A stretch of 64,000 nucleotides of DNA from an uncultured Gammaproteobacteria bacterium (lineage in GTDB: Bacteria; Pseudomonadota; Gammaproteobacteria; Natronospirales; JAIVGZ01). Position 1 is the stretch's first letter, and every line of letters begins with the position of its first letter. Both the position numbers and the translations under genes were made by a program. The notes under the pieces were generated by a model that was given only the letters and a program-made list of their open reading frames with translations, had not been told where the DNA came from and did no database searches. The stretch spans positions 7,612 to 71,611 of the forward strand of contig CAZKFT010000006.1 of the NCBI GenBank assembly GCA_964552205.1, written 5' to 3'. Shown here in pieces: positions 1 through 64,000 of this stretch.

Positions 1-1133
1 CCACGGAAATTATTGATGGACACAAAGAGGTCAAGACTTTTGGTGGGCAAGCTTATGAGAAGTCTCGTTTCGAGGCTGCCAACGAGGACAACCGCCGTCT
101 GAACATGAAACACGGACTGGTCCGGTCCATCGCTGCGCCTGTCGTTCAGGTGCTCGCAGGTACCGCAATTGCCGCGGTCATCTTCTTTGCGACGCGCCCG
201 TTCATTCTCGAGACCATCACGGTTGGCGGGTTCATTTCATTTCTTGCAGCGTTGTTACTGATAAACCCCGCACTCAAGCACCTGATCAACCTCAATGCCC
301 AACTTCAGCAGGGGCTGGCTGCCGCGCAAAGTATTTTCGAGCTAGCGGCAGAGCCGCCGGAGCAAGACGATGGGCGTGAATCCATCACAAGGGCAAAAGG
401 GGAAGTTGCATTCCGGGATGTCAGGTTCGCCTACGGTGTTGGAACGCCGGAAGTGTTGTCGGGAATCAACTTCGAGGTCAAAGCCGGGCAAACCGTTGCG
501 CTGGTAGGGCGTTCTGGGAGCGGCAAGACAACGCTCGTCAGCTTGCTGCCGCGGTTCTACGATCCTACCAGTGGCTCGGTTCTGATAGACGGCAGGGATG
601 CCAGGTCATATCGCCTCTCGGATCTGAGGGCTCAGATTGCACTGGTCAGTCAACATGTCACGCTGTTCAATGACACCATCGCGCGCAATATCGCGTATGG
701 AAACCTGGGCACGGCGACGGAGTCCGACATTGTCGCCGCGGCGGAAGCAGCTTACGCGATGGATTTTATCCGTCAGTTGCCGCAAGGACTGGACACGATA
801 GTCGGTGACAATGGTGTACTCCTGTCCGGTGGACAGCGACAACGCCTTGCCATCGCCCGCGCATTGCTCAAGGATGCTCCCATTCTGATTCTTGATGAGG
901 CCACCTCAGCCCTCGACACGGAATCTGAGCGACATATACAGGCCGCTCTCCACAACCTGATGCAATCACGCACGACATTGGTCATAGCACATCGTTTGTC
1001 CACTGTCGAAAAGGCGGACCGCATCATCGTCCTCGACGCAGGAAGCGTCGCGGAAACGGGGACCCACCAGGAACTACTGGCACGGCAAGGGTTGTACGCA
1101 TCGCTACATCGGATGCAATTCAGTGACGCGTAG
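1..1133 (+). CDS. msbA: Lipid A export ABC transporter MsbA, C-terminal part (5' end lies outside the window)
   Basis: Open in frame from the window edge (frame of 3..1133). Walker A GRSGSGKTT, ABC signature LSGGQRQR, Walker B ILILDEATSALD. Followed by lpxK as in E. coli. Confidence 0.9.
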   Translation, partial: TEIIDGHKEVKTFGGQAYEKSRFEAANEDNRRLNMKHGLVRSIAAPVVQVLAGTAIAAVIFFATRPFILETITVGGFISFLAALLLINPALKHLINLNAQLQQGLAAAQSIFELAAEPPEQDDGRESITRAKGEVAFRDVRFAYGVGTPEVLSGINFEVKAGQTVALVGRSGSGKTTLVSLLPRFYDPTSGSVLIDGRDARSYRLSDLRAQIALVSQHVTLFNDTIARNIAYGNLGTATESDIVAAAEAAYAMDFIRQLPQGLDTIVGDNGVLLSGGQRQRLAIARALLKDAPILILDEATSALDTESERHIQAALHNLMQSRTTLVIAHRLSTVEKADRIIVLDAGSVAETGTHQELLARQGLYASLHRMQFSDA

Positions 1134-2121
1134 AGATCAGCTTGAGCGCTGGTTGAACAAGCGCTGGTATACCGCCCAGCCGCCGACATGGTGGCTACTG
1201 CCCTTGTCATGGTTATTCGGATTGGTCACGACAATTCGCCGCATGTTGTATCGCATGTACCTGATTCCGCGCTGGAGTGCGGGCGTCCCTGTCGTGGTTG
1301 TCGGAAATCTCACTGTAGGGGGCAGCGGCAAGACCCCTGTCGTACTGGCACTGGCAGACGCCTTGCGAGCGAGGGGCGAGTTCCCCGGTATTGTCAGTAG
1401 GGGCTACGGCGCACGCGTTCCAGGGGTCCGGGTGTTACATGCAGAAGATTCCGCGGACGCAGTCGGCGATGAGCCAGCTTTGATGGCTGGCAGAGGGGTC
1501 GCCGTCGTTGCCATCGGCGCTGACCGTGTGAAAGCAGCCAGAGCCTTGCGTCGCGCGCACCCGGTGACGGTGATTCTCACGGACGACGGCTTGCAGCACT
1601 ATCGCCTCAAACGCGACTGCGAGGTTGTCGTCGTAGATGGTCGGCGGTCATTCGGAAATGGCGCCTTGCTTCCTGCAGGTCCCTTGCGTGAACCGCGTCG
1701 TCGACTGCGGTCGGTAGATGTGGTTCTGACCAGCGGTAAGCCCGAGGATGGGCAATACGGATTCCGCCTTGTTCCCGGTGAGGTGAAGCGGCTTGGCTCG
1801 CTCTCTGAGACGCGACCGTTGGCGTCATTCAAAGGGCAGCGTGTCCATGCGGTGGCCGGAATAGGTGATCCCAGACGGTTCTTCGACATGCTGGCCAGGT
1901 TGGGGATTTTCGTCACTCCACACCCGTTTCCGGATCATCACCGCTTCGTTCGCGGGGATCTGGATTTCCCTGGGGATACCCCGATTCTGATGACTGAGAA
2001 GGATGCCGTAAAATGTGCGGGGATTGCACCGGACCATGCATGGTATGTGCCGGTCACTGCCGAGCTGGATCCAGGTGCAATCGAGAAGGTCATGCGAAGG
2101 GTTGAAGAGAGGCGAGGGTAA
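1123..2121 (+). CDS. lpxK: Tetraacyldisaccharide 4'-kinase
   Basis: GTG start overlaps the msbA end by 11 nt. P-loop [13 protein letters not shown]-terminus [10 protein letters not shown] resembles E. coli LpxK. Confidence 0.9.
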
Positions 2122-2282
2122 TGGACAGCAATCTGCTGGAAATCCTGGTGTGTCCGGTATGCAAGTCGAAACTCTATTTCGATCGCGAAGCGAGTGAACT
2201 GATTTGCAGGGCGGACAAACTCGCCTTCCCGGTGCGAGATGATATCCCCGTGTTATTGGTCGAGGAGGCACGTGAACTTTAA
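2121..2282 (+). CDS. ycaR: Trm112/YcaR-family small protein (53 aa, below the ORF-track cutoff)
   Basis: ATG sits in a TAATG overlap with the lpxK stop. [18 protein letters not shown]...[13 protein letters not shown] matches the YcaR pattern. Lies between lpxK and kdsB as in E. coli. Confidence 0.8.
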
Positions 2283-3036
2283 GGTGGTCATACCCGCGCG
2301 TTGGGGGTCGACGCGCCTTCCCGGCAAACCGCTGCTGGATCTCGCAGGCCGGCCCTTGCTGGCCTGGGTATGGGATATCGCGCGGGAGAGTGGTGCCACC
2401 CAGGTAGTCATCGCCACCGATGACCTTCGTATCCGCGATGCCGCCCAGGGTTTCGGCGCTGAGGTCTGTATGACATCGGCCGATCATCCTTCTGGCACTG
2501 ATCGCATACATGAGGTGGCCAGTGCGTTGGCGTGGGGTGACGACGAGTTGGTGGTCAACTTGCAAGGCGACGAGCCCTTGGTGCCTCCTGAGCTCGTGGT
2601 ACAAGTGGTAACGGCGTTTGGTACGAATCCGCATGTCGGAATGTCTACGGTTGCCACGCCTATCCAATCGTTGGACGATGCGCTGAATCCGAATGTTGTG
2701 AAAGTGGTGTGCGATGCCAGCATGAGGGCGATGTATTTTAGCCGGGCACCCATTCCCTTCATGCGCGATGGCGCGCAGCACGGGCTGGAGAGTCAGATCC
2801 GTTATGACGGGATGCTGCGTCATGTCGGCATCTATGGGTACCGGGTAGGGACGCTCAGGCGATTGACAGAACTGCCTGTATCACCCTATGAGGATGTCGA
2901 AAAACTGGAGCAACTTCGGGCTCTGTGGCATGGCATCCCGATTGCAGTGGCCATTGCAGGTATTTTACCTCCAGCCGGTGTAGACACCGCCGAGGATCTG
3001 GAGCGGGTGCGGGCGCTGCTCGAGGCGGGCCAGTGA
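2272..3036 (+). CDS. kdsB: 3-deoxy-manno-octulosonate cytidylyltransferase (CMP-KDO synthetase)
   Basis: Track ORF is 2239..3036. The homologous N-terminus begins at in-frame GTG 2272 ([21 protein letters not shown]). The family also has the LQGDEP motif. Confidence 0.9.
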
Positions 3037-3506
3037 GCAAGCGTACGTCCATACTTTTTATCTGCATGGGCAATATCTGCAGGTCACCAACGGCCGAGGG
3101 TGTGTTTCGTAAGTTGATAGCAGACCGGGGAGTTGCACACCTCTTTGAGGTGGATTCAGCAGGCACGCACGCCTATCACATCGGCAATCCACCGGACCGT
3201 CGGTCCATCGATGCTGCAAAACGACGCGGCATCGATCTCACGACATTGCGCGCTCGCAAGGTTGAGCCCGCCGACTTCCAGCGCTTTCACCTGTTACTTG
3301 CAATGGACGAAGAAAATCTGGCCTTGCTGCACGGCATGGCTGCACCGGAGGAACAGGGTCGTGTGAAGCTGTATCTGGAATACGCACGACGCAACTCCCG
3401 TCGTGAAGTGCCAGACCCGTACTATGGTGGCGCCAACGGCTTTGAGGACGTCCTGGACTTGGTCGAGGACGCCGCTGAGGGCTTGCTGGAATCCCTGTTG
3501 CCTTAG
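3033..3506 (+). CDS. Low-molecular-weight protein-tyrosine phosphatase family protein
   Basis: CX5R(S/T) P-loop [14 protein letters not shown] and DPYYG motif. In-frame GTG 3033 overlaps the kdsB stop. The track ORF 2925.. is an upstream extension. Confidence 0.8.
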
Positions 3507-5695
3507 GACCCCTCGCCTTCGCGAGGACCGCCCATGGGCAAGGATGCCTGAACCGGGGCCGGTGCCGACGATTGGGCGGCCGGTGCTGACGGTTGAGCAG
3601 GGGCATTGTCAGAACTACCGCTGTTACCGTTTGAAGGTGTACTTGTATCCGGGTTTGCTTCCTGTGTTCCGCTGCCCTTGCGCCGACGACGTCCACCGCG
3701 GCGACCGCGGCGACCCTTGCGCTCGCCATCAGCCTTCACAGCGATCTCAGGGTTGATGACCGTATCATCCGATTCGTTGGCTGGTTTTGCCGGCTCCACA
3801 GGGCGTGCGGCTTTTGGTTGCTCTTGCTTCGGTTTGGGTTCCCGCTTGGGTTGTTCGCGCTTTGCGCGCGGTGGCCGTTGCTTGCTCCGGTTCCCGTCTC
3901 CGCGCTCGCTGCGGTCGCCTCTCTTACTTCCGCGGCGTGCGCTGTCGTGCGATCCACGTCCGCGCTGCGGACGTTCAGACTGTACCTGCTCGCGCTTCTT
4001 CTTGGCGGGGTCCGGTGCGAAAAGGAAATTCCAGAGGCGCGTGAAAAGCCCCGGTGGCGGGACCGCGGCAATCGCGGAAACCGGACCAGGATGTGCGCGC
4101 GGAATCGCTTGCACCAGCGGCGCGTCCGGTGTGACCGGCGGCTCAGCGGCGTCAGGTGCCAGAATGGGCGCCGGGCCGGTGGCCAGGGTATAACTCGGGT
4201 TGTTGGGCTGCTGTTTCACTTCGTCGTCGCGCAAGCGGACGATTTCGAAATGCGGTGTGTCAATGTGCGGGTTGGCGAGGATGATGATGCCGACCTCGTG
4301 TTCAGCCTCGATGGTGGCAATTGCCTTGCGCTTTTCATTCACGAGGAAGGTGGCGACTTCCACAGGTACCTGGGCGTAAACTCGTCCGGTACGATCCTTG
4401 AGTGCCTCTTCCTCGACCAGCCGGAGTACCGACAGCGCGAGTGATTCTACGCCGCGGATGGAGCCCTGGCCTTCGCACCGAGGGCAAGCAATGTGACTCT
4501 GCTCGCCGAGCGAGGGACGTAGTCGCTGGCGAGACATCTCCAGGAGGCCAAAGCGGGAGATGCGCCCAATCTGGACTCTGGCACGATCCTGCTCCAACGC
4601 GTCGTGCAGGCGATCCTCCACTGCCCGTTGATTTCGTGAAGGTTCCATATCAATGAAATCGATGACGATGAGGCCGCCCAGATCGCGCAAGCGCAACTGG
4701 CGCGCAATCTCATCCGCTGCCTCGAGATTGGTGTTAAGTGCTGTTTCCTCGATGTCTGCGCCTTTGGTGGCGCGCGCGGAGTTGATATCGATCGACACCA
4801 GCGCTTCTGTATGGTCGATGACCAGCGCGCCACCTGAGGGCAACCGGACTTCGCGACGGAATGCGGACTCGATCTGGCTTTCAATCTGGAAGCGGGAGAA
4901 CAAGGGGACCGATTCGGCGTACAGCTTGAGTTTGGGCAGGTTTTGCGGCATGACCTGCTCCATGAACTCCTTGGCTTGGGCGAAGGTTGCCTCGTCATCC
5001 ACGAGCACCTCGCCGATGTCTGCACGCAGCCCATCTCGGAGTGCACGAATGATGGCATTGCTCTCCTGGTAAATCAGGACCGGCGCCTTCTTTTCTTTGG
5101 ATGCTTGGTCTATTGATTCCCACAGGCGGACCAGATAGTCCAGATCCCACTGCAATTCCTCGGTGCTTCGACCGACGCCAGCGGTACGGATGATGACCCC
5201 CATGCCTTCCGGCAGGTCCAGCTGGGAGAGGGCTTCCCGCAATTCCGCTCTATCGTCCCCATCTATGCGGCGGGAAACACCGCCAGCTCTGGGATTGTTG
5301 GGCATGAGCACAAGAAAGCGCCCTGCGAGGCTGATGTAGGTGGTGAGCGCCGCACCCTTGGTACCGCGTTCCTCTTTCTCAACCTGAACGATGATCTCGA
5401 TGCCTTCCGGAACCAACTCGCGAATGTTCTGGCGATTGCCTTCCTGCACATCAGGATTGCGGAAGTAGTTGCGTGCGATTTCCTTCAAGGGCAGGAACCC
5501 GTGCCTTTCGCTGCCGAAATCGACAAATGCGGCTTCCAGGCTTTGCTCTACCCGGGTGATGCGGCCTTTGTAGATATTGGCCTTTTTCTGTTCCCGGGAC
5601 CGGCTTTCAATATCAAGGTCGTATAGCTTTTGGCCGTCTACCATGGCCACGCGCAACTCTTCCGGCTGAGTCGCGTTGATCAACATGCGTTTCAT
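3503..5695 (-). CDS. rne: Ribonuclease E
   Basis: [31 protein letters not shown]-terminus (S1 domain). Catalytic core followed by an Arg/Pro-rich C-terminal tail. Divergent from rluC as in E. coli. Confidence 0.9.
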
Positions 5696-5948
5696 TGTCG
5701 TTATCCCACAGGCGCTCTACCGAGGCTGCGGTCACGATATGCCGGCGGGGGCGGGGATGTATTCCGGGTTGTCTGCAACGCGCGATTCCCGCGCGACTGC
5801 CAAAAACCTTGCCCTGGGCTCTGCGGCGCATCGTGACCATGCAACCGCATGGGAGCGCGTTCATAAAAAAGTCTGCCCGTTATCGCGAACTTACAGGGCA
5901 CCTACCCAACCGCTGCGCCCACAGTTCGCCGTCAGGTAATATACAGGC
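5696..5948 (-). promoter_or_regulatory. rne promoter and long 5' leader region, shared with divergent rluC
   Basis: 253-nt non-coding gap upstream of rne. E. coli rne has a long autoregulatory leader in the same position. No structure was verified here. Confidence 0.3.
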
Positions 5949-6914
5949 ATGACGGGTGTCCATCAATTGAAAGCGCGTTTGGTCCCCGTCAGTGATGACG
6001 ATGCCGGCCAAAGGCTCGACAATTTCCTCATGAGGCACCTTCGATCGGTGCCCAGAAGTGCCGTTTACCGCCTTTTGCGCACCGGCCAGGTCCGGGTCAA
6101 TGGTGGCAGGGCCAAGCCGGACCGTCGGCTGGAATCGGGAGACCAGGTCCGAATCCCGCCAGTAAAGATGGAAGAAAAGACCGCGCCCGGGACTCCCTCG
6201 GCAGCGCAACGGGCGCTGATTTCCGACGCCATCATCCACGAAGACAAGGATTTGTTGGTCATCAACAAGCCTGCCGGGATGGCTGTGCACGGGGGTAGCG
6301 GGGTCAGCTTCGGGGTGATTGAGGTTTTGCGGGCCATGCGTCCGGAAGGAACCTTCGAGCTTGCGCACCGCCTTGATCGTGAAACCAGCGGTTGCCTGAT
6401 TATCGCGAAGCGGCGACCTGCACTACGGAAACTACATGCATCCTTCCGCGAAGGAACGGTTGAAAAGCGGTATCTCGCTCTCTTGGTGGGACATTGGGAT
6501 CATGGCGCGGTCGCAGTAGGCGCCGCGTTGAAAAAAAACCAGGTAAGGGGCGGGGAGCGAATGGTTACCGTGGACACCGAAGATGGCAAAAGCGCGCTCA
6601 GTCACTTCCGGCCGCTGGAGACCCAGCGTGACGCGAGCTTCATGGAGGTCATCATCGAAACCGGCCGCACCCACCAGATCCGTGTGCATGCGGCGCACCT
6701 CGGTCATCCGGTGGCTGGCGACGAGAAGTATGGCGATGGCGAAGCCAATAAGCGCTTCAGCCGCCTGGGATTGAAGCGTATGTTCCTGCATGCCAGCTCG
6801 CTTGCCATGCCGCACCCGAACGGGGATACGTTGGCGGTCAGCGCGCCATTGGATGATGAATTGAGGGAGTTCCTTGATGTCATCGCCGCGAACAAGCCTC
6901 GGGGACGGCGTTGA
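5949..6914 (+). CDS. rluC: 23S rRNA pseudouridine synthase, RluC type
   Basis: S4-like N-terminus. RluA-family catalytic motif HRLDRETSGCL. Divergent from rne. Confidence 0.9.
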   Translation: MTGVHQLKARLVPVSDDDAGQRLDNFLMRHLRSVPRSAVYRLLRTGQVRVNGGRAKPDRRLESGDQVRIPPVKMEEKTAPGTPSAAQRALISDAIIHEDKDLLVINKPAGMAVHGGSGVSFGVIEVLRAMRPEGTFELAHRLDRETSGCLIIAKRRPALRKLHASFREGTVEKRYLALLVGHWDHGAVAVGAALKKNQVRGGERMVTVDTEDGKSALSHFRPLETQRDASFMEVIIETGRTHQIRVHAAHLGHPVAGDEKYGDGEANKRFSRLGLKRMFLHASSLAMPHPNGDTLAVSAPLDDELREFLDVIAANKPRGRR

Positions 6915-7561
6915 CGGGGCAGTTCCGACTGATCGTATTCGACTGGGACGGAACGCTGATGGACTCGGTCGGAAACATCGTGTCCACCATGCAAGCCACC
7001 ATCCAGCGCCTGGATTTACCTCCGCGCAGTGACGACGAAGTCCGAGCCGTCATTGGTCTCGGATTGTATGAAGCCCTTTCGACACTTTTCCCAGGTCAGT
7101 CGCGAGCCGATCAGGAGCGTGTCAGGGAGGCCTATCGCGACCATTTCCTTGGTGCGGCTGTGCGACCAACACTGTTCCCGGGTGTCCGTGACACGCTGGC
7201 CTCAGTCGCTGAACGGGGGGTGACCCTGGCGGTGGCAACCGGTAAGGGAAGAGCGGGGCTTGACCGCGAGTTGGCGGAGACCGGGCTGGCGGATTTTATG
7301 GCAGGCAGTCGTTGTGCCGATGAGTGCAGATCCAAGCCGGACCCGCAGATGTTGGAGGAGTTGATGCTCTCGCTAGGGCACGAACCGCAAAGCACCCTGA
7401 TGGTGGGAGATGCCGAGTTCGATTTGTTGATGGCACGAAACGCTGGTACGGCGGCCATCGGAGTACGGGGCGGAGCGCACGATGACAATCGTCTGGCCTT
7501 GCATCAACCGTTGGCCATCATCGACGCGGTGACTGAGCTGCCGGGGATGCTCAGACGCTGA
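6911..7561 (+). CDS. HAD-IA hydrolase (phosphoglycolate phosphatase-like)
   Basis: HAD motif I FDWDGTL and motif IV-like GDAEFD. 4-nt overlap with the rluC stop. Confidence 0.8.
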   Translation: MTGQFRLIVFDWDGTLMDSVGNIVSTMQATIQRLDLPPRSDDEVRAVIGLGLYEALSTLFPGQSRADQERVREAYRDHFLGAAVRPTLFPGVRDTLASVAERGVTLAVATGKGRAGLDRELAETGLADFMAGSRCADECRSKPDPQMLEELMLSLGHEPQSTLMVGDAEFDLLMARNAGTAAIGVRGGAHDDNRLALHQPLAIIDAVTELPGMLRR

Positions 7562-8123
7562 TTCCGAAGTTACGCAGGAGGTGACAAAGCCGAATGAGTG
7601 GTAGCCCCACCAGCGCTGTTGGATCATCTTCCTCGATGGACGCTACCAGCGTAATCCCCAAACCTTCCGATTTGAAACTGCCTGCGCAATCGTAGGCGGG
7701 CTCTCGTCGCAGGTAGTCCTGAATCGTGCTTTCATCAAGCTGGCGGAAGCGGACGGCCGTCCTTGCCACCTGTGTCTCCGAGCGGCCATTCGCCAGATCC
7801 AGGACACATACCGAGGTGAAGAAGTCCACGGACTGTCCAGACAGCGCCAACAATTGCGCCACGGCGTTGTCATGGGTCCCGGGTTTGCCCAGGATCTGGT
7901 CGCCAGTGCTGGCCACTTGGTCCGACCCGATGGCCACGCCCGTCTGGAAATGAACCCGTGCTGCAGCCGCTTTCGCACTCGCGAGGCGGTGGGAAATGGC
8001 CTCGGGGAGCTCGCCCAGTTGGGGAGTTTCATCAATTTCAGGGCGGAAAACCTCGAATGGCAGGCCAAGCCGTTCCAAGAGCTGACGCCGGTAAATCGAG
8101 GTTGAGGCGAGAATGAGGGTCAC
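7551..8123 (-). CDS. yceF: Maf-like nucleoside triphosphate pyrophosphatase (YceF type)
   Basis: LILASTSIYRRQLLERLGLPF...EIDETP matches the Maf/YceF N-terminus. Divergent from yceD as in E. coli. Confidence 0.85.
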   Translation of the reverse strand: MTLILASTSIYRRQLLERLGLPFEVFRPEIDETPQLGELPEAISHRLASAKAAAARVHFQTGVAIGSDQVASTGDQILGKPGTHDNAVAQLLALSGQSVDFFTSVCVLDLANGRSETQVARTAVRFRQLDESTIQDYLRREPAYDCAGSFKSEGLGITLVASIEEDDPTALVGLPLIRLCHLLRNFGISV

Positions 8124-8171
8124 TGGTGGTCTTTCCTTTCAGTAAAAACAACAGCTTGCCGTAGAAACGCT

Positions 8172-8200
8172 TTGACATCAATCCGGCCCGACCGTATCAT
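8172..8200 (+). promoter_or_regulatory. Sigma70-type promoter for yceD-rpmF-plsX-fabH
   Basis: TTGACA (8172-8177), a 17-nt spacer, then TATCAT (8195-8200). Only 9 nt separate the -10 from the yceD ATG at 8210. Confidence 0.5.
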
Positions 8201-8209
8201 TGCGCGCTT

Positions 8210-8644
8210 ATGTCGCAAGGGTTGCCAGGCCGCGTGAATGTTGCACGACTCGCGGCGCGTAGTGCCCGGGTCGACAGCGTCACGCCGGTTTCCGCGATGG
8301 AGCGTTTCAGGACCGTATTGGCTGATGATAGCGGCACGGTCGAGTCGGCGTTGGCATTTAGCGTAGACGAGCAGTCACGGATGAAGGTGTCTGGCACGGC
8401 AAGAGCCGGCGTACAGGTGGTGTGCCAACGCTGCCTGGAGCCGATGCCTTTGGTCGTCGAGGCTGCTTTCGAGCTACTGCTGTTCGACAACGAAACGGCT
8501 GATGATGTTGGTAGCGACGCAGTAGTCGTTGAGCGCGGTGAAGTGTCGCCGCTTGAACTGGTTGAAGATGAGTTGATCCTAGCTATGCCAATCGTCACCC
8601 GCCATGGGGATGGTGAGCACTGTGCGGCGAGACATGAATCGTAA
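8210..8644 (+). CDS. yceD: YceD/DUF177 (23S rRNA accumulation protein)
   Basis: CQRCLEPM...ELVEDELILAMP pattern of DUF177. Directly upstream of rpmF. Confidence 0.85.
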   Translation: MSQGLPGRVNVARLAARSARVDSVTPVSAMERFRTVLADDSGTVESALAFSVDEQSRMKVSGTARAGVQVVCQRCLEPMPLVVEAAFELLLFDNETADDVGSDAVVVERGEVSPLELVEDELILAMPIVTRHGDGEHCAARHES

Positions 8645-8668
8645 CGATGATAGTGGGAGTTTCCTGAA

Positions 8669-8860
8669 ATGGCAGTCCAGAAAAGTCGTAAATCCCGTTC
8701 CACCCGTGGCATGCGTCGTTCGCATGATGCGTTGACCGGTCCGACGCTGTCCGTCGACCCGACATCCGGTGAGACCCACGTCCGTCACCATGTGACCGCA
8801 GATGGTTACTATCGTGGCAAGAAGGTCATCGCCTCGAAGCCGGTTAAGACGGAAGAATAA
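8669..8860 (+). CDS. rpmF: 50S ribosomal protein L32
   Basis: [22 protein letters not shown] is the canonical L32 N-terminus. Confidence 0.95.
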
Positions 8861-8896
8861 GCGCTGAAACAGCCCGTCCGCATCGCTCTGGACGCA

Positions 8897-9874
8897 ATGG
8901 GCGGTGACCATGGGCCTGCGGTCACCGTTCCAGCTGCGCTCCGCGCACTGTCCTCGCATCCCCTGTTGGAGCTGACGCTGGTGGGCGACAAGCCCATGCT
9001 CGAGCGTCTGCTCCAGAAGCATGGCGTGCGTGATGCACCAGTGCGTGTCCATCACACCACTCAGGTGGTGGCAATGGATGAACTTCCGTCCAGCGCATTG
9101 CGTGGGAAGAAGGACTCCTCCATGCGGGTCGCCATAGACATGGTCAAGGCGGGAGAAGTCGATGCCTGTGTCAGCGCGGGCAATACCGGTGCGTTGATGG
9201 CAACAGCAAGGTTTGTCCTCAAGACGCTACCCGGCATTGACCGGCCTGCAATCCTCGCGGAGCTTCCGGCTCCCGGGGGGTTCACCCTCATGCTTGATCT
9301 TGGTGCAAACGCCGACTGCACCGCCGAGCACTTGCTCCAGTTCGCCGTGATGGGATCCGTCGTGGCAAACGCCGTGCATGGGCTCGAAAAGCCCAGGGTC
9401 GGCTTGTTGAATATCGGTGCCGAGGAGATCAAGGGCGACGACCTTGTGCGTGACGCGGCGCAGCGGCTGCAAGTCAGTGGACTCAACTACATCGGCTTCG
9501 TGGAAGGTAACGACATTTTCTCCAACCGCGTGGATGTCATTGTCACGGACGGGTTCTCGGGCAATGTCGCGCTCAAGACGGCGGAGGGACTGGGCAAGAT
9601 GGTTGCCCAAAACCTGCGCGAGGAGTTCTCACGCAACCTGCTGACACGGCTTGCCGGACTTGCGGCCTTGCCGGTTCTGAAACGATTCAAAGACCGTGTT
9701 GACCCGCGTCACCATAACGGTGCCAGCTTGGTCGGCTTGCGTGGTATTGTCATCAAGAGCCATGGTGGTGCGGACGAGGTGGCTTTCGAACACGCTATCC
9801 GCATCGCGGTCCTTGAGGTCGAAAAGGCGGTGCCACGTCGCATCGAGGCACTGCTTGAGGGGCAACTGAAGTGA
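8897..9874 (+). CDS. plsX: Phosphate acyltransferase PlsX
   Basis: DAMGGDHGP motif. The true start is probably upstream of ATG 8897: the frame is open back to 8861 with a CTG at 8864, giving [15 protein letters not shown]. Confidence 0.9.
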
Positions 9875-10842
9875 AGTTTTCACGCATAGCAGGAACCGGT
9901 CGCTGCCTGCCACGGAAAGTGGTGACAAACGCCGAGCTTGCCAAGACGGTCGACACCAGCGATGAGTGGATTCGCGAGCGCACAGGCATCGCGCAGCGAT
10001 ATGTCTGCAGTGAAGATGAAACCACGCTGACTTTGTGCGAGGGTGCTGCCCGCGCGGCGATGGAGGCCGCCGGCGTCACCGTGAAAGATATTGACCTGAT
10101 TCTTGTCGGCACCACGACGCCGGACCAGATTTTCCCGAACATGGGCGTGCTCTTGCAGGACCGCTTGGGCATACGCACTGCTTGCCCGTCCTTTGGCCTG
10201 GAGGCTGCCTGCACGGGATTCATCTATGCACTCAGCCTGGCGGATAAGTTCATCAAGCTCGAGGAGGCCAAGTGCGCCCTGGTGGTCGGGGCGGAATCGC
10301 TTTCGCGCATGATTGACTGGACCGATCGGACAACTTGCGTACTCTTCGGGGACGGCGCTGGCGCGGTGGTTCTCAAGGCGGACGACGAAGCAGGCATCAT
10401 TTCCACCCACCTGCACGCAGACGGTCAGTACAAGGATTTGCTGTTCCATCCATGGGGTATATCGCAGGGTGTGGATACGCTTGTGCCTGGGCGCGATGCG
10501 GTGCAGATGAAAGGCAATGAAGTGTTCAAAGTAGCCGTGACGACCTTGGGACGCATCGTTGACGAGACTTTGGCCGCAAATAACTTGGACAAGTCAGATA
10601 TCGACTGGCTGATACCTCATCAGGCCAACATCCGAATCATCGAAGCCACTGCGCGCAAGCTTGGTATGCCGATGGAGCGTGTCGTGGTCACAGTGGCGGA
10701 GCATGGCAATACCTCAGCGGCATCTGTACCTATGGCGCTGGATGTCGCTGTTCGCGATGGGCGCATCAAGCGCGGGGACATGTTGCTTCTGGAGGCCTTC
10801 GGCGGTGGGTTCACCTGGGGCTCCGCGCTGATCCGCTACTAA
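9871..10842 (+). CDS. fabH: 3-oxoacyl-ACP synthase III
   Basis: 4-nt overlap with plsX. Active-site context [22 protein letters not shown]. Confidence 0.9.
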
Positions 10843-11636
10843 GTCGGGTCGATTCGTTTGGACATGAAGCGATAGAGTGGTGGACACAGGCGCTCGATCC
10901 ACGCAGCAAACACTTCCTTGCCGCCCACCCAGATCTCCGCGCGTTCGCGCCGCAACCCGCTGACGATTTTCTGCGCACAGTCATCCACATCCATGCCGCT
11001 TGCCTGGCCGGGGTCCATGACGCCGTGGGGGCTACCATCTGCAGCCAGCGCGTTGATGGATACATCGGTGTGAATGAATCCCGGGCACACCATGCAGACC
11101 TTTATTCCGTCCCGCCATATTTCCGAGCGCAAGGAGTCGAAAAAACCGTGCAGGGCATGCTTTGACGCAGCGTAGGATGTCCGCTTGGGCGTGCCTATAT
11201 GCCCGACGAGGCTGGTTACTGTCGCTATGGTGCCAAAGCCTTGCTGGCGCATGACCGGGAGCACTGCTTTGGTGAGGCTGATGGTCCCGATGAAATTCAC
11301 CTCCATCAACTTGCGGTCAACTTCAAGCACCGTCTCGGCGGCAAGTGAGCGCTGACTGATGCCGGCGTTGTTGAGCAACAAATCGATGGCGCCAAACTGC
11401 GCGACAACCTGGGCGACCGCCTCTGCATGACTGCCGGTGTCTTCAAGATCTAGCGGCAACACCATGACAGCGGCAGCCCCTGCATCGCGGCAGTCCATCG
11501 CGGTTTCCTGCAACTGTGCCTCCCTGCGTGCCGAAATCACCAAGCGTGCGCCTTCGTTGGCAAGTGCCCGGGCCAGTGCCGCCCCGATTCCAGCCGACGC
11601 ACCGGTCACCCAAATCACCTTGTCATTGAAATCCAT
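10839..11636 (-). CDS. SDR-family oxidoreductase (DHRS7-like, not FabG)
   Basis: TGASAGIGAALA Rossmann motif and YAASK catalytic motif. Starts 3 nt after the gspF stop on the same strand. Confidence 0.8.
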   Translation of the reverse strand: MDFNDKVIWVTGASAGIGAALARALANEGARLVISARREAQLQETAMDCRDAGAAAVMVLPLDLEDTGSHAEAVAQVVAQFGAIDLLLNNAGISQRSLAAETVLEVDRKLMEVNFIGTISLTKAVLPVMRQQGFGTIATVTSLVGHIGTPKRTSYAASKHALHGFFDSLRSEIWRDGIKVCMVCPGFIHTDVSINALAADGSPHGVMDPGQASGMDVDDCAQKIVSGLRRERAEIWVGGKEVFAAWIERLCPPLYRFMSKRIDPT

Positions 11637-11639
11637 CGC

Positions 11640-12854
11640 TCACCGGATCATCTGGTTGAAATCAAGTATGGGCAACAACACTGCAAGCACGATGACCAGC
11701 ACGATGGCGCCCATGAGAAGAATGAGACCAGGGCCGAGTAAGGCCATCATGCCGTCCAGCGATGCCTTCATCTCGCGTTCCTGAGCGTTCGATGCGCGTT
11801 CAAGCATTTCCCCCAGGCGGCCGGATGACTCGCCAGAGGCAATCAGGTGAATGGTGAGAGGCGGGAACAGGCCGCTGGCATCCAGCGAACGCGCAATTGG
11901 AGCACCCTCGCGTACACGAACTGCAGCTTCTTCTACCGCGGCACGCATGGGAAGGTTGGACACTGTTGCGGCGCTGATGTTCAAACCATCCAGGACCGGC
12001 ACACCCGCGCTCGAGAGGATGGAAAATGTGCGTGCGAAGCGCGCAGCATTCAGGCCCCTGACCATCCGGGCAGTCAACGGCAATCGCAACAGCAGTGCAT
12101 GCATCTTCCAGCGGAACGCCTTCTCCTTCAGTGCGCGCACGAACGCAATCGTGCCGATGCCCAGAGCGACCAACACCCAGATGCCCCAGGTTCGGATGAA
12201 GTCCGATAACGCGATGAGTGCGACAGTGAGAAACGGCAGGTCACGATCCATATTGTCGAAGACCGCTACCACCTGGGGAACCACATAGGCGAGCAATACA
12301 GCTGTCACCAGGATTGTCAGCGTGGTCAGGATTATCGGGTAGTACATGGCCGCACGCAGCTGTTCTTGCAGGACTTGGCGGCTTTCAGTCCAGTCAGCCA
12401 ATCGCTCAAGTACGATATCCAGTTTTCCGGATTGTTCTCCAGCGGCGACTGTCGCGCGGTAGATATCCGGAAATGCCCTCGGGAAATCGCTGAGACCATC
12501 CGCCAAAGTGTGACCTTCCATGATCCTCGCACGCACCGCGAGCAGGATTCCCTGCAGGCGTTCACTTTCGGTCTGTTGGGAAGCGGCCTGCAGCGCTTCC
12601 TCTAGCGGTAACGCGGCCCTGACGAGCGTGGCCAGTTGGCGGGTGACTATGGCAAGTTGATTGGCCGATACAGCGCGCGTGAGTGAAATACCGCTACGTC
12701 TCTCAGAGCGCTTTCGTGTGACCTCGTTGACTTCCAGTGGTGACAGGCCACGGTCCCGCAGTTGACTACGGGCATGTCGTGGGGAATCACCTTCTAGGAC
12801 CCCGCGTATCTGGCGTCCATCCGCCGTTGCAGCAAGGTACTCGAAGGCCGGCAT
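11640..12854 (-). CDS. gspF: Type II secretion system inner-membrane platform protein GspF
   Basis: 404 aa. Duplicated GspF/PilC-type domain, polytopic. Follows gspE with a 1-nt overlap. Confidence 0.9.
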   Translation of the reverse strand: MPAFEYLAATADGRQIRGVLEGDSPRHARSQLRDRGLSPLEVNEVTRKRSERRSGISLTRAVSANQLAIVTRQLATLVRAALPLEEALQAASQQTESERLQGILLAVRARIMEGHTLADGLSDFPRAFPDIYRATVAAGEQSGKLDIVLERLADWTESRQVLQEQLRAAMYYPIILTTLTILVTAVLLAYVVPQVVAVFDNMDRDLPFLTVALIALSDFIRTWGIWVLVALGIGTIAFVRALKEKAFRWKMHALLLRLPLTARMVRGLNAARFARTFSILSSAGVPVLDGLNISAATVSNLPMRAAVEEAAVRVREGAPIARSLDASGLFPPLTIHLIASGESSGRLGEMLERASNAQEREMKASLDGMMALLGPGLILLMGAIVLVIVLAVLLPILDFNQMIR

Positions 12855-14332
12855 CAGTCGACCTGCGTCACCCGCAGGACCTCTTCGAGGGTGGTCTCGC
12901 CTGCGAGCACCCGGCGGCGGCCATCCTCGCGGATTCCAGGACCCTGCGTGCGGGCATGCCGTTCGAGTGACTGCTCGCTGGCGCCATCGTGAATCATCGT
13001 GCGCATGGTGTCGTCCACCATGACCAGTTCATAAATGCCACTGCGCCCTCGGAACCCCGTGCTTGCGCAGCGGTCGCATCCTACCGCGTGGAAAATTGTT
13101 GGGGATTCCCCGGGCTGCAAGCCAAGGAGCTGGGCTTCGCGTTCGGTCACCGGTGCACCGAGACGGCACTCGGGGCACAGCATACGCACCAGACGCTGCG
13201 CCAGAAGCCCGACCAGCGAGCTCGACAGGAGGAAGGGCTCTACACCCATATCCCGGAGCCGGGTGATTGCGCCAACCGCAGAGTTTGTGTGCAATGTGGA
13301 CAAGACTTGGTGGCCCGTCAGTGAAGCTTGCACGGCAATTTCGGCAGTCTCCAAGTCCCGTATCTCACCGACCATCACCACATCGGGATCCTGACGCAGT
13401 ATGGCACGGAGGCCGCGTGCAAACGTCATATCCACTCGGGTGTTCACCTGGGTCTGACCAATGCCGTCGATGAAGTATTCGATCGGGTCTTCGACCGTCA
13501 TGATATTGCGACTGTGGTCATTCAATCGCGCTAATGCCGCGTACAGGGTTGTTGTCTTACCCGATCCGGTGGGTCCGGTGACCAGAATGATGCCATGCGG
13601 CTTACGGATGAGTTCGTCGATTCCAGCCTGCTGCGGCTTGGCCATGCCGAGCTGCTCCAGATGCAACCGACCAGCCTGTTTGTCGAGCAGGCGAAGCACC
13701 ACGCGCTCTCCGTGGCCGGAGGGCAAGGTGGACACACGGACATCCACAGGTCGGCCAGCAACGCGTAGCGAAATGCGTCCGTCTTGCGGTAAGCGCTTCT
13801 CGGCAATATCAAGCTTGGCCATGACCTTGATACGAGACACGATGAGGGGTGCCAGCATGCGCTTCGGCGCAAGCACCTCGCGCAAGACACCATCCACACG
13901 CATTCGTACGACCAAGCGGTTCTCGAAAGGTTCTACATGGATGTCAGAGGCATTGGTCTTCACCGCTTCGGTGAGTAGTGCATTGATGAGACGGATAATG
14001 GGCGCATCATCCTGGCTTTCCAGCAGGTCTTCCGGCTCTCCGAGCGCCTCGGCCGCACGAGCGAGGTCGAAATCTTCGTCCATTTCGTCAACCGCTGCCT
14101 GCGCGCCTGCTGCACCTGTTTCATAGGAGGACTGCAACAGGCGTTCGAACTCTTCGTCGCTGACACAAGCCGGGTGTACCGGACGCGCTCCAGCCGAACG
14201 CTGGACTTCAAGCAGGGCTTCCGCGGTAACGGCGTTGCGGTGGGCGATATCCACGCCGTGCTCACCGACACGGGTAATCAGAACCCCGTGACGCTTGGCG
14301 AAGGCGTAGGGAAGACGGAAGGCGGCGTCCAT
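12854..14332 (-). CDS. gspE: Type II secretion ATPase GspE
   Basis: Walker [10 protein letters not shown], Asp/His boxes, tetracysteine CPEC...CDRC. N-terminal N1E-like domain. Confidence 0.9.
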
Positions 14333-16269
14333 CAGTTCCCTGAAGGCGGGTCTATCGGGGGTAGGCGAGGACGCTCGGACTCGGGCATCAGCGGTACCCG
14401 TTCGCCTTCCAGTTCCTCCTGCAGGCGCCGCATCTGTTGGTAGCGCTGGTTGGTGTGGTAGTTCGCGCTTTCTGCATCCCGCAGAATCTGTGGACGCAGA
14501 AACACCATCAAGGTCCGCTTGACCGTACTGGTACGCTGGTAGCGGAACGCATGTCCCAGAATGGGAATGCTGCCAAGAATCGGCACACGCTCTTGATTGG
14601 ATTGCAGGCTGTCGTCCATCAGGCCGCCCAGAACGATGATGTCTCCATCCTCGACGATGACCCGAGTATTGATTTCGCGCTTGTTGGTCACAAGATCAAC
14701 GGCGCCTACCGGCGCCTGCGTGAGACTCGATACTTCGGACTGAATCAGCATTTGAACGGCGTTGCCCTCGTTGATTTTGGGCGTGATGGTCAGACGCAGA
14801 CCGACGTCCTCACGATTGATGGTCTGGAAAGGGTTCACCTGGCCTGTGCCGGTACCAGTACCGGTGTACTGGCCGGAAACGAACGGGACTGTCTGGCCCA
14901 CATTGATGTAGGCCTCTTCGTTGTCCATCGCGACGAGGTGTGGTGTGGAAAGGATGTTGGTATTTGCGTCACCGGCCAGCGCACGTAATAGCGCGCCAAA
15001 ACTCGTGCCGCCGCTGCGGATGCGACCGATTCCAAGGGTCAAGCCGTCTGGGGCGGTCACGCTGGCAGGATCGCGTGCGGTCTGGATGATACCGGTTCCC
15101 CCGCGTCCAAAATTGATGACCGCAGCAGCATCACGACCGCCGTCGCGAGGATCCACCGCCCATTGCACTCCGAATTCCGCAGACCTATCGTTGGTGACCT
15201 CGACGATGATGGCCTCCACGAGCACCTGCGCACGACGGATATCAAGTTGCTCAATGATCGAGCGAATGCTGCGCATGGCGCTTGGTGGTGCAGTAATGAC
15301 AAGTGCATTCGTGGCGACATCCGGCAGGATGCTGACATTCTCGCGAGAGGTGGCACCGCCTGCCGCAGCGCCGCTGCTGCTTGCAGCCGCTCGGACCTCC
15401 GCGTAACCACGGAGCAGTTCGGCAATGCTCTCGGCATCGCCGTAGCGCAGATAAACAACCTGAGTGGCGCCGTCGGATTCCAAGGGTGTATCCAGATGGG
15501 CCAGTAGCGCACGCAGCCTTAAACGTTGTGTACGGTCGCCACCCAGCAGGACACTGTTTGTGCGTTCGTCCGCGACAAGGGAGGGTGCGGACATCCCTTC
15601 GCCGCGTTGCTGACCTTGCATCAGGGCCTGCATCAGTCTGACCATCTCTGAGGCGCTGGCGTGTTGGAGTCTGATGACTTCCACTTCCTGGTCGCCAGCG
15701 AGGTCGATGCGCCGGACAATGGCAACCACTCGATCCACATTTCCCGCCCGGTCCGAGACAATCAGCATATTGGAAGGTCCAAACGCCGCGACAGTTCCGA
15801 ATTGAGGTAACAACGGGCGCAACACAGGCACGAGCTGGGCGGCAGGCACGTTTTGAACTTCTATGACCTGGGTGACAATTTCGTCATCGGGTCGGGTGAA
15901 TGGCTGGGCAATATCCGCGCTGCCAACATGCCTGCCGGTCGCTTCAGGGACGATTCGGATAACCTCACCGCTTTCAACCGCCACGAAGCCGTGGACCTGC
16001 AGTACAGAGAGAAACGTCTGGTAGAGAGCCTCGGCAGAGAGCGGTTTCGCCGAGATGACGGTTACACGTGCACGCACCCGTTGGTCAACGACAAAATTCC
16101 TGCCAGTGACCTCGGATACCATCGCAATGACTTCTACGATATCGGCATCCTTCAGGTTCAAGGTGATACTTGCATCGTCATTTCGAGCCTGCGCCAGCCC
16201 TGCAGCAAGCATGACGGCCAGGGTGATCACGAAGCATTTGAGGCTTTTCATGTAGTTCGTAGTTCCCAA
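14332..16269 (-). CDS. gspD: Type II secretion secretin GspD
   Basis: Signal peptide, N0-N3 domains and a secretin C-domain ([14 protein letters not shown]). The start could be TTG 16269 or ATG 16251. Confidence 0.9.
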
Positions 16270-16270
16270 T

Positions 16271-17062
16271 CTATTGCTCCAGACGCAGGGTCAGGTTTTC
16301 AACCTGCCCCCCACGCTCCAGCGTCACTGTGACCTGGTCGCTGCCGGCGATGGCCTGCAGGGCTTCCATGCTTGTCACCGGGTCAGTCAGCGACACACCA
16401 TTAATCGCGGTGACCAAATCCCCGGCTCGTAGTCCCAACGAGGCGAAGCGTTGGCGATCGCGACCAGGGTACATTCTGTAGCCGCGCAACTGCCCATCCG
16501 ACAAAACCGCTTGGGGGCGTACCACCTCGGCAAGTTGCTCAACGCCGACCGTCGCGGACTGCTCCTCGAAATTGTCCAGAACCCTCGTCGTCTGGGCCGC
16601 CGGGCTGGCCGTGCCAGCTGGCATCCCATGGCGAGGGAGGCGCAGCGTTTCAAGCGTACCACGGCGGTTCAGTAATACGCGGTCCGGCAGGACTTCGTGG
16701 ACTGTAGCTCCACCTGGAACGGATGTGCCTACCGCGTAGACCTTTTCCACGCCATCAGGGCCTGCAATCAGCGCCCTGGAAGATGTTGGCTCTGTGGCAG
16801 ACGCAATCCCACGCAGGGTCAGGTTCAGCCGGGTGTCAGGCGCATCATGGCGGGCGGGGGCGGGGGCTTCCCCGGATTGGCCGAACAGGTGTCTGGCTAC
16901 AATGGCCTCGGCATCGGTCGCCGGTGCAGGGGATATCGGAGGTGGCGTGGCGACCCCTTGCTCAGCCTGTCTGGGCGCGACGCTCTTCCAGACGAGGGTG
17001 GCGAGCTGGTGTCCGATCAGGATGACCAGGAGCAGCGACAACAGCATCGGGCGCACTTCCAT
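16271..17062 (-). CDS. gspC: Type II secretion protein GspC (N-terminal TM, C-terminal PDZ)
   Basis: Single N-terminal TM helix. PDZ-like C-terminus (GLRAGDLVTAINGVSL). Position directly upstream of gspD. Confidence 0.75.
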   Translation of the reverse strand: MEVRPMLLSLLLVILIGHQLATLVWKSVAPRQAEQGVATPPPISPAPATDAEAIVARHLFGQSGEAPAPARHDAPDTRLNLTLRGIASATEPTSSRALIAGPDGVEKVYAVGTSVPGGATVHEVLPDRVLLNRRGTLETLRLPRHGMPAGTASPAAQTTRVLDNFEEQSATVGVEQLAEVVRPQAVLSDGQLRGYRMYPGRDRQRFASLGLRAGDLVTAINGVSLTDPVTSMEALQAIAGSDQVTVTLERGGQVENLTLRLEQ

Positions 17063-17129
17063 TGGCGCAATCTAATCAGCTTGGGGTCGGGGGCGCAACA
17101 ACTGGCGACGTCCTGCATAATTGATGGCC

Positions 17130-17929
17130 ATGAACTTCAAGTTGTCCATCCGGGTTGCTATCAGTGCAGTCCTGTTCTTTCTGGCGTTTTTCGTAGCCCG
17201 TGGAGCGGTTGGAATATATCGCCTATGACCCCCGATTGGGCCTGTCCCTTGAGAACCTGCCCGACGAGCGCATCGTTATCGTCGACATCGACGAACGGAG
17301 CCTTGCAGCGGAAGGACAGTGGCCGTGGCCCCGGGCACGCCTTGCTGAGCTCATGGATGCCTTGTTCGACGAATATGCGGTTCTGGCGCTAGGCATCGAT
17401 GTCGCTTGGCCCGAGCCGGAACGCACAGCCGCATCCAGCCTCATTGACCGAATTGAGGAGCTTTTGGATTCGCAGGGTATCAACCTGCCATTGGGCAGCA
17501 TACGCGCCGCCGTAGAGGGAGATTATCGGCTCGCTGCCAGTATCGGAGGGCGCGAGCGCTGAACGCGGGCTATTTCAGCCAAGCATCGGAATCCATGGAC
17601 AGCGATGGGGTCTACCGTCGCATGAGCATGCTTCAGGCCTACGAGGGAGATATCTATCGACTATGTGTCGGCTACGGATGTCCTGACAGGTGTAGCAACG
17701 ATGGGCGCAACTGCACCCTGATGTCCAGAGTGAACTCGATATGCTGAAGCTTGCGTTCGCTGAGTACCGAGCAGCCAACTGGCAGAAAGCCAAGGCCTTG
17801 TTCCAGCAACTGAATTCTCTGGCCCCGGACGACGGACTTTATCTGTTGTATATCAAACGGATTGAATACTTCGAGCGCAACCCTCCAGCGGGAGATTGGG
17901 ACGGGGTGTTCACGCACGAGACCAAGTGA
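17130..17929 (+). pseudogene. Decayed CHASE2-domain adenylate/guanylate cyclase (frameshifts plus a large internal deletion)
   Basis: TM start MNFKLSIRVAISAVLFFLAFFVA is in frame 0. CHASE2-like pieces follow in frame 1 (17200-17562), frame 0 (NAGYFSQ..DSDGVYRRMSMLQ) and frame 1 (SIDYVSATDVLTG). A cyclase-type C-terminal tail is in frame 2 (..WDGVFTHETK). Only ~0.8 kb remains. Confidence 0.7.
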
Positions 17930-17947
17930 TTGGAGTAACATTCACCC

Positions 17948-18277
17948 ATGGGTAAGAACGAACAAAACTCCGATCACAGTCCAGAGCACGGCATTGCCGT
18001 CGACGAGGCACGTCCAGCCGTCAAGCGCCCGCCGATGTACAAGGTGGTCTTGCTGAATGACGACTACACGCCGATGGAATTCGTGGTTGAGGTCCTGGAG
18101 CGTTTTTTCCGCATGGACCGCACCAAGGCCACGCAGGTGATGCTGCACGTACACACCCGAGGCAAGGGTGTGTGCGGTGTGTTCACCTATGAGATTGCAG
18201 AAACCAAAGTTGCGATGGTCAACCAGTACTCGCGCGATCACCAGCACCCACTGTTGTGCACCATGGAGGAAGCCTGA
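17948..18277 (+). CDS. clpS: ATP-dependent Clp protease adaptor ClpS
   Basis: [27 protein letters not shown] is the canonical ClpS core. SD GGAG lies upstream. Confidence 0.9.
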
Positions 18278-20536
18278 GTGTTGAGTCGTGAACTCGAGAC
18301 TTGTCTGTCGCATGCGTTCCGTGAGGCACGCGAGCGCCGCTATGAGTTCATGACCGTCGAGCACCTGTTGCTCGCATTGCTCGACACGGCGGAAGTGAGC
18401 GAGCTGTTGAAGTCCCTGGGTGCCGACATCGATTCACTCCGGAAGGAGTTGGATGGGTTCATCGAGGAAGTGACCCCGCTGCTCGGCGCGGATGAGGACA
18501 CGGATATCCAGCCGACGCTGGGTTTCCAGCGCGCACTTCAGCGTGCGGTGCACCACGTGCAGAATGCGGACAAGCGGGAAGTCACGCCGCTCAATGTCCT
18601 CGTCGCCATTTTTGCCGAGAAGGACTCCCACGCTGTCTATTTGTTGGGGCGTCAGGAAGTGTCCAGGTTGGATGTGGTGAATTACATCGCCCACGGCCTG
18701 ACCCGTCTGGATGATGACATCACACCGGGTGCGGTGGAATCGGATGAGGACGGTGAGGGGCGTCAAGACCCGGGTAAGAGTGCGCTGGAGTCTTACGCCA
18801 CCAACCTCAATGAACGCGCAAAGGAAGGCCGCATAGATCCGCTCATCGGTCGTGACAGCGAAATTCAACGCACGGTGCAGATTCTGTGCCGTCGGCGCAA
18901 AAACAATCCTCTTTTCGTGGGAGAAGCGGGTGTAGGCAAGACCGCACTGGCCGAAGGCCTCGCGCGCATGATTGTTGATGGAGAAGTGCCAGAGCTACTG
19001 ACAAACGCCACCGTGTATTCGCTGGACCTTGGAACACTCATTGCCGGAACCAAATATCGCGGCGATTTCGAGAAGCGTTTGAAAGCAGTACTGGCAGAGC
19101 TCAAGAAGGACCCGGACGCCATCCTGTTCATTGACGAGATCCACACCATCATTGGTGCGGGCGCGGCCTCTGGAGGCGTGATGGATGCCTCCAATCTCAT
19201 CAAACCCATGCTGGCGAACGGGGAGCTACGTTGCATCGGTTCAACGACCTACCATGAATACCGTGGCGTGTTCGAGAAGGACCGCGCGCTTGCGCGGCGA
19301 TTCCAGAAGATAGACATCGTTGAGCCGACCATCGAAGAGACGGTGGCCATACTCAAGGGCCTGCGGAGCAAGTTCGAGGAGCATCACAACGTCAAGTACC
19401 CGGTAAAGGTGCTACGTGCCGCCACCGAATTGGCTGCGCGCCACATCACAGACCGATTCCTTCCGGACAAGGCCATTGATGTCATCGATGAGGCCGGCGC
19501 GCAGATGCGTCTCCGACCGGAGAGCAAGAAGCGCAAGTCACTTTCAGTTGCCGATATCGAAGATGTGGTGTCTCGCATCGCGCGCATCCCGGCACGCCAG
19601 GTTTCGGTCTCAGACAAGGAAGCACTGCGCACCTTGGACCGTGACCTCAAACTTGTCATTTACGGTCAGGACAAGGCGGTGGACACGCTCGTCTCGGCAA
19701 TCCGCATGTCGCGTTCCGGACTCGGCAACCCCGACAAGCCCATCGGCTCGTTCCTGTTTGCGGGCCCGACCGGCGTTGGTAAGACCGAAGTGACTCGGCA
19801 ACTCGGCAAGATTCTCGGCATCGAGTGCCTACGTTTCGACATGTCCGAATACATGGAGAGACACACCGTTTCGCGCCTCATCGGCGCGCCGCCGGGTTAT
19901 GTGGGTTTCGACCAAGGGGGGCTTCTGACCGAGGCCGCGCTGAAACACCCCCACGCTGTCGTTCTGTTGGACGAGATCGAGAAGGCGCACCCGGAAGTGT
20001 TCAACATCCTCCTGCAGGTCATGGATCACGGCACGCTCACCGACAACAATGGTCGCAAGGCAGATTTCCGTAACATCATCCTGGTGATGACGACCAATGC
20101 CGGCGCGCAAGATATGAGCCGCGCCTCAATCGGTTTCACCGAGCAGAGCCACATGAGCGACAGTGGTGAGGCCATCAAGAAGATGTTTGCGCCGGAGTTC
20201 CGCAACCGTCTGGATGCCATCATCCAGTTCGCGCCATTGGATGAACGCACCATCCACAGTGTGGTCGACAAGTTCCTCATAGAGCTTGAAACACAGCTGG
20301 CTGAAAAGAAGGTTGAAATCGATGTGGACGAGGATGCCCGCGCCTGGATCGCGAAGCATGGTTACGACGTGACCATGGGTGCCCGCCCTATGGCACGCCT
20401 GATTCAGGAGCACATTCGCCGCCCGTTGGCAGAAGAGTTGCTTTTCGGAAAGCTGTCGCAAGGTGGTCTGGTCCGCGTCGGCGAGGCGGACGACAAGTTG
20501 ACCCTGGAAATCGAGTCCGCGACTGCGGAGGCCTGA
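18278..20536 (+). CDS. clpA: ATP-dependent Clp protease ATP-binding subunit ClpA
   Basis: GTG immediately after the clpS stop. Two AAA+ modules (GEAGVGKTA and GPTGVGKTE). Confidence 0.95.
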
Positions 20537-20755
20537 TCAGCGACCCCTGAAAGTGATGCGGCCCTTGCTGAGGTCGTACGGGGTGAGCTGCACGGTGACA
20601 CGATCACCAGTGAGGATGCGGATGTAGTGCTTGCGCATCTTTCCGGAGATGTGTGCGGTCACTACGTGACCGTTGTCCAGCGTGACGCGGAACATGGTAT
20701 TGGGCAGGGTCTCGGAGACCGTGCCTTCCATTTCAATGTGATCTTCTTTCGGCAT
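20537..20755 (-). CDS. infA: Translation initiation factor IF-1
   Basis: [24 protein letters not shown]...; 72 aa. Confidence 0.95.
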
Positions 20756-20787
20756 ATGCGGCGCGGATTCTGCACCACTTCCCGGTT

Positions 20788-21443
20788 TTATTCAACTTCT
20801 GCAGCAAGTCGCGCCAGAAAATCCGCCCTTGCCATTGGCGTGCCTCCCATGGATTCAAGGAAGGGGTTGGGCATCTGTCCGTCAATCAGGGTGAATCCAT
20901 CCCGCTTCAATTCTGCGGAGATCCAGGTGAGTGCAGCCTTGGAAGCATCGTCCACGCGGCTGAACATGGACTCGCCGCAGAAGATTCTTCCCATCGCCAG
21001 ACCATAAAGACCACCCACCAACTCACCTCGCAACCACACTTCCACCGAGTGGGCTTTGCCCAGCCAATGCAGTTCTCGGTAAGCGGCCTGCATCGCTGGT
21101 GTGATCCAAGTGCCCGAATTGGGGCGATCAGCGCAAGCAGAGATGACGCGGTCGAAGGCTTGGTTCATGGAGTATTCGAATCCCGCATGCTTGAGGCGTT
21201 TTCTCAACGAGCGGCCTATGTGCACTTCACACCGATCGAACACCATCCGTACCGGTGGGCACCACCACATGATGGGGTAGCCCTCATTGAACCAGGGGAA
21301 GATGCCGTGGCGATAGGCGGATATCAGGCGTTCCGGTGAGAGGTCACCGCCAATAGCGATGAGACCTTCGGGGTCGTCCAAAGCGCTGGCGGGAGGAGGC
21401 CAGGCATCCGGCGGCGACTCCGTGGTGAGGATGGTTGGCACTT

Positions 21444-21447
<4 letters not shown>
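20788..21447 (-). CDS. aat: Leucyl/phenylalanyl-tRNA--protein transferase
   Basis: [16 protein letters not shown] and GESMFS motifs. Located upstream of infA as in E. coli. Confidence 0.9.
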
Positions 21448-23536
<2,089 letters not shown>

Positions 23537-23564
23537 TTAACACTTCACCTGTTCAGGAGGCTGT

Positions 23565-24620
23565 ATGCGTATCGGTGTTCCCCGCGAAGTCAAACCGCTC
23601 GAAGGACGCGTCGGCATGACGCCCGCCGCCTGTGCTGGATTGGTCCGCGAGGGCCATGAAGTGTTCATCGAGGCTGGCGCTGGCGTGAACAGCGGCTATG
23701 CGGACGACCATTACACCGCCGTGGGGGTCCAGATTGTCCCTGATCACGCGGCAGCCTACGAGGTTGCGGAGATGGTGGTGAAGGTCAAGGAGCCGGTAGC
23801 TGAGGACATCCAGTACCTGCGCAAGGACCACCTCCTGTTCTGCTACCTGCACCTCGCTGCTGAACCACACCTGACTCAGGCCCTCAAGGACATTGGTCTG
23901 ACAGCCGTTGCCTTTGAGACCGTCGAGGTCAACGGCCTGCTTCCGTTGCTTGCTCCCATGTCCGATATCGCGGGCCGGCTCTCCGTGCAGGTCGCCACGA
24001 CGTTGTTGCACCAGATCAACGGCGGCAAGGGCATCCTGCTGGGGGGAATTCCTGCTGCCAAACGGGGCAAGGTCGTCATCATCGGCGCGGGCGTGGCCGG
24101 GTTCAACGCGGCGGTTGTGGCAGCCGGGATGGGTGCTGAAGTCATCATCTTCGACATCAACCGCGATCGTCTGGTGCAGGCCCGCGCGCTGGGACCGAAC
24201 GTCACAGGCCTGTACCCGCATCCGTCGGATATCGCGGACGCCGTCCGGCAAGCAGATATTGTCATCGGCGCAGTCCTTCTGCCGGGGGCCCGTGCTCCGC
24301 ACCTGGTTACCGCCGACATGGTGCGCTCCATGGAGGCCGGCTCTGTCGTGGTGGACATCTCCGTCGACCAGGGTGGGTGTGTTGAAACCACCAAACCCAC
24401 GACCTGGGACAATCCCACCTATCTGTGGGAGGGGGTCATCCATTTCACCGTCACGCATATGCCGGGCGCGGTGCCGCGTACCGCGTCCCAGGCCTTGTCG
24501 GCAGCCATCGCTCCATACGCCTCACGCCTTGCGGCGGGTGGCTGGGAAGACTTCGCACCGCTGAAAAGCGGCATAAACGTCATGGGTGGCAAAATTGTTC
24601 ACCCGGCACTACTGGGATAA
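23565..24620 (+). CDS. ald: Alanine dehydrogenase
   Basis: MRIGVPREVKPLEGRVGMTP, KVKEP and IIGAGVAGFNAA NAD-binding motif. SD AGGAGG upstream. Confidence 0.85.
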   Translation: MRIGVPREVKPLEGRVGMTPAACAGLVREGHEVFIEAGAGVNSGYADDHYTAVGVQIVPDHAAAYEVAEMVVKVKEPVAEDIQYLRKDHLLFCYLHLAAEPHLTQALKDIGLTAVAFETVEVNGLLPLLAPMSDIAGRLSVQVATTLLHQINGGKGILLGGIPAAKRGKVVIIGAGVAGFNAAVVAAGMGAEVIIFDINRDRLVQARALGPNVTGLYPHPSDIADAVRQADIVIGAVLLPGARAPHLVTADMVRSMEAGSVVVDISVDQGGCVETTKPTTWDNPTYLWEGVIHFTVTHMPGAVPRTASQALSAAIAPYASRLAAGGWEDFAPLKSGINVMGGKIVHPALLG

Positions 24621-24629
24621 CAGGGCGTT

Positions 24630-26972
24630 TTGGCGCAGGCAACGCGAAAAAAGGAATCCACCCACGCAGCGCTGTTCGGAGCGCATCTGGGGCGTGGCCT
24701 GCGCGAGGCGTCGTTGTTCATATTCAGTGCGGCGGCACTGTATCTACTGCTGGCGCTGTTCACCTACGACGCTTCCGACCCAGGTTTCTCCCGCACTGGC
24801 ACTGATGCCGAAGTCATCAATGCTGGGGGGCCGTTTGGCGCGTGGTTTGCAGACGTATTCCTCTACCTTTTCGGATATGTAGCCTACCTGCTTCCCATCA
24901 TGCTGGCCTATGCGGGTTGGTTGGTGTTCAAGGGCAGGGACCCTGCACGTCGTCAGGACCGCGCCACACTGATTGGGCGGTTCTCCGGCTTCCTGCTCAC
25001 CCTGTTCACGGCAACCGGTTTGTCCGGGCTGCACTTTCAGGTGGCCCCTAATGCGCTGCCTGAACAGGCCGCTGGGGGCGTGCTTGGGCGTGTCACTGGT
25101 GAGCTATTTGTCAATGTGTTCAGTTTCCACGGAGGGACACTGCTTCTGTTGGCTCTGTTCCTGGGAGGCGTCACCCTGTTCACAAGCCTCTCCTGGGTTG
25201 TCCTGGTTGATACCACGGGAAGACTCACTCTCGACCTGGTGGAGCGTACTCAGAACCGGTGGCACCGCTTCTTGTCATGGTTACGGACACGACAAGCCAA
25301 ACAGGATCGGGTGTCCGCCATCAAGGTGGAAAAAGAGAAAACCGAAAAGCGAACTCCGGTGCGTATCGAGCCGGTCATAAAGGCCATCGAACCGAGCGTT
25401 CGCGCGCAAAAAGAGCGACAGGTCCCGTTGTTTGAGACCAGTGGTCCTGGCGAGCTCCCATCGCTATCGCTGCTCGACAAACCGCCGGAGCATAAAGTGG
25501 GCTTCTCAGAAGCCGCGCTTGAAGCCATGTCACGCCAAGTAGAAATGAAGCTCAAGGACTTCGGCATCGATGTCGAAGTCGTTGCGGTCCACCCAGGACC
25601 GGTCATTACGCGGTTTGAGTTACAGCCCGCCGCAGGAGTGAAGGTCAGTCAGATATCCAACCTTGCGAAGGACTTGGCGCGCTCGCTCGCCGCTATCAGC
25701 GTGCGTGTGGTCGAGGTCATTCCTGGAAAGCCGACAGTCGGCCTCGAGCTTCCAAATGAAAGTCGGGAATTGGTGACTCTGAGTGAGATTCTGAATTCGA
25801 AGGAATACGACGCGGAGGGTTCATCGCTCACGCTCGCGCTCGGTAAGGACATCAGCGGGTATCCAGTAGTGGCCGACCTAGGGAGGATGCCGCACCTTCT
25901 GGTCGCAGGCACAACGGGTTCTGGCAAGTCCGTGGCCATCAATGCCATGGTGTTGAGCCTTCTGTACAAGGCGACGCCAGAACAGGTCCGGCTCATCATG
26001 ATTGACCCGAAGATGCTGGAGCTGAGCGTCTATGAGGGGATTCCACACCTGCTTGCGCCGGTGGTCACGGACATGAAGCAGGCTGCGAACGCCCTGCGCT
26101 GGGCGGTCGCGGAAATGGACCGCCGCTACCAGCTCATGTCGGCGCTGGGTGTTCGGAACATCTCGGGCTTCAACCGCAAACTGAAGGATGCTGCCGCCAA
26201 GGGCGAGCCGATTCGCGACCCGCTCTTCAAAGTGCCTCCGCCATTCGGTCTTGAGGATGACGAGCCACTTCCAGAGGCCCCGGAACTTGAACCATTGCCG
26301 TTCATCGTGGTCATAGTGGACGAGCTTGCAGACATGATGATGGTGGTTGGGAAGAAGGTCGAGGAGTTGATTGCACGGTTGGCCCAGAAAGCACGTGCCT
26401 CCGGAATCCACCTTATCCTCGCAACCCAGCGGCCATCGGTGGATGTCATCACAGGCCTGATCAAGGCCAACATCCCAACACGAATCGCCTTCCAGGTGTC
26501 ATCGCGAATTGATTCGCGGACCATCCTGGACCAGCAGGGCGCAGAGCAGCTACTTGGCCATGGCGACATGCTATACCTGCCGCCAGGCACTGGTTTACCG
26601 CAACGCGTTCACGGGGCGTTCGTGTCGGATGCCGAAGTCCATCGCGTAGCGAACGACTTGCGTAAGCAGGGCGAGCCTTCGTACCTAGACGAGATACTTG
26701 ATGGACCGTCTGGCAACGGAAGTGGAAGTGCTGACGCGATGTTGTACGGTGGCGATGACGAGGCAGGAGAGCAGGACGCCCTATACGATCAGGCGGTCAG
26801 AATAGTGACGGAGACGCGCAAAGCATCGATTTCAGGCGTACAGCGCAGGCTCAAGATTGGTTACAACCGCGCGGCGCGAATGATTGAGGAAATGGAAGCG
26901 ACAGGTGTGGTAGGCCCGCTGCAATCGAACGGCACCCGCGAGGTACTGGCGCCGCCCCCACCCAAGGACTGA
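24630..26972 (+). CDS. ftsK: DNA translocase FtsK
   Basis: N-terminal TM segments, linker, motor domain with Walker A GTTGSGKS, and a C-terminal gamma (winged-helix) domain. TTG start. Confidence 0.9.
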
Positions 26973-26979
26973 GGTATAC

Positions 26980-27606
26980 ATGCGCAAGCTGACCACCATT
27001 TTTGCAATTTGCGGATTGCTGATAGCGCTTCCAGCCTGCGCTGACAGTGGCGTGCAGCGTCTGAATAATTTCCTCTCTCAGGTCACAACACTGCGCGCCG
27101 ACTTCAACCAGGTGGTCATGGATGCCGATCGACGCATCATCCAGGAGGCCAGTGGCACATTGGCCGTGCTGCGGCCGGGAAGATTCCGGTGGGATTACCG
27201 CGAGCCGTTTGTGCAGGTTATCGTGGCGGATGGTGCAAGAATCTGGATGTACGACGAGGAACTCGGGCAAGTCACGGTGAGGCCCATGGACGATACGCTC
27301 GCATCCACGCCTGCCATGCTGCTGTCCGGTGGGGATGACATCCGCGCACATTCCGATGTTCGTGAACTCGGTGAGGTGGGAGGCCTGATCTGGGTTGGAC
27401 TCATACCCAAAGTTCAGGACAGCGAGTTTGAATCTGTCCGGCTTGGCTTCGATGGGGCGTTAGTGGCAGTCATGGAGCTCATCGACAATTTCGGCCAGAC
27501 CACCCGCATTGAGTTCACCCGCCAGGTAGTCAACTCGACCATCGATATTGACGTCTTCGAGTTCACGCCACCTCCGGGAACCGACATCATCGGCGACGAT
27601 GGCTGA
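26980..27606 (+). CDS. lolA: Outer-membrane lipoprotein carrier LolA
   Basis: Signal peptide plus the LolA pattern (F.Q......G.L....PG+FRW.Y..P). Follows ftsK as in E. coli. Confidence 0.85.
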   Translation: MRKLTTIFAICGLLIALPACADSGVQRLNNFLSQVTTLRADFNQVVMDADRRIIQEASGTLAVLRPGRFRWDYREPFVQVIVADGARIWMYDEELGQVTVRPMDDTLASTPAMLLSGGDDIRAHSDVRELGEVGGLIWVGLIPKVQDSEFESVRLGFDGALVAVMELIDNFGQTTRIEFTRQVVNSTIDIDVFEFTPPPGTDIIGDDG

Positions 27607-28010
27607 TGCCGGCCTGGCTATCACCTCGGCCATTGAAGTGGCGACCGCTGTGGCTGGTCATCGGATGGTTGTTGGTGGGTCTCGTGGTTTACCTGAGTCT
27701 GGCACCGCAGTTGCCTCAGGTGGATATACGAAACTTCGACAAGGTGGGTCACTTCCTAGCTTACTTTGCACTCATGAGTTGGTTTGCGTTCATTTATGCG
27801 CGTAACGCCCATCTCTGGATTGGGGTAATGCTGGTGATTATGGGAATCGCGCTGGAAATCGGACAGTACCTGACCGGTTACCGAGCATTCGAGATAGCCG
27901 ACATCGTGGTCAATACCCTGGGCGTCATGGCGGGGATGCTGTTGGCACGCACGCGGTTTGCGGGACTGCTGATCCTCTTCGAGCGGCGACTCGACGCACC
28001 TGAGGGCTGA
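27606..28010 (+). CDS. VanZ-family membrane protein
   Basis: 4 TM helices with the [12 protein letters not shown] motif typical of VanZ-like proteins. TGATG overlap with lolA. Confidence 0.7.
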
Positions 28011-28011
28011 A

Positions 28012-30545
<2,534 letters not shown>

Positions 30546-30550
30546 CTGTC

Positions 30551-30582
30551 GCGGCCCGTGGGGCCGCTCCCGCAATTTTTTA
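30551..30582 (+). terminator. Hairpin plus T-run downstream of serS (possible weak terminator or processing site)
   Basis: GCGGCCC-gtg-GGGCCGC perfect 7-bp stem (30551-30567). The T-run AATTTTTT starts 8 nt later, which is farther than in a textbook intrinsic terminator. Confidence 0.4.
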
Positions 30583-30583
30583 T

Positions 30584-30711
30584 GGAGAGGTGGCCGAGTG
30601 GTTGAAGGCACCGGTCTTGACCAGAATCGCCGGGAGCGATTCGGGACCGCCGCAGGCGGGCCTGAGCGAAGCGAAGGCGAGGCCCATGGACGGGCCGAGC
30701 AAAACCGGCAA
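30584..30711 (+). pseudogene. Partial tRNA-Ser(UGA) copy: 5' half, ~80-nt insert, then 11 nt of the 3' anticodon arm. No T-arm.
   Basis: 30584-30620 is identical (37/37) to 30728-30764 of the intact tRNA. 30701-30711 AAAACCGGCAA equals 30764-30774. The intervening sequence is unrelated, GC-rich and hairpin-forming. Confidence 0.7.
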
Positions 30712-30727
30712 GGACATATGAATTTTC

Positions 30728-30817
30728 GGAGAGGTGGCCGAGTGGTTGAAGGCACCGGTCTTGAAAACCGGCAACAGGGAGACCTGTTCGTGGGTTCGAA
30801 TCCCACCCTCTCCGCCA
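30728..30817 (+). tRNA. tRNA-Ser (anticodon UGA), 90 nt with encoded CCA
   Basis: Manual cloverleaf: GGAGAGG/CCTCTCC acceptor, 3-bp D-stem, CCGGT-CTTGAAA-ACCGG anticodon arm, long variable arm ACAGG-gaga-CCTGT, GTGGG-TTCGAAT-CCCAC T-arm, G-CCA. Confidence 0.95.
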
Positions 30818-30841
30818 CCCTAAGGATGCAGAAAGCTATGG

Positions 30842-31465
30842 GTGACTGTGACCGAAGCTGAGAGAATCCGGCGACAGGCCCTGCGCCGACTGGACGACGC
30901 GCTGCGCCGAATCCCGGTGGTCGACAAGAGTCCGGTGGCCTGTGAGGCCGGTTGTCATTACTGTTGTCACTTACGGGTCATGGTCACCCCCGTAGAAGTG
31001 TTCGGCCTGCTTGACTTCATGCAGGCCCGCTTCACTGAGGAAGAGTTCGGGGAATTCCGCCAGCGTCTGCGCAAGTCAGCAGAACGAGTGCGGCTGGTAC
31101 CCGGAGACCGGTTGCTGTCCGTGAATATCCCATGTCCTGTATTGGTGAATGGCCAGTGCAGTGCCTACGCTGCACGACCCTTCAACTGCCGGAGTTATCA
31201 CTCCCTGGATCGCGACGCCTGTCAACGGTCCTTCGAGAATCCGGAGCGGCCTGGGCAGGGTCATCCCCAATTTTCAAAGGTTGCGCGGGTCCATGAGTCC
31301 TGTCAGGCCGGGTTGCTGAAGCAAACTGCAGAAGCTGGGTACGACTCCCGCCAGTATGAGTTGGTCACCGCTCTGGAAGAGGCATTAGATGACTTGGAAG
31401 CCCGCCGTCGCTTCGAGGTCAAGGAACCAGAGGTCTTCCGCAGAGCGGTTGAAGTGATACTGTAG
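30842..31465 (+). CDS. YkgJ-family cysteine-cluster protein (CxxCxxCC putative Zn/Fe-chelating domain)
   Basis: CEAGCHYCCH and CPVLVNGQCSAYAARPFNCRSY match the PF03692-type pattern. GTG start. Confidence 0.75.
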   Translation: MTVTEAERIRRQALRRLDDALRRIPVVDKSPVACEAGCHYCCHLRVMVTPVEVFGLLDFMQARFTEEEFGEFRQRLRKSAERVRLVPGDRLLSVNIPCPVLVNGQCSAYAARPFNCRSYHSLDRDACQRSFENPERPGQGHPQFSKVARVHESCQAGLLKQTAEAGYDSRQYELVTALEEALDDLEARRRFEVKEPEVFRRAVEVIL

Positions 31466-31469
31466 GCAC

Positions 31470-32330
31470 ATGGAAGCTTTTCGCGGCTGGCTGGATATCT
31501 CCCTGCTCGACGTCGGGGAAATCAACATCACCCTGTTGGACCTCATTTGGGTGGTGCTGGTTTTCGCAATTGCCCTGATGCTGTCCTCTGTTCTGCAACG
31601 GGGTCTTGAGCGGGTGTCGCAACAATGGCCCTCCATGAACCGCGGTTCAATTTACGCGCTGGGGCGCGTCTCCCACTACGTCATCCTGCTGGTTGCCTTG
31701 ATTGTCGGCCTTGCCTCACTGGGATTCAATTTCACCAATGCCGCTCTGGTGCTTGGTGCGCTTGGCATAGGTATTGGATTTGGCCTGCAGAACATCGTTG
31801 CAAATTTCGTCTCTGGACTGATTATCCTGTTCGAACGACCGGTCAAGGTCGGGGATTTCATTGAATTCCAATCTGGCGTCGCAGGCGAAGTGCGTGAAAT
31901 CCGTATGCGAGCCGTTCGCATCACCACCAATGACAACATCGATATCCTCGTTCCAAATGTTGAATTCACCAACGGCAGAGTGGTGAATTGGACCCTGGAC
32001 GACCATACCCGACGTGTCCACGTTCCATTCGGTGTTGCCTACGGGTCAGACAAGGATCTGGTGCGAAAGGTGGTGCTGGAGGCTGTCGACGACGTGCCAC
32101 ACACACAGAAGCATGTGCCAGGCCATGACCCGCAGGTCTGGTTGGTCAATCTTGGCGACTCTGCGCTCGAATTCGAGCTGTTGGTATGGGTGACGTCCGC
32201 GGCCTTGCGCCGCCCAGGCAAGGTGAAGGCCGAGTACCTCTGGGCCATCCATACCGCACTGGTGGAGAATGGGATCAAGATTCCGTTCCCGCAACGCGAT
32301 GTCCACCTGCACGCGGTCAAGGACGATTGA
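31470..32330 (+). CDS. Small-conductance mechanosensitive channel (MscS family)
   Basis: 3 TM helices, then the MscS beta-domain pattern GLIILFERPVKVGDFIE...G.V.EI..R.....T.DN. Confidence 0.85.
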   Translation: MEAFRGWLDISLLDVGEINITLLDLIWVVLVFAIALMLSSVLQRGLERVSQQWPSMNRGSIYALGRVSHYVILLVALIVGLASLGFNFTNAALVLGALGIGIGFGLQNIVANFVSGLIILFERPVKVGDFIEFQSGVAGEVREIRMRAVRITTNDNIDILVPNVEFTNGRVVNWTLDDHTRRVHVPFGVAYGSDKDLVRKVVLEAVDDVPHTQKHVPGHDPQVWLVNLGDSALEFELLVWVTSAALRRPGKVKAEYLWAIHTALVENGIKIPFPQRDVHLHAVKDD

Positions 32331-32965
32331 GCGAGAGTTGCCGACTCTGCGGCGCCGTCGCAGTACTCTGGCTGCAAGTTCACGAGCGCTGCTATCTGGA
32401 ATGCGCGGAGTGTTACTCAGTCCAAGTCAGCGCTTTGCAGCTCCCGAACAGGGAGACTGAGCGAGCACATTACGACCTTCATCAGAATGATCCGGATGAC
32501 CCTGCATACCGAACGTTTCTCAGCCGCGTCACGGTGCCGTTGTTGTCCTTACTGATGCCCGGTAGTCGCGGATTGGATTATGGCTGTGGTCCGGGGCCGG
32601 CGCTCGCAGCCATGTTGACGGAAGCTGGTCATCAGGTATCGCTGTTCGACCCAATCTATGAACCGGATCCTTCGGTGCTTGAGGATGCGCGCTATGATTT
32701 CATCACATGCACGGAGGTGGCGGAGCACTTCCATTCACCTGGCGCAGAGTTCGAACGACTGGCGTCCATGCTGACCAGTGGGGGAGTGTTGGCAGTCATG
32801 ACCGCTTTCAATCCCGGGCGGGAGGCATTCGAGTCGTGGCATTACCCGCGCGACCCGACGCATGTCATGTTCTATAAGGAGGAAACCTTCCATTGGCTCT
32901 CTCAACACCTGGGGCTGGCGGTCGAATTCCCAGGGCGCGATGTGGTCATGCTCACTGCTTCCTAG
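32327..32965 (+). CDS. Class I SAM-dependent methyltransferase with an N-terminal Cys4 zinc-ribbon
   Basis: CRLCG...CAEC ribbon. SAM motif I LDYGCGPG. Start uncertain: in-frame TTG 32327 overlaps the mscS stop, and the track ORF 32186.. runs inside mscS. Confidence 0.7.
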   Translation: MSESCRLCGAVAVLWLQVHERCYLECAECYSVQVSALQLPNRETERAHYDLHQNDPDDPAYRTFLSRVTVPLLSLLMPGSRGLDYGCGPGPALAAMLTEAGHQVSLFDPIYEPDPSVLEDARYDFITCTEVAEHFHSPGAEFERLASMLTSGGVLAVMTAFNPGREAFESWHYPRDPTHVMFYKEETFHWLSQHLGLAVEFPGRDVVMLTAS

Positions 32966-34452
32966 AACGGGAGCATCCAGTTTCCGAACACACGTATGAC
33001 CACTGCGATGAGGATAATCGCCATCACATTGAGGCCCAATCCCGCCCGCATCATCTGTCCTATGCTCACCATACCGGAGGCGAAGACGATGGCGTTGGGT
33101 GGTGTCGCCACCGGGAGCATGAATGCACAGGTCGCTGCGAGCGCAGCCGCGAACAGAACCGGCATGGGGTCGATGCCGATGCCGATGGCAACGGCCGCCA
33201 ACACCGGAATGAATGTGTTCGCTGTAGCCGTATTGCTTGAAAGCTCAGTGAGGAAGATGACCATGGTTGTAGCAGCAAGCAGCACCCAAATCGTCTTGAC
33301 GCCCTCCATCCCGCTGAATGCCTGAGCCAGCCAAGTATCGACACCATTCGCGCTGATTGCCGCAGCCAGGCTGAGTCCGCCGCCGAAAAGCAACAGGATT
33401 CCCCACGGCAACTTCACTGCCGTCTCCCAGTCCAGCGCAAATACTCGCTTGCGCCAATCAACTGGAAGCAAAAACAGGGCCATTGCTCCCATCATGGCAA
33501 TGATCGCATCAGACAGGGCATGCATACCCGTCAGCGCTGCAATCTGCGGACGGAAAATCCACGCCAGGGCGGTGCATAGAAAAACCACCAGTACCGTCCG
33601 CTCACCTTGATGCATGGCACCGAGCGTGGAAAGCTCGGTGCGGATTTCGCTCACTGCTGCCTGCGGGACGACCAGGCGCAGGGGGAAAACGATGCGTGTC
33701 AGATACAGCCAGGTCAGCGGCAGAAACAACGCGACCAAGGGCAGACCGACCTTCATCCATGCCAACATGGTGATTTCCTGGCCCAACGCATTCGCCGCGT
33801 AATTGGCCAGTATCAGGTTGGGTGGTGAGCCGATGAGCGTTCCCAGACCGCCAATGGATGCCCCATACGCGATACCGAGCATCAGGCAGGTGCCGAAATT
33901 TGCCAAGGCTCGCGTGGACTGCTCGTCGTTTTCCGGCAGATGTCTGCGCAAAAGCTCTATGACACTGATTCCGACTGGGAGCAGCATCACGGTTGCTGCG
34001 GTGTTGGAAATCCACATGCTCAATGCCGCGGTGGCAAGCATGAAGCCCGCGACGAGGTGGGTCGGTGTGGTACCTACCAAGCGCACGATGGACAGCGCGA
34101 TACGCCTGTGCAGGTTCCAGCGTTGCATCGCCAGCCCGATCATGAATCCTCCCATGAACAGGAACACGATTTCTGACGCGTAGGGTCTCAACGCCTGGGC
34201 CGCGGGTAGTGCTCCCGACAGCGGGAACAGGATGACAGGAAGGAGTGAGGTCGCCGGCAAGGGAATGGCCTCCGTCATCCACCAAGTGGCCATCCATACC
34301 CCGATGGCCGCGGTGGCCCGCCCGGGGTGAGAAAGGCCTCCGACATCGGAATCAGGGAGCACGACGTAGACCAGAACGGCAAGGAGGGGGCCGCTGATGA
34401 ATCCGGCCCAGGCGACACGGTCCTTGATTGGCATGGAACAAAAATGACACAT
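32962..34452 (-). CDS. DASS/SLC13-family anion:sodium symporter
   Basis: ~490 aa polytopic protein with the duplicated SNTAT/SNTA-type hairpin motifs (ISNTAATVMLLP, SSNTATANTFIP). Start is 34452 or ATG 34434. Confidence 0.85.
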   Translation of the reverse strand: MCHFCSMPIKDRVAWAGFISGPLLAVLVYVVLPDSDVGGLSHPGRATAAIGVWMATWWMTEAIPLPATSLLPVILFPLSGALPAAQALRPYASEIVFLFMGGFMIGLAMQRWNLHRRIALSIVRLVGTTPTHLVAGFMLATAALSMWISNTAATVMLLPVGISVIELLRRHLPENDEQSTRALANFGTCLMLGIAYGASIGGLGTLIGSPPNLILANYAANALGQEITMLAWMKVGLPLVALFLPLTWLYLTRIVFPLRLVVPQAAVSEIRTELSTLGAMHQGERTVLVVFLCTALAWIFRPQIAALTGMHALSDAIIAMMGAMALFLLPVDWRKRVFALDWETAVKLPWGILLLFGGGLSLAAAISANGVDTWLAQAFSGMEGVKTIWVLLAATTMVIFLTELSSNTATANTFIPVLAAVAIGIGIDPMPVLFAAALAATCAFMLPVATPPNAIVFASGMVSIGQMMRAGLGLNVMAIILIAVVIRVFGNWMLPF

Positions 34453-34492
34453 GAGCGCTCACGGGACAATCGTTCGGAGTGAGAATCGTCAA

Positions 34493-35629
34493 ATGAGCAA
34501 GCGCATTCTGGTGGTGGCATTGCTGATTGCCAGCGCAGGCGAGGTCGCCGCGGACTGGCGTCGCGACGTCTTCGATCTGGCCCTGGCAGGCGATGGGTTG
34601 GCGGCAGAGCTGGCTGAACGCGAACGCGCTCCGTGGATTGCGCCACACCTTGCCCAGGCCGTACCGGTCCCCACCCGCTATGTTGGCTGGGTCGCGCTCA
34701 AGGAGGCCTATGTTGTCTACCGCCTTCACCCTCGAACAGAGGTCCGGGTCATCACTCGTCCCCCAGATACTGAGGAGGTAGTGGCGCAGGTACGTGCGGA
34801 GCTTTCGGCCGGTCACACGCCTGACACCCGCCGCTTGTTTGAAATCTGGATTGCGCCAATCTCTGACTGGCTGGATCAGTCGGAGGCGCCTTGGATATTC
34901 TCTCTGGATGGAGACCTGGAGGAGGTCCCACTGCCCCTGGTGACCGGCAGTGCGCTCATTCATGCTGCATCGGCGCGCAGTGCGGCACTGGCGCAATACC
35001 GTGCAGCCCAGAGTCGCCGACGTCCAAAGTCGCTTTTCGCTTTTGCAAGGACGGCCATCAATGATCCCGAAGCGCTACCAGCAGCACATGCAGAAATTGC
35101 GCTCGCTGCGGCGGCGCTTGGCGGGCCCGCAACACTCCTGCATGGCGCGGGTGCGCTTGATGAGTTGAAACGCGCCGCCCATGACGGTCGTCTGGCCGAC
35201 GCCCGCTTTGTCTTGTTCGCGGCCCATGCCGCCCCGGATCCGGTTAGGCCTCAGTTGCTGGCGCTACAGCTCGCCCCGGGAGAAGATGGCCGCTATGTCG
35301 CGGCGGATACCCTGCATCTCCAGTTCAAGGCTGAGCTGGTGGTCTTGTCGGCGTGTGAGACTGCCCTGCCGGGAGCAGGCCCTACCATCGTGTCGGGCTT
35401 CGCCCAAGCGGCGCTGTTCGCGGGTGTGGGGTACACCTTGCTCACCCAGTGGCGGGTAGATGACGCCGCGAGTGCCCAATTCGTTGCCGCGCTGTTTTCC
35501 GAGCTTGCCAACGGGTCTGAGGTCGTAGACGCCCTGGACCGGGTCCAGAAAGCCTTTCGCGACGGGGCCCACGGGGATCGCTACCGAGCGCCGTATTTCT
35601 GGGCGGCTTGGCAACTGTGGGGCGGCTGA
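34493..35629 (+). CDS. CHAT-domain (caspase-like, clan CD) protein with an N-terminal signal peptide
   Basis: MSKRILVVALLIASAGEVAA signal-like start (SD GGAG upstream). C-terminal CHAT pattern: FVLFAAHA (His), LVVLSACET (Cys), YFWAAWQLWG end. Confidence 0.75.
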   Translation: MSKRILVVALLIASAGEVAADWRRDVFDLALAGDGLAAELAERERAPWIAPHLAQAVPVPTRYVGWVALKEAYVVYRLHPRTEVRVITRPPDTEEVVAQVRAELSAGHTPDTRRLFEIWIAPISDWLDQSEAPWIFSLDGDLEEVPLPLVTGSALIHAASARSAALAQYRAAQSRRRPKSLFAFARTAINDPEALPAAHAEIALAAAALGGPATLLHGAGALDELKRAAHDGRLADARFVLFAAHAAPDPVRPQLLALQLAPGEDGRYVAADTLHLQFKAELVVLSACETALPGAGPTIVSGFAQAALFAGVGYTLLTQWRVDDAASAQFVAALFSELANGSEVVDALDRVQKAFRDGAHGDRYRAPYFWAAWQLWGG

Positions 35630-35637
35630 CATCCCCG

Positions 35638-35643
35638 TATAAT
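35638..35643 (+). promoter_or_regulatory. Consensus -10 hexamer TATAAT, 7 nt upstream of the ATG at 35651
   Basis: Perfect TATAAT. No SD before the ATG. No convincing -35 (TTGGCA lies 24 nt upstream, too far). Confidence 0.3.
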
Positions 35644-35650
35644 CCCTCGC

Positions 35651-35899
35651 ATGGAAAGCAATCTCTTGACCCGAATTCTCGCGGCCATTGTCACGGTCAT
35701 AGCCTTGGCTGTCAGCTTCGTGGTTGGTCTGGTTGCCGCCTTGGTGACGTTAGGACTGGTGATCATCGGATGGATGGCGTTCGCATTTCGCTTTTGGCGA
35801 CTCAAACGAGCGGCGCGACGACAACCGGAGGCCGGTCATACTACCGTGGAAGGAGAGTACCGGGTTGTCCACCGGCAGGAGGGTCGAGCAGATGACTGA
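35651..35899 (+). CDS. Small 2-TM membrane protein with a charged C-terminal tail (unknown function)
   Basis: 82 aa. Two hydrophobic helices (ILAAIVTVIALAVSFVVGLVAALVTLGLVIIGWMAFAF), then a basic/acidic tail. Overlaps the next gene by 8 nt. Confidence 0.55.
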   Translation: MESNLLTRILAAIVTVIALAVSFVVGLVAALVTLGLVIIGWMAFAFRFWRLKRAARRQPEAGHTTVEGEYRVVHRQEGRADD

Positions 35900-36464
35900 T
35901 GACACCACGCGTCATGCAATGCGCAGGCGACCGCTTGTATCGCCGTTTCTCATACTCGGAGTGCTGGGTGTCCTTGTTGTATTGATTGCCGGTTGGGTAG
36001 CAGTCGGATTCATGCAATCTCCGGGAATCGTCATTGTCACTCGGCATGTGGAGAAGGCGGGCGCACCTGCCGACAACCCTGGTCCATCGAATGTCGGCCA
36101 GCGACGTGCCGAGCAACTAGCAGAGATGTTCGGGGAAAGCGGCGTGGATGCCGTATTCGCCACCCACTATCTGCGTAGTTTCGCCACAGCGACGCCACTC
36201 GCACATCACCTTGGCATGCCGGTCCATGTCTATGATGCCGCGGATACCGATGTCATGCTCGCACGTATCAACAAGGAACACCGTTTCGACACGGTGTTCG
36301 TGGTGGGCCACAGCAATACCGTTCCGGACATAGTTCGTGCGTTATCCGGGAAGCGTGTTGCAGATATCGATGAGGGGCGCTACGGCGATATCTTCCTGGT
36401 CATCCGTCCGCGCTGGGGCAGGACCGTGCTCATTCACTATCGGATGCCCGCGCCTTCGGTTTGA
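35892..36464 (+). CDS. Membrane-anchored histidine-phosphatase-superfamily protein (SixA/PGAM-like)
   Basis: N-terminal TM (LVSPFLILGVLGVLVVLIAGWV), RH motif (VIVTRHVEK) and second His (FVVGHSNT). Start taken at ATG 35892 (ATGACTGA overlap). Confidence 0.7.
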   Translation: MTDDTTRHAMRRRPLVSPFLILGVLGVLVVLIAGWVAVGFMQSPGIVIVTRHVEKAGAPADNPGPSNVGQRRAEQLAEMFGESGVDAVFATHYLRSFATATPLAHHLGMPVHVYDAADTDVMLARINKEHRFDTVFVVGHSNTVPDIVRALSGKRVADIDEGRYGDIFLVIRPRWGRTVLIHYRMPAPSV

Positions 36465-36467
36465 CCG

Positions 36468-37691
36468 TCAGCCACCTGCCATGGCGCGAAGGCTCAGGCC
36501 GACGAGGTACGCCATGTAAGTGCCCGTCGCATACCCGATTGATCCCATGATGACGCCGACTGGCGCCAGACTGGGGTGGAACGCGGCCGCGACAACAGGA
36601 GCGGAAGCCGCCGCACCGATGTTCGCCTGGGAGCCAACCGCAAAATAGAAGAGGGGCGCTTTGAGGAAGCGGGCAACGACATAAAGCACGATGATATGGG
36701 TCAACATCCAGATGACCCCAAGCAGGAACAGCATGGGGAGCTCCCACAGGGCACGGAGGTCCATCTGCAGGCCGATACTCGCGATCAGGAAGTAGAGCAT
36801 GACCGCGCCAAGCTGTGACGCCCCAGCACCCTCCAATTGTCGTACTTTGGTGAAGCTCAGGACCAAACCGGCGGTAGTCGCCGTGAGAACCAGCCACAGG
36901 AATGAAGAGTTCAGGCTGAATGAGGCCGCCCAATCGAACCCTCCGAACCAGCCAGCCAATGGTGTGGCAACAAGGTGTGCAACCGCCACCATCCCGAACG
37001 CCAGACCGACCATGGCCATCAGGTCGTTGAGCGTGGCCTTACGGCCATGCTCTTCATGGAAACGGGCAATCCTGACCATCAGGTCACTGAGGGCGCTTGT
37101 GTCCGCACCGGTATGTGCATCGATTTTGTCGGCGCGACCGGCCAGGAAGAGCAATGTCGCCATCCACAAGCTGGCAACCGCGACATCAACAACCGCAAAC
37201 CGCCCAAAGGTATTCGCATCAACTTCGAAGACCTCCCGCATCGCGACCATGTTCGCACCGCCACCAATCCAGCTTCCGGCGAGTGCAGCCATACCTGCCC
37301 ACGCATCTCCGGATACGGTTTCTGGGTGTATGAAGCCCATGACGACAAAAGCGACGATCGCTCCCAGCATGACCCCTAGGGTGCCTGCGAACAGGACGGC
37401 AATGAGTTTCCAGCCAAGCTTGAGCAGGCCGCGCACATCGACTGACAGCGTCAGCAGCACCAAGGCCGCTGGCAGCAACGCATCCCGGGCAATCGGCGCA
37501 TAAAGTGAGGTTGAGCTGCCGTCAATCAGTCCGGTGGTGTTGTAGATTGCCGGGATGAAATAGCACAAAAGCAGGGCCGGGACCCAAGAGTAGAACTTTT
37601 GCCAGAATGGGGTCGGCCCTGAAGCCGTATAGAAAATCAGGCCAAGGGTGGCAGCGATGATGCCAAGAACGACGATGTCATTGGTAATCAT
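36468..37691 (-). CDS. DUF819-family integral membrane protein
   Basis: 407 aa polytopic. N-terminus MITNDIVVLGIIAATLGLIFY...WVPALLLCYFIP is typical of DUF819. Confidence 0.75.
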   Translation of the reverse strand: MITNDIVVLGIIAATLGLIFYTASGPTPFWQKFYSWVPALLLCYFIPAIYNTTGLIDGSSTSLYAPIARDALLPAALVLLTLSVDVRGLLKLGWKLIAVLFAGTLGVMLGAIVAFVVMGFIHPETVSGDAWAGMAALAGSWIGGGANMVAMREVFEVDANTFGRFAVVDVAVASLWMATLLFLAGRADKIDAHTGADTSALSDLMVRIARFHEEHGRKATLNDLMAMVGLAFGMVAVAHLVATPLAGWFGGFDWAASFSLNSSFLWLVLTATTAGLVLSFTKVRQLEGAGASQLGAVMLYFLIASIGLQMDLRALWELPMLFLLGVIWMLTHIIVLYVVARFLKAPLFYFAVGSQANIGAAASAPVVAAAFHPSLAPVGVIMGSIGYATGTYMAYLVGLSLRAMAGG

Positions 37692-37748
37692 GGGCCTGAT
37701 GGTAGCTCATACCAATTGAATCGAACATGGCACTGGCCGTTGGGGAGT

Positions 37749-38210
37749 ATGATGGCTCCCATGAGAATGGCAGTCATAGGTCTTTGCTTGGTCCTGGTGG
37801 GCTGCGCCTCGTTGTCGCCCTATCAGGAGCGGCCTCAGGTAAACATTACGTCATTCACCACATCGCCACAGACGGGCACTGTAGCCCCGCGTTTCCTGAT
37901 AGGTGTTCAGGTCATCAACCCCAACCGTTCCAGGCTGCCGTTGCGAGGCATGAGTTATTCGGTGGAGATTGAGGGAACCCGGATATTGAGTGGCGTCGCC
38001 AATGACCTTCCAGAAGTGCCTGCCTATGGCAGTGCTGACTTCATCATCGAAGCAACTCCTGACCTGTTTGGCAGCGCCCGTGTACTCGCGGATATTTTCG
38101 GTGGGCGACGTGAGCGCATTGACTACAATTTTCGTGCGCGGCTCGATGTCGGGCGCTGGATGCCCGACCTCGTCGTCGAGGAACGCGGATCTGTGAGGCT
38201 GTCGAACTAA
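37749..38210 (+). CDS. LEA-2 / water-stress (NDR1/HIN1-like) domain lipoprotein
   Basis: Lipobox LVGC. A beta-sandwich LEA_2-like pattern follows (INPNRSRLPLRGMSYSVEIEG). Several in-frame starts (TTG 37716, ATG 37749/37752/37761). Confidence 0.65.
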   Translation: MMAPMRMAVIGLCLVLVGCASLSPYQERPQVNITSFTTSPQTGTVAPRFLIGVQVINPNRSRLPLRGMSYSVEIEGTRILSGVANDLPEVPAYGSADFIIEATPDLFGSARVLADIFGGRRERIDYNFRARLDVGRWMPDLVVEERGSVRLSN

Positions 38211-38253
38211 ACGCTAGGTGGCGCCCATGCTGTCACCAGCGGCGAGGGCAAGC

Positions 38254-38574
38254 TCAATCCCAACGATCATCGCGGGTATAGATGAGGTCATTCTCAACCC
38301 TGACCGGAAAGGACGCTGTTGGCTCGTAGGCAGGGGGTGTGAGGGCTTGCCCGGTACGGATGCAAAAGCGCGCGCCATGGCGAGGGCAGATGATCTGGTC
38401 ACCCTCAATCGCACCCCCAGTGAGTTCCGCCCCATCGTGCGTGCAGACATCCTCCAGAGCGAAGTAATCTCCGTCCAGATTGAACACGGCGATGAAGGTC
38501 CCACCTTGTTCGACAACCTTGTATTGCCCCGGCAGGATGTCGGTGACCGGGCCGACCTCAATCCAGCCCTCCAT
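38254..38574 (-). CDS. Rieske [2Fe-2S] domain protein, last gene of the suf operon
   Basis: CTH...CPRH Rieske ligands (DVCTHDG, ICPRHGARF). ATG sits in a TGATG overlap with the sufT stop. Confidence 0.8.
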   Translation of the reverse strand: MEGWIEVGPVTDILPGQYKVVEQGGTFIAVFNLDGDYFALEDVCTHDGAELTGGAIEGDQIICPRHGARFCIRTGQALTPPAYEPTASFPVRVENDLIYTRDDRWD

Positions 38575-39119
38575 CAGTACATGCCCAGAGCAAGTTTGGC
38601 TGCGTCCGACATCCGGTGGCGGTCCCACGGTGGGTCGAAGGTCAGTTCCACTTCGGTCTCGGTGACGTTCTTGACCGACTGCACCTTTTGTTCCACATCC
38701 GCCTTGAGGTACTCGCCCATGCCGCAGCCCGGCGCAGTCAGGGTCATGGTGACCTTGACGCGATTGGCGCCGTCGCCAGGCTCGATCTCCACCCCGTAAA
38801 TCAATCCTAGCTCCACGATATCCACAGGTATCTCGGGGTCGTAGCAGGTCTTGAGTTGCGCCCAGACCTCCTGCTCGTCCACGGGACCGTCTGCCACCTT
38901 AGGGCCTTCTGCAGTGGCTTCAACCTCGATACCGAGTGCATCTGCATCCTTTGCCTCGATACGCGCAAGGTTCCCGTTCACGAAGACGGTAAAGGTCCCA
39001 CCTAGAGCTTGAGTGATGACGACCTCGGTGCCACCAGGTATCCGTACGGGTTGGCCGGCGGGAATAAGCACCGCATCGCAGTCGCGTTCGAGAATGACGG
39101 GTTCACGAGTGTTCAACAT
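38574..39119 (-). CDS. sufT: SufT-type Fe-S assembly protein (DUF59 domain)
   Basis: C-terminal DUF59 motif DPEIPVDIVELGLIY...TLTAPGCGMG. Start at ATG 39119 with SD AAGGA. The track extension overlaps sufU. Confidence 0.8.
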   Translation of the reverse strand: MLNTREPVILERDCDAVLIPAGQPVRIPGGTEVVITQALGGTFTVFVNGNLARIEAKDADALGIEVEATAEGPKVADGPVDEQEVWAQLKTCYDPEIPVDIVELGLIYGVEIEPGDGANRVKVTMTLTAPGCGMGEYLKADVEQKVQSVKNVTETEVELTFDPPWDRHRMSDAAKLALGMY

Positions 39120-39124
39120 AGTCC

Positions 39125-39562
39125 TTACTCCGTCTTGACCGGTTCGCGCCCGCCATGCAGCGCGCTGTTCAGGGTATGCCACGCCAGCGTGGCGCACTTG
39201 ATGCGAGATGGATATTCGCGCACTCCCGTCAATACTGCGAGCTTGCCATCGGGGACGGATTCGCTGGTACCGGTAAGCAGTTCGTGGACCTGCGTGAACA
39301 ATTCCTCAGCCGTGGTGACGGGTCTGCCCTTGAGCGCTTCGGTCATGAGTGATGCTGACGCAACAGATATGGCGCAGCCACTTCCTTCGAAGGCCAGATC
39401 GGTGATGGTGTCATCGTCCACCTGCAGGTAGACGGTAAGCCGGTCCCCGCACAGAGGATTGAATCCCTCCAGCCTGTGGGTTGGTTGTTCAAGCCTGCGG
39501 AAGTTCCTCGGGTCACGGTTATGGTCGACAATCACTTCCTGATAGAGGTCGCGCAAATCCAT
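39125..39562 (-). CDS. sufU: SufU/IscU-like (NifU N-terminal family) sulfur-transfer/scaffold protein
   Basis: NPLCGD, GSGCAIS and KCATLAW, the three conserved Cys contexts of SufU-type proteins. Confidence 0.8.
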   Translation of the reverse strand: MDLRDLYQEVIVDHNRDPRNFRRLEQPTHRLEGFNPLCGDRLTVYLQVDDDTITDLAFEGSGCAISVASASLMTEALKGRPVTTAEELFTQVHELLTGTSESVPDGKLAVLTGVREYPSRIKCATLAWHTLNSALHGGREPVKTE

Positions 39563-40764
39563 TAGCCGAACACCTCTTGTACTTTACCGAGTGCGCGGAC
39601 AAGCGCATCAATATCGTCACGGGTGTTGTAAAACGCGAGCGATGCCCGGGCAGTGGCGGGGACATCAAAGTACTCCATCACAGGCATCGCGCAATGGTGG
39701 CCGGTGCGAATGGCGACGCCCTCGGCATCAACTATCGTGCCAATGTCGTGAGGATGAATACCTTTCAAGGTGAACGATATGACACTGGCTTTGCGCTTGG
39801 CTGTACCAATGACCTGCAGTCCGGTTACATCACTCAACGCCTCGGTTGCATAGGCAAGGAGTTCGGCCTCATGGTCAGCAATCGCGGCCATCCCGATCCT
39901 GGTGAGATAGTCGACGGTGGCGCCCAGGCCGATTGCACCCGCAATATCCGGCGTACCCGCCTCGAACTTGTAGGGTATCTCGTTCCACTCAGACCCCGAG
40001 AAGCGTACCAGCCGGATCATGTCACCTCCGCCTTGCCAAGGTGGCATGGCATCGAGGTGTGTTTCACGCGCCCACAAGCATCCAATCCCGGTCGGGCCAA
40101 ACATCTTGTGGCCCGAGAATGCGTAGAAATCCGCGCCAATAGCTTGGACATCGACGGGCATATGCGGCATGGCTTGCGCGCCATCAACAAGTACAGGGAT
40201 GCCCCTTGCATGGGCCGCCTCGATGATGGTCTCGATGGGATTGATGGTCCCGAGCGCGTTGGAGACATGGCCGACTGCGACGAGTTTGGTGCGCGCAGTC
40301 ATCAAGGAATCCAGGTTGTCGAGTACAAGGTCTCCGTGAACGTTCATCGGGATGACTGTGACGATCGCTCCGCATTCTGCAGCGACCATCTGCCACGGGA
40401 CAATATTGGAGTGGTGTTCAAGATGGCTGACGAGGATTTCATCTCCCGACAGCAATCGGGGTCGGAGGAAACTCTGTGCTACGAGGTTGATGGCCTCTGT
40501 CGTGCCACGGGTGAACACCAGTTCTCGGCTGGTGGGAGCATTGATGAAGCGGGCTATGCGATCGCGCGCACCTTCGTATTCAGCGGTTGCAATCTCGGAA
40601 AGTGCATGGACGCCCCGATGTACATTGGCGTTACTCTCGCGATAGTACCTTTCCATGGACTCGATGACGGCGAGTGGCTTCTGGGAGGTTGCTGCATTGT
40701 CGAGATAGACCAGGGGTTTACCACGGACGGTAGTGGACAGAATGGGAAAATCGTCGCGGTTCAT
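39562..40764 (-). CDS. sufS: Cysteine desulfurase SufS (class II)
   Basis: YLDNAATSQKP, SGHKMFGPTGIG (PLP Lys) and RTGHHCA (active Cys). Start at ATG 40764 in an ATGA overlap with sufD. Confidence 0.9.
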   Translation of the reverse strand: MNRDDFPILSTTVRGKPLVYLDNAATSQKPLAVIESMERYYRESNANVHRGVHALSEIATAEYEGARDRIARFINAPTSRELVFTRGTTEAINLVAQSFLRPRLLSGDEILVSHLEHHSNIVPWQMVAAECGAIVTVIPMNVHGDLVLDNLDSLMTARTKLVAVGHVSNALGTINPIETIIEAAHARGIPVLVDGAQAMPHMPVDVQAIGADFYAFSGHKMFGPTGIGCLWARETHLDAMPPWQGGGDMIRLVRFSGSEWNEIPYKFEAGTPDIAGAIGLGATVDYLTRIGMAAIADHEAELLAYATEALSDVTGLQVIGTAKRKASVISFTLKGIHPHDIGTIVDAEGVAIRTGHHCAMPVMEYFDVPATARASLAFYNTRDDIDALVRALGKVQEVFG

Positions 40765-41909
40765 CGAAACTCCCGTATTCGTTCTGCGTCCGGGAGACGC
40801 GACAAGACCTCGTCCTCGATCGCCTGACGAAGCGCGTCGCCGGGAATGTTGGTCAACACGGTATCTGCAAATGCCCACACTAGAACGCTACGGGCAGCGT
40901 CTTCGCCAATCCCGCGGGAGCGCAGGTAAAACAACGCCGTTTCATCAAGTTTGCCGACTGTAGCGCCGTGCGAGCACTTTACATCGTCTGCGTAGATTTC
41001 CAATTCGGGTTTGGTGTCCGCCTCTGCCTGCTCCGACAAGAGGAGGTTGGCATTGAATTGGTGAGCATCTGTGCGGTCAGCCCCCGTGGAAACCACCACT
41101 TTTCCGTTGAACACGGAACGACCGCCACGGTCCACGATTGCGCGGTAATGTTCATGACTGGTGGTATCAGGAACTTGGTGCTGGATGCGGGAGTGGGTGT
41201 CGATGTGCTGGCGCATTCCCGGCATGTGAAGACCGCTCAGGGACGCATAACCACCGCGGCCAGCAAGGATGATGTCAATATCGCTGCGGACCAGTGAACA
41301 CCCGAGGTGGATGGCATGGGACTCAAAGTGCGCATGGTCACCGAGGTGGACGTACAGTCCAGTGGCCAGTGTCACCGCTCTTGCACAGCGCTGGTCCGTT
41401 ACCCATGTGAGCTTGGCGGATTCTGCAATCTGAAGCTCCATCACCAGATTGAAAAAGTCAGCGGACTTCCCAAGGGAGATGTGCCGTTCGATGATGCAGG
41501 CACGTGCGCGTGGTCCCAGCGTGATTCGGAGACGGGTGTTTGCCGCAACCGCTTTCTCATGTTCGCTGGCAACCATGAGAATCTCGATGGGCGAGGAGAT
41601 CAGGCTGTCTTCCGGAATGGCAAGCGTGAGACCCTGGTCCGCGAGCGCACGATTCATCTCGAACAGCGCATTGCCGTCTTTGCGCATCACGGCAGGGGTA
41701 CCTGTCTGAATGTCGAGTCCATCCAGTTTGGAGAGAGACGCGATGAAACGACCGTCAACGAAGCAGAGGCGGGCACCTTCATGAGCAGGAAGGGCGTTTA
41801 CGTCCGGCATCTGCCCCGTAGGCGGTTCGTAGTCGCGGCGTGCCAGTGCCGCAAACGAGGTGTACTTGAATGCCTCGTCACGTGACTTCGGCAGGAAGTC
41901 AGCCAGCAT
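40761..41909 (-). CDS. sufD: Fe-S cluster assembly protein SufD
   Basis: SufB/D beta-helix family, located between sufC and sufS. ATG 41909 lies 2 nt after the sufC stop. Confidence 0.85.
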   Translation of the reverse strand: MLADFLPKSRDEAFKYTSFAALARRDYEPPTGQMPDVNALPAHEGARLCFVDGRFIASLSKLDGLDIQTGTPAVMRKDGNALFEMNRALADQGLTLAIPEDSLISSPIEILMVASEHEKAVAANTRLRITLGPRARACIIERHISLGKSADFFNLVMELQIAESAKLTWVTDQRCARAVTLATGLYVHLGDHAHFESHAIHLGCSLVRSDIDIILAGRGGYASLSGLHMPGMRQHIDTHSRIQHQVPDTTSHEHYRAIVDRGGRSVFNGKVVVSTGADRTDAHQFNANLLLSEQAEADTKPELEIYADDVKCSHGATVGKLDETALFYLRSRGIGEDAARSVLVWAFADTVLTNIPGDALRQAIEDEVLSRLPDAERIREFR

Positions 41910-41911
41910 GT

Positions 41912-42661
41912 TCACGCGGATTCCTTGAGTACCCAATCATAGCCGCGCGCTTCGAGATCCTTCGCAAGTTCCGGGCCACCGCTCTTGATGATTCGACCGT
42001 CACTCAGTACATGGACTACATCGGGCCGGACATAATCCAGTAGGCGCTGGTAATGGGTGACCATCACAATGGACCTGTCGGGGCTACGCATGAAGTTGAT
42101 GCCATCAGCAACAATTCGAAGCGCGTCGATATCCAGGCCGGAGTCGGTCTCGTCCAGTATGGCCAGGCGCGGCTCTAGTATGGCCATCTGGAAAATTTCG
42201 TTACGCTTCTTCTCGCCCCCGGAGAACCCCTCATTGACAGCCCGATTCAGGAGTTTCTCGTCAAGCGCGACAAGTTTCATTTTTGCTTTCACAAGTCCGA
42301 GGAAATCCATGGCATCTAGCTCAGGTTCACCACGATGACGTCGGACAGCGTTGATCGCGGCTTTCAGGAAGTAGACATTGTTCACACCGGGGATTTCGAC
42401 CGGGTACTGGAAGGCGAGGAACACGCCCTCGCGCGCGCGTTCTTCCGGGGCCAGTCCAAGTATGTCCTTGCCATCCAGCGTGGCTTCGCCAGAGGTAGCT
42501 ACATATCCGGGTCGTCCTGCGAGCACATGGGCGAGCGTGCTTTTACCGGACCCGTTCGGACCCATGATGGCATGTACTTCTCCAGTGGGGACATGCAGGT
42601 CCAGGCCCTTCAGGATTTCCTTTCCATCCACGGTGGCATGGAGATTGGTTACTTTCAGCAT
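41912..42661 (-). CDS. sufC: Fe-S cluster assembly ATPase SufC
   Basis: MLKVTNLHA..., Walker A GPNGSGKST, signature FSGGEKKR. Confidence 0.95.
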   Translation of the reverse strand: MLKVTNLHATVDGKEILKGLDLHVPTGEVHAIMGPNGSGKSTLAHVLAGRPGYVATSGEATLDGKDILGLAPEERAREGVFLAFQYPVEIPGVNNVYFLKAAINAVRRHRGEPELDAMDFLGLVKAKMKLVALDEKLLNRAVNEGFSGGEKKRNEIFQMAILEPRLAILDETDSGLDIDALRIVADGINFMRSPDRSIVMVTHYQRLLDYVRPDVVHVLSDGRIIKSGGPELAKDLEARGYDWVLKESA

Positions 42662-44109
42662 TATCCAACTGCTCCTTCGAGGCTGACGCCCAGAAGTTTC
42701 TGCGCCTCAACGGCAAACTCCATGGGTAGTTCACGAAAAACATCTTTGCAGAAACCGTTCACGATCATGTTCACCGAGTCCTCTTCCGAGATTCCGCGTT
42801 GTCGGCAGTAGAACAACTGCTCATCGCTGATTTTGGAGGTGGACGCTTCATGCTCGAGTACCGCATCAGGCGTTTTCACCTCAATGTATGGGAAAGTGTG
42901 CGCTCCACATTCCTTGCCGATGAGCAAAGAGTCGCACTGCGTATGGTTACGTGCCCCGGTCGCCGACGGCAGGATTTTAACGAGACCTCGGTAGGCGTTC
43001 TGGCCGTGTCCGGCAGAAACACCCTTGGAAACGATAGTGCTTCTGGTGTTACGACCGATGTGGATCATCTTGGTACCGGTGTCGGCTTGTTGCCAGTTGT
43101 TGGTCAATGCCACGGAGTAAAACTCCCCAACGGAGTCATCACCCGTCAATATGCAACTTGGATATTTCCAGGTGATAGCAGACCCGGTTTCGACCTGAGT
43201 CCATGAAATCTTAGAACGTGGACCGCGGCACTCTCCGCGCTTTGTGACAAAGTTGTAGATTCCGCCAACACCATTTTCATCGCCCGGATACCAGTTCTGC
43301 ACTGTCGAGTACTTGATCTGCGCATCATCGAGAGCGACCAGTTCAACCACCGCCGCGTGAAGTTGGTTCTCGTCCCGCATCGGTGCCGTACAGCCCTCGA
43401 GATAACTCACATGGGAGCGTTCCTCGGCGACAATCAAGGTGCGTTCGAACTGGCCGGTGTTCAGGGCGTTGATGCGGAAGTAGGTGGACAATTCCATCGG
43501 GCACCGGACGCCTTTCGGGATGAACACGAATGACCCGTCGGTGAACACGGCAGAGTTGAGCGCAGCGAAGTAGTTGTCGGAGACTGGCACCACTGACCCC
43601 AAATATTGGCGAACGAGGTCGGGATGCTCCTGCACCGCTTCGGAGAACGAGCAGAAAATGACGCCCGCATCCTTGAGTTTGCCCTTGAATGTTGTCGCAA
43701 CGGACACGGAGTCGAAGACCGCGTCCACGGCAACACCTGCAAGCATCTCCTGTTCACGTAGGGGGATGCCCAACTTCTCGTATGTTTCGAGCAGTTTGGG
43801 GTCCACTTCAGAAAGGCTTTTCGGTCCGTCAGATTTGGATTTCGGGGCCGAATAATAGGATATCGCCTGGTAATCGATAGGCTCGATTTTCAGGTGTGCC
43901 CAGTCGGGTGGCGTCATAGTCAGCCAATGGCGATAGGCCGCCAGGCGCCACTCAAGCAACCAGTCTGGCTCACCCTTTTTGGCGGAGATGAAGCGGATGA
44001 CCTCTTCATTGAGACCTGGGGCAACGGTGTCCGACTCAACGTCCGTGGTAAATCCGGCCGAGTACTCGGTGCGGAGTCTTTGTTCGACTTCCTGGTTCTT
44101 CGTGGACAT
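42661..44109 (-). CDS. sufB: Fe-S cluster assembly scaffold SufB
   Basis: 482 aa with canonical SufB motifs ([40 protein letters not shown]). Confidence 0.95.
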
Positions 44110-44110
44110 G

Positions 44111-44554
44111 TCAGGACCTCATCCGCTGGCGAAAATCAATCAGCGGAACGGTCATTGGTCGGACCAATTGCGCCAGTGTGATGCCTTGCAGGGCATTACG
44201 AATGCCAATGTTGATGTTTTGCCAGTTGTGGCCAACCGAGCAACCGGCTTCTATGCTGCAGCTGCCCTCTCCAGAGGCACACTCGGTCAGGGCGACTGGC
44301 CCTTCGATGGCATCGATGATTTCCACCGCGCTGATACGATCTGGCTCTCGGGCGAGGGTATAGCCGCCCTGTGCCCCACGATGGGAATCCAGGATATCCG
44401 CGCGACTGAACGCCTTGAGGATCTTGGCCACAGTGGGGCTGGCGATATGGGTCCGATCCGCCAGCTCCTGTGCGGAGAAGCGGCGCTGGGGGTCTCTTGC
44501 CATTTCTGCAAGGACTACCGTCCCGTAGTCGGTCAGTTTGGACATGCGCAACAT
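44111..44554 (-). CDS. Rrf2-family transcriptional regulator (IscR/SufR-like), first gene of the suf operon
   Basis: Rrf2 wHTH N-terminus ([37 protein letters not shown]). Cys cluster C..C....C in the C-terminal half. Start is 44554 or 44545. Confidence 0.85.
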
Positions 44555-44580
44555 AGGGGACTATTTTAGTCCTAAATGGA
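44555..44580. promoter_or_regulatory. Imperfect 25-bp palindrome with core GGACTA-ttt-TAGTCC, a candidate Rrf2 operator
   Basis: Perfect 6+6 inverted repeat at 44558-44572, extended imperfectly (ATAGGGGACTA / TAGTCCTAAAT). Lies in the 45-nt divergent gap next to the Rrf2 gene. Confidence 0.4.
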
Positions 44581-44599
44581 GAACGTGTAAAATCCCGCT

Positions 44600-44905
44600 A
44601 TGGAAAAACGATTCGAGTCCTTCCGCGAGTTCTACCCTTATTACCTGTCTGAGCACAGCGATGTGAATTGTCGGCGCTTACATTTCGCAGGATCCACGCT
44701 GGCACTGGCTTTTCTGGCGACGGCTGTCATCACCCTGAACCCGTGGTGGGTTTTGGCCGGACTGGTAGCGGGCTACGGATTTGCGTGGGTGGGACACTTC
44801 GTTTTTGAGAAAAACAAGCCGGCAACCTTCAAATACCCGTTTTACAGTTTTGCCGGAGATTGGGTGATGTACGTGGATATCCTGAGGGGGAGAGTGACGC
44901 TATGA
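44600..44905 (+). CDS. DUF962 (Mpo1-like) membrane protein
   Basis: FREFYPYYLSEH....NCRRLHF.G...WVGHFVFEKNKPATFKYP is the DUF962 signature. Confidence 0.75.
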   Translation: MEKRFESFREFYPYYLSEHSDVNCRRLHFAGSTLALAFLATAVITLNPWWVLAGLVAGYGFAWVGHFVFEKNKPATFKYPFYSFAGDWVMYVDILRGRVTL

Positions 44906-45372
44906 ATGAGACTGTTTCCTCCCGCGCACTGTTCACCCGGTTCCCACAGGCCATTTTCATTGGGCTATTGATATTTGCCGTGTTGCTGCAGTGGTGGGCA
45001 GCATGGCCTTTGCCCGCCGTCCCGAACCGCGCGTGGTTTGGCGGGGGCGTCATCCTTGTGGGATTGGTGCTCATCCTGTGGGCCATCCTGGAAATGCGCG
45101 CATTGAAGACCTCGCCATTGCCATGGGTTCAGACCGAGGCATTGGTCAAGTTCGGCCCGTACCGCTTCAGCCGCAACCCCATCTACCTGGGTGACGTGTT
45201 CATCATGGTGGGCCTCGGTCTGGTTTTCGCCAACACCTGGATGCTTCTGGCCGCGGCTGCATCCATGCCGCTCTCCCGCATGTTGGTCATCCGGCATGAG
45301 GAGGAATACATGGCGGAGCGTTTTGGCGCCGAGTGGCTGGGCTATGCGGAACGGGTAAGGCGCTGGCTCTGA
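44902..45372 (+). CDS. Isoprenylcysteine carboxyl / phospholipid methyltransferase-family membrane protein
   Basis: GPYRFSRNPIYLG motif of the ICMT/PEMT family. ATGA overlap with the DUF962 gene. Confidence 0.75.
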   Translation: MNETVSSRALFTRFPQAIFIGLLIFAVLLQWWAAWPLPAVPNRAWFGGGVILVGLVLILWAILEMRALKTSPLPWVQTEALVKFGPYRFSRNPIYLGDVFIMVGLGLVFANTWMLLAAAASMPLSRMLVIRHEEEYMAERFGAEWLGYAERVRRWL

Positions 45373-46250
45373 CCGAATACCGAAAAGGTTTGTGGTATGG
45401 CTTGGGTGCGTTCCTCTTCTGGGGTTTTGCCCCCTTGTACTTCAAAGCAGTAGGGCATGTTCCCGCCATTGAACTCCTCGGCCACCGAGTGGTGTGGGCG
45501 GTACTGATGCTGGCCGTAGTGGTTTGGTGGATGAAGGCTTGGAGAACCCTCGACCGCCGCGCGCTAGGTCTCCTGTGCGTCAGTGCAGCCCTCATCGGCA
45601 CCAACTGGTTGGTATACATCATCGCGGTGAACACCGACCGGCTGCTGGAAGCCAGTCTCGGCTACTACATCAACCCCTTGGTGAGCATGGTACTGGGTGT
45701 GTTTTTCCTGGGTGAACGCCTACGCACGTTTCAGTGGGTCGCAGTGGCCTTGGCAGCTGTAGGAACCGCCTGGATGGCAGTGGCTCAGGGGGGATTGCCA
45801 TGGATAACGTTGGTGCTGGCTTTCAGTTTTGGCTTCTACGGGTTAGTCCGCAAGACGGTACAGGCGGAATCATTGCAGGGATTGTTCATAGAAACCCTGC
45901 TGATCGCGCCGTTCGCATATGCGGGAATCCTCTGGCTGGTTTGGAACGGACAGGGCAGCTTTCTGCATGAAGGGCCAGTCAACGACCTGTTGTTGGTGAC
46001 TGCCGGTGTGGTAACCACTGTGCCACTCCTCTGGTTTACACAGGCAGCGCGGCGCCTGCCGCTCACCACACTTGGATTCATGCAGTACCTAGCGCCCACC
46101 ATCGGTTTCTGTCTGGCGGTGTTCGTGTTCAAGGAGCCATTCGACGGCGGACGGCTGGTGGCGTTCACATTCATTTGGGCTGCTGTCGCGCTCTACCTTG
46201 GCGGCATCGCATGGATTCACCGCCGCAGTGCGGTATGGCGGAATGTATAA
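45333..46250 (+). CDS. rarD: EamA/RarD-family transporter
   Basis: Aligns by eye with E. coli RarD (FLFWGFAPLYFK, LEASLGYYINPLV, GERLR..QW, TVPLLWFTQAARRL). Start uncertain (ATG 45333 overlaps the upstream gene by 40 nt). Confidence 0.85.
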   Translation: MAGLCGTGKALALTEYRKGLWYGLGAFLFWGFAPLYFKAVGHVPAIELLGHRVVWAVLMLAVVVWWMKAWRTLDRRALGLLCVSAALIGTNWLVYIIAVNTDRLLEASLGYYINPLVSMVLGVFFLGERLRTFQWVAVALAAVGTAWMAVAQGGLPWITLVLAFSFGFYGLVRKTVQAESLQGLFIETLLIAPFAYAGILWLVWNGQGSFLHEGPVNDLLLVTAGVVTTVPLLWFTQAARRLPLTTLGFMQYLAPTIGFCLAVFVFKEPFDGGRLVAFTFIWAAVALYLGGIAWIHRRSAVWRNV

Positions 46251-46259
46251 TCACTCGCT

Positions 46260-46826
46260 GTGAACGGACTCCCTGAATTGGCCATCATTGCATTACCAAT
46301 CCTCCTCGCCGGTGTGGCCTTGTTTTTCTGGTGGCATCATCGTCGCCGTGGCGCTGAAGCGACTCTTGCCAGACTGATGAAGGAGCGTAGCCAGGCCTGG
46401 GTCAGGGAGTTGTACATTCCCGATGGGATGGATGGGCAGATTCATGTCCCGAATGTCATCAGGACAGCGGCAGGCTTCGTGGTCATAGACGTTATCCGGG
46501 TGCACGGCTCCGTTTTCGGTGGTGAACAGATTGACGATTGGACCGTCATCGTCAACGGGCACTCGCGAAAATTCCGCAACCCAGTCACCACAAACCGGGC
46601 GCGGGTTCTGGCAGTCCGTGGTCTGGTTCCGGGTGTACCCATCCATGGGCGGGTTGTGCTCCTGGGCGATGTTGCGTTCCCTAAAGGCTGTCCGAAGGAT
46701 GTCCTGACGCTGGACACGCTTGGCGCGGAGCTTGCCGGCCTACCTGCTGCATCCGGCAGCAGAGACTGGGACGAGGCTTGGTACGGTTTGGCCGCCTGCG
46801 CTAACGCGCGGCAGGATGCTGTTTGA
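46260..46826 (+). CDS. Membrane-anchored NERD (nuclease-related domain)-like protein
   Basis: N-terminal TM helix, then the pattern GQIHVPNVIRTAAGFVVIDV...G..FGG...D.W....NG....F.NP resembling NERD. GTG start. Assignment from memory of the motif only. Confidence 0.6.
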   Translation: MNGLPELAIIALPILLAGVALFFWWHHRRRGAEATLARLMKERSQAWVRELYIPDGMDGQIHVPNVIRTAAGFVVIDVIRVHGSVFGGEQIDDWTVIVNGHSRKFRNPVTTNRARVLAVRGLVPGVPIHGRVVLLGDVAFPKGCPKDVLTLDTLGAELAGLPAASGSRDWDEAWYGLAACANARQDAV

Positions 46827-47565
46827 ACCAGGCTGATAGTTGTTCATACAACGCAGGGTGATGATTTTTGAGGTCCACCGGCTGGTCGAAGAACATCTCA
46901 ACGCAGACAGCAAAGAACTCACCTGGATTCTCGGCGGCGTAAGGGTCCAGCCAAGTCTGTTCACCGCTCTCCAGTCGTTCGACCAGATCATCAAAGGCCC
47001 CTTGGAACGCATCGGTCCACGCCGTGACCGCCATGCCGGGGTGCAGCGGTGGAATCCCGTTCACAGAACCGTCCAGGGCATCGAGCTTGTGGGCGAATTC
47101 GTGCGCGACCACATTGAAGCCTCTTCCGTGGCCACTGTTGACGACATCGGTCCAGGACAGGACTACAGGACCGCGTTCCCAGGCCTCACCTGCGAGAATA
47201 TCGTCGGAGGTATGTACGATGCCCGCCTCATCGGTTTCCATGCGCTCCCTGACCACGAACTCACCCGGATAGACAATCACCGAGAGGAAACCTTCGTAAT
47301 AATCAAGGTCCAGGTTCAGGATGGGTAGACAAGCCAGGGCTGCAATCCGTACGCGGGCATTCTCGTCGAGTGTCATCCCTCCTGCAGGCTCAAAAGTTTT
47401 TTCCTGAAGGAAGAGCAGAACCAAATCGTGCAGTCGTGCGCGCTCAGCATCGTCCAGCCCATGGAATACGCGCACTTGCCGCAGCGTCTCCATCCAGAGG
47501 GTAGGGGGAATTCGGTGGCGTGCCAAAGCACGCTTCCTGCGCCAGTTTCGTAGTAGTGGAAACAT
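46801..47565 (-). CDS. mtfA: MtfA-type M90 zinc metallopeptidase
   Basis: HEFAHKLD zinc motif. Collinear by eye with E. coli MtfA (GEAW..GPVVLSW, NPGEFFAV.E.FF). Confidence 0.85.
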   Translation of the reverse strand: MFPLLRNWRRKRALARHRIPPTLWMETLRQVRVFHGLDDAERARLHDLVLLFLQEKTFEPAGGMTLDENARVRIAALACLPILNLDLDYYEGFLSVIVYPGEFVVRERMETDEAGIVHTSDDILAGEAWERGPVVLSWTDVVNSGHGRGFNVVAHEFAHKLDALDGSVNGIPPLHPGMAVTAWTDAFQGAFDDLVERLESGEQTWLDPYAAENPGEFFAVCVEMFFDQPVDLKNHHPALYEQLSAWFKQHPAAR

Positions 47566-47618
47566 TGTTGAATGATATCGCCTTTACTTCGTGGCCTACG
47601 CCTGTGAGGATTGGGGGC

Positions 47619-48515
47619 ATGGGAAGATTAATCAAGGGTAAATGGTCCACCGAGTGGTATGACACCGAGTCCACCGGCGGGAAGTTCGAACGAGAAGACT
47701 CGGGTTTTAGAGAGTGGGTGAGTGTGCGGGAACCAGGGCGCTATCACCTGTATGTCTCCTTGGCCTGTCCTTGGGCACACCGGACGCTGATATTCAGGCA
47801 GTTGAAGGGTCTGGCCGGGGACATATCGGTGTCAGTAGTGGACCCATACATGGGCGACGATGGCTGGGCGTTCAGCGACGGCCCTGCCTGCATACCCGAT
47901 GTCGTGAACGGCAAACGCTTCATGCACGAGATTTATACTCTCGCCAAGCCGGATTACTCAGGAAGGGTCACTGTCCCAGTGTTGTGGGACAAGGAAAAGG
48001 CAACCATCGTCAACAACGAGTCCTCGGAGATCATTAGGATCTTCAACGACATTGGTGACGGCCCCGATTTCTATCCGAAGGCACTGCGCGGGGCCATTGA
48101 CGATATCAACGCGTTCGTTTACGACCGCGTGAACAATGGCGTCTACAAGGCTGGCTTTGCCACCAAGCAGAAGGTGTATGAAGAGGCGTTCACCCAGCTC
48201 TTCGATGCCTTGGATACCTTGGAGGAGTTGCTCTCTAACCAACCCTACCTGGTAGGCGATACGCTGACAGAAGCCGATTGGAGGCTGTTCACGACCTTGA
48301 TCCGCTTCGACCCCGTCTATGTCGGGCACTTCAAATGCAACAAGCGACGTATTGCGGATTACCCTGCCTTGTCACGGCTGGTCAGTGAGTTGTATCGAGT
48401 TCCGGGTGTTGCCGACACGGTGGATTTCCGCCACATCAAAGAGCATTACTACCGAAGCCACCCGACCATCAACCCGAACGGCATCGTCCCTGCAGGACCT
48501 GATTGGCAGCCCTGA
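47619..48515 (+). CDS. yqjG: Glutathionyl-hydroquinone reductase (Xi-class GST)
   Basis: MGRLIKGKWSTEWYDTESTGGKFER, YHLYVSLACPWAHRT and GRVTVPVLWDK closely track E. coli YqjG. The track start 47520 is an upstream extension. Confidence 0.9.
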   Translation: MGRLIKGKWSTEWYDTESTGGKFEREDSGFREWVSVREPGRYHLYVSLACPWAHRTLIFRQLKGLAGDISVSVVDPYMGDDGWAFSDGPACIPDVVNGKRFMHEIYTLAKPDYSGRVTVPVLWDKEKATIVNNESSEIIRIFNDIGDGPDFYPKALRGAIDDINAFVYDRVNNGVYKAGFATKQKVYEEAFTQLFDALDTLEELLSNQPYLVGDTLTEADWRLFTTLIRFDPVYVGHFKCNKRRIADYPALSRLVSELYRVPGVADTVDFRHIKEHYYRSHPTINPNGIVPAGPDWQP

Positions 48516-49075
48516 GAGGTAAGCGTCAGCGCTGGGCAGCTTGGCTTCTCGCCATGGGTGGTTGGCATGTCGAGGGCGATGTGCCGCCAATCGACAAGGC
48601 GGTGCTCGCAATCGCCCCTCATACCTCGAACTGGGATTTCCTCGTTCTCGTACTGGCGAAATTCACACTGGGTCTGAACGTCACTTTCATCGGCAAACAC
48701 ACGATTTTTTTGGGGCCTTTCGGTTGGTGGCTGCGCAGTATGGGTGGCATTCCCGTGGACCGGTCCAAGCCCGGCGGCATCGTTGAGCAAATGATTGATG
48801 AGATGCGCCGAGCTGACTGCATGTATTTTGCTTTGGCACCGGAAGGAACACGCAGTTTGAGGGCGGGTTGGAAAACGGGGTTCTACCGTATTGCTGTGGG
48901 TGCCGCCGCGCCGATTGTTCCCATCATCATTGACGCGGGCAGAAAGCAGGTACGCATTGGCGAACCCTTGATTTGCCGCGGGGAGCTTGATGAGGATTTC
49001 CGAAGGCTGGAGGCAGTATTCGCCAATGCGACTGGAATCCGTGCCACACTGGCCTCTCCCGTGAAGCCACTTTGA
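48503..49075 (+). CDS. Lysophospholipid (1-acyl-glycerol-3-phosphate type) acyltransferase-family protein
   Basis: HX4D motif APHTSNWDF and the EGTR motif. TTG start overlaps the yqjG end. Confidence 0.8.
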   Translation: MAALRGKRQRWAAWLLAMGGWHVEGDVPPIDKAVLAIAPHTSNWDFLVLVLAKFTLGLNVTFIGKHTIFLGPFGWWLRSMGGIPVDRSKPGGIVEQMIDEMRRADCMYFALAPEGTRSLRAGWKTGFYRIAVGAAAPIVPIIIDAGRKQVRIGEPLICRGELDEDFRRLEAVFANATGIRATLASPVKPL

Positions 49076-49085
49076 GGAGAACCTG

Positions 49086-49481
49086 ATGCCATTCGAACTT
49101 CAGATGCTCGGTTGGACGACGCTACTGGTGCTGTTGGCATTCCTGCCGGGATCGATTGCCAAGCGTCAGGCGTACGGCGATCGGTGGTTGCTTTCCAATC
49201 GTGAACCGGAAGGTCTCCCTCCATTGACAGGGTGGGGCGGCCGCGCGGTCCGCGCTCATGAGAACCTGAAAGAGAATTTCCCGGCGTTTGCCGCTGCCGT
49301 TCTCTTGCTGGTGGTTGCCAACAAGTATGGAGGCCAGGGCACGGAGTTTGCGGCCTCCCTGTTCCTCGTAGCGCGGCTTGTGCACATGGGGTCCTACTTG
49401 GCTGGATGGTTCTGGCCCCGCACCATCGCCTGGGCGACGGGTTGGGGCGCTACCATCTACATCGTTTTCAAAGCGCTCTAG
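49086..49481 (+). CDS. MAPEG-family membrane protein
   Basis: 131 aa with 3-4 TM helices. R.H.N..ENFP.F and ARL.H motifs of MAPEG. Confidence 0.75.
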   Translation: MPFELQMLGWTTLLVLLAFLPGSIAKRQAYGDRWLLSNREPEGLPPLTGWGGRAVRAHENLKENFPAFAAAVLLLVVANKYGGQGTEFAASLFLVARLVHMGSYLAGWFWPRTIAWATGWGATIYIVFKAL

Positions 49482-49506
49482 TTCATCCCCATCCGCCGCC
49501 CCGCGG

Positions 49507-52500
49507 CTAATCCTCGAACCAGAGGCGCCCGCGCGCGCGTTCGCGAGGCCACACCTCGTTCATCGTGCGGGCGTCGTAGAGGCGTCCATTCACCATGGTG
49601 TAACGGATGTGCTCCGAGTTGCGGATATCGTCGAGCGGGTTCTGTTCCAGTACGATGAGATCGGCCAGCTTGCCGGGTTCCAGCGAGCCCAGGTGCTCAT
49701 CCATGCCGATGTACCACGCACCATTCCGCGTGCCTGCCCGCAAGGCTTCATGGGGCGTCATGCCACCCTGAACGAACATCCACAGCTCCCAATGGGCCGC
49801 TAGCCCCTCACGTTGACCGTGGGCCCCGAGTTGTACGCTGACTCCGCGGTCCAGCAAGGTCTTGGCGACGCGCGAAATGTTGATGTGGTTGTACTCCTCC
49901 TCAGGCGCCATGGTGCGCCGACGTGATGCCGGGTCCAGGACCTGACGCGGAACGAAGGTCGCCAATCGCTCGTTGGCCCAAACATCCGTGTGCTGGTACC
50001 AATAACGCTCTCCCCAGATTCCACCGTAAGCAACACCGATGGTCGGGGTATATCCAACACGGCTTTGTGACCACAGTTGCATGACATCCTCATACATGCG
50101 GGCAGGGGGAACCGAGTGCTCGATTCCCGTGTGTCCGTCAATGATCATGTTCATGTTGTGCTGGAAGGTTGCTCCGCCTTCCGGATGGACCTGCATGCCG
50201 AGCACCTGCGCTGCACGGATGACCTGCTGGCGCTGGTCACGGCGGGGCTGGTTGTAACTCTTGACACTGAAGGCTCCAATAGCCTGCATGCGCCGCAGAT
50301 GTGACAGCGCATCGTCGTAGCTGTTGATCTCCGCTGTAATTGCCGTGGTTGCGCCGTACAAAATCGTGCCCGTGGAGAAAATTCGTGGCGCGATGGCTCT
50401 GCCTGCACGCGCCATCTCCGACGAAGCGAAAATCTGTGCAGAGTTATTCGACGGGTCGTGCACAGTGGTGACACCGAAGGACAGCATCGACAGGTTCAGA
50501 TAATTCGATTGTGGCTGGACCTGGTTGGCGCCCTGCGGGCCATGGGCATGGACATCAATCAATCCAGGCATGATGGTGTGGCCGCTGGCGTCGATGACTC
50601 GGGCGCCACGGGGGACCTCGATATCGCCCGCTGCCCCAATCGCTACGATGCGGTTGTCACGGACAACAACAGTACCGTTTTCGATGACTTCGTCGTCCCG
50701 CATGGTGATGAGTCGTGCGCCCACCAGCGCAACAACGCCTTCGGGTTTGTCCAATGCGGTGGAAAACGAGATGTTGAGGCCCGATTCCGGAGCCTTGGGC
50801 AGTTCGTCAGGTGCGCCATCCACAAAGGCGAATGCATCGCGCAGCTCGAGCGTGAATAACTCCGGCCCAAGCGCCCAATGCAGGCGTTGCGAGTCACCCG
50901 ACCAATGCAGGTACTCACCGGCATCCCTCGAAACTCTTCGTATCGGTAGCGAGCGCATCGAGGGCCCGATATCCACAACGCCGCCGGTTGCAACGAACGG
51001 TGTCAGATACGCATTGAAACGCTCAGTGAATGCGACCCATTTCCCATCCGGAGACAGGGAAAACTCTGTCGCGTAGTCGCTACGCAGGTGGTCTCGTTGG
51101 TCTGCGCCTTGCATGTCGATACTTGCAAGCAGCCGCTTGCCGCTCTCGAAGCGAACGAAGAACACGCGGTCACTGTTGGCGGAATACTGTGGCTGGATTC
51201 CGCTGCGTGTCAATAAACGTGAATCTCCACCGTTGGCGGGAACCGCATACAAACCCGGGTTCATCCCCCAATGGGGTGACAACAACATGTTGCCGGTACT
51301 CTTGCGGTACACGACAGTCCGACCGTCCGGCGAGAACACCGGCTCGTGGTAATGGCCTGGCTCCCTTGTGAGGATTCGGCCCGTGCCGCCCCTCGCCGAC
51401 ACCACCCGGACGCTTGCGAGCTCGCGGTCATGCCAGGTCGTGTACACGATGTTTCGGCCGTCACGGGAGAAGGAGGGCGCGAACTCGAAGTGCTCATTCT
51501 GGCGGGTCAATCTTCGCGGGGTACCGTTGGGGAGGTCACGAACATAGAGGTGCCCAAGCGCTTGGTACACGACGCGATCACCGGAGGGGCTCACCTGCAC
51601 CCAGCGCAGCATTCGCACACCGAATGCGTCTGGGGCCGGATCCACGGCAGGACGGACCGCTTCGGCCAGCCTGCGAGTATCGTTTACGCGAAACGGGATG
51701 TTGCTGACTGCGCGTGTCCGCGTGTCGATGCGCTGGATACGTCCGTCCGCCCAGAACACGATATGGCGGGAGTCAGGGGTCCAGGCCATCGTTGGGTAAA
51801 CGCCATGAATGGCCCAAATTTCCTGGTTATCACGGTCAAGGTTTTCGAAAATCGGCGTTTCAATACCAGAACGCAGGTCTTTCAGAAACAGTACGCTCTG
51901 ATTGCGAACCCGCCGGATGAACGCCAACTGGGACCCATCGGGGGAGGGGGTAGGGCGAATTGCGCCGCCTGGGCCTCCTGCGAGGACCGTTGTGTCGCCG
52001 GTTTCCCTGTCAAGGCGCTGGATGACATAAATCTGCCCGTTCGGATCCTTGTTGTACTCGAATGTAGAGCCTGGGGTCGTGTCCTGGCTGTAGTACAGAT
52101 AGCGGCCATCTGGCGAAAGGACCGGCTCGTTCACATCTTTCTGGTCGTTCGGGCGACGAGTCAGTTGCAGCCCGGCGCCACCACCACGGTGGTACAGCCA
52201 CATCTCCCCCGCACCGGCCGATCGGGTGCCCGTGAAGTGCTTGCGGGCGACAATGTATTCGCTGTCCGGGGTCCACGCAGGCCCGTTCAGCAGGCGGAAG
52301 GTTTCGCGGGAGACTTGCTGCGGATTGGAACCATCGCGAGCCATGACCCAAATATTGTCCCCGCCGCTTCGGTCGGAGGTGAACGCGATCCAGCGACCGT
52401 CCGGGCTGAATCTGGGTTGCATGTTCCAGGCGATGCCACTGGTCAGGGCCCGCGCCTCACCACCCGCAATGGGCATGCTGTAGATGTCACCCAACAGATC

Positions 52501-52683
52501 GAAGACGACCTCACGGCCATCGGGGCTGACATCAAGGCTCATCCAGGTGCCTCGGTCGACCGAGATACTGGCCTCGTAGGTTTCGTAGGGGGGTTCAGAA
52601 ACATCCCAGCGCTCGCTGCTACTTTCTTGTGCGGCGAGTGGGAGGGCAGTTAGGGCAATGGCGAGCAGTGAAATCAGTCTCAT
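49507..52683 (-). CDS. Secreted TolB-like beta-propeller / amidohydrolase fusion protein (1058 aa)
   Basis: Signal peptide MRLISLLAIALTALPLAAQ at ATG 52683. Repeated PD40-like units (SPDGR.., FSPDG..). C-terminal metal-dependent hydrolase domain (GLIDVHAH). The track ORF to 53103 is an upstream extension. Confidence 0.85.
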   Translation of the reverse strand: MRLISLLAIALTALPLAAQESSSERWDVSEPPYETYEASISVDRGTWMSLDVSPDGREVVFDLLGDIYSMPIAGGEARALTSGIAWNMQPRFSPDGRWIAFTSDRSGGDNIWVMARDGSNPQQVSRETFRLLNGPAWTPDSEYIVARKHFTGTRSAGAGEMWLYHRGGGAGLQLTRRPNDQKDVNEPVLSPDGRYLYYSQDTTPGSTFEYNKDPNGQIYVIQRLDRETGDTTVLAGGPGGAIRPTPSPDGSQLAFIRRVRNQSVLFLKDLRSGIETPIFENLDRDNQEIWAIHGVYPTMAWTPDSRHIVFWADGRIQRIDTRTRAVSNIPFRVNDTRRLAEAVRPAVDPAPDAFGVRMLRWVQVSPSGDRVVYQALGHLYVRDLPNGTPRRLTRQNEHFEFAPSFSRDGRNIVYTTWHDRELASVRVVSARGGTGRILTREPGHYHEPVFSPDGRTVVYRKSTGNMLLSPHWGMNPGLYAVPANGGDSRLLTRSGIQPQYSANSDRVFFVRFESGKRLLASIDMQGADQRDHLRSDYATEFSLSPDGKWVAFTERFNAYLTPFVATGGVVDIGPSMRSLPIRRVSRDAGEYLHWSGDSQRLHWALGPELFTLELRDAFAFVDGAPDELPKAPESGLNISFSTALDKPEGVVALVGARLITMRDDEVIENGTVVVRDNRIVAIGAAGDIEVPRGARVIDASGHTIMPGLIDVHAHGPQGANQVQPQSNYLNLSMLSFGVTTVHDPSNNSAQIFASSEMARAGRAIAPRIFSTGTILYGATTAITAEINSYDDALSHLRRMQAIGAFSVKSYNQPRRDQRQQVIRAAQVLGMQVHPEGGATFQHNMNMIIDGHTGIEHSVPPARMYEDVMQLWSQSRVGYTPTIGVAYGGIWGERYWYQHTDVWANERLATFVPRQVLDPASRRRTMAPEEEYNHINISRVAKTLLDRGVSVQLGAHGQREGLAAHWELWMFVQGGMTPHEALRAGTRNGAWYIGMDEHLGSLEPGKLADLIVLEQNPLDDIRNSEHIRYTMVNGRLYDARTMNEVWPRERARGRLWFED

Positions 52684-52764
52684 TTTTGGTCGGGCTCCAG
52701 CTTGGAACTGTTGAACCGGCATCGTAACCGATATAGTAGGGACCGGAAAACCGGAGGTACTGTG

Positions 52765-53496
52765 ATGACTAACAAATCCAATTTCGCCCCCTTGATGTCG
52801 CTTGTGGTGGCCGCCCTGTTCGTCGCCGGATGTGATGGCTCCGTATTCGGGAGCGTGGTCATTCCTGATGGCACCCAGAATGCAACAGCGTCGCAGACCG
52901 TCAACGGGTCCATTTCCGTAGGGAATGATGTGACTGTGACCTCTGGCACGTTCCGAACTGTGAACGGTGCTGCTGTCGTTGGGCAGCGCAGCACTGTCCC
53001 TGGCATCTCGGTGGTCAACGGAGCGATTCGAATTGGTGAAGACAGCCGCACGGGTGAGTTGGAGACCGTGAACGGCGGAATCGTGTTGTCCGAGCGTGCG
53101 CAAAGTTCAAGCAACCTTCAAACCGTCAACGGTGAAATCAGGGTAGCCACCGGGGCTGCCATTGCGGGAAACGTACGGGCAGTGAACGGGCGAATCACGC
53201 TTGATGGCGTTGCCGTAGGCGGGGATATCGAAAACGTGAATGGCGGAATCACACTGTCCGGTGCAACGGTGGTTGAAGGAGACCTCATCGTACGCAGGAC
53301 GCAAGGCTTGAGCCTGGATACCTCTGATCCACCGGTTGTTGTCATCGGTGCCGAGGTACAAATCAAGGGTCGGCTCACCTTCGAGCGCACTGTGGATCTC
53401 CAGATCCATCGGGGCGCCCAAGTTGGAGAGATTACCGGTGCCACGCCGACTTGGATTGAACCCACTACCGTAACAGGCGACAACAACGAGGGTTGA
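52765..53496 (+). CDS. Repeat lipoprotein with 7 x ~20-aa VNGxI units (beta-helix-like; resembles DUF4097 'putative adhesin' type)
   Basis: Lipobox LFVAGC after ATG 52765 (SD GGAGG). Motifs TVNGSI, TVNGAA, VVNGAI, TVNGGI, TVNGEI, AVNGRI and NVNGGI at about 18-21 aa spacing. Confidence 0.7.
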   Translation: MTNKSNFAPLMSLVVAALFVAGCDGSVFGSVVIPDGTQNATASQTVNGSISVGNDVTVTSGTFRTVNGAAVVGQRSTVPGISVVNGAIRIGEDSRTGELETVNGGIVLSERAQSSSNLQTVNGEIRVATGAAIAGNVRAVNGRITLDGVAVGGDIENVNGGITLSGATVVEGDLIVRRTQGLSLDTSDPPVVVIGAEVQIKGRLTFERTVDLQIHRGAQVGEITGATPTWIEPTTVTGDNNEG

Positions 53497-53503
53497 TACC
53501 GGT

Positions 53504-54244
53504 TTGAACCCGTTAGCGCTGTTCCGTTCCGTACGGCAGCCATTGCCGCCGTACACGCTGCGTGTCAGCAGGCGCGCGCGCCGGATGTGGCTGCGGGTTT
53601 CCCGATGGGGGCGCATCGAGGTCGTTGTACCAGTGCGCCATAGCCAGGCCGGGGTGGAGGCTTTCGTCGATGAGAATCGCTCATGGATCAAGAGGACGCT
53701 GGTCGAGTTCAATCGCGAGTACGGGCCAGCGCCGAGAATGGTTCTGCCGACCCGGCTGGTACTCAAGGCAACTGGTGAAACATGGACGGTCAAGTTCCGG
53801 AAGGTTTCAGGAATAGCGCCGCGGCTACGAGAATTTCCGGACCAGTGCCTTTTACTAGAGGCAGAGAAAAATACGCCACAGGTATGGGCGGGTTTGCTGC
53901 GGGCATGGCTTCAGCGGCATGGCAAAGCAGAACTGACGCCGTGGCTCAGGGGCATATCGCAAGAAATGGGGCTGAGGTATCGCCGCGTTCAGGTTCGAGG
54001 TCAGCGAACCCGATGGGGAAGTTGTTCGAATTCCGGCACCATCAGTTTGAATTATTGCCTGTTGTTCCTGCCACCACGTTTGGTGCGCTATCTCATGGTG
54101 CACGAACTATCACATCTCCGGCACATGAATCACTCCAAGCGTTTCTGGGACCGTGTGGCGGAGCACTCACCCAACTGGCGGAAGCTGGATGCGGAGTTGC
54201 GGGAGGCGCGACGCCTGGTCCCCGACTGGGTGGAACTCGCCTAG
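53504..54244 (+). CDS. YgjP-like (DUF45/M48-related) zinc metallohydrolase
   Basis: HELSHLRHMNHSKRFW motif and the RTRWGSC motif. TTG start. Confidence 0.8.
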   Translation: MNPLALFRSVRQPLPPYTLRVSRRARRMWLRVSRWGRIEVVVPVRHSQAGVEAFVDENRSWIKRTLVEFNREYGPAPRMVLPTRLVLKATGETWTVKFRKVSGIAPRLREFPDQCLLLEAEKNTPQVWAGLLRAWLQRHGKAELTPWLRGISQEMGLRYRRVQVRGQRTRWGSCSNSGTISLNYCLLFLPPRLVRYLMVHELSHLRHMNHSKRFWDRVAEHSPNWRKLDAELREARRLVPDWVELA

Positions 54245-54444
54245 TAATGTGGTGGAGGAGGCTCCTCGCCCTCGGTTGCAGCCTCTGTCATGCTTGCCAT
54301 TCGTTCCCGCAACACCCCCAACTCGTCTCTCAGCGTTCCACTGAGTCGTTGCTGAAGCGCCAGTTCGTCACTCATGGCGCCAAGCGCCGCTTCAAGATGC
54401 GCGATTCGGATTTCCAGTTCGGTGATACGCTCTGCGTCTGACAT
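54241..54444 (-). CDS. slyX: SlyX-family coiled-coil protein
   Basis: RITELEIRIAHLEAAL...PPPPHY resembles E. coli SlyX, including the C-terminal PPPHY. Confidence 0.85.
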   Translation of the reverse strand: MSDAERITELEIRIAHLEAALGAMSDELALQQRLSGTLRDELGVLRERMASMTEAATEGEEPPPPHY

Positions 54445-56557
54445 GGGAACCTATTTTGCCACGGCCGCTCGCGGTACCGAGTACCTTCTTGCCGAGGAAC
54501 TGCGTTTATTAGGAGCGGAGGAGGTGCGGGAATCGCGGGCCGGCGTATATTTCAGCGGCCCATTGGAGGTCGGGTACCGCGCCTGTATCGGTTCGCGACT
54601 TGCGAGCAGGGTCCTGCATGAAATAGCCCGGTTTCCTGCAGTTACCGCCGATCAACTCTACGCCGGGGCCCGGGAAATTGACTGGGACAACTTAATCGTC
54701 CCCGGCGCCACCATCGCTGTGGAGGTCAATGGGACAACCCCCGAGCTGAACAACTCCCACTTCTCTGCCTTGCGCATCAAGGATGCCGTGGTCGATGTCA
54801 TGAGAGAAGCGAGGGACGGCATTCGCCCCGCAATTGATACCGAACACCCGGATTTCGCCATTTTTGCGCTTTTGCGCAAAGGTGAGGTGCGCGTGTCCTT
54901 TGATCTCGCCGGCAGGCCTCTGCACCGGCGTGGCTATCGGGAGGAGGCGGGTGAGGCGCCTTTGCGAGAGACTCTGGCGGCCGCCTTGCTGCTGCGTAGT
55001 GGATGGCCGGACATTGCCGCGCGCGGAGGCGCGTTTCTGGACCCGATGTGTGGTGCAGGTACGTTGGCCATTGAGGCCGCACTCATGGCCACGGACGGCG
55101 CCCCAGGTCTGCTTTGGGCAAGCCAGAGCCCGCGGGGGTGGCGGGGCCACGACTTGAAGTCATGGCACGGTTTGGTGGTCGAGGCGGCGGACCGCATGGA
55201 GCAGGGCATGGAAAGCCTACCGCCGATTCACGGATCGGACCGCGATCCTCGCGTAATCGAGATCGCCAAGCGCAATGCCAAACGAGCCGGCGTTGGGAAG
55301 CACATCCATTTTTCGGTGGCAGAAGCCACTACGGTAAGTCCGCCAGCTGCAACAGGGCTATTGGTCACCAATCCTCCGTACGGGGAAAGGATTGCCCATG
55401 ACACCATGCTGGTCCCGCTGTATGCGGGGCTAGGCCAGCGGCTCAGGGATGCATTCGAAGGCTGGCATGCAGCCATTCTCACGCCGACGCCTGAGCTTGG
55501 ATTCCACCTTGGCTTGCGTTCCCATCGCCAAGGCACATTCTGGAATGGTCCGATTGAGTGCCAGCTGCTCGAATTCGAAGTCCTACCAGAGCGGGCGCGG
55601 GTTCCCCATGGTCAGGTCGAGCCCGCGCCAGATTTCGCCAACCGTCTACGGAAGAACCTGAAAGCATTGTCGAAATGGGCTACTCGCGAAGGGGTGGAAT
55701 GTTTCCGGGTCTATGACGCGGACCTGCCGGAATACGCCCTGGCCATCGACCTGTATGGGCATTTCGTTCATGTGCAGGAATACGCGCCCCCGAAAACCAT
55801 TGATCCTGACAAGGCGCGAAAACGGCTGGATGCCGCATTGGCGGCTTTGCCAGGCGTCCTAGGCGTGGATGCTGCCGACATCTACCTGAAACAACGACAG
55901 CGAGGAAAAGGGGGTGCCCGTTACGGCAAACTCGCAGAGGGCGGTCGCAACCACGAAGTGAGCGAGGGTCCGGCCCGGTTTTGGGTGAACTTCACCGACC
56001 ATCTCGATACTGGCGTGTTCTTGGACCATAGGCCAGTCAGAGAATATATAAGAAAAACAGCTAGTAACAAGACATTTCTAAACCTTTACTGTTATACTGC
56101 GACGGCCACCGTTCATGCCGCTCTGGGCGGCGCCAAGTCCAGCACCTCGGTGGATATGTCCCGCACCTATCTGGACTGGGCGCGCCGCAACTTCTTGTTG
56201 AACGGGGTGGACCAAAAGGCGCACGAACTGATCCAGGCAGATTGCACCAAGTGGTTGGAGGTGTGTACGGCCAAATACGACCTCATCTTCCTGGATCCAC
56301 CCACCTTCTCGAGTTCCAAGCGTATGGAGGGCGTGCTGGATGTGCAGCGCGACCATGTCACCATGATTCGTCAGGCGGTGGCGTGCCTCGCTGCGGGCGG
56401 AGAACTGTTGTTCTCGACCAACCACCAGAAGTTCAAGCTGGATGCGGACGCGCTCACGGACCTGCAGCTTGAGGACCTCTCCCCCAAGATGCTTCCCGAA
56501 GACTTCAAGCGCACCCCTAGGATTCACCGCGTCTGGCGCATCACCACCCCTACCTGA
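54443..56557 (+). CDS. rlmL: Bifunctional 23S rRNA methyltransferase RlmKL (m2G2445/m7G2069)
   Basis: MGTYFATAARGTEYLLAEELRLLGA aligns with the E. coli RlmL N-terminus. THUMP region, NPPYGER motif and C-terminal SAM domain (FLNLYCYTATATVHAALGGA). The track start 54374 is an extension. Confidence 0.9.
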   Translation: MGTYFATAARGTEYLLAEELRLLGAEEVRESRAGVYFSGPLEVGYRACIGSRLASRVLHEIARFPAVTADQLYAGAREIDWDNLIVPGATIAVEVNGTTPELNNSHFSALRIKDAVVDVMREARDGIRPAIDTEHPDFAIFALLRKGEVRVSFDLAGRPLHRRGYREEAGEAPLRETLAAALLLRSGWPDIAARGGAFLDPMCGAGTLAIEAALMATDGAPGLLWASQSPRGWRGHDLKSWHGLVVEAADRMEQGMESLPPIHGSDRDPRVIEIAKRNAKRAGVGKHIHFSVAEATTVSPPAATGLLVTNPPYGERIAHDTMLVPLYAGLGQRLRDAFEGWHAAILTPTPELGFHLGLRSHRQGTFWNGPIECQLLEFEVLPERARVPHGQVEPAPDFANRLRKNLKALSKWATREGVECFRVYDADLPEYALAIDLYGHFVHVQEYAPPKTIDPDKARKRLDAALAALPGVLGVDAADIYLKQRQRGKGGARYGKLAEGGRNHEVSEGPARFWVNFTDHLDTGVFLDHRPVREYIRKTASNKTFLNLYCYTATATVHAALGGAKSSTSVDMSRTYLDWARRNFLLNGVDQKAHELIQADCTKWLEVCTAKYDLIFLDPPTFSSSKRMEGVLDVQRDHVTMIRQAVACLAAGGELLFSTNHQKFKLDADALTDLQLEDLSPKMLPEDFKRTPRIHRVWRITTPT

Positions 56558-56806
56558 TTTCCTCCTCGCTCGGTCCTGGAAAATCCCAAACGCGCCGCCT
56601 CGCTCACCGGCGTACGCGCGCTGAGCGACCGAAGCGGGTTGCGTGCCAGGAGCGCGCTGAGCGGGAGTCGGGGAGTCCCGGTGAAGGGCAGGGGCGCAGT
56701 AGGCGGCGCACCCAGACCTGCCGCGACACCAATGGCTAATGCCGCAGCGAAGGGTGCGAGCTGGCGCGTTCAACCCCGGAGGGAGCCGAGCACAAAAACG
56801 CTCGAA

Positions 56807-57625
56807 TCAAAGGAACAGGTCAGGAGCGAGCGGAGCGCCAGGCTTGACCGCGTACTGTTCGAAATCCATGACACCCGCTTCTCGCAGGACATCCTCGTCA
56901 ATCAGGAACTGGCCGGAGCCTTGTTGACTGTTCCGGGTGAGAACGGCGTGCGCGGCGTCGGCCATGATTTCCGGCTTGCGGCAGTTGTCGGGGTTCACCA
57001 TGCCTCCCAGCATGGCCAGCGCCGCCGTAGCAATCACGGTCTTGGGCCACAGGGCGTTGACTGCGATACCGGCTGGGGCAAACTCCGCGGCCATCCCCAG
57101 TACGCACATGCTCATCCCGTACTTGGAGATTGTGTAAGCCGTATGGTGGCGGAACCACTTGGGATCCAGATTGATCGGTGGTGACAATACCAGCACGTGG
57201 GGGTTGTCGGACTTGATCAACCACGGCAGGCAGGCTTGGGTCACGCAGAACGTGCCCCTCGTGTTGACACCTTGCATCAGGTCGTACCGTCGCATGGGCG
57301 TTTCGGCGGTCTTGGTGAGATTGATGGCACTTGCGTTGTTAATGACCGCATCAATCCCACCGAAGTGTTCTGCGGCTTGCGTGACCGCCGCAGCGACCTG
57401 AAGTTCGTCACGAATATCCACTTCCAGTGCGAGCGCTTTCCCTCCAGCGGCCTCCACCTGCTCCGCGGCCGTGAAGATGGTTCCTGGCAACTTGGGGTGT
57501 GGCTTGGTCGTTTTCGCTGCTATGACGATATTCGCGCCATCTGTAGCAGCCCGCAGGGCTATGGCCAGACCAATCCCCCGGCTGGCCCCGGAGATGAACA
57601 GCGTTTTACCCTTCAGCGTGGTCAT
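56807..57625 (-). CDS. SDR-family oxidoreductase (HSDL2-like)
   Basis: TLFISGASRGIGLAIA, NNASA and YTISKYGMS catalytic motifs. Confidence 0.85.
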   Translation of the reverse strand: MTTLKGKTLFISGASRGIGLAIALRAATDGANIVIAAKTTKPHPKLPGTIFTAAEQVEAAGGKALALEVDIRDELQVAAAVTQAAEHFGGIDAVINNASAINLTKTAETPMRRYDLMQGVNTRGTFCVTQACLPWLIKSDNPHVLVLSPPINLDPKWFRHHTAYTISKYGMSMCVLGMAAEFAPAGIAVNALWPKTVIATAALAMLGGMVNPDNCRKPEIMADAAHAVLTRNSQQGSGQFLIDEDVLREAGVMDFEQYAVKPGAPLAPDLFL

Positions 57626-57647
57626 TGATGGCTCCCATGGTGACCTG

Positions 57648-57656
57648 TGCTATAAC
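57648..57656 (+). promoter_or_regulatory. Extended -10-like element TGcTATAAC upstream of the EncFtn-like gene
   Basis: TG-n-TATAAC lies 29 nt upstream of ATG 57685. SD GAGG sits between them. No -35 needed for the extended -10 class. Sequence match only. Confidence 0.3.
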
Positions 57657-57684
57657 TTTACCGTACTGCAACGAGGGAACGAAG

Positions 57685-57975
57685 ATGTCCAACGAAGGTT
57701 ACCACGAGCCATATGAGGAGCTGTCCGATGATACCCGCGACATGCATCGCGCCATCATTTCTCTTATGGAGGAGCTTGAGGCCGTGGATTGGTACCAGCA
57801 GCGCGTAGATGCTTGCAAGGACCCCGAATTGAAAAAGATCCTCGCGCACAACCGCGACGAGGAGATTGAGCATGCAGCAATGGTTCTAGAGTGGATTCGT
57901 CGACACAACAGTACTTTCGACAAGGAGCTCAAGGAACGCTTGTTCAGCGATGACAAAATCGTGGACCATGATTGA
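57685..57975 (+). CDS. Encapsulated-ferritin (EncFtn)-type ferritin-like protein, core domain only (96 aa)
   Basis: HEPYEELSDDTRDMHRAIISLMEELEAVDWYQQRVDACKDPELKKILAHNRDEEIEHAAMVLEWIRR closely tracks the EncFtn signature as I recall it from Rhodospirillum rubrum (..MEELEAVDWY..ILAHNRDEEKEHAAM.LEW.RR). SD GAGG. Confidence 0.8.
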   Translation: MSNEGYHEPYEELSDDTRDMHRAIISLMEELEAVDWYQQRVDACKDPELKKILAHNRDEEIEHAAMVLEWIRRHNSTFDKELKERLFSDDKIVDHD

Positions 57976-57994
57976 CTATTGATGGGGGGCGGGC

Positions 57995-58213
57995 ATGGAT
58001 AAAACCATGAAGATTGTGGAAGTAGGGGAGCCGGAAGAGGGCAAGAGGACATCGCCCATCTGGGTAGAGGGTGGCGATGTCGAGAAGACCGGGCAGCCGA
58101 TCTGCTGGTTCAATGACCAAGAGTTCGCAGAGGACGAAATGGTCTATAGCGGCGCGGAAATCCTGCGCTGCGACGCAGGAGTCTGGGTCCGTTCAGGTCA
58201 ACGCCAAGGCTAA
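57995..58213 (+). CDS. Hypothetical 72-aa protein (2 Cys, acidic), 19 nt downstream of the EncFtn-like gene
   Basis: ORF with a G-rich SD-like stretch upstream. Alternative start ATG 58007. I recognise no family. Fills the whole gap to the convergent acnA. Confidence 0.5.
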   Translation: MDKTMKIVEVGEPEEGKRTSPIWVEGGDVEKTGQPICWFNDQEFAEDEMVYSGAEILRCDAGVWVRSGQRQG

Positions 58214-58220
58214 TCGGAAC

Positions 58221-60953
58221 TCAAGCTGCCAGCTGGCGAAGTACGTAGTGCAGGATGCCGCCGTGCTGGAAGTACTCCACTTCCTTGGGGGTATCGATAC
58301 GCACCTTCGCCTCAAATTCCGTCACTTGACCCGTCGCGGAGGTTGCCTTTACTTGGACAGATTTCGCTCTCCCTTCGTCCAACCCGACAATATCGAAGGT
58401 TTCGGTGCCGTCCAGGCTCAAAGTCGCCGCGGTTTCACCATCACGGAACTGCAAGGGCAATACGCCCATGCCGACCAGATTGGAGCGGTGGATACGCTCA
58501 TAGCTTTCGGCAATGACAGCGCGGACTCCGAGGAGGCGGGTACCCTTGGCGGCCCAGTCGCGGGACGAGCCAGCGCCGTACTCCTTACCAGCAAGAATGA
58601 CGAGTGGGACCTTGTCCTTCTGGTATCGCATGGAGGCGTCATAGATGAACATCTGCTCGCCGCTGGGCTGGTGAACAGTCCAACCGCCTTCGGTCCCAGG
58701 GGCCATCAGGTTTCGGAGCCGAATATTGGCGAAGGTACCCCGCATCATGACCTCATGGTTTCCGCGGCGTGAGCCGTAGGAATTGAAGTCGTTCTTCTTC
58801 ACGCCGTTCTCCAAAAGGTACTTACCCGCCGGACTGTCTGCCTTGATGGAACCAGCTGGGGAAATGTGATCGGTTGTAATCATGTCGCCGAGCACCGCGA
58901 GTGCGCGAGCATTGCGAATGTCATCAATCTTGTCCGGTGTCTTCGTCATTCCCTCGAAATACGGTGGGTTCTGGATGTAGGTTGAGCGGTTATCCCATGT
59001 GAACAGATCACCTTCTGGAACCGTCAATCCATTCCAGTTGCTGTCGCCCTTGAACACACTCTCGTAACTGCTTTTGAACATCTCGGAATCGACTGACTGC
59101 ACCGCATCGTGAATTTCCTTTTGCGTAGGCCAGATGTCCTTGAGGAACACCGGACCTTCGGTACCTTCTCCCAATGGTTCCAGATACGGGTCGAAGTCCA
59201 TGCGTCCTGCCAGCGCGTAAGCAACCACGAGTGGCGGCGAGGCAAGGTAATTCATCTTCACATCCGGATGGATGCGACCCTCGAAGTTCCGGTTTCCAGA
59301 CAGGACGGCCACCGCGGCCAGATCGTGTTCTTGGATTGCCTTGCTGATGGGTTCCTGTAGCGGACCGGAGTTGCCGATGCAGGTGGTGCAACCATACCCA
59401 ACCAGGTGGAATCCGATGGCAGCAAGATCATCGAGTACCCCTGCTTTCTTCAGATACTCAGTAACGACCAGCGAACCGGGGGCCAGCGAGGTCTTCACCC
59501 AGGGCTTGCGATTCAAGCCCTTTTCCCGTGCCTTGCGTGCAACCAAGCCGGCACCCAGCATCACTGCCGGATTCGAGGTGTTGGTACAGCTGGTGATGGC
59601 AGCAATCACGACCGACCCGTCCCGCAGCGTGAAGGTATCTGCATCGAGTGTGACATTAGCTGAGCCGTTTGCACCGGACTGATGCGAACCAACTGCTGTG
59701 CCTCCGCCTTCGCCTTCAAAACGCGATTCGAGTGCACTTTGCGGCTTGCGTCCTTCGACCATCGGAACGACAGATTTCTGGAAGTCTGCCTTCGCTTCTG
59801 TCAGCGCAACACGGTCTTGGGGCCTGCGGGGCCCTGCGATGCTCGGCACCACAGTGCCTAGGTCAAGCTCGAGCACATCGGTGTATTCTGCCGGCTTCGC
59901 GCCGTCTTCGCGCCACAGGCCCTGCGCCTTTGCGTAGGCCTCGACCAAGGCTACCTGGTCATCACTGCGCCCCGTCAACTTGAGATAACGGGTTGTCTCG
60001 CCATCAATGGGGAAGATGGCGCAGGTTGATCCGAATTCTGGCGACATGTTCCCGAGGGTGGCACGGTCTGCGAGTGGCAGATGCTTCAAACCATCGCCGA
60101 AGAACTCAACAAATTTCCCGACTACACCCTTCTTGCGCAACATCTGCGTGACAGTGAGTACGAGGTCTGTTGCGGTCGCGCCCTCCGGCAGGTTGCCGAT
60201 CAACTTGAAGCCAACGACCTGGGGGATAAGCATCGTGACCGGTTGACCAAGCATGGCGGCTTCGGCTTCGATTCCGCCAACACCCCAACCCAGAACACCC
60301 AGCCCGTTCACCATGGTCGTGTGGGAATCGGTGCCAACGACGGTATCGGGCCACGCGGTTAGGGTCCCATCCTTGTCCTCGCCGAAGACTACGCGGGCGA
60401 GATACTCGATGTTCACCTGGTGAACGATGCCGGTATTCGGGGGGACCACCTTGAAATTGGAAAACGCGCTTTGTCCCCAGCGCAGGAAACTATAACGTTC
60501 CTGATTACGACCGAACTCGATTTCGGTATTTTGGAACAAGGACTTTGCAGTGCCAAAGGTATCCACCTGGACCGAGTGATCAATGACCAGTTCAGCAGGG
60601 GATAGCGGGTTGATTCTTGCGGCGTCACCGCCCAAAGCGCGCATCGCATCGCGCATGGCGGCAAGGTCGACCACCGCCGGTACACCTGTGAAGTCCTGCA
60701 GGATGACGCGTGCCGGCGTGAAGGAAATCTCCTTGTCTGGCACTGCTTGCGGATCCCAGCCAGCCAAGGCCTCGACATCGCTTGCCGTGACATTGGCACC
60801 ATCCTGATGACGTAACAGGTTCTCAAGCAGGATCTTCAGTGAAAAAGGCAAGCGCGAGAGGTCGAACTTGTCCTTCAGGACATTTAGGTCGTAAATGGTG
60901 TAGGACTTGTCGCCGACTTTGAGGGTCGTGCGGGCCTGGTAGCTGTCCGACAT
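58221..60953 (-). CDS. acnA: Aconitate hydratase A
   Basis: 910 aa with canonical aconitase/IRP motifs ([35 protein letters not shown]). Confidence 0.95.
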
Positions 60954-60989
60954 GGGCGCTCCTGCTGGATTGGGCTTGGAAAAAGCCGA

Positions 60990-61607
60990 TTATACCAGTG
61001 CGCGCGCCTCGGAAAGCATGCCGCGACGACCGAATAGCAGCGACCACCGTGACGCACCCAGTTGGCGCCAAAGCACCGCGGACCGGATGCCAGCGAGCAA
61101 GAGCGCACGAATCAGCGCCGCCGTACGCGGGTCACGAAGGTGCAAGGACTCTCCCTCGACCATGATGCGCGGGCCTGCGGGGCTGATGTGGTCTGCATAC
61201 AGTGCTGCAAGGGCGGCAACCGTATTCTCGTGTTCCAGGCCGAAACTGTTCGCCTGCCGTTGGGCCAATTGCAGGCCCTCGTGCAGTGCACGCCAGACCC
61301 CATCCCGCGCATCTACGCAGCGCTCCAGGTGAATCAGCCCCAAGACATAGCGCATCACGGGCGCATCATCCGGGCTGGCCTCGCCAGAGAGGTGGGCAAC
61401 CAAGGCGTTGAGCCCGGGCCGAATGTCGCCCAGCTCCCCGTAAACCGCCATCGTGTCCTGAGTATCAAACCGGAAGAGGCTACCGAGGCTGGCTTCCAGC
61501 CCACGGTTCGGGCCGAGCCCATGCCACGCCAGTCGGTGTACCAAAGCGGACGCCTGAAAAACTCCGGCCAGTGCCAATGTCCTGTCGCGTCTAGCAGTCA
61601 CACACAT
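60990..61607 (-). CDS. hflD: High-frequency-of-lysogenization protein HflD
   Basis: [21 protein letters not shown] resembles the E. coli HflD N-terminus. Downstream of mnmA as in E. coli. Confidence 0.85.
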
Positions 61608-62683
61608 CCTCGCTCACGGATTGCGCCGCCACCCAGGCAGCGGTCGCCATCGTACAGGACCACATACTGGCCAGGTGTCACCGCACGCTGCGGGCTGTCG
61701 AAACGCACTGCCATCCGCTCCTCGTCCATATGCTCGATGGTGCAACCCTGGTCAGCTTGTCGGTACCTGACTTTAGCCATGTAATGTCGACCCACTGCTG
61801 GAGCTGCACCAATCCAGGATAAAGCATCTGCCTCCAGCCAGTTGCTTTGCAGGCGAGGGTGCTCCTGCCCTTGAACGACGACAAGGCGGTTGGATTCCAT
61901 GTCCTTCTCAGCAACGAACCATGGCAGGTCCTCCCGACCTTCGACACCTCCGATTCCCAGTCCAGAGCGTTGACCCAGCGTGTAGTACATCAGCCCATGG
62001 TGTCTGCCGACGACCAGCCCGTCGTCGGTAACGATGTCGCCTGGTTGTGCTGGCAGGAACTTCTGGAGGAACTCGCGGAACGGCCTTTCACCGATAAAAC
62101 AGATTCCCGTGGAGTCCTTCTTCGAGAAGTTGTCAAACCCGGCCTCGCGAGCAATGTTGCGCACTTCATGTTTTTCCAAATCCCCAACAGGGAACACGGC
62201 TTTCGCAAGCGAGGTCTGGTCGACCTGATGCAGGAAGTAACTTTGATCCTTGCTGCGGTCGAGACCTTTGTGCAGCTCAGATTCCCCATCCCGCCTGATG
62301 ATGCGGGCATAGTGGCCTGTAGCGATTTTTTCCGCGCCGAGCCGGGTAGCGTATTCAAGCAGTGCACCAAATTTGATCTCGCGGTTGCACAATACGTCAG
62401 GGTTCGGTGTCCGGCCGGCGCGGTACTCGTCGAGGAAATGCGCGAACACCCGATCGCGGTACTCCTCAGCGAAGCTGGCTCTGTGAAGTGGAATGCCAAG
62501 CTCTTTGCAGACCTGGCGCGCATCCTGATAATCCTGGGCGGCAGTGCAATAGCCGTCTTCATCCTCGGCCCAGTTGTCCATGAACAGGCCCTCTACCCGA
62601 TGTCCCTCCCTGAGTAGCTGCCAGGCAGCCACGGCTGAATCGACACCGCCGGACATGCCGACGATTGTAAGTGGAGTTGGCAT
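61598..62683 (-). CDS. mnmA: tRNA 2-thiouridine(34) synthase
   Basis: [15 protein letters not shown]-loop, [12 protein letters not shown] and KDQSYFL motifs. Confidence 0.95.
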
Positions 62684-62684
62684 T

Positions 62685-63128
62685 TCAGAGGTCGATGATC
62701 AGTGACAGGCAGTGACGCTTGCCGGCGAGGAAGTCATCAAAGCAACGGGTAACCAAAGGGCTTCTCAATGACCAGTCGCCGTTTGCCAGTTGGCCGGGCG
62801 TCAACCAATGTGTGCCGAGTATCGCCGAGTCCGGAGGTGTTGGGTTCCGCTGCACTCCCAGAGTCCCAGAGAAGCTTGCACGGATGAATGTTTCGCCGTT
62901 TGCAGGATGTCGCCAACGGTACAAGCCGACTAGCGCATCTGGTTCGAACTCCCAGCCGGTCTCCTCCAGCGCTTCCCTTCTAACGGCATCAATCAATGAC
63001 TCGCGGTCATCGACGTGGCCGGCAGGTTGATTGATGACACGCTTGCCGCCGACGATTTCCTCGACCACAAGGAAGTGTCCATCCCGTTCGATGATTGCTG
63101 CCACAGTCAGGTGAGGCTGAAACTCCAT
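62685..63128 (-). CDS. NUDIX hydrolase (NudJ-like position)
   Basis: Nudix box [22 protein letters not shown]. Directly upstream of mnmA as nudJ is in E. coli. Confidence 0.8.
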
Positions 63129-63129
63129 T

Positions 63130-63621
63130 TCAGATTCCGAGCCTGCGCATGTCCGGATCCGGTGTCGCTCTAGACCAGATATCGTCGAATTCCTTCAGTT
63201 TCTGCCTGGCTTCGAACGGGTTATCCGTATCAGCAAATCCCTCATAGCGGTCAGCCTGTTTGCGGTACAGCAACCCACGCTCATCGGCAATGAGATAGGT
63301 TTCGATGATCTTGCTGTGCTCGTGGTGAGGATTGCGAATCTCGATGAAACTCGACAGGCGTCTCTTGGTTTCAATGATGCGGTGTCCCTCGCGGACGGCG
63401 CGCCGCGAGTCCTGAACCAGGATTCGTACCTTCGCGTATCGTCCTGATGTGGCGACCAACCGTATTGCCTCGATGAAATCGTCGGAATTGTAGATTTGAG
63501 GTTCCAGGTCGTAACTCAGTAGGGCAATGCTACGGCGGGCCAAGCGCGCAATCTCGATTGCAGCCTCTTGGTTGGCGGCCCAACTATCCAGCTCGCGTCG
63601 TGTGTCCTGATTTTCACTCAT
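63130..63621 (-). CDS. Hypothetical conserved-looking protein (163 aa), family not recognised
   Basis: ATG 63621 overlaps the upstream GNAT gene's stop by 8 nt. The track ORF to 63798 is an out-of-context extension. Coding-like composition. Confidence 0.6.
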   Translation of the reverse strand: MSENQDTRRELDSWAANQEAAIEIARLARRSIALLSYDLEPQIYNSDDFIEAIRLVATSGRYAKVRILVQDSRRAVREGHRIIETKRRLSSFIEIRNPHHEHSKIIETYLIADERGLLYRKQADRYEGFADTDNPFEARQKLKEFDDIWSRATPDPDMRRLGI

Positions 63622-64000
63622 GTTCCAACTCCAGTTCCATTTCACGGTGGGGGATGTCGGCTTCCATGAACTCCGGCCCATGGGCGACAAAGCCGTGCTG
63701 CGCATAAAAGCCCAGGGCATGGGTCTGGCTGTGCAGATAACAGCGGTGCATGCCAGCCTCCTTGGCGGCACTGACCAGCAGCGCGAGGATGCCGTCACCT
63801 ATACCGCGCCCACGCCAAGTTGCCAATACCGCCATTCGCCCGATCTTGCCATCTGCGGCAATGCGCCCGGTTCCAATTGCCTCACCTGTCGCCGATTCAG
63901 CCAGCGCGTGGATGCAACGCTCATCTTCGCCGTCCCATTCCAGATCGGCAGGGACTGACTGTTCGTGCACGAAAACCAACTCACGCACATGGCGGATACC
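63614..64000 (-). CDS. GNAT-family N-acetyltransferase (N-terminus probably beyond the window edge)
   Basis: R.LVFVHEQSVP...IGRMAVLATWRGRGIGDGIL (acetyl-CoA motif A Q/RxxGxG/A). The frame is open to the window end. Confidence 0.75.
   Translation of the reverse strand, partial: GIRHVRELVFVHEQSVPADLEWDGEDERCIHALAESATGEAIGTGRIAADGKIGRMAVLATWRGRGIGDGILALLVSAAKEAGMHRCYLHSQTHALGFYAQHGFVAHGPEFMEADIPHREMELELEHE

What the first reader, a model, noticed from the sequence alone, without database searches (positions are those of the whole stretch)
57648..58213. Orphan EncFtn-type ferritin with no encapsulin shell gene and no targeting tail, paired with an unknown 72-aa protein
The 96-aa ORF matches the encapsulated-ferritin signature almost residue for residue across the helical core. 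This includes the di-iron ligand contexts (MEELEAVDWY ... HNRDEEIEHAAM). In characterised systems such as Rhodospirillum rubrum, EncFtn is encoded directly next to its encapsulin shell. It also carries a flexible C-terminal extension ending in a GSLxIGSL-type cargo-loading peptide, because the decamer oxidises iron but needs the shell to store it. Here the protein ends right after the core (…LFSDDKIVDHD). The flanking genes are an SDR (divergent) and acnA (convergent), and no HK97-fold-sized ORF is nearby. The only partner is a 72-aa acidic protein with two Cys (..GQPICWFNDQEF..ILRCDAGVWV..), 19 nt downstream, which I cannot place in any family. The pair may represent a shell-independent use of the EncFtn fold, with the small protein as a partner, or cargo for a shell encoded elsewhere using a different targeting mode. 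The location next to the Fe-S enzyme aconitase may or may not be meaningful.
Basis: partly seen in the sequence, partly recalled or inferred. Interest (0 to 1): 0.55.

Follow-up and report, generated by a model that had tools for sequence, protein, structure and literature searches.

The report
Ordinary shell-less short EncFtn ferritin
The 96-aa gene is a real encapsulated-ferritin-fold protein with no targeting tail and no shell gene nearby, but it belongs to a large, already described class of short "non-encapsulated" EncFtn proteins, and the small downstream protein is a lineage-specific neighbour rather than a conserved partner.

Summary
A 96-aa EncFtn-fold gene lies at 57685-57975 and a 72-aa acidic two-Cys gene follows 19 nt later at 57995-58213. 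They sit between a divergent SDR and a convergent acnA. There is no targeting peptide, and no Family-1 encapsulin in the 64-kb window.

It is not an oddity. The best solved-structure match is NE0167 of Nitrosomonas europaea (PDB 3K6C, 95 aa, E=1.4e-40, 74% identity). That protein is the type example of the class called "Non-EncFtn" (He 2016) or "s-FLP" (2024 review). More than 8000 protein clusters match, and loci in at least 592 species. The listed relatives are all about 95-104 aa. All di-iron ligands are invariant, the short C-terminus contains His, and none has a targeting peptide. None of the 80 loci examined has an encapsulin within 10 kb.

The 72-aa ORF is a real gene (dN/dS 0.10-0.23) and a distant DUF1496-like protein. 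It is absent from all 80 s-FLP loci, and its wider family is never next to an EncFtn (0 of 80 loci). Among its few close homologues, one other lineage keeps EncFtn-small-acnA. A third, equally related syntenic lineage has lost or lacks the EncFtn while the small gene stays under selection. A fourth follows a rhodanese gene.

Verdict: a new member of a known, functionally uncharacterised class. The partner idea is not supported. Low interest.

The parts
57644..57656 (+). Conserved 12-mer CCTGTGCTATAA, containing an extended -10-like TGcTATAAC. It is the likely promoter element for EncFtn plus the small ORF, although it could instead serve the divergent SDR.
   Evidence: The identical 12-mer lies at the same relative place in L001 (9946-9957) and L086, where it directly precedes the small ORF with no EncFtn. 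The consensus promoter scanner, which requires a -35 element, found nothing. Promoter function is therefore inferred.
57673..57678 (+). Shine-Dalgarno-like GAGGGA, 6 nt upstream of the EncFtn ATG.
   Evidence: Read directly from the sequence. All 79 s-FLP loci inspected have a GGAG-type site at this distance.
57685..57975 (+). Short tail-less EncFtn (s-FLP / Non-EncFtn class), 96 aa. Ferroxidase-centre residues are E30, E60 and H63, with Y37 nearby. Entry-site residues are E29 and E32; W36 and H55xxxE59 are also present. The protein ends ...LFSDDKIVDHD.
   Evidence: PF22277 E=7e-44. TIGR04535 core only. 3K6C E=1.4e-40 with 68/92 identities; Rru and Hoch EncFtn 56-59% identical. All catalytic positions are invariant in 115 relatives.
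57984..57993 (+). G-rich ribosome-binding region (GGGGGGCGGG) in the 19-nt spacer before the small ORF.
   Evidence: The GGGCGGG motif is also found before the small ORF in L001 and L086. Its function is inferred.
57995..58213 (+). 72-aa acidic DUF1496-like small protein. It has an N-terminal motif VGxPxxxxRTSPI and a C-terminal five-strand beta domain with invariant C37, N40, G53, C59, G62 and W64.
   Evidence: Four close homologue clusters. dN/dS is 0.10-0.23, with in-frame indels. A profile search found 105 remote relatives of about 80 aa, several of which pass the DUF1496 threshold. AF2 model pLDDT 85.9. No PDB fold match with E<1.
56807..57625 (-). Divergent SDR-family oxidoreductase. Context only, not part of the system.
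   Evidence: NCBIfam PRK08278, 441 bits. Syntenic in L001-L004.
58221..60953 (-). Convergent aconitate hydratase AcnA, 7 nt from the small ORF stop. Context only.
   Evidence: NCBIfam AcnA, 1431 bits. The same convergent arrangement is seen in L001 (81% identity) and L085 (80% identity).

Best explanation
The 96-aa gene encodes a member of the short, targeting-peptide-less EncFtn class (s-FLP / 'Non-EncFtn', type structure NE0167 / PDB 3K6C).

By homology it should form the two-helix EncFtn protomer. This assembles through metal-bridged dimers into an annular decamer. Each dimer interface carries a di-iron ferroxidase centre, here E30, E60 and H63 from each chain with Y37 nearby.

The most likely function is a free cytosolic ferroxidase. 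It would oxidise Fe(II) with O2 or H2O2, limiting Fenton chemistry. It would not store mineral itself and would not be loaded into an encapsulin. The oxidised iron would pass to other sinks.

In this genome the gene lies between a conserved promoter-like element and the ribosome-binding site of a lineage-specific DUF1496-like small gene. The two are therefore probably co-transcribed. That linkage is a local gene-order feature, not a functional module.

Shown here: family and class membership, intact catalytic residues, absence of a TP, absence of a nearby shell gene here and in 80 relatives, and lack of a conserved partner. Inferred: decamer formation, ferroxidase activity, shell independence at the whole-genome level, the physiological role, and the bicistronic transcript.
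For: - Family: PF22277, E=7e-44, full length.
- Targeting part missing: TIGR04535 matches only profile positions 1-88 of 114.
- Best PDB hit is 3K6C NE0167 (95 aa), E=1.4e-40 with 68/92 identities. It scores above the TP-bearing Hoch and Rru EncFtns, which are 56-59% identical.
- Size of the class: more than 8000 homologous clusters. The best 120 are all 94-104 aa. None has a TP-like motif, all have His in the last 6 residues, all FOC and entry-site residues are invariant, and 54 of 96 positions are at least 97% conserved.
- Spread: at least 592 species loci in the GTDB representative genomes. The best 80 all encode about 95-aa proteins ending ...LFTDKPIAH-type.
- No shell gene: no Family-1 encapsulin in the 64-kb window or within 10 kb of any of the 80 loci.
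- No conserved neighbour gene.
- Literature: the class is described as Non-EncFtn in PMC5012862 and as s-FLP in PMC11202242, which reports that 3K6C forms a decamer with an FOC like other EncFtns.
- Activity of relatives: isolated EncFtns oxidise iron but do not store it (PMC11202242).
- Local synteny: window 46500-58748 is colinear with L001. The EncFtn gene is the only indel in the SDR/small-ORF spacer, and the CCTGTGCTATAA element and G-rich RBS are shared.
Against: - No s-FLP has been characterised biochemically. Ferroxidase activity and decamer formation are extrapolated from 3K6C and from the TP-bearing relatives.
- The source genome beyond this 64-kb window (from a 78-kb contig) could not be searched. 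An encapsulin elsewhere is therefore not excluded. The 2024 review explicitly leaves open that the short C-terminus could be a cryptic binding sequence.
- Only Family-1 shells were searched for, using one query.
- There is no regulatory evidence. Fur-box matches upstream of 79 s-FLPs equal the shuffled controls.
- The promoter scanner found no sigma-70 site.
Confidence: 0.65

Rival explanations
1. The 72-aa DUF1496-like protein is a dedicated partner of the shell-less EncFtn. It might act as an Fe(III) acceptor, an adaptor or a redox partner using its two invariant Cys. The two genes would then form a functional two-gene module.
For: - The 19-nt spacer and shared upstream element suggest one transcript.
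- The same order, EncFtn then small ORF (16-nt gap) then convergent AcnA, occurs in a second lineage, L085. Its AcnA is 80% identical to the window's.
- The small protein has two invariant Cys and a conserved N-terminal linear motif.
Against: - 0 of 80 s-FLP loci carry any member of the small-protein family within 10 kb, whether searched with the single sequence or with the family HMM.
- 0 of 80 loci of the wider small-protein family carry an EncFtn within 3 kb.
- L001-L004, L086 and L087 have SDR then small ORF with no EncFtn. There the small gene is still under purifying selection (dN/dS 0.10).
- L089 has the small ORF after a rhodanese gene, and L088 has it before gdhA.
- The small-ORF subfamily has only about 5 clusters, against more than 8000 for s-FLP.
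Confidence: 0.08
2. The protein is cargo for an encapsulin encoded elsewhere in the genome. It would be loaded through a non-canonical signal such as the short C-terminal ...LF(S/T)xxxI..H stretch.
For: - The review PMC11202242 lists LFTD(E/N)KPIAHE as a putative, uncharacterised TP. It also notes that a short linker is sterically compatible with encapsulation.
- Secondary cargo genes can lie away from shell operons (10.1101/085266).
- The whole genome was not available.
Against: - The LFTExPI motif is also present in the TP-bearing Rru and Hoch EncFtns. There it ends the folded core and is followed by a linker plus the real TP, so it is a core element and not a loading signal (alignments).
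- None of 80 s-FLP loci, nor the 64-kb window, has a Family-1 shell gene within reach.
- No TP-like L-x-[IV]-x-x-L motif occurs in 120 relatives.
- s-FLPs are found as single genes in at least 592 species, in unrelated housekeeping contexts.
Confidence: 0.1
3. The gene is a degenerate or truncated remnant of a canonical encapsulin cargo gene that lost its tail and its shell. It would be a decaying gene.
For: It lacks the tail and the shell gene. Its GC content is somewhat lower than that of its neighbours (51.7% against 57-60%).
Against: - All catalytic residues are intact.
- Hundreds of orthologues have the same length and a conserved C-terminal ending. They are 75-87% identical across classes and phyla.
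- It has a good RBS.
- GC3 (62.5%) is close to that of the neighbours.
Confidence: 0.01

Closest known systems
NE0167 of Nitrosomonas europaea (PDB 3K6C), the type example of the s-FLP / 'Non-EncFtn' class
   Same: It has the same length (95 against 96 aa) and 68/92 identical residues. It shares the FOC ligands and HxxxE motif, lacks a targeting peptide, and has a short C-terminus ending in His (PMC11202242).
   Different: The window protein has W36 (DWY), as in encapsulated EncFtns, where NE0167 has L (DLY). Its tail reads SDDKIVDHD rather than TNKPIAHE-type. It is followed by a small DUF1496-like gene.
Encapsulated ferritins with a targeting peptide (R. rubrum Rru_A0973, PDB 5DA5; H. ochraceum Hoch_3836, PDB 5N5F/7OE2)
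   Same: They share the two-helix EncFtn core at 56-59% identity, with identical FOC and entry-site residues. The C-terminal LFTExPI core motif is shared.
   Different: Those proteins continue for about 35-45 more residues, comprising a linker and a SLGIGSLK-type TP. They are encoded next to a Family-1 encapsulin. Neither feature is present here.
DUF1496 (PF07383; E. coli YnjH-type small proteins), for the 72-aa ORF
   Same: The C-terminal pattern C-x-F-N...G..V.SG...L.C..G.W is shared. Several remote relatives of the small ORF pass the Pfam threshold, scoring 21.7-26.6 bits against a cutoff of 20.2.
   Different: The window protein itself scores 14.3 bits, below the cutoff. It also has an extra N-terminal VGxP...TSPI motif and an acidic linker. 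From my own knowledge, it lacks the signal peptide typical of enterobacterial DUF1496 proteins.

Membership tests
EncFtn fold (Pfam PF22277 EncFtn-like) | Full-length HMM match above the gathering threshold | tested here: met
   147.9 bits against a cutoff of 27; residues 6-89 match profile positions 2-85 of 85.
EncFtn fold (Pfam PF22277 EncFtn-like) | Di-iron ferroxidase-centre ligands (Rru E32, E62, H65, plus Y39) and the HxxxE-ExxH motif | tested here: met
   E30, E60, H63, Y37 and H55xxxE59 are present, and are invariant in 115 relatives.
EncFtn fold (Pfam PF22277 EncFtn-like) | Annular decamer with ferroxidase activity | not testable with these tools
   Inferred from 74% identity to 3K6C, which PMC11202242 reports as a decamer. 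No multimer prediction or assay was available.
Family-1 encapsulin cargo (FLP-TP) | Flexible C-terminal extension ending in a targeting peptide (L/F-x-V/I-x-x-L/I, for example SLGIGSLK) | tested here: not met
   The protein ends 9 residues after the LF core motif. TIGR04535 profile positions 89-114 are unmatched. No TP-like motif occurs in it or in 120 relatives.
Family-1 encapsulin cargo (FLP-TP) | Encoded next to an encapsulin shell gene | tested here: not met
   No encapsulin hit (best E=0.37) in the 64-kb window or in the +-10 kb flanks of 80 related loci. The neighbours are SDR, AcnA, HflD, MnmA and RlmK/L.
Family-1 encapsulin cargo (FLP-TP) | An encapsulin shell gene anywhere in the same genome | not testable with these tools
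   Only 64 kb of a 78-kb contig was available. The supplement search of PMC8346489 was uninformative because the positive controls were absent.
s-FLP / Non-EncFtn class (type: NE0167, 3K6C) | About 95-aa EncFtn core with only a short C-terminus of about 10 aa (LFT(D/E/N)KPIAH-type) and no TP | tested here: met
   96 aa with tail LFSDDKIVDHD. The best PDB hit is 3K6C. It clusters with relatives of 94-104 aa, all with His in the last 6 residues.
s-FLP / Non-EncFtn class (type: NE0167, 3K6C) | Stand-alone gene not in an encapsulin operon | tested here: met
DUF1496 (PF07383), for the 72-aa ORF | HMM match above the gathering threshold | tested here: not met
   14.3 bits against a cutoff of 20.2 for the window protein. 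Remote relatives P0134, P0139, P0127 and P0163 do pass, so it is a distant relative and not a formal member.

The most novel reading that the evidence does not exclude
In this small gammaproteobacterial lineage, the shell-less EncFtn decamer and the DUF1496-like two-Cys protein have become a genuine two-component system. They would be co-transcribed and physically interacting, with the small protein accepting or escorting Fe(III) or electrons. This would give the first functional handle on what non-encapsulated EncFtns do. The related lineage that lacks the EncFtn behind the same upstream element would serve as a natural knock-out.
Probability: 0.07. Interest if true: 0.55.

Novelty: new member of a known kind. 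Interest (0 to 1): 0.18.

Why it matters
It matters little as a discovery. Tail-less, shell-less EncFtn proteins are a recognised and very widespread class with a solved structure, and this is one more member.

The residual value is twofold.

First, the class as a whole remains biochemically uncharacterised. It is extraordinarily conserved and is routinely mis-named 'encapsulin-associated' by annotation pipelines. The survey here (0 of 80 loci with a shell gene, no conserved neighbour, an invariant ferroxidase centre, a universal C-terminal His) supports treating it as a free-standing enzyme.

Second, the local comparison offers a small natural experiment. The EncFtn is present in the window and in L085 but absent in L001, behind the same conserved upstream element. 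This could be used in expression or fitness studies.

Tried and rejected
1. Exact look-up of the window's EncFtn and small ORF in the contig index: not on record. The source genome therefore could not be extended.
2. Neighbour clustering around 76 s-FLP loci: no conserved neighbour. The best real cluster, an ABC ATPase, occurs in 11 loci and is not adjacent.
3. Fur-box scan of the 200 nt upstream of 79 s-FLP genes: the score distribution is the same as for shuffled sequence. There is no evidence for Fur control.
4. Sigma-70 and terminator scan of 57300-58500: no promoter call. The one terminator-like hit, inside the EncFtn gene on the opposite strand, is at chance level.
5. Foldseek of the AF2 model of the small protein against the PDB: no match with E<1. 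Only vague resemblance to small beta-rich domains such as VWF/mucin and chitin-binding modules.
6. Supplementary tables of Andreas & Giessen 2021, searched for s-FLP-bearing genera: no hits. However, the positive controls (R. rubrum, H. ochraceum, T. maritima) were also absent because the stored files are cut, so the result is uninformative.
7. Metagenome scan with the close small-ORF alignment A1: nothing confirmed. Alignment A2 was too diverse to derive search patterns.
8. Literature search for functional work on NE0167, Non-EncFtn or s-FLP: only the 2016 eLife paper and the 2024 review mention them.
9. The P. multocida 'EncFtn' paper concerns a prophage capsid-like protein and is irrelevant.
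10. The idea that the EncFtn was a recent insertion into the small ORF's leader was weakened. L085 carries the same pair and its AcnA is 80% identical to the window's. An ancestral pair with loss in the L001 lineage is at least as likely.

Full report
**1. The observation**

The window holds a 96-aa ORF at 57685-57975 (+). After a 19-nt spacer comes a 72-aa ORF at 57995-58213 (+). All the quoted peptide strings are present.

The two ORFs sit between two confirmed genes. One is a divergent SDR (56807-57625, -, NCBIfam PRK08278, 441 bits). The other is a convergent AcnA (58221-60953, -, 1431 bits). Further out lie HflD, MnmA, RlmK/L and a SlyX-like gene. All of these are housekeeping genes. The small protein is acidic (pI 4.4) and has two Cys.

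**2. Identity of the 96-aa protein**

- Pfam PF22277 (EncFtn-like) matches end to end, at E=7e-44.
- NCBIfam TIGR04535 'encapsulin-associated ferritin-like protein' just passes, at 131 bits against a cutoff of 125. It covers only profile positions 1-88 of 114, so the part that models the linker and targeting peptide is unmatched.
- Against the PDB, the best hit is not an encapsulated ferritin. It is NE0167 of Nitrosomonas europaea (3K6C, 95 aa, E=1.4e-40, 68/92 identical).
- The TP-bearing H. ochraceum and R. rubrum proteins follow at 56-59% identity.
- Mapping R. rubrum numbering onto the window protein gives the ferroxidase-centre ligands E30, E60 and H63 with Y37. It also gives the entry-site residues E29 and E32, W36, and the HxxxE motif (H55-E59). 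All are present.

**3. It is a member of a large, known class**

- A search of 5.8 billion proteins returned at least 8000 homologous clusters. The best 120 are 94-104 aa and 79-85% identical. They come from Gamma-, Beta- and Alphaproteobacteria, Spirochaetaceae/Myxococcales MAGs and others.
The 80 best encode about 95-aa proteins ending in ...DYLFTDKPIAH(E/K/D)-type tails. They include MAGs labelled Nitrospirales and Planctomycetota.
- In the top 120, every catalytic position is invariant and 54 of 96 positions are at least 97% conserved. All 116 tails that could be parsed contain His in the last six residues. None has a TP-like motif.

The literature already describes this group:
- He et al. 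[quoted passage not shown] They used 3K6C as their molecular-replacement model (PMC5012862).
- The 2024 review defines 's-FLP'. [quoted passage not shown] It also states that their encapsulation status is unknown (PMC11202242).

No paper in the library reports biochemistry or physiology for any s-FLP.

**4. Shell gene**

I checked my recollected T. maritima encapsulin sequence against 3DKT. As a phmmer query it also retrieves H. ochraceum, M. tuberculosis and M. xanthus shells.

I then ran it with --max against every stop-to-stop ORF of at least 40 aa in the whole window and in loci L001-L084. The best E-value was 0.37. There is therefore no Family-1 shell gene in the 64 kb, nor within 10 kb of any of 80 s-FLP genes.

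Whole-genome absence could not be tested.

The review's suggestion that LFTD(E/N)KPIAHE might be a cryptic TP is weakened by the alignments. The same LFTE(G/R)PI motif closes the folded core in the Rru and Hoch proteins, upstream of their real linker and TP.

**5. The 72-aa ORF**

It is a real gene.
- There are four close homologue clusters. They share an invariant MDKTM start, in-frame indels, and a conserved C-terminal half.
- dN/dS is 0.10-0.23 in the informative pairs.
- The NCBI annotation begins at an internal ATG (68 aa). This is probably four codons too short.

It has a wider family.
- A profile search of 1.84 billion representatives found 105 relatives of about 80 aa.
- Their consensus is an N-terminal VGAPDPELxTSPI motif, then an acidic linker, then CYFN...G..V.SG...L.C..G.W. 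Positions G11, S20, C37, N40, G53, C59, G62 and W64 are invariant.
- Several relatives pass the Pfam DUF1496 threshold. The window protein does not.
- AF2 gives a confident five-strand beta domain (pLDDT 85.9) with no significant PDB neighbour.

**6. Is it a partner of the EncFtn?**

From the EncFtn side, neither the single sequence nor a family HMM finds any member within 10 kb of the 80 s-FLP genes. No other neighbour is conserved either.

From the small-protein side, 80 metagenomic loci of the wider family contain no EncFtn within 3 kb. L088 has gdhA downstream.

Within the close subfamily the picture is mixed.
- The window region 46500-58748 is colinear with L001 at 66-75% nt identity. The only difference in the SDR/small-ORF spacer is the EncFtn gene.
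- L001 and L086 share with the window the 12-mer CCTGTGCTATAA (an extended -10-like TGcTATAA) and a G-rich RBS. There the small ORF follows directly.
- L085, whose AcnA is 80% identical to the window's, has EncFtn, then a 16-nt gap, then the small ORF, then convergent AcnA. For comparison, L001's AcnA is 81% identical.
- L089 has the small ORF behind a rhodanese-type gene.

So the pair occurs in two of three syntenic lineages and is probably ancestral there. The small gene remains under purifying selection where the EncFtn is missing (L001 against L086, dN/dS 0.10). The two EncFtns are 75% identical and each has closer relatives elsewhere.

This fits a local gene-order feature with probable co-transcription. 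It does not fit an obligate module.

**7. Mechanism**

Shown: class membership, an intact di-iron site, no TP, no nearby shell gene, and no conserved partner.

Inferred from 3K6C and from the characterised EncFtns (PMC11202242, PMC5012862):
- Metal-dependent assembly of dimers into a decameric ring.
- Fe(II) oxidation at the dimer-interface FOC.
- No mineral storage by the ring itself.

I therefore commit to a free cytosolic ferroxidase that detoxifies iron and peroxide. My confidence is about 0.65 for the whole statement and about 0.95 for class membership. No Fur-box enrichment was found upstream of s-FLPs, so regulation is unknown.

**8. Novelty and verdict**

The finding is real but ordinary. 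It is a new member of a known, widespread, structurally solved but functionally uncharacterised class.

The 'shell-independent use of the fold' reading agrees with the existing view of the class.

Interest is low (0.18). The most novel reading still open is a lineage-specific EncFtn/DUF1496-like two-component system, with probability about 0.07.

Noticed in passing
window 57685-57975; loci L005-L084: The s-FLP family is unusually conserved. Members are 75-87% identical across proteobacterial classes and MAGs labelled Nitrospirales, Planctomycetota and Spirochaetaceae. 54 of 96 positions are at least 97% conserved. There is a near-invariant Cys (C44). Every member has 1-4 His in the last few residues (IAHE, IGHHHD, HHDHDH...). 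The C-terminal His cluster is a class signature with no assigned role.
   Followed up: partly
window 57685-57975: NCBIfam TIGR04535 names these proteins 'encapsulin-associated ferritin-like protein', although the match covers only the core (profile positions 1-88 of 114). None of the 80 loci examined has an encapsulin nearby. The name is propagated to Thioalkalivibrio, Zobellella and other records and is misleading.
   Followed up: partly
window 57995-58213; proteins P0126-P0230; loci L090-L169: There is an uncharacterised family of about 80-aa cytoplasmic proteins. Members have an N-terminal VGAPDPELxTSPI motif, an acidic linker, and a DUF1496-like beta domain with 2-4 conserved Cys, often ending CDPDNP. 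The profile search found 105 representatives and the metagenome scan at least 411 loci. No gene context is conserved; 9 of 80 loci have a large adenylate-cyclase-like ORF downstream.
   Followed up: partly
window 57995-58009: The public (NCBI) gene call for the small ORF starts at the second in-frame ATG (68 aa, P0001). The MDKTM N-terminus is invariant in all five close homologues, so the 72-aa start is more likely.
   Followed up: yes
L007, L009 and 3-4 similar loci: In Thioalkalivibrio-type loci the s-FLP sits in a recurring cluster. An upstream rubrerythrin-like gene is followed by a Cys-rich Fe-S oxidoreductase (HdrD/GlpC-like by eye), then the s-FLP, then a roughly 197-aa protein 28 nt downstream. 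This is the only recurring redox or iron context seen (5-6 of 76 loci). Family names were not checked with HMMs.
   Followed up: no
window 58213-58221; L001 10234-10237: The small ORF and acnA converge with only 7 nt between their stop codons, and overlap by 4 nt in L001. There is no terminator-like structure, so the transcripts of the two must overlap.
   Followed up: no
window 47298-48524: A roughly 1.2-kb stretch carrying a 331-aa ORF (47520-48515) is present in the window but absent from the otherwise colinear relative L001. By eye the ORF looks like a glutathionyl-hydroquinone reductase or GST-like protein. This was not checked.
   Followed up: no
window 52702-53496: A 264-aa ORF has a hydrophobic N-terminus with a Cys (lipoprotein-like) and many 'VNG-x-I' repeats. 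Its L001 orthologue has no Pfam hit. It is not an encapsulin.
   Followed up: no
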